A DNA stretch of 64,000 nt, from the NCBI GenBank assembly GCA_951406725.2, contig OX597823.1:46686001-46750000 (forward strand), in the 5' to 3' direction. Of the stretch, positions 1-64,000 are shown in pieces (the stretch's first letter is position 1; each line of letters opens with the position of its first letter). The DNA comes from Octopus vulgaris (Eukaryota). The notes beneath the pieces are model-generated. The model was not told the origin of the DNA. It saw only the letters and a program-made list of their open reading frames with translations, and did not search any database. The translations under genes and the position numbers were made by a program.

Positions 1-42
1 GTATGTATGTATGTATGTATGTATATATGTATGTATGTAATG

Positions 43-616
43 GGGAAGAGGTTTTGAAAATGCAGAGGTCTTTGTAGACAGTATTTGATAGGCGAAAGCG
101 TGTGTTGCTTAGTCAAAAGTTCATCAGAAATCATATTTAAATATTTATACAGAATTTTAATGGAATAACCAACTTTTTTTCTTCATCTCCAGTCGTCTAT
201 GTGTGTTTGGCAAGGATGGTTGCCAAATGCCATATACGCAACACACAAACGCATCTCTATACAAACACGCACAGTTGTACACGCCTACCAAATACCGTCT
301 ACAAATTCTTTCTGTATATATGTTTATATACAATCATGATTTTTAATGAACTTATAAATAATTATGAATTTATTTTACTACCCATTTTGAACACTTTTAT
401 GTAAACTGTTTAAACACAAAGCCCCTCTTAACATTTTCTTATCACTGTCAAAGACTCTATCAGTGTATTTTAATACATCTATATTAACTATTTTTTCAAC
501 AAGACAAAAGCTACACAAAGTCTTACATTTTACTTTAGAAATAAAAAAAAAAAGTGAAACCGTTCAAGTCAATAAACATCTTTAAAAAAACCTCTGCATT
601 TTCATATGCTCTTCCC
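43..616. mobile_element. MITE-like element with 27-bp imperfect terminal inverted repeats
   Basis: 43-69 GGGAAGAGGTTTTGAAAATGCAGAGGT matches the reverse complement of 590-616 (GGGAAGAGCATATGAAAATGCAGAGGT) at 24/27 positions; no internal ORF; TSD unclear. Confidence 0.65.
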
Positions 617-830
617 TATATATTTTCACTGGTGCAGTACCTTCCAGTTTTATTTATATATATATAAGTATGGTCAGCTGAAATTGTGAAGATAATCTGG
701 TACTTGACTGAGGAAAGAAAACTTCGAAAGACCTGTCCTTGTTTTCTTTGTATCGTCTATCTAGATGTTTTGTTGTCCCACTTTTGCATCACCTAGCTGT
801 CCGGATGTTTTGCGTTCTTGTCCCATTTTG

Positions 831-881
<51 letters not shown>

Positions 882-1619
882 CACCCACACACATAAATAT
901 TTATATGTGTGTGGAGGGGTAGTATTTAAAGCCGTTCATCAATTTGTAAAAGAAATATTATTTACTGTTGATGAGATCAGTTTATGAAGTAGGGTCAAGT
1001 GTACGTAAAATTTTGGGTTGAATGGGACTTCAAGTTTCACCTTATTGACTATTCAACAGAAAATGTTTAACACATACATACACATACATGCACACACTCA
1101 CACACACACGCACACACACACACACACACACACAAATCAAATGATTGAGAGGGCAAAACTGGGCACAATAGTTATTGAATTCAAATAGTACACAATTGTT
1201 TCGTCGTTCGTAGACATGATAATTCTACAACACACTAAAGTTACAAAGGACCACGTAAGTTCACAAAATTTAGTGCATAACTAAATCGTTGGCAATATCC
1301 ATTCCTCTTGCGATAGAGAAAATTTGTTTCTGCTATAAGGATTCGATTTCCGAACGCCACTTCAAGTACTCCCAAAGGATCTTGAATAAGGCTTGAGCGA
1401 CACCACTTGGCATTCTCACTATTTTATTCCTGCAGCTTCTTTTGCTTGCGGGAGTTAAACAAATCAATATGATATATAGTAACGAAATTTCATTGGTCAA
1501 TATGTATTTTATAGACACTGAGAGAGATGACGGTAATACATAGATGCGTATACGCACACGTACATACCTATCGATCTTTCAGTCCGTATATACTTTCATA
1601 GAAACTTATATTAACTATA

Positions 1620-3175
<1,556 letters not shown>

Positions 3176-3239
3176 ATACAAGTGTGACCCTAGGCCCTCA
3201 AGCTCACTGGGTTGCTTATCTTGTTGGATAAGATTTTTT

Positions 3240-3560
3240 TCTGTTAATAACGTGAGTTATCGTTCTTAGCAAAATATCATCGCATCCAAGCGGTGCTTCT
3301 CTAAACCTCAATATTCTATATTCACAACACAACAAAGCTCAAAGCTTACTATGTAGGCTTCCACTTTCTGGCGTTGTACTTCTCCTTTATCTTTTGTCGT
3401 TACACGATTAAAAACTGTCTTGTTGGGATGGTTGAGGTGGTAAAGAAACGAAACCAATGCAGTGTGACAGCCAGTTGATACGTGTAAGCCAGTTGCACAT
3501 TACGGAATTATCTGAATATATTAGTGTTTCCTGATTTATATGCTAAAATGTATTCATATG
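3240..3560 (-). pseudogene. Decayed coding fragment, possibly a Merlin/ISXO2-like DDE transposase or part of the fossil backbone
   Basis: Minus strand reads HINQETLIYSD...INWLSHCIGFV...QQDSF*, loosely like HIxxGTxIxSD / VNHSxxFV / TQxIESxW. Confidence 0.3.
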
Positions 3561-3587
3561 GATAGTATATTCATGGAAATTGTATAA

Positions 3588-3724
3588 GGCGTAGGAGTGG
3601 CTGTGTGGTAAGTAGCTTGCTTACCAACCACATGGTTCCGGCAAGTGTCTTCTACTATAGCCTCGGACCGACCAAAGCCTTGTGAGCGGATTTGGTAGAC
3701 GGAAACTGAAAGAAGCCCGTCGTA

Positions 3725-3766
<42 letters not shown>

Positions 3767-4010
3767 TGTGTGTGTGTGCTTGTGTGTTTGTTTGTGTGTG
3801 CTTGTTTGTCCTCCCAACATCGCTTGACAACCGATGCTGGTGTGTTTACGACTCCGTCACTTAGCGGTTCGGCAAAAGAGACCAATAGAATAAGTACTGG
3901 GCTTACAAAGAATAAGTCCCGGGGTCGATTTGGTCGACTAAAGGCGGTGCTCCAGCATGGCCAACAGTCAAATGACTGAAACAAGTAACAGAGAAAAGAG
4001 TAAAGAGTAA
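3588..4010 (+). mobile_element. tRNA-derived SINE, family A (most abundant family in the window)
   Basis: Head GGCGTAGGAGTGGCTGTGTGGTAAG, central GCCTTGTGAGYGGATTTGGTAGACGGAAACTG block, internal (TA)n/(TG)n, tail GGCGGTGCTCCAGCATGGCC-CAGTCAAATGACTG-AAAC; this copy has a deletion in the B-box region. Confidence 0.9.
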
Positions 4011-4361
4011 ATAAATAAATGAATAAATAAATAAATAAATAAGCAGTGATTTAGCAATCCTTGAATTTAGGACACCACTTTCACTCAAAATCATTTTGTT
4101 TCGCGCACGTCGAAGAAATTATTGAATTCGCTAATATCTCCGAGCGGCTCACGGTCAAGTGTTTTGGTCATAAATGATTAAAACAAATAGTAGAGAAATG
4201 GCAAAAAAAGCTTCGATCAGACCAGGAAATTATGGCGAGTGGCTTTAGTAAGACATAGAAGTCATTCTACTTCGTTTCCTGGTAAGTAGCCGTATCATAA
4301 ACAACGATCGGTACATCTCAAATGATCTATGTCAGTTGTCTGTCGGTCTGTCTAGTATATT

Positions 4362-4755
4362 CGTTTCTACTCAAAGCACAAGGCCTCAAAATTTTGTGGG
4401 AGGGGGCCAGTCGATTAGATCGAGTCCAGTACGTAACTGGTACATAATTTATCGACCTCGAAAGGATGAAAGGCAAAGTCGCCCTCGACAGACTTTGAAC
4501 TCGGACCGCAAAGACACACGAAATAATCTATTTCTTTACTACCCACAAGGGGCTAAACACAGAGGAGACAAACAAGGACAGAGAAAACGGATTAAGTCGA
4601 TTATATCGACCCCAGCGCGTAACTGGTACTTATTTAATCAACCCCGAAAAGATGAAAGGCAAAATGGATCTCGGCAGAATTTGATCTCAGAACGTAACGG
4701 CAGACGAAATACCGCTAAGCATTTCGCCCGGCGTGCTAACGTTTCTGCCAGCTCG
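4362..4755 (-). mobile_element. SINE family B (Nin-domain-like), tandem dimer with 18-bp TSD
   Basis: Head GCGAGCTGGCAGAAACGTTAGC on the minus strand, GCCTTTCATCCTTTCG core twice; CGGTCTGTCTAGTATATT at 4344-4361 and 4756-4773. Confidence 0.85.
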
Positions 4756-4881
4756 CGGTCTGTCTAGTATATTGAGATACAAATGTGGCTGTGTGATAAG
4801 AAGTTTAATTCCGATTATAACCCAAGGCCGATCAAAGAGTGATGAATGGATTCGGTAGACGGAAACTGAAAGAAGCCCGTC

Positions 4882-4922
<41 letters not shown>

Positions 4923-4989
4923 GAAAGTGAGAGAGGGAGAGACAGAGAAATAAGTAGATAGATAGACAGAGATAGAGAGACAGACAGAC

Positions 4990-5029
<40 letters not shown>

Positions 5030-5753
5030 TATATATTTGTTCTTTGTAGGTAGAAAGTTATTTTTTCAAATCATTCCAGAAATATAAATAATTTTAAAAA
5101 TAATAAATATTTGCATTTTCTAATGTGTTCCACTAAAACGCATACACAGAATAGGTGAAACTTCAAAAAACTGAAACCGAATATTTCCATAAGGATTGTA
5201 GTCTAATATCTAAATATCTGAAAACTGTTCCTCAGCCTACCGGAAATAAAACGAAAAGAATAACGTTTTCCGCTTCCATTTTTAATCTATATACTGTTCT
5301 CTGAAAATATCTGAAATACATTTTTACTTTGTTTTATCAATTCATTTCTGTTTTTCTTCTCTGCTCCAACTTCATAAATTGCATACATTGAATGTAATAC
5401 AATCCTCTGCACCGACGAGACAAATTACATCGAAACTAACGTCCGTCTGCCTTTATATAATGATATTGTTAATAAATACAATCAATGAAGATAGTCTGAA
5501 AAAAAAAAAAATTTTTATTCACTTTCTTATTCTACTCCAAGTAAATGAACGAACCCAAAATACTCAACGCGCGCACATGCACATACACAACACACTCACA
5601 TGCGAATGTAGACACAAATATATTTATCCATGCATTTAGGTATCCGTATGAAAGCTGATTTATACATATGTACATGCATTTAAATAATGCATGAGTTTGT
5701 CTTTGCATACATATTAAGATATACATAAATACATTTGTATGTTACTCTTTCCA

Positions 5754-5802
<49 letters not shown>

Positions 5803-5974
5803 GCGTGTGTGTATATGCATACATGTATATATATGCGTATAAGTATACGTATATATATATATATATATATATATGTGCATGTATGTCTATATTTATATAC
5901 ACACAAATACATATCTATACTCTGTGTGTGTTATATGCATAACTGTATATAGGTGCATATATTCCTCTTCTATT

Positions 5975-6300
5975 CCTTTATTTGTGTCAGTTATTTGACT
6001 GCAGCCATGCTGGAGCACCACCTTTAGTCGAACAAATCGACCCCAGGAAATATTCTTTGTAAGGCTATGTTATATCGCACGTTCCAATGACGTCTACTCA
6101 ACTCCTCGACGTCTAGACTTCTCCCTCTATATCTACGTATTGGGCTAGCCTACTTCATCGTCTGGGGGCGTCAACACAACAGCCTCGTACTTATTCTGTC
6201 GATATATTTTGCCGAAACGCTAAGTTACGGGGACCTAAACACACCAGCATCGGTTCTCAAACGATGGTGGGGGACAAACACAGACACATAAACATATGAA
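5975..6300 (-). mobile_element. SINE family A, 3' half, interrupted by about 120 bp of unrelated sequence
   Basis: Reverse complement of the family A tail; insert at about 6066-6182. Confidence 0.75.
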
Positions 6301-6338
6301 CACACACGGGTGGCGTTCAATTAAATAATAGTATAAAT

Positions 6339-6424
<86 letters not shown>

Positions 6425-6482
6425 TAAATAGATAGATAGATAGATAGATAGATAGACATAGATATAGTTATAGATATATATG

Positions 6483-6858
6483 AGTACAGGACGTCACAAA
6501 CAGTAAACAACATGAAATACGAATACAAATGAGTTTAATATGCAAACAACGAGAGAAGCACATGGAAAACAGGAGAAGTAACATAAAGAACGACCCTTCA
6601 TCAGATGTCCACTCTCCATTTAACTTTGACCCTCCATAAATCCCAAATTTTATTTTGGCTTTTGTAGGAGCAACGGCCTTCGAATACTCATATTGTCGTT
6701 GAATGCTCGAAATGAGGAGTAGATAGACAGTCAACAACTGATGAAAGGGTGTTCTTTGTGTAACTTGTCCTGTTTTCCATTTGTTTCTCTCGTTGTTTGT
6801 GTATTGAACTCATTTGTTTTCGTGTTTCAACTAGTTTACCGTTTGTGACGTCCTGTAC
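6483..6858. mobile_element. Foldback of PLE-like terminal repeat family C (about 125-bp inverted arms)
   Basis: 6483-6608 is an imperfect reverse complement of 6735-6858; CTGATGAA(A)GGG motif in both arms. Confidence 0.65.
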
Positions 6859-6866
6859 CGATATAT

Positions 6867-7029
<163 letters not shown>

Positions 7030-7035
7030 TAGTTA

Positions 7036-7234
7036 ATCTAAACAGGAAAACACAAAGAGAGAATACAACAACGCGAGGATGTTGGACAAATATAGTATTA
7101 TTGGACGCGCAGGAAGGAAGGGAAGAAGGAGTGTTTAACGTTTCGAGCGGAGCTCTTCGTCAGAAACATAGGAAAAGGAAAGATCCAGAGAAGGGAAGAC
7201 GGAGGAAAAAATATCACCAACGATACACACGCGG

Positions 7235-7237
<3 letters not shown>
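7036..7237 (-). mobile_element. About 200-bp PLE-terminus-like element carrying a hammerhead (family HA)
   Basis: Close copies at 31955-32160 (-) and 35820-36015 (+); each abuts a (TA)n run. Confidence 0.75.
7132..7168 (-). ncRNA. Minimal type I hammerhead ribozyme motif
   Basis: UGUUU-CUGACGA-A-GAGC-UCC-GCUC-GAAA-CG-U-U-AAACA: 5-bp helix I, 4-bp helix II, palindromic AACGUU in place of helix III. Confidence 0.7.
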
Positions 7238-7317
<80 letters not shown>

Positions 7318-8399
7318 CATATACATACACACTCACATACACATACATATACACGCGTGTGTTTGTATACGTACATGACTGTGCATTTAAGTTTGAGCTT
7401 GTGTGTATGACGTGTGGGGCCTTTATGAAATATATGTATTTGCATCTGGGGTAGCGAGCGAAAAAGAGAGAGACAGCATAAAGTGAGGCAGAAAGAAAAA
7501 GCGAGAGAGAGAGAGAGAGAGGGGGGAGAGAGAGAAAGTGAGATTGAATTTATGACAAATGTAATAAATACTTATTTTCAACATTTGCTAAATATTCGTT
7601 GAGACGAGCTGTAAGTGACATGTAATGAGATAAATACGCGAGAGTGGGTGGAATGTTGTTACAGTGGCAACGATTTGGATAGTAAAGAGTAATAGTTATA
7701 GCGTAAGAGTGTAAAAGGAGATGACAGTTTAAGGGAGATAAAAACAGGTTTAAGTATTCAGTAACGAATTATGGGAGGGAGAAAAGTCAAAACATTAAGC
7801 ATATATTGTTAGTGACAGAACATAAGTACGGAACGCAGTGAGCGAGCAAACGAGAACACGAGGGAGAGAGAGGTGGGGGAAAGACCGGGTAAGGAAATGA
7901 AGGGGATAAAACTGGTAAGATGCTTGATAAAATGAAAGGTTGTAGCTGTTTTTGTTTAACCCACGGTTGACCTGAGCTATGATTGTAGCCTTTTTCAATC
8001 TGAGCATGCCATATTTTCCTAAATGCAGTTGGGATCGTCCAATTCAATGTCTTTCATCCTTTAAAAGAAAAAAAAAAACACATGATGTTAGTTTAAAGAG
8101 AACTGGCTGCTATTTCTTGCAGGTCAAAGGCTCTTTTGTTGACTTCATGGTCTTGAAGTTTAGCACGAAATCACTCAGATTCAGCCGATATTTCAATCGT
8201 GGCCATCTGTAGTTTTATGGCTCTCTGCGACTATATTATTTAACTTGCTATTTCTGTTTTCAAATATTCGGACCTAATTTGACGGTGATTTTTCAACTAT
8301 TCTCAGAAAGCTGAATGACTGCACAATGGAATCATCAACGGTCCAATAACATACTGTGGTCGAGTATTAACCTGTGGTTAATTCTCATATCAAATTTTG

Positions 8400-8555
8400 A
8401 TACAAAGCCAGCAATGTCAACGATGGAGAGGGAATAAGTTACATCGACCCCAGTGTTCATTTGCTACTTATTTTATCGATCACGAAAGGGTGAAAGGCAA
8501 GGTCAAACTCGGTGGATTTTAAACTCAGAACGTGATGTCGGAGAAAATGCTGTGA
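8400..8555 (-). mobile_element. Degenerate SINE family B
   Basis: ATCGACCCCAGTG...GAAAGGCAAGGTC...AACTCAGAACGT motifs. Confidence 0.65.
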
Positions 8556-8574
8556 GTGTAGTAAAGAATATTGC

Positions 8575-8890
8575 GTGTGTTGTGGCTTGGTTCACTGGTT
8601 AGAGTATCGGGTTCACAATCATGAGGTAGTGAATTCAATTCCCGGACCGAGCTGTGTGTTTTGTTCTTGCGCAAGACACGTTATTTTCACGTTACTCCAG
8701 TTCATTCAGCTGTAGAAATGAGTTGCGATGTCATCGGCCTTTGTCTTTCCCTTGGATAACATCGGTGGCATGGAGAGGCTAGTATGCTCTGGCAACTGTT
8801 AGTTTTCCATAAAACCAAACTTGTCTAGACTTGTGCCTAGGAGGGTAAATTTCTAGGTGTTACCCTATGGTTATTCATGATCGAAGGGTG
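8575..8890 (+). mobile_element. Degenerate tRNA-derived SINE, family C (CORE-like block)
   Basis: A/B-box-like head then TGTTCTTG.GCAAGACAC...CACGTTACTCCAGTTCATTCAGCTG. Confidence 0.6.
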
Positions 8891-9119
8891 CCTTTAGCTT
8901 TCTGTGGCGTATGCATTCAAGTCCTCCAGATCTAAATACATGCTCAAAGTGGCCTGCAAAACTTGTCAGAATTTCATTTCTAGTGTAGCTTCACATTGTT
9001 TATGCTGGCAGTTAGATTTTAAACTAATATGGGGAGCTAAGTCATGTATCCTTGAGATGTTCTGTGAGGCTGCCAGGCAGTCGGCAGCCGGTTTGCCCGA
9101 TGTAGTTAAAACTGTAGAG

Positions 9120-9810
9120 GGAAAATTAGAGTGCCTGTATTAGAGTTGTAGAGAAAGAAATTCCTAATGCAAATGGTGCAGTGGTTAGGTCCAGTAAAAG
9201 TAGTGGTGTTGGAAAAGGAACGACAACTTGGTAGGCGGAAAGAAGATCAAGGATAGGATGCGGAAGAGGGACGAGGTGTTTGGAAGGAGAGGCTTTGGGT
9301 GATGAATCTGTAAAGTTTGCGGGTATGCTTGAAAGAAGGAATGGGTGGAAGAGGGAAACAGGATGAGGCAGGGTCAGAGTGGAAGCGGTGGAAGTGGTGA
9401 AGAATGGTGTGTTGCAGAGGCAAGGTAACAGGGTGGTTGATAAGAAGAAAAGGAATGCAGTGGGTGGGATTCTGGATGCGACGTATTGGTCCTCTATGTA
9501 TGATCAATAGCACAGGAGCGGGAAAGAGCAGAATGGATAAGGGGGCGGGTAACCACATCGAACGAAGTGGTGGGTCAGATATTGGATCTGCATCTCGAAG
9601 TCGTGTTTACTGCTGCAGAAGCACTGGAGTCGAAGGAACTGGGAATAGGCAATGGAGTGCTTGTTCTGAATGGAGTGCGAGAAGTCATGTTAGGAGTGAG
9701 AGTTGGTAGGTTTGTAGAAGAGAGGGGTGGACAAGAAGAGCGTGGAATGGTCAACAGAGATGATGATGTCGTGGTAATAAAGAATATTATCGAAGATGGA
9801 GGACGTTAAC
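9120..9810 (-). mobile_element. Penelope-like retroelement relic (RT thumb and linker)
   Basis: Minus frames give YKPTNSHS..., SIAYSQFLRL..CS, FVRCGYP and IPFLLINHP; homologous to the 14.2-14.6 kb fragment. Confidence 0.8.
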
Positions 9811-9999
9811 TAGAGCGATATCAGAAGTTTCCACACTGTTATTGCTTCCAAATTTCACTCACAACATGTTGGGCAACCTGAAGCATTAATAGAAGACATG
9901 TGTCGAAATTTCTACAAGGCAGAATTGAACTTGGAGATCCGTAGCTCTGAAATAAACTGCTTGGCAATGCAATCATCTCAGGGAATTTTGTAATTCACT

Positions 10000-12150
10000 G
10001 TGCTGTATAGAACTGAAAATTCTATTATCATTTGCAGTATCATGAAACTATAATTTCAAGTTTTGGCCAGGTATTCTTTAGTGTCATTTTGGCTGAAATC
10101 TTAGCTATTTCAATAAATTATGTATATTCATATTTTAAAACGAAAAAATTCTAACAGAAAGGAATTAAAGTGACACAAATTTCAATTCTATATACAGAAA
10201 TTACGGAAGTTTTACTTTTATAATGGCAGAAATATTGTTGTTTAGCAGATGTTAATATGCGAAAATATATAATCCTCTAAAACAAGTAAAGTTTTAAAAC
10301 TAAACTCTACTAAACGATATATCAACATTTGCAGCTTGTAAGAAAAAATATTTTCGAAATACTTAGAAATAAATCTATAAACAACTAAATTAAATATGAT
10401 GCCCGATATTTAAGAGTTTTGAGTTATAGTGAAAATTGTGAACAGGTGTGAAACTTGAATAGATCCATTTTAAGTGACAAGAAAACTGTTAGAATACGCA
10501 TCAATCATATTTCGTTTCTTTTTCTTTAGTGTCGGTCAAAGTATATCTTTAAGGCTACAATGAATTACTTTAAGATGTTGATATCTAGAATTAAGCTGAA
10601 GATTACTAGGAATATATGTTACTCTATAAGTGTTTCGATAGATTTATATTTTAAGTCATTCTAAAGTAGAGGTATTGGAGTAATGAAAAATAAAGAAAAT
10701 GGGGTAAGTGATCTGGATGAATCAACTTGAACCTCTTATAAAGTATGACAGCTTCCAGAAATGCTTCTTCTAAATCATAAATATTGTTGTCACGTTGTTC
10801 ATGTAATTATTGCAATCATAAATTATCAAACAGCATATTTTCCGTTTGCAAAAGTAGTTCTTAATGAAACACGCAGGCAGAATAGTTGGGCATATATTAG
10901 AAGATATATGGTCGTATCGAGGCATAAGTTGTAGGTGAGAGTTAGAAACTATTAGTTATGAACCCCATAAATAAACCAGACAAAAGAATATATACCAATT
11001 TGCCTTCTTCATAAAAATGTAAGTTGTTAAGCATAAAGTGTGAATTAAACCGTGAACTTACTGGTTCAGCAATTACACGAACTATTCAAATCAAATTATT
11101 CAGTTTTATTGTTAGTGTCTCGATCAGAGTCGCAATATAGGAAACGAAAGGTTTGTACGATTCCTAAAAGTTCCTTTCGGTGATTTAGTTATTCATAAAT
11201 AGTATTTCAGTATCTTACAACGTCGGTTTAAGCCACTCTGCACTACCTTCTCTTTTATCAAAATATTTTTCTACGAGCTATAAAATCTTCATTTTTATAT
11301 TCGAAAGAAATGTAAATGTTATGAACTATTGTCTGTAATGTATAGCAATGTCTTTTCCGTTATGAATTAGAAAAGGTAGTTTAGTTATATTCCTAATGGC
11401 TAGTTATTTCAAATAATTATGTACAATATTATATCTTATATAAATATTCACTTCTGACTTATCTAAAATTGGAACTATTTTTGTTTCTTTAAATTTCTTT
11501 CCAACTTTGCCTCAATCCAACTTGAAACTTTCTATGTTATAAATAACATTTCTTATAAGACAAAATTAATTTTTATTTCTATTTATACTGCGGGTATTAT
11601 TTCTTCTTTCTCGATTTGTAGTAACTGATTCCAACCTTCCTTCAAGTCGACCTGTCTCAGATATTAATTCAGTTTCGAAATTCTTCTTACATGTGTTGAT
11701 ATTTTCCCTTAATGCATTAGAAGATTTTAATTTATTTTCGCCATCCAAGGATAATTAAAACAAAATTTCTCCGGCTGATTTATCATTTTAAGTTTCGTTT
11801 GCAATTTCGGTAAAGGAATACATATGATTTAAATTATATTGGCATCTCATAATTAATTAAACATTACTTTTAAAATCTCAATGATCTACTCTGTAGTTTT
11901 CAGTAAATGGAATCCATGAAGAAATTTGTTTCGAGTGCAAAACCTGTATAATTGAAAAGCACTTAAGTTTAATTTACCGAAACTAGGAAATGTAAGATCA
12001 TGGAGCTTGAGGTCAAAAATATTTATAATAGGTGAATAAAAATCGACACATAAACTAGTTAGAGCAAACAGAGCATTAGTGGTTCTCTTTTATTATACAT
12101 CTTGCTTTAAGATTGTCATAAAAATCGTATAATGACTTTAAAAAGCAATA
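10000..12150 (-). pseudogene. Decayed coding region of unknown identity (fossil backbone)
   Basis: Successive minus-strand peptide runs broken by stops and frameshifts, e.g. LDGENKLK...FETELISETGRLEGRLES, EKYFDKREGSAEWLKP, EQRDNNIYDLEEAFLEAVILYKRFKLIHPDHLPHF. Confidence 0.5.
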
Positions 12151-12629
12151 AATTGGGCAGACGAGACATATGGCTAAATCCCCACTCTAACCTTTCCCAC
12201 TCTGGCTACTTTTCTTCCCTTACAAATCTCATACAATACACCTCCCTCGTCCTTTCTAGCCCTTTCACTTGACGATTATTCTACTCTTCTCTCTCTCTCT
12301 CTCTCTTTCTCTTTTCCTATATCCCCCTCTTCATCCGCGCAACCTCCCTCTCTTTCTCCCTATCCGCGTCCTCCCGCTCTCAAACACACACACACACACA
12401 CGCACATAGAGGATTGTTCACTCTTTCACTTTTCCCCCCTCTTTCTCCCTTCTTCTGCTAGATTTCAATTAACATTTGTACTTTTTCCTTCCACCAAGTC
12501 AGTTTCTTAAGAACATAAATAGACCACTGCCTCATCTTCAGCATAATAGATTCTCTGATACAAATTCTATATCACATATACTAATATTTGTGCATGCATA
12601 CGTCGGTCTATCTATTTGTCTGTTTGTCA

Positions 12630-12670
<41 letters not shown>

Positions 12671-12921
12671 TAAATAAAACATATGCATATATATAAACAT
12701 ATATGTACGTACCTACCTCTACATGTATATATACACGCATATATGAGTACAGGACACCAAAAAAAAAAACGTCGAACACAATGAGAAACGAAAACATAGA
12801 CACAAACCCAAGGAACTGGACATTTTTTTAACCAACAAAAAAATAGCGTACAGGACAATTAACACAAAGAAAAAACCCCTTCTTCAGTCGCCATGGTTTC
12901 ATCTACTGTACGTTTTGAAGG

Positions 12922-12960
<39 letters not shown>

Positions 12961-13056
12961 GGGAAGCTTTATGAAAATAGACAAAAGACGAAGGCAGGTG
13001 GGAAACAAACAAACAATTGTATTAGTATGGCGCTCAGGAAATATAAATAAAACAAG

Positions 13057-13094
13057 TCTTTAACGTTTCGAGCCTACGCTCTTCAACAGAAAGA
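13057..13094 (-). ncRNA. Hammerhead-like motif with variant CUGUUGA core (family HB)
   Basis: UCUUU-CUGUUGA-A-GAGC-GUAG-GCUC-GAAA-CG-U-U-AAAGA. Confidence 0.6.
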
Positions 13095-13271
13095 TACACA
13101 GAGAGAAAAAAAACACAGAAAGAAGGAGAGAAAAAAATGCGTGCAGTAACTAACGAATCAACATGGCGATCTGATTTCGGCCAGAGGTCAAAGATCAGAC
13201 ATGAGACGCGAGAGCGAAATAAGGGGATATAATAGGGTTGATAATAGGGTTGAATGGCCAGCTCCAACATG

Positions 13272-13640
13272 AGGGTGTGTGTGTGTGTATGAGAGAGTAT
13301 TAGTGCGTATGAGAGGTCTGGACGTGTGTATGTATAGGGTTGGTTTATGTATTAGTATGTATTAGCATGTATAAGGGTGTGTGTGTGTGTGTGTGTATGA
13401 GAGAGTATTAGTGCGTATGAGAGGTTTGGACGTGTGTATGTATAGGGTTGGTGTATGTATTAGTATGTATTAGTATGTATTAGTACGTATTAGTATGTAT
13501 AAGTGTGTGTGTGTATGAGAGAGTATAAGTGCGTATGAGAGGTCTGGAAGTGTGTATGTATAGGGTTGGTGTATGTATTAGTATGTATTAGTATGTATTA
13601 GTACGTATTAGTATGTATTAGTTGGTGTATGTATTAGTAT
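13272..13640. repeat. About three tandem units of 110-125 bp with an internal TATTAGTATG sub-repeat
   Basis: GTATGAGAGAGTAT.AGTGCGTATGAGAGGT.TGGA at about 13287, 13395 and 13513; lies in the PLE 3' UTR. Confidence 0.85.
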
Positions 13641-14684
13641 GGCACATCATATATGATGTGATGTGTAAAGTCGTGTGGTGGAGGGAGGAGAAGAGGGGGG
13701 CGGGGAGAAGAGGGGGAGGAGAGGAGGGGAGAGGGGGAGATAGAGGAGGGGGGGAGAATGAAGGGGAGGAGGAGGGGAGGATGAATGAGGAAAGAGGGAG
13801 AGGGGGAGAGAGAAGGGGAGTGAGGGAGCAGAGGGAAGGGGAAGAGGGAAGGAGGGAGGGAGAAAGAGGGAAGAAGGGAAGGGGAGTAGGGGTGAAAGGA
13901 TGAAGGACTGAAGAAGTAGGGGTCGGGGGGGGAAGGTAGGTGAGGAGGGGGGACAGGGGGTTAGATGAGGAGGGGAGAGAGTTGAGACCAAATGGCGTAT
14001 AAGAGCGAAGAGAGAAGATTAATTCCTGTTCACGGCGCAAACGGGAATCCGGATGGCCTCTGTGTAAGGACAAACCGAACACAGATAGGTGTTGCAAGGA
14101 GTGACCGGAGGAGCGGAAATGGCGTGAGACCGGTGTGTCGTTCGCAAGGTGGATGTCACGAAGGTGTTCCGCGAACTGGTCAGCCTAGCGGTGTCCCGTT
14201 TGTCCGATGTACAAGGAATGGCAGAGAGAGCAAGAGACGCAATAGATAATATTGCTGGAGGTGCAGGTGAAGGAGTGGATGATGGGATAGGGTCGATGGT
14301 GGGTGCTAGTGAGGAGAGTGGTGTTGGAGAGGTAAGGGCAAGTGCGGCAACGTGGGCGGGAGCAGGGGAACGAGCCGGGTTGGGAGGTAGGGTCAGGGAA
14401 GGAGCTATGGACCAAAAGGTCTCGAAGGTTGTGGGCTCGTTTGAAAGAGGGGAGGGGTCGGTTAGGGAAGAGGTGTGAAGTGGACGGGTCGGGCTGAAGA
14501 TGACGGAAAGCTCGAAGAATGGTGCGTTGGAGACGTAGGGTCGTGGGGTGGTAAGTGAGGGGAAAAGGGAGGCGGGAGACTACAGGGCGGGTTCGGGGAG
14601 AGAGAGCAGATACACGGTCCACGGACCGTGCTCTGGCAAGGGCGGTGTGGATGTATATATATATGTATAGTATATATATATATG

Positions 14685-14773
<89 letters not shown>

Positions 14774-15395
14774 ATTATATATATGCTTTTTTATTCTTTT
14801 ATTTGTCTCAGTCATTTAACTGCAGCCTTTAGTCGAACAAATTGACCCAAGAACTTTGTAAGCATAGTACTTATTCGATCGGTCGCTCTTGCCGAACCGC
14901 TAAGCTGCAGGGACGTAAACACACCAGCATCGGTTGTCAAGCGATGTTGAGGGACAAACACAGGCACACAGATACATTCATATACATATATATATGTTTG
15001 TGTGTGTGTGTATGTGTGTGTGTGTACATATACATATATGTATTAGATTGATTTACGTGTTCGCCGCTACAACTTCGTTTAGGCTTAGCAGCCCTTCCTG
15101 TTTGTTTTCACTGTCCTGTTTGTGTTACCTATTTTGACCCTCCTCCGCAAAGTCCCAAATTTTATTTGACTTGCCCTTGCGGGAGCAACTGATTTATCGA
15201 AAGCGTATATTGTTGTTAAATGCTCGAAATACGAGACTAGAAAAGCCACCAAAACTGACGAAGGGTCGTTCTTTAAGTTGTTTGTTTTGTTTTCCCTTTG
15301 TATCTTTCGTTGTTTGAAAGAATAGTTCATGTTCCATGAACTGGCGCTTCGTACATTTTTGATGTACACGTTTCATAACGTCATGTGCCCACATA

Positions 15396-15427
<32 letters not shown>

Positions 15428-15471
15428 CGTATAGATGTAAGTATGTACAAATGCGTATGTATATATACCTG

Positions 15472-15502
<31 letters not shown>

Positions 15503-15547
15503 TATAATATTATATCATTGAAAGTCACGCATCCTCTTCCAAGTAAG

Positions 15548-15732
<185 letters not shown>

Positions 15733-16380
15733 ATACCCCCCACACACACACAACACACATATATATATATATGTATATATATATATACACGTGGCCATCG
15801 TTCACCTTCTTTTCCTCACGTGATCATCTTTGGTTTCCTTCAGGACTGTCCTAAAGACTGGACGTCTTCTATCTCTTTCTTCTGTCTTTTCTCTTTTCAA
15901 AGTAAATATTTCTTCCGACATTCGCTATTTTACCCTCGTCCTGGTCTAACGAACCTCCATGTTTGTTTTTGTTCTGTTTCCTTGTATGTCTTCACTCTCC
16001 TGTTTTTGTTCCCAACTTTGACCCTCCATAAATCCTAAAATTTTATTTTGGCATTTATGCGAGCAACTGTCTTCGAAGACTCATATTGTCGTTCAATGAT
16101 CGAAATGATCAGTAGATAGATAACCGACAACTGATGAAAAGTCGTTCTTTGTGTTACTTGTTCTGTTTTCCATTTTTTTTCTCTCGTTGTTTGCGTATTA
16201 TTGAACTCATTTGTGTTCGTATTTCATGTTGTTTACTGTTGGTGACGTCCTGTATCCTTATATGAAAGTCATAGATAATCAGGGTAAGTACATTGATGAT
16301 TAAATTTCAATTAAATATAACATTTGATCACTTATCTTCTGTATTCAACATTCGGACAGAACTTATGGGATGACCTGATA

Positions 16381-16432
<52 letters not shown>

Positions 16433-16472
16433 TATAAATATGCATGCATTTTGTGTGTGTGTATATATATAT

Positions 16473-16962
16473 ACGGCATGAGTGATCTCGATTATTGGGA
16501 CCGCTTTAAAGCATTGAAACTCTATTCTCTCCAGGGCCGTCGTGAGCGATACAATATTTTTGCACGATATGGGGAACATACCGCCAGCATTGCCCAAACG
16601 ACCTAAACATTAGTTTCAAAATTCATCTAAGGCTAGGACCACGGGCCATACGTCCCCAAACCAATTTAGGATCACAACATATTAACACAATTTCTTTTCC
16701 TCAACAGGCCTTGCCTTATTTAATATTGTCCCGTAACAGACCGAAGAAGAAAAGAATCCCAGTACATTTAAATGGAATCGGAGCAATTTTTTTCAAGGAA
16801 TACCGGGTAAGCCACCTATATCTGGATACAACTCACTCAACAAGAAGTCCCTCCTCGTATGGGCCATGATACACAAAACTAATTTTATGAAGTTGTGCTA
16901 TTAAGTTAGACATGGCCTGGACCAATCTTTGGTCGAAACATATCTAAGTCATCTAAGTTATA
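16473..16962 (+). mobile_element. 3' end of a decayed CR1/L2-group LINE
   Basis: GMSDLDYWDRFKALKLYSLQGRRERY...LALFNIVP...IPGKPP, homologous to the C-terminus of the 30.5 kb LINE; its tail recurs inverted at 17211-17259. Confidence 0.8.
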
Positions 16963-16999
16963 TACACACGCACACATATTATATATATAAATATATATA

Positions 17000-17195
17000 C
17001 TACCAGTCGCCTTGATTTTGACACTAACTCTGAAAGTTTTTTATTCTCTCTCTTTATTTCCACGTGTTCCTCTCTGTTGAAGAGCGTAGGCTCGAAACGT
17101 AAAAGACTTTCACACCTTCCCAAACGTCAAATTAATACACCTGCTTGTTGTTTATATACCTGTCTTCGTCTTTTGTTTTTCTGTAAATTTCAACT
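17000..17195 (+). mobile_element. Solo PLE terminus, family HB, with hammerhead-like motif at about 17069-17106
   Basis: CTGTTGAAGAGCGTAGGCTCGAAACGTAAAAGA; similar to the reverse complement of 12960-13140. Confidence 0.7.
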
Positions 17196-17271
17196 ATATG
17201 TGTGTGTGTTTATAACCTAGATAACTTAGATATGCTTCAACCAAAGATTGGTCCAGGCTATATACACATAT

Positions 17272-17635
17272 GCGCAGGAGTGGCTTGCTTACCAGCCACA
17301 TGGTTCCGGGTTCAATCCCACTGCATGGCACCTTGGGTCTCTTCTGCTGTAGCCTCGGGCTGACCAAAGACTTATGAGTGATTTGGTAAACAGACACTGA
17401 ATGAAGCCCATCCTATATATATGTTTGTGTGTCTGTTTGATCCCCCCCACTATCACTTGACAACTGATGCTGATGTGCTTACGTCCCCGTAACTTAGCGG
17501 TTCAGCGAAAGAGACCGATAGAATAAGTACTAGGCTTACAAAGAATGAGTCCTGGGGTCGATTTGTTCGACTAAAGGCGGTACTCCAGCATGGCCACAGT
17601 CAAATGACTGCAACAAATAAAAGAATATAAAAGAA
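17272..17635 (+). mobile_element. SINE family A
   Basis: Head, central block and tail present. Confidence 0.88.
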
Positions 17636-17665
17636 TACACACACACACACACACAAGCACACACA

Positions 17666-17768
<103 letters not shown>

Positions 17769-18580
17769 CACACATATATATATGTCTGTGTAGCGATACT
17801 ATAAATAAATCAGTATGTCGAACGTATTTATACGCTTGATATGGCTTCATAAATGATAGACTTCAAGTGTTCATAGAACTGGAAGATGTGTTTTTATTCA
17901 CAAATTGAATGAGAAAATTTTCTCCAAACAGCTTTCCATGTTGGCGTTTATACGTGCTTGATATAAAGAAATGTACACGGCCTACTTTTTTTTTTTTTTT
18001 TTTCCAGTCGTCGCTGCTAAGAATGTTTACAATAAAAAAAATTTTAGCTTGGCAAAACTCAGTGCATATCACCAAATATGCATTATGTTCTGTACATATA
18101 GAAATGGGTGTTCCAACTCTATTATAAACTATTGAATCTTAGTGTGTCACTGCCAAAACACGGTCACGCTAAAACACGTGTCGGGATAGACTGATGACGT
18201 CATTCAGAGCCCAGCTTGTAATACATACTTCGTATGAAGTCTATAAGGAGAAAATTTCCTCCAAGACAATAAGGCAGCAGTTGAACAATGTGTCACCAAA
18301 AAGGAAAATTATAATTGTCATAAAATATGTCAGAGGGTGTTAGAATACCTACACTGCTAGAAATAAGAGCTAAAATGCTCTGATGCTGCAGGCAACGCAC
18401 ATAATTGTATGCATATATACTGATAGCAACCGCAAACGGCAGAAATCGGCTGTTTTGATATCCCTATACAGTCGATGGTTTCGCCATGAGTACGTATGTC
18501 TACTCCATAAAAATCTATTGGTGATTTAGCGAATCACTAATGTGTATATTAATAATTAAATTAGGCAGCAGTTGAGCAAT

Positions 18581-18713
18581 TGCTTACGAACTACATGGTT
18601 CCGGGTTCAGTTCCACTGCGTGGCACCTTGGGCAAGTGTCTTCTACTATAGTCTCGGGCCGACCAAAGCCTTGTGAGTGGATTTGGTAGCCGGAAACTGA
18701 AAGAAGCCCGTCG

Positions 18714-18752
<39 letters not shown>

Positions 18753-18984
18753 TTGTGTGTGTGTGCGTGTGTGTATGTGTTTGTGTGTCTATGTTTGTCC
18801 CCACAACATCGCTTGACACCCGATGCTGGTGTGTTTACGTCCCCGTAACTTAGTGTTTCGGCAAAAGTGACCGATAGATTAAGTACTAAGTTTACAAAGA
18901 ATAAGTCGTGGGGTCGAATTTCTCAACTAAATGTGGTGCTCCAGCATGGCCACAATCAAATGACTGAAACAAGTAAAAGAGTAA
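18581..18984 (+). mobile_element. SINE family A inserted in the tandem array
   Basis: Slightly 5'-truncated head, full tail. Confidence 0.9.
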
Positions 18985-19254
18985 ATATGACAGAGGTTGT
19001 TAGAACACGTACAGTGCTAGAAATAAGAGCTAAAGTGCTCTGATGCAGCAGTCAACGCACGTAATTGTATACATACACCCTTTCACATTTTTAGTGACAA
19101 TCATAATTTTCCGTTTTGATAATACATTGCTCAGCTTCTGCCTAATTTAATTAATAGTATACACATTAGCGATTCGCTAAATATTCCATTGATTTTTATG
19201 GAGTAGACATATGTACTCTTGTCGATTTATCCGGAATTTGGCGAGTGGTGCCGA

Positions 19255-19305
19255 CCCTACTGAAGAAGCTTCGATCTTAAAGCCGAAACCGTCGACGGTT
19301 CAGGG
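19255..19305 (+). ncRNA. Type I hammerhead ribozyme motif
   Basis: CCCUA-CUGAAGA-A-GCUU-(8 nt)-AAGC-C-GAAA-CCGUCGACGG-U-U-CAGGG; the sister half-copy (18461-18485, -) has GUA-UAGGG, giving a perfect helix I. Confidence 0.75.
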
Positions 19306-19654
19306 ATATCACAATGGCCGATTTCGGCCGTTGACGGTCGCTGTCAGTATGTAAGTATACAATTATGTGCGTTGAATGCAGCATCAAAAAGACAAACAAA
19401 AAAAGAAACTTAAACAAAACAAAATATATGCCCAAAGAGAGCTAATGCATGCACTCAGCGGGCCGGCAAAAGGACTGCGGTCGTGCAAACCATACAACGA
19501 GAGTATTTGAGGAAATCATATGCATCCAATTTTCTGCTGTGCAAGTGGTACACTGTATTGAAAAAAGTTACATACATACATTCATACGTATCTGTATATA
19601 TTTATACATATATACACACACACACAATAACAATAATAATTACATATAACTAAA

Positions 19655-19745
19655 CTAGCCGTGACCCGTTAGGTCACCAACAATTCAAGGTACCCGAAGA
19701 AACCGCGTCTCTCTCGGGATTCCGTGGTCCGATTTACATCAATAT
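19655..19745 (-). mobile_element. Helitron-like 3' terminus
   Basis: Minus strand GTGACC-TAACG-GGTCAC hairpin followed by GG-CTAG then T; 5' end not identified. Confidence 0.5.
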
Positions 19746-19758
19746 GTATTTACTCTAA

Positions 19759-20010
19759 GGTGGCGAGCTGGCAGAATCGTTAGCAGTATTTTGTCCGTCT
19801 CTACGTTTTGATGTATTGATGAAGTAAGTACCAGTTGAGCACTGGGATTGATAAAATAAGTACCAGCTCAGCACTGGGGTCGATGAAATAAGTCCTAGTT
19901 GAGCACGGTGATCAATGAAATAAGTACCAGTTGAGGACTGGGGTCGATTTTATCGACTAACCTCCTGCACCTAAATTTCGGATCTTATACCTGTAGTTAA
20001 AAAGGATGAT
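19759..20010 (+). mobile_element. SINE family B with an internal 31-nt unit repeated four times, 12-bp TSD
   Basis: GATGAAATAAGTACCAGTTGAGCACTGGGGT-like unit x4; TATTTACTCTAA at 19747-19758 and 20012-20023. Confidence 0.85.
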
Positions 20011-20024
20011 ATATTTACTCTAAC

Positions 20025-23000
20025 AGGTATATTCATAGTAGTTGGGCTTTTTTTCCAATATTTATTTGAATATATTTTGAACAATTTAACGGCTAACGCT
20101 AATTAATAATGCATTTTCTCTGCAGCATAAACTGTGTAAAATATTTGAATTTGTGAACGAATTTGATTGAGATATTATTTATAAAGAGTTCTTTCTGAAA
20201 TTTTCTTACAGATCATTGTCGCTCCATTGGTTTTGTGGTTTGTTAAAACTTGTAATTTCTTTTATAAAGCATCCGCTTTTTCTATTTTAACTCGTAGTTT
20301 AATTTTGTCCATAAGTTTAATAAAGATTCACACTCGAAACAATCCCAACTATTATGCCTGTTGAATTTTGTATTTTCTTTTAATCTCTTTTCTTTTAATA
20401 TTTTCTCACTCGTCTTTCCCATAATTTCAGAATTTGTGGAAACAAATCATTAAAGGTAGCGATTATAATGTGATAGGTTTTTACGAATGAAATGATTATT
20501 ATCTGACTCTTAATTTTATATGTACTAATTATCAGAGAGAAATCATTTCCTCAGCAAATTAACTTCAAATATCTCATGAGAACCTTTATGACCTAATTTA
20601 ATTGTCATCGCTGTGATCCATAGCAGTATAGAAAAGAGCAAGGAATGTTGTGTAGCGAAGCGTGGAGTCTCAGCACTTGTTTTAACAGGAGACGGAAATT
20701 GTTCTAAACTAGATTAACCAGTAATACAAAGATGCTATCATTGAGGAATATATATATATTCATATAGGCTATTTCTTTTCCTGATTAATCTAATTATTTC
20801 ATTTCCTCTTGACAGTTCAGTTAACAAGACTTTAAACATTCATTTAAGAGCGTAATGATTGTGGTGAGTTTGGTTGTCCATAACATTATTCATGCAATTT
20901 GTCGATAAATCTTATTTAGAGGGTTACTTGGCTATACTGGTCTCTGTACTAATAATACAGAAAAGCTCTATTCTACTCGTTTTATATGAGAAACAATGAA
21001 CAATATCATACTCAAGAATGTAACACAATCAAGTATATGAAGGAAGTAGTTTTGTCGTCCGAAAAAGACTGAAAGATGAAGCCCCTAATGAGAAGTTTCA
21101 ATCTCAGAAATAAATTTATTAATTATGGAAACATTCTAAAGTAGAAAACTAAATACCGAAACTGACTAAATAGTGAAAGGCCATTGACTATAGTATTATT
21201 TTTGTGACTACAGTACTGATTTATTTTTTTTATTTTACTATATGTTAATTCAGTGGTTCATAACCATTTTTTATCTATGGATTCCTTTGTTTACTGTTTT
21301 ATTCTGGCGGACCCCTATAACCATTTGAAGCTTTAAAATTATTTTCAAGAAACTTCTTTCAAAATTTCTACTTTATTTGTCAAGCATTATATTTGTGTAG
21401 GATGAACTATGTAAAACATCAGATAAAGAACATTTACTGTTTCTTGGAAAAATACAGCCAAAGACCCTTAAAATACTGCTGGGGATCCTCAATTTACTAT
21501 CTTTCTTGCATGTTCTCCCAAACATTTTATATAGACCCCTAGGGGTCAAACCTCTGCGTTTGACTAATGTTTTAAAAAGATGAAATCAACTCAATTACAT
21601 TAGTGAAAGCAGGTTGACAGAAATTTTTTCTAAATATCTTTATCGTGACATGGCAAAATCGATTATACTTTACTCGAAAAACTTGGAGAAATATAGTGTT
21701 TTAAATAAGTACTTGTATATTACTGGTATATATTTAGCTATTCAAGTGGTGCAGATAATAACTGAATGTATAATACAGAAACACCAAATGCATCTTGTCT
21801 GGTTCCTGACCATCTTTAATAATAGTCCCGCATGCAAGATGGATGAATCTGCAGATGTTATTTTCAGAGGAAAGCTACAAAAAGAAGTCGAGGTAGCGTG
21901 TTATTATTATCTCCACTATGGAATATGATTACTGATGTAGTCCAGCAAATCGGTTCATTAAAAAATATCGAGTATTTTACATGTCTGATTACAATTATGA
22001 TATTATCCAAAACTTTGTCTGCATTCCTGTTAGAGCTGATTACAGAAGCACCAAACATAATTACACTTTTTTTTTATTTTAGAAAAAATAATTTGATTGT
22101 TATTTTCATTTATTTTTAGAGCAAGAAAACAAATTATCTAAATCATAAATGAGTATTTTTAAAATGAAACTAGTATTTAATTAAAGATTCGACAAAAACG
22201 TTCAGTTTTATCTGTCATGTTGTAATTAGAATAAGTGAAAGAGATACATGTATTGTACTAGGAGATTAAACCAGTCGTAGTCAATGAGATACTGAACAGT
22301 AGATTCAACTTTGTTAGGATATTACGCCTCCTAATTCTTCAAATAATTCTTAATTACATCAACAGTGACGGGTAACTAAGCAAAGAAAAGCTTGTCTGTG
22401 ACACACTTTCCTTTCTCGTCTGGAACACCTTTACTCCCCTTTCATTACCAATGCCGTTGAAAAGCTCCTAAACTACCCTGGCTTCTGTTTTCCATGTCTT
22501 AAGAACACTACTTAAGCAGCCTTTACAACTGTATAAATATGCTTCATTATTGGAAATAAAATAATAAGTTTGTAAGGGGATGAGTTTGGGTATATAATTT
22601 ACTTTTCAGTATAATTCAATGAAGCATCCTAACAGCTGTGAGTTTATGTTTGTAGTCTTTCAACCGGGAAGTCATAAAATTTATTTCCTGTTTGTAAGAC
22701 AAGGTAATGAACTGCTTTATGCGATAAATACGAGAAAGAAAATGAACCAAGTGTTACGGGGCCAAATCTAGTCGATATTATGGTTATTGTTTTTTGAAGG
22801 GTTATAACTGCAAGACCAAATCTATTCGTGCACCAGTTATTACGAATTACAGATTTAAACGAAAAAGCTTAAAAGGAATTGTAAATTATATGTGACGACG
22901 ATGCAACGTGAAGGAAGCGGTTCCAAAGGGAAAATAAATTCAAGTTTTACAATTTGAGTAACCACAATGGGGTGCTAAGTTCTATACCAATCGGCCTCCA

Positions 23001-23300
23001 CTATTGAATATGATTTATATCAAGAAATACCCATTATTCTATAATGTCTTAAGTTTCAAATTAGATAAATTTAAACTAGAGCCTCTCTTACATGTATTGT
23101 TTGTTTGTTTGGTTTAAAAAGTGTTATGGTATTAGATATATTTCAACAAATTATCGAGTTCAGAGTAGATTCTAAGCTGTTAAAATCATTTGAGCAAAGT
23201 AAAGAAGAGGAGAACATTTGAAATTGTTTAAAAAATATAAATCGATAAAAATTAACGTAGAAGCATAAAAAGTATATTGTTACTTTCAGTGAACAAAGAA
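20025..23300 (-). pseudogene. Decayed coding region including AEP/PrimPol-like primase motifs
   Basis: YSIVEIIITRYLDFF (21925-21881) in frame with DKMHLVF (to 21779), then DKDI* after a frameshift (21644); 70-100 codon nearly open runs at 22260-22860. Confidence 0.45.
21251..21556. mobile_element. Degenerate hAT-type MITE
   Basis: Starts CAGTGGTTCATAACC, ends ...AACCTCTG with GACCCC/GGGGTC subterminal motifs; no clean TSD. Confidence 0.45.
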
Positions 23301-24561
23301 AAAAAAAAGAACAGCCTTAATGATATTTAATTTACTTCTCAAAAGTAGTTCATGTATTCACGAGAAAATTGGTAATTACATTTGTGTGTCCAAAATAGAA
23401 TAAAGTAAGAGATTAGCAACAGATTTTGTTGACAAGAGAATAGGAATTTATGCAGAGTGCTTGCACTCCAATTTCGTTCATTTATCTTCGACCGTACAAA
23501 TAAAGAATTTATTTACACTTGGTCATATAAATCTCAACGCACAACAGAACGACATCCAATCAGCCGTTGTTTTTAGAAATTACTTTAAGTAACAATAGCA
23601 GTGAAAACTAAAATTAAAGAATGATCTGAACTGTTTAGTTTATATGTGGAGATATGTCGTATATTATGCATATATCTTCTATAGATTATAAGAGGTCTTT
23701 ACGATATTGTATACCAATGTTCTAGCGTACCGATTGTCTTTTTGTACATATTGTATTTCAGAGAATGTAACAGAACACTTAGCTGTTTAATGTCGTAATT
23801 GTCGTGAATTTCTTGTATATTATACTATTCTATATTTTGTTAAGTGTATCTTTATAATATGAAAGTTATGTTTGTTTGGATTAATAAATCAGTTATAAGG
23901 TTAATGTGCATTTTTATTCTATTTTTGGCGCCAATTCGCTTCATAACAGTAGCTGCGGACGAGTTTGCTACATATTAAAAATAGGATTTTATCGGAAAAT
24001 TTTCTCCCAGTTCTATTATGTTTTGAAATAACTGACACTGTTGTGCCAAAATAAACATTTACCTAAGCTCTACTATATTCTGTTTAGAAATATAGCAGAA
24101 ATTTGTAACCATTGTATGCAAGTATATAGTCACTTATAAATACATACAACAGTATCCTTTGTTCAAATCCAGATTTAATTCAAATATTTATAGATATAGA
24201 ATGTTACTTTATTACACCTAACAGTCCGCCCGTAATTCACTTAAGCTTTATATCGACACACGAGGCATTTGGGATGACATTTCGTATGTCTAGACTGTTT
24301 CTTATGAGGTTATTGTTGAATAGATATTTTAACCTTATTTCGACCATTATCGTTTTGTCGTTATATTTTCTTCGGAGGGTGTCATTTGAACAATTGTTTA
24401 TGTTTTTTAAAAGTTTTGGGAATATCTTTTTTGATAAAAGTAGAGAAATCTAGAAATTCTAAGGTCTACGTTTTTTGCTCCTCTCTCTTCTGAAATTTAT
24501 AGTGATATCCTTCAGCATATTTCAAGTATCACCGCTATATATATATATATATATATGTATA

Positions 24562-24932
24562 GGCGCGGGAGTGGCTGTGTGGTAAGTAGCTTGCTAACCA
24601 ACCACACGGTTGCGGGTTCAGTCCCACTGCGTGGCATCTTGGGCAAGTGTCTTCTGCTATAGCCCCGGGCCGACCAATGCCTTGTGAGTGGATTTGGTAG
24701 ACGGAAACTGAAAGAAGCCTGTCGTATATATGTATATATATGTATATGTGTGTGTGTTTGTGTGTCTGTGTTTGTCCCCCTAGCATTGCTTGACAACCGA
24801 TGCTGGTGTGTTTACGTCCCCGTCACTTAGCGGTTCGGCAAAAAGAGACCGATAGAATAAGTACTAAAAGGTGGTGCTCCAGCATGGCCGCAGTCAGATG
24901 ACTGAAACAAGTAAAAGAGAGAGTAAAAAGAG
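24562..24932 (+). mobile_element. SINE family A
   Basis: Full head with GGTTCAGTCCC B-box-like motif; small deletion before the tail. Confidence 0.9.
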
Positions 24933-24949
24933 ATATATATATATATCAG

Positions 24950-25440
24950 AAAGAAGCATACTCTAACGAATAGAGCAGTAATTATTACAACAAAATTTTA
25001 TGTCTTGGACATAGAGTTACCTAAGATTTCGCACCCACAAAGCCAAAGCCTTGTGGACAGCTTGTCACACTCTATATAAAATGACGTGAGCGTGAGGAAA
25101 CGCTCGGAAAACGAGAAATACGTCTTAATAAAACAACCTTAATGAGGACGGGTTATTTTCCCTGAACCAGAGGAAAAAAAAAACTCTTATAAGCTCGAAG
25201 AGGTCTAATAAGCAAACGGGGAGATCTAACTTTCCAGGAAGTAGCGCTTGAAGTGGACACATTTATAAAACACTTCTTTCCGACTATTTAACGTGCCAGG
25301 TTTCGAATAGTCGTTAAGAAAATTTGGCTCTCTCCGCGATGCAGATCTTGCAACAGCCACTTCCGTTAATATATGTGCCCGGATATTCAATTAATGTCCA
25401 CATGATATCACACGGGATATCTTTATCTATATATATAACA
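24950..25440 (-). mobile_element. Penelope-like element 3' end: GIY-YIG C-terminus plus terminus with a decayed hammerhead (25011-25075)
   Basis: IMWTLIEYPGTYINGSGCCKICIAE, frameshift, LNSRKEVFYKCVH; then AUAGAGU-GUGACAA-helix II-GAAA-UCUUAGG-U-A-ACUCUAU. Confidence 0.75.
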
Positions 25441-25766
25441 TCATGAACTCATAGAGAAGAATGGAGAGTTATACATCTTCAAAATTTATTTTAATATTAC
25501 GATCTGACATGTGTTTCCGCTGGATAGGAGTGCAAATGTCCTTTGATGTAGCATTTATGTACATTTAGTCAATTTAAACTAAATAAGTTGCAGAACATAT
25601 TCATCTAAAGTAGCCATTCCTATGCAGAATGTTCAAGGTTTTTTCCCCACTCGGGTGAGTGAAGCTAACTTCTTTATAATGTCTTGATTATATAATCTGT
25701 ATGCCGTATGAAATCTAGTGAAGTGAACTCAGGATTTACCTATCGAGTGAAGTACCCTGTAACTGT

Positions 25767-25964
25767 TTACTCTTTATTCTTTTACTTGTTTCAGTCATTT
25801 GACTGCGGCCTTGCTGGAGCACCGCCTTTAGTCGAGCAAATCGACCCCGGGACTTATTCTTTCTATCGGTCTCTTTTGCCGAACCGCTAAGTTACGGCGA
25901 CGTAAACACACCAGCATCGGTTGTCAAGCAATGGTAGGGGGATAAACACAGAAACACAAACATG

Positions 25965-25996
<32 letters not shown>

Positions 25997-26167
25997 CATA
26001 TAAACGACGGGCTGCTTTCAGTTTCCGTCTACCAAATCCACTCACAAGGCTTTGGTCGGCCCGAGGCTATAGTAGAAGACACTTGCCCAAGATGCCACGC
26101 AGTGGGACTGAACCCGGAACCATGTGGTTGGTAAGCAAGCTACTTACCACACAGCCACTCCTGCGCC
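25767..26167 (-). mobile_element. SINE family A, near full length
   Basis: Reverse complement of the family pattern. Confidence 0.9.
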
Positions 26168-26278
26168 TAACTTAAATAATTTTGCATGCTCCCTGTCATT
26201 CGATATGGTTAGTCAGATCTAGAGTATATGAGTCCTAATGCGGTATCTGCCCGGATTCTGAATTCCTATTCCTTTACG

Positions 26279-26351
<73 letters not shown>

Positions 26352-26401
26352 GAAAGATAGATAGATAGATAGATTGATAGATAGATAGATAGATAGATAG
26401 G

Positions 26402-26457
<56 letters not shown>

Positions 26458-26458
<1 letters not shown>

Positions 26459-26845
26459 GGCTGTGTGGTAAGATGTTTGCTTCCCAAATATATCGTTCCG
26501 GGTGCGTTGCACCTTGCGCAGACGTCTTCTACTTATACCGCCGGGCAGACCAAAGCCTTGAGAGGATTCGGCAGACGCAAATTGAAAGAAGCTCGTCGTG
26601 TGTGTGTGTGTGTGTTTGTATGTCTGTGTGTCTGTGTTTGTCTCCTTCACCGTTTAGCAAACCGGTGTTGGAGTGTTTATGTCCCCGTAACATTGCCGTT
26701 TGGCAAAAGAGAACCGATAGAATAACTTCCAGGCTTAAAAAGGAAAGAAAGCACGGGGGTCAATTCAGTTGACTAAAATTCTTTAAAGGTGGTGCTCTAG
26801 TATGGCCACAGTGTTATGACTAAAGCAAATAAAAGAACAAAAGAA
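26458..26845 (+). mobile_element. SINE family A, diverged
   Basis: Head, central block and tail recognisable with many substitutions. Confidence 0.8.
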
Positions 26846-27237
26846 GATATATATAAAATATATTATATTATAGTAATTCTATCACTACACCATTTTTCTT
26901 ATTTATATTGTTATACGTCATTTTTCTTTTCCCTTTCTAGATTAACCCTGACACACATTTAGCTGTAATATTCATTGAAATGCAATTACTTGGACTGTTT
27001 ACGATGGGATGGCTTCCTCAGCTGTTATCCCAATTCAAAAAGAGAAATAATGACAACTATGGATATATTCCAGATGCGAATATATTTTATATTATGAAAT
27101 AAATTCCTTGTCCAAATATATTTATGCTGAGTTGACAGGGTTCCTTAAGTTATTGACTCAGTTTTTTTCTTTGTATAGAATGAAGAACGGTATAAGGTCT
27201 GAATCACGTTGTTGCGTTATAGTTCAAGTGAAATAAT

Positions 27238-27452
27238 CCTTTTTACTGTAGGCACAAGTCCTGAAATTTAGAGGGAAGGAATAAGTCGACTACATCGATC
27301 CCGGTATGCAACTGGTATTTAATTTATCGACTCCAAAAGGATGAAAGCAAAGTCGATCTCGGCGAAATTTGAACTCAGAACGTAAAAACCGACGAAATAT
27401 GGCTAAACATTTTGCCAGACATGCCAACGACTCTGCTAGGTCGCCGCCTTAA
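27238..27452 (-). mobile_element. SINE family B with imperfect TSD
   Basis: TTCAA(G/T)TGAAATAAT at 27223-27237 and 27455-27469. Confidence 0.8.
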
Positions 27453-28371
27453 ATTTCAATTGAAATAATAACATAAATTATTTGAAAAGAACAAAATTCG
27501 ATAATGTCAACGTAGTATGAGATTGTATTTGTTTTATGAGCATAATTGTCGTACAAGTTCGTGTTCTAAATGTTTCGCGCGAAGACATTCTGAGAGAAAC
27601 CATTTTCTCTTAATTTAGATTAAGATTTTGCTCTATATTGTTCAAAACAGTTCATTTCCAGGCCTCTCAAATTATAGTGTATAACTTATTTAAAACGAAT
27701 TATGCATCAAAAGAATTTAAGGATCATAAATTTATTTCTTAAGAAAACTTCAGAAATTCTGGGGCACATTTGTAGTTGTAAAACAAATAATGGTAATAAC
27801 TGCCGAAGATTTGTAAGACGTAATCGAATTTATACTTCTTTTGAGGAGTTGGTATATCATGTCGGTAATACTATATGTGTAATACATAGTTTCTAGCATT
27901 GTTTACAATTATATTGCAATGTAAATATTTGCTTTCTTTAATTCTTTGGACTCTGGGGAAAATAAATGAGACATAGCTTTAAGAGTAAAACGTCTAGAAA
28001 CGATGTGAAATATTGATTTTAGTTTGAGAATCTTATATAAGAGGGAATATGGTTAGTGTTAGAGAATTATTAGGAAAAATGCTGCGAGTAAAATATGAGC
28101 CGTGCTTATCTATTTCGAAGTTATGTTATTAGAAAGTGTTGATTAACCTTTGGGCAAACTTCATTAAAAATTATTTCCGCGGGTAATAGTTAGGTCTCAA
28201 ATGACCAAAGAAACTTTTAATTAGTCAAATAAAGTTGCTATGTATTAGCTAATAAAATATGTTTCGCGTAATCTCACAATTGAAAGTTAGAGGTTAGAAT
28301 GTCAAGATGGATTCTATTTCTCTAGTATTTTCGGGATTTCATTCACTTTGATTATTCTAGTATTTACTGGT

Positions 28372-28930
28372 GTTCAGATCAGATCAGATATAGGGGCATG
28401 CGCCGTGGCAGCGAGTTGCTACATTCACCATTTGTTGGTATATTCCTGGGTCCTCCCGGATGACCTATCGAGTAGAGTCCCAGTCGGTCCCCATCTCTGC
28501 AAGACAGCTCCTCGTATGTCATGACCACGTGATATGTGGTCGACCAACATGAGCCGTCAACCCAGCCGGATCTTCAGGGAAAAGAACACTGAAAGCAGAG
28601 TCTAACAGGGAAAATCGAGCAAAGTGGCCAAACAATCACCCAAGTAACAGGATGCATCCCAGTTCTTAGTTGAGTCGTTGGTTGGATACAAAATCCGACC
28701 CATGGTAACTCATAATCCTGCGAAGATTCCTGGTACCAAAGGAGCTCTGGCGACTCCTAAGGACTCCGTCCAGTGTCCAAGTCTCACAATTATAGAGCAG
28801 AGCAGAAAGGACCAAAGGTCTAAAGACCCGAACTTTCGCCCTTCTACACAGATATCCGCAGCACCAAACACTCTTGTCCAATGAGCCCACAACTGTATCA
28901 GTTTGTCCAAAAGTGATGTTCCGCACCAAC
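28372..28930 (-). mobile_element. RTE-clade LINE 3' fragment
   Basis: KVRVFRPLVLSALLYNCETWTL...LRRIM...DFVSN, typical of the RTE post-RT region; (TCTGA)n tail. Confidence 0.85.
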
Positions 28931-30457
28931 CAATTATAATTTTTCTTTCAAAAGTATCAAATTTTCTTTCTTTGTTGATATTATATTACTTCCAGCAAAT
29001 ACGCAGAATTTCTATTTAAAAATCCACGTCTTTAAATCCTTCGTAGTCCGCAAAACGCATAATACTTAAATATTTAATCGTTTTAAATTGATTCATAAAT
29101 TTATCCTGTTGTATATCTTTGTGCCTTTGTTATTCAGAATGTACCGAAATTACGGCATCTTATTACAAGTTTCTTTTATAATTAAATCAAAATAATATAA
29201 AACTGCAGCAACGTGCCTATTTTACTGTAATATTTCAGGAAGTGGCGAATCAGTATTCTAACGTGGCTTTCACATTAAATTAAACTCATATGGAGCCAAC
29301 GAAAGAAGGTTATATACTGTCTCACTACCTCATAGAAACAACAGCCAATTCTTTGTCAAGTCACGCATACTATATTAGATACACTGGACAAATTCACTCT
29401 TGATGCCATGCAGAATTAAAGAAAGCAAATATTTACATCACTCTTGATGCCCCGCTCAATAATTTGCTTAACTCTGGCTAACATGGAGTTAAACAACATT
29501 AACTTTATATGGTTGTGTAGATATATCTTGAAGCTGATGAATAATTTTACTATAGGCGTACTATTGGTGTGTTTAGAGATTTATTTCTCGTCTCAGAACA
29601 CCCAACAGAGTTTTGTTAGATTTAACTCTGGACTGTTTAAGGAATCAACCATTAATTCTATATAAATATATGCGTATTCGGACAGAGGAAAAATTTCTGT
29701 CAGTATAGGATAATAAACCTTTCTATATAAAATATACGTCCATCAAGTACACAAGAAACTGTTGCTGCTGTTGTTGTCGTCAGCATCGAGGTTGTTGTTG
29801 TTGATTTTTTTGTTGTTGTCTCGCCTCAGGTCAGCCTTGATAGAGCAAAAATTACAGTAATTTATCCTAATATTCATTAAGTTTGCCTTTCCGATATATA
29901 AGAAATATTATCCACTAATCCGCAATTATTATAAATCAGATTAATAAGAAAATGCCTGTTAGATATGAAAGAGAAAAGAAACAAGACGTTTCTTTTCAAA
30001 CTATCATTTCCATTGGAATATTTAGGTCCGAGAAATGTTTGATTGAGAGAGATCAGAGAGATAAAACGTTATTAATTCTAAGTTCTTTTTTTTTTCTGCC
30101 TGAAGTGAGTAATAAGTCCATAAACGTAAAGAATTAAGAGAGTGTAATTATTGAGTAGCATTGTGCGGTGGATAGCAGCACTGTATGGTGAGAAAGATTC
30201 ATAGAATATTTGTATATAGAACATTATACGGGGCGATATAATTATTATATGTATAACATGTGTAATGTGGCCGCTAGATATAGCAGACTGAGTAGATGTT
30301 TGATAAGGATTTCTATTATTTACTAGGTTGATGGTTGATGCATGTATGATACTGCATACATATATATATGTGTGTTTGCGTACATGCATGTATGCCAATA
30401 CAAATGTATGTGTATATATATATATGTATACGTATATATGTATGTATACATATATAC

Positions 30458-31753
30458 CACTCAAATGTGGAAGTGATATATCTCGACTTTGCAAAGGCCT
30501 TTGATAAAGTCGATCATGGAATGATATGTCACAAACTGCGTGATCTCAACATAGTTGGAAAACTGGGAGAATGGCTTCATGACTTTCTGAAGGATAGAAG
30601 TCAGGTGGTAGTAGCCAATGGGGCCACCTCCATTAACACACAAATAGTGAGCGGTGTTCCGCAGGGCACTGTTCTGGGACCACTACTGTTCATAATGGCC
30701 CTCTCAGACATGCCCTCAGCCACGCAGAGAGCCACGATCACAAGTTATGCAGATGATACAAAAGTCTCACAGGCAATACAGAACCCTGAGGACACTAAAC
30801 ACCTGCAATGTGAGCTGGACGAAATATACAAGTGGGCTGAAAAGAATAGCATGCAGTTCAATGCTGGAAAGTTTCAAGCTTTATACTATCAGCATGCAAA
30901 ACTGAATGCAATACCCAATGAATACACTGGACCCGGAGGGATTGCAATCCCAGAGGCACAATCAGTGCGTGACCTTGGTATTCACATGAGTGATGACGCG
31001 ACCTTTCATGTACATGTTGCTAAACTGTCAATGAAATGTAGACGGCTGGCTGGATGGATTCTTAGAACCTTTAGAACAAGAGAACAAGAAACCATGATGG
31101 TCTTCTGGAAGACACTTGTCCTAAGCCACTTTGACTATTGCTCTCAGCTATGGTCACCATCCAGTGTCAAGTTGATCACAGAACTTGAGGCGATCCAACG
31201 AAGCTACACAAAGAAGATAGCCTCTATGCAGAATGTAAGCTACTGGGAAAGACTCAAGAGATTAAAATTATATTCCCTGGAGCGTAGGCGGGAAAGATAT
31301 GCCATAATATACATCTGGAAGATCCTGGAGGGAAGTGTCCTGAACTTTGGCATCGAGAGTTACGCAAATGCCAGAACTGGGCGCCACTGCGTGGTGCCTA
31401 GGACTCCAAACCTGCCATCAAGATGTAGGACAAGATTCTGTGATAGCCTGGGCTTCCGAGGCCCACAGCTCTTCAATATCCTCCCGAAGAACCTGAGAGA
31501 CCTGCATGGGGTGGATACAGATGTCTTTAAAATGAAGCTGGATCTCTTCCTGTCAGGTGTCCCAGATGAACCAACTTCACGGCAGGAGGGGCAGATGAGG
31601 GCAGCTGCATCGAACTCTCTCATGCACCAAATAGCAGTTGCTAGAAAGCCTCCATGAAGTGAAACCAAGTAGCAACACCAAATGGCGGTGCCCCAGCATG
31701 GCCACAGCTCATAAGCTGAAACTAGAATCAATCAATCAATCAATCAATCAATC
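30458..31753 (+). mobile_element. 5'-truncated CR1/L2-group LINE with uninterrupted RT-to-C-terminus frame, 3' UTR and (TCAA)n tail
   Basis: YLDFAKAFDKVDH, SGVPQGTVLGPLLF, YADD, RDLG, LYSLERRRERY; stop at 31657; the ORF-track N-terminus (30368-30457) is microsatellite. Confidence 0.95.
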
Positions 31754-31756
31754 ATA

Positions 31757-31907
31757 CAGGAGTGGCTGTGTGGTAAGTAGCTCGCTTACCAACCACATAG
31801 TTCCGGATTCAGTCCCACTGCGTGGCACCTTGGGCAAGTGTCTTCTACTATAGCCGACCAAAGCCTTGTGAGTCGATTTGGTAGACGGAAACCGAAAGAA
31901 GCTTGTC

Positions 31908-31910
<3 letters not shown>
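31757..31910 (+). mobile_element. SINE family A, 5' half
   Basis: Head and central block directly after the LINE tail. Confidence 0.85.
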
Positions 31911-31954
<44 letters not shown>

Positions 31955-31959
<5 letters not shown>

Positions 31960-32157
31960 CCAAACATGAAAACAGAAAGAGAAAACACAACAACGTGAGA
32001 ACGTGGAACAAGTATAGTGTTATTGGATGCTCAGGAAAGGAAACAAAAAAGGAGGATTTAACGTTTCGAGCGGAGCTCTTCGTCATAAACACAGGAAAAG
32101 GAAAGATCCAAGGAAGGGAAGACAGACGAAAAAAATCCCCAACGATACACACGCGGT

Positions 32158-32160
<3 letters not shown>
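31955..32160 (-). mobile_element. Family HA element, hammerhead core mutated to AUGACGA
   Basis: Homologous to 7036-7237. Confidence 0.75.
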
Positions 32161-32195
<35 letters not shown>

Positions 32196-32604
32196 CCTAT
32201 ATATATATATATAAATATATATATATACTTATATACGTATGAATTTAATTTAATGTGAAAGCCACGTAAGAATAAAATATGTTAATGAATGTGTCATTTG
32301 GTGGTACAAAGTTAGCCCTCGGTCCTTTTATTTTCCTCGTTTGCCTGTAAGCAACTTTGAAAAACTTGTCTTTCGCATAAAAATCTCTAATAATAATAAT
32401 ATTATGCATGCATTATAAGTATGAGAATGAGATATATAAATTTCGGAAGATTTATCTCTATATAATGGAAAGAAAGATAAACATAAATATAGAATACTTT
32501 ACTAACTACATTTCATCATGCATCATATGAATATGTTTACCTATTTATTTATTTATTCATTTTATTATTATCATTATTATTATTATTATTACTACTACTA
32601 CTAC

Positions 32605-32680
<76 letters not shown>

Positions 32681-33190
32681 GAATGAGCGAGCAGAGCATG
32701 CCATCAAAGTGACACTGGGGTAAAATATACGAAGCCCAGTATACCCATCATGACTACCCGTCTGATAAGGGTACACCAGGCACATGCATCACAACCATAT
32801 GTGTACGATATGGTGATCTCATATCAAGATAAACAGCACATGACCTTGCAGGTGGAGCCCAGTTAGAATTTTCTTCAGATCGAGTAACCCATCCTGCTCA
32901 AATGGTCCCTGAATAAGGGTTGTTTAAGGACGTTGAACGAAACACATATGTTTCCAGAGGTGAATTATTCAAACCCCAAAGAATCCTTCTCAACACATGG
33001 CTATGATGCTCCCCCACTACTTCTGCTCGTGATCAGAGATGTACATATCGTCAGCCACTAAGGGACATGCTCAACTGGTTAAGGTCAAACAACTGACAAG
33101 CAAATCTGTGGTATTGAGCAGAATATTTGTTGTAGCCCATCTTTTATACCAAGACAAAACAATGTACATGATAACACTTCCAATCAGTTA
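32681..33190 (-). mobile_element. About 500-bp element embedded in (TAA)n, possibly the 3' end of a Dong/R4-like retroelement
   Basis: Homologous inverted copy at 45716-46210; both flanked on each side by TAA repeats. Confidence 0.65.
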
Positions 33191-33313
<123 letters not shown>

Positions 33314-33532
33314 GATCCTCATCATCATCATCATCATCACCATCATCATCATCATTATAGACGAAGGTTTGGAAAATCCGTTTCAACATTATAAAGTAGA
33401 ATACTAACCTGAAACTGGAATCGAACCTTCACCCGATTCTTCTACTCCAAAAAGAAAAAAAAAAGAAAAAACAAGTGACCTGTGTTGAAAAACTGAAGAA
33501 AAATGGATCTAAATATGAATGATTCAAAATAT

Positions 33533-33609
<77 letters not shown>

Positions 33610-33610
33610 A

Positions 33611-33652
<42 letters not shown>

Positions 33653-33699
33653 CCTATCTACTTACCTATCTATCTATCGATCTATCTACCTACCTATCT

Positions 33700-34200
33700 G
33701 ATGGCACGTATGAATGACGAAGCCACCTTGAGCATAATCCTATGAACCCAGAAATTGAAAACAGAGGGTTACCCACTTGCAAACAAATGTGGTAACATAT
33801 AACAATATCGACCAAGGTTACCGTGGTCTTTTTCGTAGGCTTTTCTTCCCACGGATAAACCTTACTTGCTTTCCCCTTTACACCATATATCATAACACTG
33901 TGATACACGATCCCTATTGATCGTTTTTTTTCCTCTTCCCCCTTTTTTCCCCCTTTTTCTTCTTATTTCATTTCTCTTTCCTTTTGTTCCTTTTCCTTTT
34001 CTTTTTTTCTTTTTATTCCTTTTATTTTATTCAAATTTTTTTTTGTTCTTTTCTTCCCTTTTACGATCCCTCTTGATCGAAAACCTACGCCACCCCTTTT
34101 TTTTTCTTTTGTTTTTTGTTCTCTTCATCCCCCAAAAGAAAAGCTCTACCTTGTAACTTGTCCCATCTGTGTGCAGCCCTGTGTGGCCAATAAAGAAACT
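33700..34200 (+). mobile_element. Probable LINE 3' end (ORF end, T-rich UTR, AATAAA) within (TATC)n
   Basis: MARMNDEATLSIIL* then pyrimidine-rich UTR, AATAAA near 34188, flanked by (TATC)n; clade not verified. Confidence 0.45.
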
Positions 34201-34291
34201 TATCTATCTATCTATCTACCTACCTATCTATCTAACTATTTACCTACCTATCTATCTATCGATCTATTTACCTATCTATCTACCTACCTAC

Positions 34292-34341
<50 letters not shown>

Positions 34342-34584
34342 CAATATATGAATGTGTGCGTGTATGTGTATATGTGTGTGTGTGTGTGTCAATGTGTATG
34401 TATATGTAGGTACACATACCCACATATAGTAACGTAGTGAGAGTTTGACACATCTGGCTGTACTTTATGCAGTGATTTAACATTGTGTGTGATGCAGAAC
34501 AGCTACATATATTTTTTACACATCCATACACAAATATATGCATGTATATATTGTATTTGTGTGTGTGTGAGTGTGTGTTTGCAT

Positions 34585-34633
<49 letters not shown>

Positions 34634-35819
34634 AACACAATATTTGTGTTTGCATGTATGTGTAGGTGTGTTTCTGTGATGTAATACTAATGAGTAGCAT
34701 GTACCTTCCTGGAAACTGTTAATTGTACTAGACAAGAGGAAAACCTTGTTCTGACGTAAGAGCTGAATTTGCTTTGCATGACGTCAAACGTGTAGTTGAT
34801 TTGCTACTGTACATTTTAGTATGTTTAGCACCTAATAATCGTATTGATTGAATACAAGTGGAATTATTGATTGCCTGGAGCGAATTAAGTGCTCGAATAT
34901 CGAATAGGAGGGATTACATATTTCATTTGATTGTATTGATTAGTTAAGACGGTAAAATTGTCACATATCCACCATTCATTTTTCTTGAGAATTGAATATT
35001 CTAATAGATTAATATCTAAAGGATATTTAAAATTTGTATTAGTATAAATGTCCTAGGTGTTTTTTTCTTTCTGTCTGTTTTTGTTTCTAATCATTACTCA
35101 CGGTTATTAGATTTCTGTTTTTATATTTCATTAAATGTACTTCGCTGTCAATAGAATAAGCTCTCCTCTAAGAGACAAATATTAATAGACAAACATGTAG
35201 ATATTCGTTGTAACTACTCTCACCATAATTCGTTACATAATCGGAAGAAAGATTTGATCCAAGATGGAGCTTCAAGCCGGCAGCATTTGTACACGTATTT
35301 AATCATAAGAACAGCAGTACTCATATGGGAAATACTTAGACAAATATAAAAAAGAAAGTAAAAGCGAAGTGTTTTCTTTTTTATCTCTACATGCCTCGCT
35401 AGTCATTATTTGAAGTGCGTTGCACTACTAACTGTAATAAATATCGAGATTGCGTTATGTAACTGTGTAAGTATGTGAATATATTTCTCTTGCATTTTTA
35501 GGTTTCCGAAGAACAGTTTCCTCTATCGCATAATATGCAGCTTGCAAAAATAATTCTTTTATGTATCCTTTTTTTTTGTTTTTGTTTTTTTGCTTTGTAG
35601 TTGTTTCAGTCACCAGACTGTGGCCATGTTGGGGACCCACCTTGAAGAATTTTCACTCGTGTCAATCGACCCTTGCACTTATCTTTTTTAAGCATGGTGC
35701 TTGTTCTGTTAGTCACTTTGTCGAATCGCTTCGTTACAGAGAGGTAAACACACGTACACAGATTATCAAGTAGCAGTGGGGGAAATACAGCCATAAAGAC
35801 ACACACACGTATATATATA

Positions 35820-36119
<300 letters not shown>

Positions 36120-36952
36120 ACAGAATGAGATAAATAATCCAAGGCTATAAAAGATTTCAGAACATATATATATATTTACATACGATGGGCTGCTTTCAGT
36201 TTCTGTTTACAAAATCCACTCACAAGGCTTTGGGCGACCAGAGGCTGTAGTAGAGATTTGCCTAAGGTAACACACAGTGGGATAGATCCGGGAAGCCTGT
36301 GGTTGCGAAGCAAACTTCTTACCACACAGCCAAGCCTGCACCTAATCCCCTGTTTATTTCAGTCAATAGACTGTAGCCATGCTGGAGCATAACCATGAAA
36401 ACTTTTTAGTTAACCAAAATGCGCCACAGATACACACACATATATATATATAGGTATTTATATTGTATATGGCAATGTATTTTCAGCTTAAACATATACA
36501 GTTGTACCCACGCCCTAAACTTCCATCGTTAATGATGATCCGCTGCACAACTGGATTTATTGTAAATAAACAAATAGATGTCGCTATAATTACGTCCATA
36601 GCTTAATATATTGTATAAGTACTTATGTACCAGAAAATACATCCACAAAATCCAAGAGTTGAATTCTCTAATATCGTCTCTGGTAAAATGACTTTCACAT
36701 CACATTCAACGAAATTTATTTATTAACTGCAAATCATTTTTGAAATTATTACATGATCGATAATGCTTTCACGTGAGTCGAGGATAATGCTGATGAACAA
36801 AACAATTAAAACTTTTGAAATATCAACGAGCTCGTAATTTTTTTCTTTTCTTCCAAGTATCTAAAATCCCACTTTAATTGTACGTTCGTATATATACTTG
36901 TTTAATTAAATGAAAAAGAGTGTGTAAGTATAAGTATACATATAAATGTATA

Positions 36953-37506
36953 TCTATTATATAAAATCTGTTCTGTCTGTCTGTGTGTGTGTCTTCTAGC
37001 ATCTTGGGCATCCTCCATCCGATTGCACTCAAATTTGATTTGTAGATACTGACGGTATCAGAGCGTGTATAAGACTTGAAAAAATTACAAAAATCGATTC
37101 CCGGTGAGAATGCGATCGATAAAGCTGTTTTTGTCCTGCTTTTCTTCTGTCAACCTGTACAAAACAGCACCTTCCATTTTTTGTTGTTTTTGTACTGCTT
37201 AAAGGCACGTTTCTTTCCTGCCAAACTTACTGTTTAAACCATGTTTATGTTCTCCCAGTCAACAGCTTTATCATTACTGGTACTTTAAACTCTTCGGTTG
37301 CATATTTGTGTGAACAAAATCGTTTTTCTTTGGAATAGAAAAAAATCTATCTTTATTTCTTCTTTTGCTGGTGTCTCAAATTTAGGTTAAATCAATGTTT
37401 CTCAAGGGGGGAGGCCTATGGGACGGTCGGACAAGTTGTTTTGAGAAAATTTGGTTTAAATGTTTGACAACTCAGCGCCGTCCATTGGACGGGGGGCGTT
37501 TTGCTC

Positions 37507-37507
<1 letters not shown>
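36953..37507 (+). mobile_element. Non-autonomous Helitron
   Basis: A|TCTATTATATAAAA start, (CTGT)n, subterminal CCGTCC-ATT-GGACGG hairpin, ends CTCG|T, no TSD. Confidence 0.7.
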
Positions 37508-37599
<92 letters not shown>

Positions 37600-37894
37600 C
37601 GTGCGCCCGCATAGGCGTCTGTATGTGGTGAGTACGCGTGACCAAGTGGTTAGGGTTTTGCACTCGCGATCACAAAAAGCTTTCATTTCACGTTGCTCTC
37701 CGATCAAATTTGACAGCTCACTTGTGGCATGTCATGTACAGACATGCATGTCTGTACAGTCAATGTTGATTTGATGGAGGGAGTGAGTTAATGTACAGCG
37801 CAATCATTTGATCATAATAAATACACTATCGGTACTGGTTGTTCAGCGAGAAATTCCAGATCCTTCACCTGACTCTTACGACATGTGAGTCCAC

Positions 37895-37950
<56 letters not shown>

Positions 37951-37960
37951 GTTTTTTTTA

Positions 37961-38351
37961 TTGTTTCAGTCATTTGACTGTAGCCATGTTGGAGCACCGC
38001 CTTTAGTCGACCAAATCGACCCCAGGACTTATTCTTTGTAAGCCTAGTACTTATTCTATCGGTTTCTTTTGCCGAACCGTTAAGTTACGGGTATGTAAAC
38101 ACACCAGCATCGGTTGTCAAACGATGTTGGGGTGACAAACACAGACACACAAACATATGCACACACATAAATGTATGTATACATATATACAACGGGCTGC
38201 TTTCAGTTTCCGCCTACCAAATCCACTCCCAAGGCTTTGGTCGGCCCGAGGCTATAGTAGAAGACACTTGCCCAAGGTGCCCCGCAGTGGGACTGAACCC
38301 GGAACCATGTGGCTGGTAAGCAAGCTACTTACCACACAGTCACTCCTGCGC
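37961..38351 (-). mobile_element. SINE family A, full length
   Basis: Reverse complement of the family pattern. Confidence 0.9.
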
Positions 38352-38359
38352 GTATATGT

Positions 38360-38640
38360 AGTAGACTACCCAAGTTTCTCTGTCGTAGACGTCCCAAGTT
38401 TAATGCAAAACTTCACGTTGGCTCTTTGTTCCAACTTCCTGTCTATGACAACATTGCAGACTATAGTATACACGTGATAACAAAAACACGAATTTCACAA
38501 CATGCGAAGTAAACACAGGAATGTCACTCGGCACACTGCTTCATGAAGATCACTGCTACATCTTATTCAGCTCGCAAACGTAAGCTGCCATCTGTTGGTG
38601 CGCTATAGAACTAGTCCAGGACCTTTTTGATGCCACATAA
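38360..38640 (-). mobile_element. Mariner 5' end relic
   Basis: Minus frame DRKLEQRANVKFCIKLGTSTTE (mariner N-terminus EQRxxIKFCxKLG) downstream of a TIR-like GGCATCAAAAAGGTCCTGGACT. Confidence 0.7.
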
Positions 38641-39626
38641 AAAATTCTACATCAAAGAATACTAGGGTGCTTATCCAGTAGAAACACGTGTCGAATTGGA
38701 ATTTAATGAGAATAATACTGTAATAAACAAATTTTGAAGATGTGCCATTCTCCGTTCTACTTTATGATGGTTTGGTTACACACACACACACACACACACT
38801 CATATCCCCGGCCCTCTAAATGATTTCCCCCTACAAAATTCATTCACAAAGCATATAGTAAGTTTAGGGCCATAGTAGAGGACACTAGCAAAAGTATCAA
38901 TTAGGTACACTGGGATTGAACCCGAAAGACCCTGGTTACGAAGAGAACTTCTTAACCACATGACCCTGCTTAGTAAAATTTTTAAAAGCTAAAAGGAAAA
39001 AGAAAATATTTCTTGTTACTTATGAGAGATCAAAATAGTTATTGAAATAATCTGTAAAACAAGCAAACAAACTAAATATTAACGACGCCTATGATTTCCT
39101 TTTTTAGTAAATTATCGAAACATAAATAAAGTGTCATTACCTATGATATTTGCAGGCCCTCAGGGATCAATGGTATCGGTGAACAAGAAATATATAATAA
39201 TTCTATTAATAAATTTTATCTATCGATGATATCCAATATCCAGTGTTTACTGATTTCTCTCACTTCTTTATATTGCTGAGGAAAGTATAAACAGCATCAC
39301 TCCCATTTGCAGATTTATTGTGTGACAAACCCATTGTTTGTGAAACTGCTACCAGCAGTATTGAATCAATTGACTCCACTAATGGAACTTGCACGAAATA
39401 AATAAGTATTGATAAATTGATTCGTTATAATTTGTTTATTTTTCAACTGGAGCCATTACATTTTGTAACCAATTATAAAACCATATACAAAGCAATGACG
39501 TAAAGATATATGTGTGCAGTATAGTTTATCTGTGAAAATATTCAAAAGTCAAATAAACATATCCATGACTTAATCTAGTTTACCAATCTAATGAATAATA
39601 TATACTTGGGTCCAAATTCGTTATAT

Positions 39627-39864
39627 ATATTTCTTTACTGCCCACAAGGGGCTAAACACAGGCAGGACAAACAAGGACAGACAAACGGATTAAGTCGATT
39701 ACATCGACCCCAGTTCCTAACTGTTACTTAATTTATCGACCCCGAAAGGATGAAAGGCAAAGTCGACCTCGGCGGAATTTGAACTCAGTATGTAACGGCA
39801 GACGAAATACGGCTACGCATTTCGCCCGGCGTGCTAACGTTTCTGCCAGCTCGCCGCCTTCCTG
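39627..39864 (-). mobile_element. SINE family B with 12-bp TSD
   Basis: AATTCGTTATAT at 39615-39626 and 39865-39876. Confidence 0.9.
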
Positions 39865-41093
39865 AATTCGTTATATTGCATACAGACAAACACCGTAACT
39901 GCCCACATGCATGTATATGTACACACAAGATATATACAGAGTATACACACATACATACACGCACATACACACACACATACTAACACAAATCCGCACAAGC
40001 CACTCGAAAGCATAGTACATTGTTTGTACGCATGCCTAGTTACAGATGTAAGTACTTGCACACATACAAACGCAGTTATGTAAATAAAAGTTATATTCTT
40101 TATTGTAATTATATCAGGGTTGAGTATATATAGAATTATACATTTATACAGAACGTATATGGGAAAAGTCAGAAAGCGTCATATAATTAGACGACTATTT
40201 CCTTTTCTTTTTGAATAATTCAAACAGAAGGAGGAAGGGGGCTAGTATATATTTTATCCGGACCGCCATGACTGATGAAAGAAAAGAGAGGATTTAATCG
40301 CAATTTGTTAACCTAACTCGAAGTCATGCAACATACAAAACTCGCCTGAGGATACTTAATGGCTAGTTGAATAGGTGTAAATCCGCTGACATATTGATTT
40401 ATAAACGTTGTATCATCCAACAAGACAAACGGACGCTTCGATAGGCCTCAGTACAGTTTCTTCATTCACAAATATTTAGCTGACTTGTTGTCATCATGGT
40501 ACAAGTCACATGTTCAAGTCTTCTTGGAGAACCTCCAGCCTGAAATCATGTGGTTGTGAAAAGAGACCTTCTTAGCTACACAGCCACACATGCAAGTTGT
40601 ACAAGACTTCTGTTTGTTGGTTTTTCTGCACTTATGAAATAACTTTAAATAAGTTTTCTCTTCGTATTACCAGTATGTTTGGCACTTAGTACTTATATTT
40701 ATTTCTATGCCTAAGTTAAATTGTTTCATCGTTAATCTCCTACCGAACACATTGTGTAAATTTGTCAATAAACAATAAAAACATATGTACTAAAATATGC
40801 CATTATTTTCCATTCTATAACAACTTTTATGTAACAAATGCGCGTTTTACAGTGTATTTTCAAATTCTTATGCAGGTGATTCTTGAAATATGCTCAAAAG
40901 GTGTTTGTAGCATATTCTACTAAAACTACATTGAGAACAATTATAATTGTATGCCAGTTATTACATCAGTTGGGTGTGTAGACTGAATAAATCTCTGAAG
41001 TTGTTGCGTCTAACAAGTAATGGCAGACGCCATTAGAAAAACTTATATCTATTTGCAAAGAAGCCTTCACTTTCATCGCTACCTGGTGGTTAC

Positions 41094-41136
41094 CGCCCGT
41101 TGACGAGGGACAACAATCCCGAAACTAGTTCGAGCG
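41094..41136 (+). ncRNA. Minimal type I hammerhead ribozyme motif inside a long hairpin
   Basis: CGCCCG-UUGACGA-GGGA-CAACAA-UCCC-GAAA-CUAG-U-U-CGAGCG; enclosed by TATTTGCAAAG (41050-41060) and CTTTGCAAATA (41171-41181). Confidence 0.7.
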
Positions 41137-41449
41137 TATCACTCAGGCTTGCGAGGAAGGGATGGCCTCCCTTTGCAAATACTTCAAGGACACAGATATT
41201 GTGTCTAGAGCCAGCTAGAGACAAAGATCTCTTGGGGCTATAAAGCTACAGTAACACCCCCTCCCCAATGTGGTTAGCCATGATAAGATGGCTTCTATAC
41301 TTTACATTATCGAGCGATTACTGTTTCAATCTCATTCTGAGATTTAAGTATGCTATATATATATGTATATATATATATAAATACATACATACACACACAC
41401 GCATATATGTGTGTATATATGTATGTGTATATATGTATGTGTATATATG

Positions 41450-41507
<58 letters not shown>

Positions 41508-41602
41508 AATTGTTGTATTTAGGAATGGTCATTTTGCCAGTTTAGCCAATAAAAACATACGCACCATTTGCAAAACAAATATATAAACGTAAAATATATA
41601 TC

Positions 41603-41998
41603 TTCTTCTCCTTCTCCTTCTTCTTCTCATTCTCCTTCTTCTTCTCCTTCTCCTTTTCCTTCTTCTTCTTCTTCTTCTTCTTCTTCTTCTTCTTCTTCTC
41701 CCCTTTCTCTTTCCTAACTTTATCACTAATGCTTTTTAGTATAACACCTACGCAAATTCTATAAACAAAACATTCAATAGAAATATTTTCATGAATTGAA
41801 CAGCAACTGCTAGCCTCCACTGACCATTCAAAATACTACAATCATGGCACTCCCAAATTCTTCGTCTTCTACTTCCCCTTCTCCTCCCTCTTCTTCTTCT
41901 TCTTCTTCTTCTTCTTCTTCTTCTTCTTCTTCTTCTTCTTCTTCTTCTTCTTCTTCTTCTTCTTCTTCTTCTTCTTCTTCTTCTTCTTCTTCTTCTTC
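41603..41998. repeat. Two (TTC)n microsatellite tracts
   Basis: About 41603-41700 and 41890-41998; source of the poly-E/S/R/K ORFs. Confidence 0.95.
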
Positions 41999-42159
41999 CC
42001 TACCAAGAATTCCCAACGACCTCGAACCCACAAGAGTAAACAAGAGAAACAGAGACAGGCAGAAACAAGGAAAATGCCACTTGTATTTGAACACTATACA
42101 AACATTCTTTTAAAAAAACTTTTCTTTTAATTTTCCTAAATTTAATTATTTAATTGTTA

Positions 42160-42195
42160 CAGTTGAAAAAATCTCAACGACCGAAACCGGTACTG
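42160..42195 (+). ncRNA. Decayed minimal hammerhead motif
   Basis: CAG-UUGAAAA-AAUC-UCAAC-GACC-GAAA-CCGG-U-A-CUG; core mutated. Confidence 0.4.
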
Positions 42196-42259
42196 AAATG
42201 TTCTTTATAAAATTATTTTAGCATTTTCTATCTTGACTTGTTTTTCCATATATATATAT

Positions 42260-42815
42260 AATAACAAAATAATAAATAAAACATATACATATATACATAC
42301 ATATATGTACGTACCTACATCTATAAGTATATATACATGTATGGGTACAGGACACCAAAAAAACGTCGAACACAATGAGAAACGAAAACATAAAACAAAA
42401 CCAAGGAAACGGATATTTTTTAAACAACGAAAAAACCGAGTAAAAGACATACAACACAAGGAAAATTCCCCTTCTTCAGCCGCCTCTGTTTCGTCTACTC
42501 CGTGTTTCGAAGGTAAAGGCGAGACACGACTTAATTGAAACAGTTCTTCTCGCAAAGCAAATTAAATAAAATTTGGGATTTTTTGCGGAGGGGTAAAAGT
42601 GGTAACAAAAACAGGACAGTAAAGACAATACAAATAAAAACAGTAAAAGACGGGACAAGGAGAATAACAGTAACACAAACATTAAGGGCTGTTAAGCCTG
42701 AACGAAAGAAAAATTATTTTGAACGCTTTGAAAACGGCTTGAGATGGACAGAGAAAGCCGACTTCACTTGTTGGAAGTAGTAGTCAGGAAGACAGTAGAC
42801 CGCTGGTCACGTGTC
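42260..42815 (-). mobile_element. PLE-terminus-like repeat family C
   Basis: Related segments at 12668-12925, 15050-15390, 15795-16260, 43085-43305 and 56075-57125. Confidence 0.7.
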
Positions 42816-43574
42816 AGTGACGGGAGGGAGGGAGGGAGGGAGGGAGGGAGGGAGGAGGAGGAGGAGGAAGAGTAAGAGAAAAGGAGAGAAAAAAGGGAAG
42901 GGTTGTAGAGAAAACCAGAAAGAATGAAGAATGAGGGAGAGAGAGAGGGACAGTAAGGTTAGAAGAAAGGAAACCAGAAAGAATGAAGAATGAGAGAGGG
43001 AGGGAGACAGAAAGGTTAAGAGTGCGCATTATCATTATTAAGATAAAACTTACTTGGAAATGGATGCGTGGCGTTCCATCATGTTATAACAAAATAATAA
43101 ATAAAACATATGCATATATACATACATATATGTACGTACCTACATTTCTATGTATATATACATGCATATATGGGTACAGGGCACAAAAAAAAACGTGGAA
43201 CACAATGAGAAACGAAAACAAAAACAAAACCAAGGAAACGAACATTTTTTAAACAACGAAAAAAAACAGAGTAAAAAGCATACAACACAAGGAAAATTCC
43301 TCTGGGACAAAGGGTGCTAATCAGCACCAGTGTTGCTAGAAATAAGAGGCAAAACAACTCAATTACCACACCAGAACTATCTTAGCGACTGACAAGGGGG
43401 ACAAGCTTCCTACGGTCGCAGATATAGTCAGATCATCGATGATTTCGTCTTTTGATGCTTAACGCATTTTAATGCTCATCGGTGAGTATTATCGAGCCAA
43501 GGGTTAAACTCAGCTCACCTTGTCAGATTTCCGTTGAAATCAAGCGCTGATTTCATAAACGGTAAAAGTGAAAA

Positions 43575-43906
43575 TTGGATGGAAGCACTCCGTCGGTTAC
43601 GACGACGAGGGTTCCGGTTGATCCGAATCAACGGAACAGCCTGCTCATGAATTAACGTGTACCCTTAACGTAGTTCTCGGGGATATTCAGCGTGACACAG
43701 AGAGTGACAAGGCCGGCCCTTTGAAATACAGGTACAACAGAAACAGGAAGTAAGAGTGAGAGAAAGTTGTGGTGAAAGAGTACAGCAGGGATCACTTTTA
43801 GGTGTTTTCGCTCAATAAACACTCACAACGCCCGGTCTGGGAATCGAAACCGCGATCCTATGACCGCGAGTCCGCTGCCCTAACCACTGGGCCATTGCGC
43901 CTCCAC
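43575..43906 (-). mobile_element. tRNA-derived SINE family C
   Basis: Minus head GGAGGCGCAATGGCCCAGTGGTTAGGGCAGCGG...GGTTTCGATTCC; tail shared with 61650-61978. Confidence 0.85.
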
Positions 43907-44194
43907 ATCTATCTATCTATATTTATACAAACTTGAGTTAGACATCACTTTAATTTATAGCTATACCTAACTTGAGTAAATGGTGGGTCGACGGGGAACC
44001 CTGTGCATACAGTGTCAAGGTACAACATGATATATGTAAACGTTTACCGTAGACATACAAGCTCGTGAAATTTCCCTATTTCTCTGTCGACTGAGAAAAT
44101 GCTGAGAAAAATGATAACGGTCAGCTTTGCGGACGTTATCTTTTTTGCCATGCTTTGGCACATATAAAATGCACGCACATGCCAATAGAGTAAG

Positions 44195-44262
<68 letters not shown>

Positions 44263-45626
44263 GTATGCATGAATAAGGAGGAAGAGAGAGGGGGATGAGT
44301 GGGCAGAAAATTCGTCAAAGAGTGAAACTTCCAAAGCGTACAGAGAAAATGTTAATGGAAAAACTCGAACTGAAACAAAACAAAGGAAGTAAAAAAAAAA
44401 AGCACGAACTAACTCTGTTGCTCTTCTTCCTATATTAGCAAAAGACTGGGCGATGGTGAAGGTGAATTTGATTCTACCAAAAATAATTAATCCTCTCTCA
44501 TGGACAGCAGGGAATATCGCTTAATCTTTGAAGCTCAAACAAAGTCTTCGTATTTATGTGACCCGGAACTTTATTCTGGGGGTGAAATATTTTTCTGATT
44601 GCTATGTTCATAGCAGGAATTGAACTCAGTATTACAGACTAACAAAATCTATCTCAAAGCCCGAATAAAGCTCTCACACTATTTCCATTGTTGAACAGTT
44701 TCTAACTACAACACTTATTTATAGATAATTGTTTAGAAGTATGTATATTCCTTATTCTTGGATGCAAGTATCAGATATGATAGAATTTAACCTATTTGCC
44801 AATCGACTAGCCTTATGCTTATTCGGAATACTGTTACTCTTGCTGCAGTTATCAGAATGGAGTGTCGCAGTTATGCAGGCTGCTTGCACAATTAAACAAT
44901 AGTCACTATGTACATACGGTAAGGTCACCTCCTTTGTATTTTCTTAAGGAATATTTGCTGCTTCTTAAGAAGTATTATGTGATAAATTGAGGTTTCGAAA
45001 CCAATTGAGCTATACTTTCAACAAAGATAAAAATCACATTATCCCGATAGACAAATAATATTTCTATGCTGCTTGTATAAACAATTACGTTCTTTAAACA
45101 ATTGAGAATTTATGTAAATTTCATACATATCTTAAATTTAATCACTTAAGCAATGACTATGCAAATTGTTCAATTGAAAATGAAATTGAAATCTGAAAAA
45201 CTGTCGCATATTAAGAACAATGTCTAATGGTGTTTAATATGGAAACATTTTCCACAATACTGCCGCAGATAATATATCTAATGCAATAACCCATGATACC
45301 GCAAGACAATAGATTATAATGCAAATGTATCTATAATACACACAGAGATTCTAATGCACATATATTGATATGAATGGAGTTAGTCATCACAGTGAGTCAA
45401 CTGATCAATATGACATTTATTTTAGTAAGTGTGTTAAACGGAGCCAATTACTTCGCTTAGCATATGTTTCCATCACCATTGGCTGGGATTAGATATATTA
45501 ACTCTACGGAAACGAATACCTATCTCCGAGTTTTAATCCTTTGAGTGGATTCGAGTCCTTTCTGGGGATATTGCAATAATAATAATAATAACAGCAATAA
45601 TAATAATGATAATAATAATAATGATG

Positions 45627-45679
<53 letters not shown>

Positions 45680-45715
45680 CATAATCATAACAACAAAAAC
45701 AACAATAGTAATAAA

Positions 45716-46206
45716 TATCCTGATGCAGTATCAGGCAGTGGTTCTCATGGATTCTGATCTTAACTGATTGGAAGTGCTATCATGTACATTGATTTGTCTT
45801 GGTATAAAAGATGAGCTACAGCAAATATTCTGCTCAATACCACAGATTCGTTTGTCAGTTGTTTGATCTTAACAGTTGAGTATGTCCTTTAGTGGCTGAC
45901 GATATGTGCATCGCTGATTACGAGCAGAAATAGTGGGGGAGCATCGTAGCCATATCTTGAGAGGAATGTTTTGAGGTTTGGATAATTTACCTTTAGTAAC
46001 ATATGCGTTTCGTTCAACACACTCAAACAACCCTTATTCAGTGACCTTTTGAACGGGATAGGCTGCTCGACCTGAAGAAAATCCTAACTGGGCCCCACCT
46101 GTGCCTGGCGTACCCTTATCAGACAGGTAGTCATGATGGGTATACTGGGCTTCGTATATTTTACCCTAGTGTCACTTTGATAGCATGCACTGCTCTCTCT
46201 TTCTCT

Positions 46207-46210
<4 letters not shown>
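45716..46210 (+). mobile_element. (TAA)n-embedded element, second copy
   Basis: Homologous to the reverse complement of 32681-33190; ends in a (TAA)n tail. Confidence 0.65.
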
Positions 46211-46262
<52 letters not shown>

Positions 46263-47137
46263 TATTCGTTAGTCATTAACTTTTGGTACTATGGCGAGAA
46301 ACTGCATCTCACGTATAACCTATTTAAATCCGGATCGTGCCGTGAAATGCATCTTACGCGCAAATATGTAGATATGAACAAGCAGAAAAGATATTAAACG
46401 AAAAAAATCCAAAAAGCTACTGATTGCTACAGTTGATTAACTTGTTATTCTCATTTTCATATATAGCAAGAATTTTTTCAGGAATTATGTTGCAAATTCC
46501 ATCATTTCAAGATTGATCTAGAAACAACCTCGGGCACCTAAGCTGGGATCTGCGAAATAATATGAGCTTCAGTTTTATTATTTCAGAGATATGTGGTGTG
46601 TGGGCTATGAGTTACTTAAAGAGGAAGTGATAGATGATGGGAGAAAAAAGTTAGCAGTGTTTCGGTTTCATATATAGATATATTTACATAAGTACGACTA
46701 TAATGACGTTAGTATTATGCATCGTGAGTACATTGAGAAAACGAAGAGATGAGTAATCGTTTAACAAAGATAATTATTTGTAAAACTGAGAAATGCAGAA
46801 CATTGAACTTAATAAACAAGCAAATGAAAATATAATCAATATAGAGGGTAGCAAACGAAGTCACTTGCATATGTAAATTCTTAATTTGATTCAGTACTAG
46901 CTTAAGTTTGAAAATGTATTTATCACTTATAGAAAATACAAAAGATATTAGGTATATAGTAGGACCTTTTAAAAAGAACATAACGATGGAAGGGTACAGT
47001 GAAAATACATAATTTGGTAATATTCCATAGAAAGAGAATTGACGAAATGCATTTCTTTTATATATCTCCGTATATCGTATCAAACTAAAAGATAGGTTAA
47101 TATTTTTCTGTAGACGTCCTTAGATACTTCTTTGCCA

Positions 47138-47625
<488 letters not shown>

Positions 47626-48984
47626 AATATTGTTTTAGGTTAAGACTATATCATGAATGATATAGACTGAATATATTTTTAAAATGCAATAAGCTAAGTT
47701 AGGACTGCGTAATAAATGATACAAGCTGGATGAAGAGATACGAACAGTAGTATGACTGTAGTATAAATGATATAGCATGGAGTTGGTCTGTGCCATAATT
47801 CGATTGGTTAAGAGGCAGAAAAGTGTGTTATCCAATTCTAAAATGTCGTAATTGGATAACATTAATTATATTCTGTAGTTTGTGAAGATATGCAGAGATC
47901 TGGTCAATGGTGTTATTGTTGCAAAGGAAAGAAGGCTTGGATCATTTTTGATAAAATGCTAATATGCAAGCTCGAATACTTTATTGTAATATTTGCGAGT
48001 CTGTAATGGAAAGAAATAATAGATTTGTGGAAAATTTTATTTTTAGCTTCAAATAATTAAATAAATAAAAGTCCTAAATTCTTTTGGTAAAACTTTGCAT
48101 ATAAAGTGAAAAACAACAAATTACCAAAGAATTTACTTTTACTGAAAATAGGTAACTTAAAGATAGATCAATCAGGTTTATAAGAAACTATGAAAACAAT
48201 AGCGTGTTTAGTTTCTCTCTCTTTGAAAAATTTGTATTATCAGTTCTGTATGCGCTTATAATTATCAGTGCTTATAGAAGTTGTTATGCGTACGTGTATG
48301 TGTTTATGTGCTTGACTGAAGAGGTGCCTCTATGCACGCGTGCATGTGTGTGTGTGTGTGTGTGTGAGCATAGGTTTCAGATGCCCGAAAAATAGGGAGC
48401 TACACTGAAAGTACGGATTTCTCCAGTTTCCATTGTTGAGAAAGAAAATATCCGTAAAAGACAGAATGGTTGATATAAATAGAAATGTATAAACACATAT
48501 ATTCCATTCTGTCGAGGAAAAGTAAATGGCACGGCTAATTTAAGTGCTTTCATCTGCTGATATTCTAGCATCGAGATTTTTGTTTCAAATCTTAGCAACT
48601 GAACACGAAAAACAAGAACAAAAAAAATATCAATTAGTTTGTGAAAAAAGTTCTCTTGCAATTATGTTAAAGACTTTCAGGGTTGTTATTTTATATTGGT
48701 AGATACGACATTGAACTCCGGAAATATTTCTTTTGCAAGGTAGTAGCAGGAATTTCGCTTTCCTAATCAATTTGGAACTGCGGTATGGAAAACCACCCGC
48801 CTGCGTATAACATTGAACATTTACATCAATAACACGAGGTTAACAGCTAGTAGAGGCACTGGAGGTTTTGCACATGTAATATATAAAATTTAAACCATAT
48901 ATTCATCATATCTCAAATTAAAGAACAAATAACCTTACAACACTACAAAACTCAAATAATTTAATGTAGCTATTGCATGCGCTA

Positions 48985-49245
48985 GTGGAGGCGCGTGGCT
49001 TAGTGGTTAGGGTGTCAGCACCATAATTGTAAGATTGTGGTTTCGATTCCTGGACCGTGCGACGTGTTGTGTTCTTGAGCAAAACACTTCGTTTCACGTT
49101 GGTCCAGTCCACTCAGCTGGCAAAAATGAGTAATGCTACGATGGACTGGCGTCCCGTCCAGCTGGGAAACATACACCATAGAAACCGGGAAACCGGGCCC
49201 ATGAGCCTGGCTAGGCGTTAAAAGGGCGCATTTATTTTATTTTAT
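48985..49245 (+). mobile_element. SINE family C (CORE-like plus V-like GATGGACTGGCGTCCCGTCCAG block), 13-bp TSD
   Basis: TATTGCATGCGCT at 48971-48983 and 49246-49258. Confidence 0.88.
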
Positions 49246-49676
49246 TATTGCATGCGCTGCAGGCAAAAGGTAAGCTTCTGACAAGTCGAGACAGCAACCA
49301 GGTTTCGATATTCACTTAATGCAAGTTTACTTCACCTAGTATAATAATATTCTAAAAACGGCATAACATCATCTTATTCCAACTCTACTGTTTCCAAAAA
49401 TGTCAGTATTTTAAGGCCGACAGAAGCTAAAATTGCCATATGACTTTAAACAAGGAAGAAAGTTTAGATAGGATAGTGTACCACTGCCTAAAAATATATA
49501 TACTAAATGAAACATATATTTCAAAATTATAGAAAAGCAAAGAATTAAGGACTTTATATATAGTGACCAGGTGTATCAATGAATGGGTACTGATAACTAC
49601 AGACCATTTACAGAAAGCAGTGGACATACATCTGTGACATTGAAACCCTTATTGAGGATATTAACCCTTATTGCAG

Positions 49677-50095
49677 GCGGCGAGCTGGCAGAAACGTTAG
49701 CACGCCGGGCGAAATGCGTAGCCGTAATTCGTCTGCCGTTACGTTCTGAGTTCAAATTCCGTCGAGGTCGACTTTGCCTTTCATTCTTTCGGGGTCGATT
49801 AAAATAAGTACCAGTTACGCACTGGGGTAGATATAATCGACCTAATCCGTTTGTTTGTCCTTGTTTGTCCCCTGTGTGTTTAGCCCCTTGTGGGTAGTAA
49901 AGAAGTAGGTATTTCGTCTGTCGTTACGTTCTGAGTTCAAATTCCGCCGAGGTCGACTCTGCCTTTCATCCTTTCGGGGTCGATAAATGAAATACCAGTT
50001 TCGCACTGGGGTCGATGTAATCGACTTAATCCCTTTGTCTGTCCTTGTTTGTCCCCTCTATGTTTAGCCACTTGTGGGCAATAAAGAAATATATA
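49677..50095 (+). mobile_element. SINE family B head-to-tail dimer
   Basis: Full monomer followed by a second monomer lacking the A-box part. Confidence 0.9.
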
Positions 50096-51025
50096 AATAT
50101 ATATAAATAAAGAAATATATAAATATATAAGGATATAAACAAGAAAATATATTGCTCCATTTGAGAGTTTTATTTCAAAAACAAATTAGCGACACTCCAT
50201 TGCATAAATTCTGCAATCTTCATAGAATAAGGGACAGAAAAGGTTATACATGTTTAGTTCACGAACAAAAGAAAGCCTATCGAATGTCGAAACAAATTCT
50301 TTTGGCGAGGAAATATCTAGGGTGTGGGTGAGTGAACGCAATCTATCAATCTCTTATGTCGAGTAGGTTTTAAAGACATTATAAGAAAATATGTTACGGT
50401 AAGAATAAGGTATTAAACTGTTCAGTTTTTTTTTAAATATTTATAAAAAGTGTATTTATTATATTAGTCAATGGAAAATGTGTTCCTCTTTTATTCAGCT
50501 CGTATATACTACCCATGAGAATAAATGTGAACATAAACTCAAATACATACATACGTATGTCTGTGTGTTATAGCCATATATTTAGATATGTATATATATT
50601 ATACATACAAAAGAGACAAAAGAGACCGATAGAATAAGTACTGGGCTTACTAAGAATAAGTCACGGGGTCGATTTGCTCGACTAAAGGCGGTGCTCCAGT
50701 ATGGCCGCAGTCAAATGACTGAAACAAGTAAAAGAGTAAAAGAGTATACATACATACATGCATACATACATACATACATACATACATACATACATGCATA
50801 CATACATACATACATACATACATACATACATACATACATACATACATACATACATACATACATACATACATACATACATACATGCATATATATCTCGCCA
50901 TGCTGAACCGTAGAACTCTACAAATTTTTTTCTTTCTCAGTTTTTTTTAAAATTCTTTCTCCGTTTTTTTTTCTCTTAATCCTTCCTGTCGAAACGCGTA
51001 GGTTCGAAACGTAAAAGAGTTTTCC

Positions 51026-51110
<85 letters not shown>

Positions 51111-51149
51111 TATGTGTGTGTATGTATGTATGTATGTATCTATATATAT

Positions 51150-52868
51150 ATTGATCAAAATAAAAACATGATGCCAAGGATTCAGCGGTACATATGTTTC
51201 GGGCCTTTATTAGACAGATTTATAATAATGCATAATGTATGTCTGTGGCCTTCTTCAGCCGCGCACAACAGCTTCCACAAGGACATGTGTTACATCAAAA
51301 ATTCTTGGTTGGGGATGCAAATCCTCTCATTCGCGTACGACATAATGCGGCAACAGCATAGAATTGAAGCGTCCATCTCTTTCTTCTCACAATGTAGAAT
51401 GAGGAAATTTGGATGTTGAAGTAATGTAAATAAATAAATACATATATAGACGTGAAGATGGAGGGGCGAGAATTCAGGACGAGGGATAAAAAATGTATGT
51501 ATAAAAAGTGTAAGTATAGAAAAATATAAAAATGTAGAGTATAAAGATATAAAGGGATATAAGGAGATGTAAAGGGGGTATAAAGAATATAAAGAAATAT
51601 AAATGAATGTAAAGGCATAAGGTTATAAAGTAAAGATAGAAATAGAAATAAAAGTAAAAATGTAAAAAAATAAAAATAGGAATAAACATGATAAAAATGT
51701 AAAAAAATATAAAAAAATATAAAGATAAGGGATGTATAGAGGTTACGGACCAAACATGGTGGTCAGGAGATTGATAAAGTTTAGTAGTAGAAGTTGTCTG
51801 GGGACCTAGTGTGTTGTAAATCAGAGCTGTTGAGCGTTTAATCTAGTTCTTTGAATTAATTGGTCATCTTGTACATACATACCATCATGGATACATACAC
51901 CCATATACACGCGCACATATACGCGCGCATACACGGCTCCAAGCCTATAAGCGTACACACGCACTCACGTGTAAACATGTACATAAACACACATACACCC
52001 ACACGCACGCGCGTACATATACATACATATAACAGAATATCCGCATGTATACACGGACATTATACGTGTACACACCCATATATACATACGTGCGTCCATC
52101 CTTACATACACATACACATATGCCCACGCTTCCAGGTTTAGATATAAGATATTAAAGGATGTATATAAGAACGTATGTAAAGAATCACGCACTCACGTCC
52201 ACACGTGCACGCACACACGGCTGTGTGTCCATATGTGCGTTCACATATATACTTACATACACGCACAGAGACATACGCGCATATGGGTATAGCTATAAGA
52301 TATTAAAAGATGTATACAAATAGGTGTAAACATATGAGTATAAGAAAACATGTAAAAAAATGTAAAGAAATACGGGGTATGCACATCCAGACGTAGATGT
52401 TTACTCGTACATATGTACACATATGTATACGTATACATACGTACACGGACGCTCGTATAATCATAAAGCGGATCCATAGGTAAGTAAATAAGGGATAAGC
52501 AAAAAAAATAGACATATATAGAGATATAAAGCGATAAGTTAGGGGTAAGAATGAGGGTAAGAGTAAAAATTAGAAATAAAAGTAAGAAATACAATATAAA
52601 ATAAGAAATACAATGTAAAAGTTAGAAATGAAATATAAAAATTATAAAAATTATAAGAATTAAGATAAGGGATGAAGATAAAAATGAGAATAAAGGTGAA
52701 GCGAAGTAGAATAGCATAAAGCAAAATAAAAGTAAAAATAAAAATAAAATAAAATAAAAATATAATCTGGTAAAGTTTAACATGAGATGAAGGTGGTTGA
52801 AAGTTAGAGGTGTGTGTTAAAGGTGCCCACGTAGGGGCGGGCGGCATCATGTTTTTATTTTGATCAAT
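51150..52868 (-). mobile_element. 1.7-kb non-coding element with 26-bp inverted ends and a hammerhead
   Basis: ATTGATCAAAATAAAAACATGATGCC (51150-51175) perfectly inverted at 52843-52868; strongly strand-biased low-complexity interior. Confidence 0.75.
51185..51262 (-). ncRNA. Type I hammerhead ribozyme motif with long helix II
   Basis: GCGG-CUGAAGA-A-GGCC-(ACAGA...UCUGU arm)-GGCC-C-GAAA-CAUAUG-U-A-CCGC; GUA cleavage triplet, palindromic helix III. Confidence 0.8.
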
Positions 52869-52984
52869 TTACTCCACCACCTACACCACCAAACGGTATA
52901 CACAGGTGCTTATAATTATCAAGTACTCACCCCGAATTTCTATCTATATATACATATAGATAGATAGATTGATAGATAGATAGG

Positions 52985-53108
<124 letters not shown>

Positions 53109-54209
53109 CATGCATACATACATATACAGAGATAAGGACAGAAAGTAAGAGAGAGGTCGAGGGACACTTATTTGTGATTAAATGTTTGTATGTAGGAATT
53201 TAACTCACGAGTTAGAATAGTATCCGGTATAGGTTATACATGATGAAGACAGCATCACATCTAATTTAAACAGTAACATATTTGAAGCAATTTATTCGTA
53301 TTTGACATATACGCTATAAGTATTTTTCTCAATAAACATCCTATTGCAATGGCTGCCAAATTTTCTCAGAACGAAGCACACCAACTAATAATTAACCCTT
53401 AAAAGTTCGAAGAAGTCATTTTAATATAGAGAAAAAAATGATCAAATTATCTTCTGTGAATAAGCAATGCACGTAAAAGGAACAGCATACATTTAATGGT
53501 TGTTTGTAAACTAATGAGACACCTGACTTTAATGTGATTTACTAATTTCATTTAGTCCCAGTGGAATATTTGATAAAGCGATATGTAGTTCAATTTCCAC
53601 CGATAATACGCAGTGCTGCGGCTTCGTTTTGATCTTAACTGAATGATGAGAACGTCATCTCAAAGAAATATATGGTAGAAAAGGGAAGTAATGCTTTTAA
53701 GGCCTTTTTATGCAATCTCTGGATATTCCTTTTGTGTCGTTATCCAGAATGTGTGAATAGAATATTCGGAAAATTGTGAATTTAATGAGATATCAGTGGG
53801 TTGGTTTAGTTCTATAGCAGTGAGATTAGCTATATCGTGTGAATCTATTGGTAATGGTACAACTTACCGTTGGAAATGACTGAAGAGAATTATGAACGTG
53901 AGACTGCTGTATTAAAGATACTCACACATTATTCTTTTTTTTTTATTCTTTTACTTCAGTTATCTTTACTTTTTCCTTCAGTTATTTAACTGCAGTCATG
54001 TTGGAGCATCGCCTTAAAGAGTTTTTAGTCGAAAAATCGACCCCAGGACTTATTCTTTGTAAGCCTAGTACTTATTATATCGGTATCTTTAGCCGAACCG
54101 CTAGATTACGGGGACGCAAAGACGCCAACATCAGTTGTTTGTCAAGTGATGGGGGTGGGGACAAACACAGACACAATGACATATCACACACACACACATA
54201 TCAATACGC

Positions 54210-54570
54210 TCAATTCTGGGGTAGCTAACATTTTTCACGTCATAAAGTTAAACCTACCAATCTTTCTACAAAGGCCCAAAATAAATAAACTCTCACTGAT
54301 AAGAAAAGAACCCTTACGAAGCAGTAAACGCCAGCCAAAAATCTCAAAAGGACACCTCACAAGAGCAAAATTCATACCAGAGAATGAATCAGAATTCTCT
54401 GTAAAAGAATGTGGAGACACCAGATGTAGAACATGCAACAACAACTTGAAATATTTATAAAGTGGTTCCCACATAAATTTCAAGATACTCGTTCAAAGTA
54501 AATGTAAATATGACCTGCAAGACGCAGAATCTCATATACTGCACTACTTGCCCCATTACTTGGAGACAAT
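54210..54570 (+). mobile_element. Penelope-like relic (linker to start of GIY-YIG)
   Basis: SKRQPK...LTRAKF...KECGDTRCRTC then NMTCKTQNLIYCTTCP. Confidence 0.8.
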
Positions 54571-55046
54571 ATGCATGAACACCCCTCTAAATGAAACATA
54601 CTATGGAAATTACATAGTTAGCTCACACAGACGCTGTGCCCAGCTAATACGACTCTGGAGAAATAATGCAAATGAATGCTCCAATGAACGTTATAGTGCT
54701 GTCTAACAATATTCACATACCATGTAAGGTGATATCAATGCATGCTATATGATTTGGGTGTCTGTCAAGAAAGCTTCATCGTGGTCATTTTATCACTTTA
54801 ATATTATATTTTTAATAGTAATGATGATAGGTGAAGTTGTTTTTGAATGTGGCTCCAATGTTAATACCGTGATACTCATCTCTATAAATGATCATATATA
54901 TACATACACAATTGAAAAATAGGATAAAATCTTTATAAGAATTTATCAAGTAGTTAGCGGCAAAAAACTCATAAGGAATGAATCCATCAATGATTCCTTT
55001 TAAATATATTTATTTATATTAAGGGCATTACTATACATAAATGCCC

Positions 55047-55131
<85 letters not shown>

Positions 55132-55858
55132 CATTGGGATTTTGACAACTTTTATACCCGAGAACGAATACTAGAACCATTTTACCACTGATTAGGAAAG
55201 GAATCTAATGTACCTACTTGGCAAAGTAATTCGTGAAAAAGATCTCTTTTGAATTATCTTTTAAAGCAAGAAAAAAAAAAATCCTACAAAATGATGAAAG
55301 ACTCTCAAAAATATATTTAAACAGGCCCTGCTTTGTTATGTAATTTATATTCAACAGAGTGGCTTCCAGCTAAATATACAATATACATGTTATTACACAA
55401 CTCATTTATAATGTTTGATTAAATGCACATAGGGAATAAATTGAATTATAAACAGTACCAAACACAAATTATCTTTTATATTCTGACTTTATTTTCCTAA
55501 TTTATGATTGTTTTATTAATATTTAATGTGTGTTCTTGCAAAAACATGGAATTACACAGAATATGGGATTTGACTATACAAGTCTAAGGGAATATACATT
55601 TTCATAAGACTTTGAACTATTTTCATTTTCAGTGATGACTGCAACCTCTCCTCTCTTTTCTTATCCGTCCCATCCTGCTTCCTAAATTTGACATCTTCAA
55701 TAGTCATCTAGCCCTTGTGAAGAAATGTGTTGTTTTTTTTACAAATATGTCGATAGGTATACAATGAGAGGGGAAAGAGGCGGAAGTGAAAAACAAGAAA
55801 AAAGAATTCTTTGTAATGGAATTTCAATGGGTTGACCACATCAAATTGAAAAGGGACC

Positions 55859-55914
<56 letters not shown>

Positions 55915-56149
55915 TCATTCATTCTTTCTTTCTTTCTTTCTTTCTCTCTCTTTCTCTCTGTGTATATATTAGTATTTTGCTCTGTACTTATCTCTCGTCT
56001 GTTTACATATTTTTCACTCGTTGGTGATTTCCTGTACTTAATGTGTATTATGTATATACATATATATATATAGTGTAATAAATAAAATATATGCATACAT
56101 ACAAACATATATGTACGTACCGACATCTACATGTATATATACATGCATA

Positions 56150-56535
56150 TCTCTCTCTATATAAACGGCAGTTTGTCTGTGTGTGTTTCTGTGTGTCTGT
56201 TAGGTTGTACCCTCACCCTGACCACGGCTTTCAACCGATTCTGATGAAACTTGACACACACATAGCCCAATGTCATAATTCAAAACTAACGCAGCGAAAA
56301 TTTTGAAAAGTTCCCCCAGTTCTGAAAAAAATCGATAAATTCGACATGGGGTCGAGAATCAGAAACACAAACCACAGACTGTCTAGGGGGACGCAACTCC
56401 ACCTTTTTAACTCTCAAAAATAAATTTACCATAATTTTTTAAAAATTTTTTTGCTATTTTTTGGCTATAACTCTCTAAAAATGCTTTATAGTTATTTCCC
56501 TTACAAACCCGAGCAACGCCGGGCGATACTGCTAG
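56150..56535 (+). mobile_element. Non-autonomous Helitron nested in a family C repeat
   Basis: A|TC start, CCCG-AGCAACGC-CGGG hairpin, CTAG|T end, no TSD; flanks rejoin as the family C sequence. Confidence 0.85.
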
Positions 56536-57659
56536 TATAAATATATATACGTACAGGACACCACAAAAAGACGTAAAACTCAACAGAAACGAAAACGGAA
56601 AAGCCATTTTGTTACAACAGAAAGGCAGAGACGTGGAACAGGACGAGAACGAAAACGGGAAAAACATTATTTACAACAGAAAAACAAGGTACAGGACATG
56701 CTACACAAGGAAAAATCCCCTTCATCAGCTGTCACTAGTAGACTTAGCGTGTTTCGAAGGTAAGACAGGACACAACTCGTCAATACTAGGCCTTCCTGCG
56801 AGAGAATTAAAATAAAATAACCTCGCAGAGGGGTAAAACAAGCACGAAAAAATGTAACACAAACGGGACGTAACAATAGAACTGCATAATAAAATACAAG
56901 ATAAAAATACAAAATTGAAAATACATGTACAAGAAAATACAAAACGAGAAATAAAATACAATACGAGAAATCAAAATAAACAAGAAAACAAACGAAAAAA
57001 ACAACAACGAAAGGCCTTTGTTCTGGCTGGGACGGAAGAGGTACTGGCGAGCGCAGGGAAACATGACCTTACGGCCTGAAAGCAACGTGCAAAAGGATTA
57101 GCAGTGACGAAAGTGAGGAGGAGTGAGATATATATATATATATATATACATACATACATAGACAGAGAGAGGGAAAGAGAAAGAGAGAGAGAGAGAGAGA
57201 TCCTTTCCCCGTCCTTTACTTTTCTTCCTCTTTCTTGATTGTCCTGAAACCCCCCTCTCTTTCTCTATTCTCCCCCTCTTTGATTTTCTTTCTCTCTTCC
57301 TCCTTTTTCCAAAACAACAAAAATATTTTCTCCTCTTCTTAAACAAACCAAAAATCACCCGATTCATATAAATGAACGAGACTATAGTAGAAGATACTTG
57401 CCCGGAGTCATGTAGTTGGGAAGCAAGCTTCTTACCACACAAACACGCATGCGCCTCCACTCAAAACACGTCTCACTAGCCCGTAGTAATATATTCAAAT
57501 TTCAGCACAAGCCCAGCAATTGTAAGGGGTGGATAAGATGGTTACATCAACTCCGAGGCTCAACTAGTACTCATCTTATCAACCCTGAAAGGATGAACAA
57601 CAAATTTTACTTCGGCGGAATTTACATTTGTCTGTAATAATACTCTTGTACGGTTAATT

Positions 57660-57905
57660 GTCTCAGCTTTGCGAAAAACATGGAGTCACGCCTGAAGTCA
57701 TTAACTGGCGCTGTTCTAAGATTGAAGACGGAACAATTAAATTTTCTAATAGTCTCTGCATTGATTCATTAATTTGGTTTAGTTGACCAAATATATCAGT
57801 GACATATGCTTGTCTAGCAACCCAATTATTGTCTATTAAATTTAGGTTTTTAATCTCTGAAAAACACTGACAAACCATTTTTCAGTTCAAAAACGCATTG
57901 CAGTA
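57660..57905 (-). mobile_element. hAT (Buster/Charlie-like) transposase fragment
   Basis: VFELKNGLSVF and WVARQAYVTDIFGQLNQINESMQ, like WxxxLAYLxDIFxxLNxLNxSLQ. Confidence 0.8.
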
Positions 57906-58159
57906 TTTTTGTGATATCAGTAAATAAATAGGAAAATAAATTAATAAAATAAAGAATTAAAATCTGCATACAAAAAAACCTGCATATTATAACTTTTACG
58001 CGAATAATTCGATGCTAACCGCTAAGGAGAAATATCAAAAAATAAATTACATACGCGTGAAACAAAGTTTAAATAATACAGTCATACGTCTCTTAAATTG
58101 TACAACAACCGTCTTTACATTATGTAAGCTCAAATAAGCCAATGTGGCCTTTGTATTTA

Positions 58160-58688
58160 TTGGGTTGTCCGGAAAGTTCGTGCCGATTTATAGCAGCTTA
58201 CATTTCGATTTATTTTAGAACATGGTTGAGTCCATAAAATAGGATTTGACTACACCTCCTTTTAGAGCACAGTTTAAGCTATCTTTTCGTGGAAGGAGAT
58301 TTATGTTCCTATAAACTGTGTTAATTCTGTAACCCTTTAAAATGGAAGATAATAAAGTTCATTTTCGGCACTTGATGCTTTGGGAGCCAGACAAAAATTG
58401 CTGCAGCTCGGCTGGGATGTGTTACCCCACCCTCCATATTCACCAGATATTGCTCCTTCGGATTTCCACTTATTCTCTTCAGAATAGTCTTAATGGTAAA
58501 AATTTCAATTCCTTGGATAACATAAAAAGATACGTTGATGAGTTCTTTGCCATGAAACCACCTCAATTCTGGGAAGAGGGCATTTTCAAGGTAAAGTTCA
58601 TATTTGGTTGATTAAAAATGTAATGGCAAGCATTTATTGACCTTTTTCTTTCCTTTAAAAATCGGCACGAACTTTCCGGACAACCCAA
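58160..58688 (+). mobile_element. Internally deleted mariner with perfect 30-bp TIRs and TA TSD
   Basis: TA|TTGGGTTGTCCGGAAAGTTCGTGCCGATTT...AAATCGGCACGAACTTTCCGGACAACCCAA|TA; MEDNKVHFRHLML joined to WDVLPHPPYSPDIAPSDFHLF. Confidence 0.95.
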
Positions 58689-60022
58689 TATATACACTAG
58701 ATAAAAAGAAATCTACTGCTGAGTTTATAACCAGCTTTCGATTTTGACCAAACGCAAAATTATTTCATCTACACTACTCGTATTTTAGAAATGGGCATTT
58801 ATCACTTTATTTATTTTTCATTGTATCGCTTTATTTATTTTTCATTGTTTGTAAAAATATTGATAATTTATATTATAATGAAAGAACAAACATATTTCGG
58901 TATGAAACTAAGAAGTGAGTAACAGCTCACCTATCGCCTTAAAAATTGTGAAGAGTCACGTTAATATGAGACTTGATTATGTTCAGAACACATATAACCA
59001 TATAGGTACAGTAGTGCTAATCTCACGGTATAAAACACAATTACCTAAAAAAAAAAAAAAAGGTAGCACCATTTATTTGTCTTACACGTGCAACAAAATC
59101 TTTAACAGAGACTGTCACTTGCCTTTATACCTTTAGTCAACATTGCACCATAAACCTACCTCAGAAGTTCCTATTCCTAAAAGAACCTATTGATACAATT
59201 GTTAGTTTCTAACACAAGATATTAACAGAACTGTGAAATATGTTTCCCTGCATCTACAAATTGGTTAAACGCCATAAATCGTGGGCCAGGCTACTGTCAT
59301 CTGTATTTATATCTAATTGTAATGTGAGAGCCTTAAACACTTGAATTTTTTTGAACAACTTAGGATTCTATATCACATGGAATTTGTTGACCATGTCGAC
59401 AATGGTCCCCTACACACAGTTATTGTCCCCTATTGTCCCCTACTGTCCCCTACACACAGTTATTTCATTTATCGTCTTTGATACAGTGACTCTGCAGGCA
59501 ACTATCTGTAATAGTGTATATTCTTTTGTTAGAGCGTTATTCTGGCCGTTAAATTCATCATAATCATTAGTTATATATATTCATGGATCTCAGTTATATA
59601 TTCATGAATCATAATGAAAAACTGTTTTGATTTTTTTGTTCACTTTTTCTGGTCTCCTGTAATGATAAAATATTGTGATAGTCCTTCTGAGACACCGTTG
59701 CACACTTCATAGGATAGATAGATGGCGGGTTAATGAGAAAGTAGCAAGGAAAAAAAATCAAAAAATTATAACAATAAACCAAGGTGAGTGACATTTGAAC
59801 AGCTCACCAACTGGTAGTATTCGATTTCATACTTTTCTCTAAGAAATATAAACTTCCGTTTAGCATTTGCTCTTCCCCTTGAGTAACATCTTCATGCGAT
59901 TACTTTTCTAGTTCATTCACTTGCTATCTCCTCTGCTTCTCACTGCATATTCAGCTGGTTACTTACATCTATACACACACATCTATATAAGTGTGTGTGT
60001 GTGTGTGTGTATATATAATATG

Positions 60023-60072
<50 letters not shown>

Positions 60073-60075
<3 letters not shown>

Positions 60076-60642
60076 GTATGATTGGGTATGATTAGTGAAA
60101 TTTTTGGTAGTAATGACTTATGTCCCTCTTAGTGTGAGGCATTTATGTGTAATAATGCCCTCTATAAAATATAAATTAATATGTTCAAAAGAAAAAAATT
60201 GTTTTCGAATTTTTTCTCTTATGAGGTTTTTCACGCTAACTACCTGATAATTTCTTGTTAAGATTCTTTATTAAGAAGTTATCCTTAATTGTTAAATTTA
60301 TTCCGAAAAAACTTTTCCTATCCGAAATGCAGTTCGTAAAAGCCCGCCATTTACCGAATATATGATTTATAAACATCTCCATGTGCTTCGTTGGAGAGAG
60401 CAGTTGCCTGTTCGGCTTCGACAGTGTTGGTCGTTTATTTATGATGTGTTCAGAATCAGTTCTATCGATGAGCATAGACGCATTTTTTATGTGGTGAGTG
60501 CGAAATCACAGGTGATATAGGACTAAATTCATTTTTAAAATGTCTTGCTTTGAAAAATTGCATTGGGTATGATTAGTGAAATTTTTGGTAGTAATGACTT
60601 ATGTCCCTCTTAGTGTGAGGCATTTATGTGTAATAATGCCCT

Positions 60643-60648
<6 letters not shown>
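60073..60648 (+). mobile_element. 481-bp unit with 87-bp terminal direct repeat and hammerhead-like fold, within (TA)n
   Basis: 60081-60167 equals 60562-60648; related fragments at 54915-55050 (-) and about 63760-63805 (-). Confidence 0.75.
60458..60524 (+). ncRNA. Type I hammerhead-like motif with UCGAUGA core
   Basis: AGUUCUA-UCGAUGA-GCAU...GUGC-GAAA-UCAC-AG-GUGA-U-A-UAGGACU. Confidence 0.6.
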
Positions 60649-60682
<34 letters not shown>

Positions 60683-60798
60683 ATATTAAATTAGAGATAA
60701 AACCACTATTAGGCAAATCAAACAATGAAAAACTTAAGCCAATACATAAAATTAATTAATTTATATTATTTTAAATATATACCAAAAGTATTAAAAGT

Positions 60799-60870
<72 letters not shown>

Positions 60871-61649
60871 CATGTCCTTTCTTATTCGCTTTAAAACTCT
60901 TTTTAATTATCACTACGATTTCATAGAAACAAGTTGTAACACAAATTCCTTAGAAGTAGCTTTACTGAAACTGCAATTCTTTGCGATAATTCTTTTCTTG
61001 AAGTATCATGATATAATCTGTCCGTAATATCTTCCTCGTTTTTCGTTCCAAATAGCCCAAAGTTTGTTTATTTTTTAATATATATGCCAGACAATTGGGT
61101 TCAAGAGAGCAGAATGAAGTACACCATATGCAATAACACATGCGTTGTCCTTGCAATTTTCTTTGACATTGCAACGATGAGGCACATTTCGGCCATGTCT
61201 CGGAATTAGAAACAAGCCTTACTCATATAATCAAACGCTGATATTTTAGTGTAAGAGCTTGTAAAGAGTATCTTGTAAATATATAAACCGTTTCAGTTAT
61301 GTGCAAAAACGTAACAAACTCACTGCGTTTTCTTTGAAATTATAATGGGAAAAAGAAACGACTGAGAGCCGAAAATATGAAAATCTTGAGAAGGCATATG
61401 TTAATTTCATTAACGATCCTTTTAGAGTAATGAGTGATATGTATTCAAAGAAACTGGTATATGGGAACCAAGCTTTGCGAATCTAATGCCTAGTGACTAC
61501 AGTGAAACACCAGTAAATTATATAACGTTTCGAATGGCAGAAGAGTTACTGGAAGTTATCAAAACGAGCCCAACTGTCTCATATCAAAAGACAAAGCTTG
61601 CTTAATAACAGCGCTTATCTAACGCCTTTTGTAAATATATGAGACAGTG

Positions 61650-61978
61650 TAAAGGTGCGTGTCTTAGTTGTCAAGGTACTCGGTTCACTATCGTTAAGTT
61701 CGTGAGTTCAATACCCGGCGGTGCATTGTGTCCTTGGGGGGTTCACTTTATTTCACGCTGCTCCAGTTCACTCAGCTGGCAAAAATGAGTTGTACCTGTA
61801 ATTCTAAAGGAGCCAACTTTGTCACATTTAGTGTCACGCTGAATCTCCTTGAAAACTACATTAAAAGTACGCGTGTCTGTGGAGTGCTCAGCCACTTGCG
61901 CATTAATCTCACGAGCAAGCTATTCCGTTGATCGGATCAACAGGAACCCTCGTCGTCATAACCGACGAAGTGCCAGTT
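61650..61978 (+). mobile_element. SINE family C with 14-bp TSD
   Basis: TATATGAGACAGTG at 61636-61649 and 61979-61992. Confidence 0.85.
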
Positions 61979-62489
61979 TATATGAGACAGTGAGGGGCTT
62001 CTAGAGGTAACTAACAATTACATATTCTTGAAACCACACTCTAATGTCTTATGGATGTTCTCCCCAAATCACACTCCACTGCCTTATTCATATATTCATG
62101 AATTTATATCCGGTGGGTGTACGATTGTACATTTCTTTATATTACTTATGTATGCTCATAACTGTATGTGGTTGTATTTATGTATCAAAATTTGAGGCTT
62201 CTATGAAGTACAACAACGTGTTAGAAATAGTAGCCGTGTCACCCTCAAACGGCACTCTATTGTCCTATATGCCATATGTGCATGTAACAGCTAACGAGAG
62301 AGCCTCTCTTTGATATCTCAACTGATAGGAATACCAGCCAAATCTCCTTAATATCATATTCTTTTGGCCAATGTATCTATACTTGTGTATTTAAGAGCCA
62401 ACAACGGACACACCTGCATTGTGGCTCCTCTTAAACAAATTACACATTCTTCATTTCATGTTATTTGATTGATACATACATATATGCAT

Positions 62490-62560
<71 letters not shown>

Positions 62561-62860
62561 GTTATACATATACATACATATATGAATTCAAGATTCAAGC
62601 TAATCAAGTCCTTAAATAGCAAACTACGAAGGGTCGGATCAGTGAAATAGCTATCGCGTATAAACACTATTTGAAGAACAAATACGTGCTTACTGAAAGA
62701 AGCACGGATTTATACACTGGTAGTGTGTACAATCGAAAATGACCGACTGAATATTTAACGGCTCACAAACACAGTCCTAATTGTACTGCATTCATATGAC
62801 TCCAGATCCACGTGAATTGTAGATTCCAAATAAGGTGAATGATTAACAATTAACAACATA

Positions 62861-63161
62861 TGGATTGTGGTTCATTACAGCTGTTTCACACGTGTTTTTA
62901 TTGGTGATAAGAATTATTACATCATGCGAAAGAAGCCGTTTCCATCTGGTAAATATATGTAAGAATTAAACATTTGCCCTTTTTTTTTTTTTTGGTCGGT
63001 AGAGTCAAAAATGGTATTTCTGCTTTGGATTTGAGATGTGTAAAATGTTTAATTCTTACATATATTCATTCACCCGATGAAAACGTATTTTTCGCATGAT
63101 GTAATAATTATATTCATCAGTAAAAAAACACGTCTGATACAGCAATAGTGAAACACAATCC
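62861..63161. mobile_element. Foldback/MITE with about 115-bp imperfect inverted arms
   Basis: 62861-62975 pairs with 63043-63161 (e.g. ATTATTACATCATGCGAAA / TTTCGCATGATGTAATAAT). Confidence 0.75.
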
Positions 63162-63189
63162 ACCTGATCCTATTTGTGTGTGTTTATAA

Positions 63190-63220
<31 letters not shown>

Positions 63221-63353
63221 TATATACATACATGCATGAATGCATTTATATATATATATATACAAACATATATATACATATATATATATACAAATATATA
63301 TACATACATATATATAATATAATATATATATATATATATATATACATACATAC

Positions 63354-63391
<38 letters not shown>

Positions 63392-63394
<3 letters not shown>

Positions 63395-63685
63395 AAGCGC
63401 AATAGCCCAGTGGTTAGGGTAGCGAACTCGCAGTCGGAGGATCGTGGTTTCGATTCCCAGACCGGGCGCTGTGTGTGTTTATTGAGCGAAAACACCTAAA
63501 GGTTCCGGCAGGGGTGGGGTGGCGATCCCTGTTGTACTCTTTCGCCACAACTTTCTCTGAATCTCTCTTCCTGTTTCTTGAGTAACGCTGCAATGGACTG
63601 GCATCCCGTCCAGATGGGAGGAACACATACGCCACAGAAATGGGAAACTGGGCCCATGATCCTGGCTAGGATTGAAAAGGGCGAC
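63392..63685 (+). mobile_element. SINE family C
   Basis: Head like 43575-43906, V-like block and tail like 48985-49245. Confidence 0.85.
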
Positions 63686-63697
63686 GCTTATCGTTTA

Positions 63698-63760
<63 letters not shown>

Positions 63761-63951
63761 GAGGATAAAATCTGTCTTAGACTTCATCAGGTAGTTAGCA
63801 TGCAATCAACCGGTATTCTATCCGTCTCATTGCCGTCTCATTGCCGAACCGCCAAGTCTCCTGGGCCTAAACACAGACTCAAATGTGTGTGTGTATGTAT
63901 GTCTTTATGTACGTATGTATGTATATGTGTATTATGTGTATGCATGTGTAC

Positions 63952-64000
<49 letters not shown>

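Follow-up and report, generated by a model that had tools for sequence, protein, structure and literature searches.

The window (the whole stretch of 64,000 nucleotides analyzed) contains a decayed array in which a 352-nt hammerhead repeat is present about 2.2 times, and we consider it likely, with a probability of roughly two in three, that the array arose as a single insertion, reverse-transcribed by the enzyme of a Penelope-like element (PLE) that mobilized the repeat as a non-autonomous retrozyme.

Layout of the insertion and its hammerhead

The first-pass annotation had described tandem and inverted copies of a structured monomer of about 350 nt, and the array proved real. The direct repeat (18323-18415 versus 18983-19075, 89% identity) was accompanied by three inverted ones (18481-18580 versus 19126-19225, 87%; 18381-18483 versus 19284-19386, 83%; 18268-18348 versus 19067-19147, 79%). 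Repeat comparison set the length of the unit at 352 nt, the 291-nt period of the deleted copy A plus a 61-nt gap. The unit is non-coding, with a GC content of 36-40% and a longest stop-free stretch of 58 codons. The description "structured" found little support, as the monomer folded barely better than shuffled sequences (z between -1.3 and -1.7 in the plus arm, -0.5 in the minus-strand copy).

The minus strand carries about 1.4 units, close to the 1.5 originally estimated, split by a SINE-like repeat and shortened by a 61-nt deletion. The plus strand carries 0.9 of a unit, an arm rather than the whole inverted unit reported before, and the two meet head to head at 19077 (Table 1). The boundaries of the element are near 18270 and at 19386-19388. 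When flipped, arm R reads directly into copy B, giving a continuous sequence of about 775 nt (about 2.2 units); the first 37 nt of copy B are the last 37 nt of arm R, inverted. Copy B starts 50 nt 3' of the cut site. The insert covers two cut sites and neither of its ends coincides with one: one end, that of arm R, lies 86 nt 3' of the cut site and the other 197 nt, 111 nt apart in unit coordinates.

Table 1. Positions of the insertion, its hammerhead and its flanks in the window
Feature	Position	Strand	Remark
Candidate target-site duplication, left	18263..18269	+	7-bp direct repeat (AAGACAA)
Copy A	18270..18580	-	one unit plus some 20 nt of the following one; 61-nt deletion near 18487
SINE-like dispersed repeat	18580..18985	+	central (TA)n(TG)n; later insertion, outside the element
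Copy B	18983..19077	-	95 nt of the unit that precedes copy A; 88% identical to 18323-18417
41-nt block	19000..19040 (twin 18340-18380)	-	AGAGC/GCUCU hairpin
37-nt segment	19041..19077	-	recurs inverted at 19350-19386; head-to-head junction 19075-19078
Inverted arm R	19076..19386	+	311 nt, one unit minus the 41-nt block
Canonical type I hammerhead	19244..19316	+	core and three helices
Hammerhead stem I	19255-19259/19301-19305	+	distal extension 19244-19250/19310-19316, register read by eye from the commoner family letters
Hammerhead core	19260-19266	+	CTGAAGA
Hammerhead helix II	19267-19271/19280-19284	+	
Hammerhead GAAA	19285-19288	+	
Hammerhead helix III	19288-19291/19296-19299	+	four pairs, UCGA loop
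Predicted cut site	after 19300	+	GTT 19298-19300
Candidate target-site duplication, right	19389..19395	+	7-bp direct repeat (AAGACAA)

The candidate 7-bp duplication frames the whole, and the region can therefore be read as a single insertion comprising about 2.2 units. The duplication was sought post hoc: a 7-mer match within 3 positions of both ends was found for 144 of 20000 random position pairs and, with the right flank fixed, at 473 of 63700 left positions, i.e., a chance of about 0.7% per such search. The copies show similar pairwise divergence (9-19%) and have in common letters that differ from the commoner ones of the family (19042, 19132, 19156, 19213 and 19321), which together suggest that they were made from one template. 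The repeat that splits the minus-strand units, which we take to be a SINE, has many copies in the window (66-90% identical), and about 33 nt of the unit are gone at its site (those at 18322-18290 of copy A, which have no counterpart between 18983 and 18580). The type of this SINE is the basis for a presumed cephalopod origin. At 19818-19945 (+), a 32-nt sequence is repeated four times head to tail within a second SINE-like repeat that begins near 19758.

A descriptor fitted to the window copy of the hammerhead, and no looser than that copy allows, found only this site in the window and none in 100 shuffles of the window or 5000 shuffles of 18272-19390. The type I hammerhead, initially called full, has its core and three helices but is mismatched in stem I (19259/19301) and at the base of helix II (19267/19284), and a search of Rfam gave no gathering-level match anywhere in the window; even at E ≤ 10, none of its hammerhead families matched 17000-21000 or 19220-19340. 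The 14-nt palindrome proposed as helix III is exact here (19287-19300), but that of the family has 12 nt because the outer pair needs T19300, read mostly as A in the related copies. The hairpin TTAGCG-ATT-CGCTAA (19166..19180, +), also pointed out at first reading, is found in both copies, that of copy A including a wobble. Its companion GGCCG-ATTT-CGGCC is specific to the window copy: copy A lacks it, and the letters most common in the family at 19315, 19316 and 19321 do not form it. It is accidental, needing positions whose family letters form stem I.

Copy A had been said to lack about 60 nt, and the measured loss of 61 nt took the 5' arm of stem I, CUGAAGA and helix II; GAAAC...GUA-UAGGG is retained, with the cut-site equivalent at 18467/18466. 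No two consecutive intact ribozymes are present at the locus, one being damaged on the inverted arm and the other lacking these 61 nt. Instead of a working array, the locus is one old damaged insertion, and the damage to the surviving hammerhead makes it probably inert.

Related copies in three organisms

Contigs of four runs out of 24, three of DNA (X1, X6 and X12, from organisms A, B and E) and one guessed to be of RNA, were aligned at 80% likeness to 18986-19540, a span that takes in nearly all of copy B, arm R and the right flank. Related copies of the 352-nt unit were present in all three organisms. Among the 40 of 124 differences listed, eight fell within 19245-19316 and were read by eye. 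Five (19247, 19267, 19301, 19315 and 19316) restore or strengthen Watson-Crick pairs, the one at 19313 keeps its pair as a wobble, 19300 T>A turns the cut triplet GUU into GUA, and the one at 19274 sits in loop II, where the family letter would allow 19272-19274 to pair with 19251-19253. The core is untouched by all eight. Every one of them was backed by 5 to 17 contigs per DNA run, and the depth in X1, X6 and X12 was 824/1068, 607/785 and 252/443 for 19267 A>G and 629/873, 461/857 and 280/416 for 19300 T>A. The mended stems, the GUA and the untouched core together indicate that the family hammerhead is clean and of canonical type I, its long stem I being interrupted by an internal loop. The guessed RNA run gave contigs over the high-depth part of the span and none over 19214-19308, a distribution with no bearing on expression.

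The same contigs showed how the unit continues elsewhere. Among the 24 of 559 loose ends listed, those before 18994 (26, 39 and 24 contigs per run) read on into the unit, and those behind 19075 (44, 54 and 44 contigs) likewise enter it; among the 15 of 107 joints listed, 18992>19090, 19004>19090 and 19070>19353 continue in one sense. According to these ends and joints, other copies pass from the 3' part of arm R through copy B into the 5' part of arm R in a single sense; among the contigs listed, none covers a full period at another locus. Taken with copy A of the window, the same-sense junctions close the circle from hammerhead to hammerhead without a stop-free stretch longer than 58 codons. 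Read in this way, the unit is a circularly continuous monomer and not the end of a coding element. That continuity answers the objection, raised with the original proposal, that the unit might occur only as the terminus of a coding PLE; with the type I hammerhead, the non-coding 352-nt unit and the family in three organisms, it upholds the retrozyme-like reading.

The head-to-head junction was bridged by contigs of X1, X6 and X12 with 0, 10 and 15 other letters, respectively. Bridging in three DNA runs indicates that the inversion is old and probably older than the split of those organisms. An assembly artefact as its source was ruled out by the same contigs (X1 may be the window's own sample).

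The 41-nt block is the only part of the unit absent from arm R. In the three DNA runs, the summed depth over 19005-19042 exceeded that of the hammerhead part about 100-fold (depth is no copy number), which shows that the block is common to far more sequence than the hammerhead part. The loose ends next to the block resemble the 352-nt unit in diverged form; it is also possible that a different abundant repeat shares the block. A 21-nt match to it at 43334-43354 (+, E 0.054) starts just past the end of another repeat. This match and weak ones at about 62220 and about 8120 were equaled in score by 7, 2 and 70 of 200 shuffles, respectively, and were rejected as relatives of the unit for lack of a clear extension beyond shuffles. 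Pattern scans gave no matches in metagenome contigs and 0 and 1 in viral contigs, the lone viral match (L001) being 19 nt without further similarity and taken as chance.

The mobilizing enzyme and alternative explanations

Under the proposed mechanism, a multimeric transcript would be cut by its hammerheads into 352-nt monomers able to circularize, and the reverse transcriptase of a PLE, priming at a nick made by an endonuclease, would then copy a circle or uncut multimer. The position of the insert ends off the cut sites points to such a template. Priming by both target strands would give the arm of about 500 nt and the inverted 311-nt arm between the 7-bp duplications; insertion of the SINE, losses of 33 and 61 nt and point mutations in the surviving hammerhead would have come afterwards. 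In the published retrozyme model, multimers self-cleave, a host ligase circularizes the monomers and a borrowed reverse transcriptase (RT) writes tandem copies (PMC7229834). Uncut RNA was the main substrate of an Anolis PLE in vitro, and the PLE protein extends both target strands (PMC11167929), a possible route to two divergent arms.

PLEs usually insert as a partial tandem next to an inverted, 5'-truncated copy (10.1101/2021.04.23.441226; PMC2377424), a layout that the locus has in common with them, along with a type I hammerhead (10.1101/2021.04.23.441226; PMC11167929). The distance of 86 nt between the cut site and one end is matched in the Anolis PLE by 85-92 nt (RT start 111-118 nt into the ORF, cut at 26; PMC11167929); this match, like the lack of exactly the 41-nt block in arm R, is a single coincidence noticed post hoc. 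The ends of PLEs differ by a tail of 30-40 nt (10.1101/2021.04.23.441226; PMC11167929), and the 37-nt overlap was considered as such a tail and rejected, its geometry being different from the published one. The element also differs from PLEs in that no RT or GIY-YIG reading frame was found within it, in its canonical hammerhead with helix III and a long stem I, and in its ends lying 111 nt apart. No autonomous PLE with matching ends was found in the window, whose PLE-like fragment and minimal hammerheads have no sequence in common with the unit. The tandem-plus-inverted footprint modestly supports PLE mobilization as first suggested: the anatomy fits, but twin priming by LINEs leaves a similar trace.

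Such twin priming produces a 5' inversion, a short breakpoint overlap and a target-site duplication. The same hammerhead repeat could have been inserted by a LINE enzyme in this way, which we regard as unlikely. The geometry of the 37-nt overlap suits twin priming better than a PLE tail, and a LINE-like fragment with an RT is present in the window. LINEs as well as PLEs are named among the candidate mobilizers (PMC7229834). What speaks for a PLE is that the 3' end of the main arm (18270) has neither a poly(A) nor a simple-repeat tail, that seamless tandem and inverted copies are routine for PLEs (10.1101/2021.04.23.441226), and that retrozymes co-occur with, and resemble, the pseudo-LTRs (pLTRs) of PLEs (10.64898/2026.07.22.740005).

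A small chance likewise falls to pLTR debris of a coding PLE, in which case the copies would be 5'-truncated tandem and inverted remains giving rise to no independent small RNA. From a coding PLE one would expect a reading frame after the hammerhead and truncated copies joined at arbitrary points. Instead, the sequence behind the hammerhead returns to the start of the unit without a reading frame, and the identical junction recurs in copy A and, among the loose ends listed, in 24-39 contigs per run, where truncation points should vary. The hammerheads in metazoan pLTRs are minimal, without helix III, whereas that of the 352-nt unit is canonical (PMC4209133; PMC7761336; PMC6155905). These findings have to be set against the habit of PLEs to insert as truncated tandem or inverted copies with hammerheads in their pLTRs (10.1101/2021.04.23.441226; PMC4209133), and against the very high depth on the 41-nt block, which points to a much larger family behind it, not seen whole.

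Local duplication and inversion of a single dispersed monomer by DNA repair or replication slippage, which would make the array uninformative about retrotransposition, is improbable: the 37-nt inverted repeat bounding the plus arm is of a kind that template switching can leave, and the locus has seen other rearrangements (the SINE and two losses), but the copies are about equally diverged, a 7-bp direct repeat stands at both outer ends, and duplication of a linear monomer would not recreate the family's own junction.

Comparison with known elements and other features of the window

Sequence features support the assignment of the locus to the animal non-LTR retrozymes, as a decayed member. Like them, it has a hammerhead of canonical type I within a unit of 150-450 bp that is non-coding and has a GC content below 45%, head-to-tail continuity and PLE-like motifs in the same genome, and the candidate 7-bp repeat would correspond to their flanking duplication of more than 4 bp (PMC7229834; 10.64898/2026.07.22.740005); no LTR pair was evident at the locus in the repeat comparison. 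The closest example by description is the 350-390-bp repeats of the mussel Mytilus galloprovincialis (PMC7229834). Differences are the inverted head, which the accessible text of the two sources does not describe (PMC7229834; 10.64898/2026.07.22.740005), and the four-pair helix III with a palindromic tetraloop. An active retrozyme locus is one with two consecutive complete hammerheads (10.64898/2026.07.22.740005); the present locus, having none such, is filed as a decayed copy. It counts against the proposed explanation that, of nine predicted retrozyme dimers assayed elsewhere, only one was cleaved (10.64898/2026.07.22.740005).

The hammerhead satellites of newt, schistosome and cave cricket also carry type I motifs whose helix III loop is palindromic, so that tandem copies can pair through it (PMC6155905; PMC4209133). 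Unlike in those satellites, helix III is long enough here for a predicted monomer hairpin (-2.9 kcal/mol), so dependence on dimers is not expected, and no long array was seen.

Corals, a mussel, amphibians and numerous other animals are known to have non-LTR retrozymes, and given that range a further family was to be expected. A literature search found no cephalopod retrozyme (the supplements of PMC7229834 and PMC4209133 may list some), and the words ribozyme, hammerhead and retrozyme are absent from the main text, as far as accessible, of a 2026 Octopus repeat annotation (PMC13282606). A link of retrozymes to PLEs has been published before, on the grounds that the two co-occur and that retrozymes resemble pLTRs (10.64898/2026.07.22.740005), and the anatomy of the insertion, with its seamless multimer, inverted head and flanking duplication, bears on which enzyme moves retrozymes. 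A bolder reading, which we hold to be speculative and rather doubtful, is that the unit represents an old branch of a large cephalopod retrozyme family whose living subfamilies make 350-nt circles, and that the strongly over-represented 41-nt block, which begins 86 nt 3' of the cut site, is the recognition and priming signal of a PLE. If the block were such a signal, the insertion ends would name a Penelope-like enzyme as the mobilizer and provide direct footprint evidence for the link.

Apart from the insertion, the window contains a broken reading frame at 14640-13990 (-) with a Cys-rich stretch and a motif that we presume to be GIY-YIG-like, without a Pfam match at E 0.1. A minimal hammerhead at 13089 lies about 900 nt beyond this frame, and the two are probably the 3' end of a PLE. 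That hammerhead is one of five minimal hammerhead-like motifs of two kinds, at 13089-13062 (-), 7163-7137 (-), 17074 (+), 35881 (+) and 50986 (+), three of which deviate from the core CUGANGA by having CUGUUGA or CUGUCGA. They are of the kind described for the pLTRs of PLEs and unrelated in sequence to the 352-nt unit. A stop-free frame of 435 codons at 30350-31657 (+) encodes a reverse transcriptase domain (PF00078, E 1.3e-18) and is a 5'-truncated LINE-like element.
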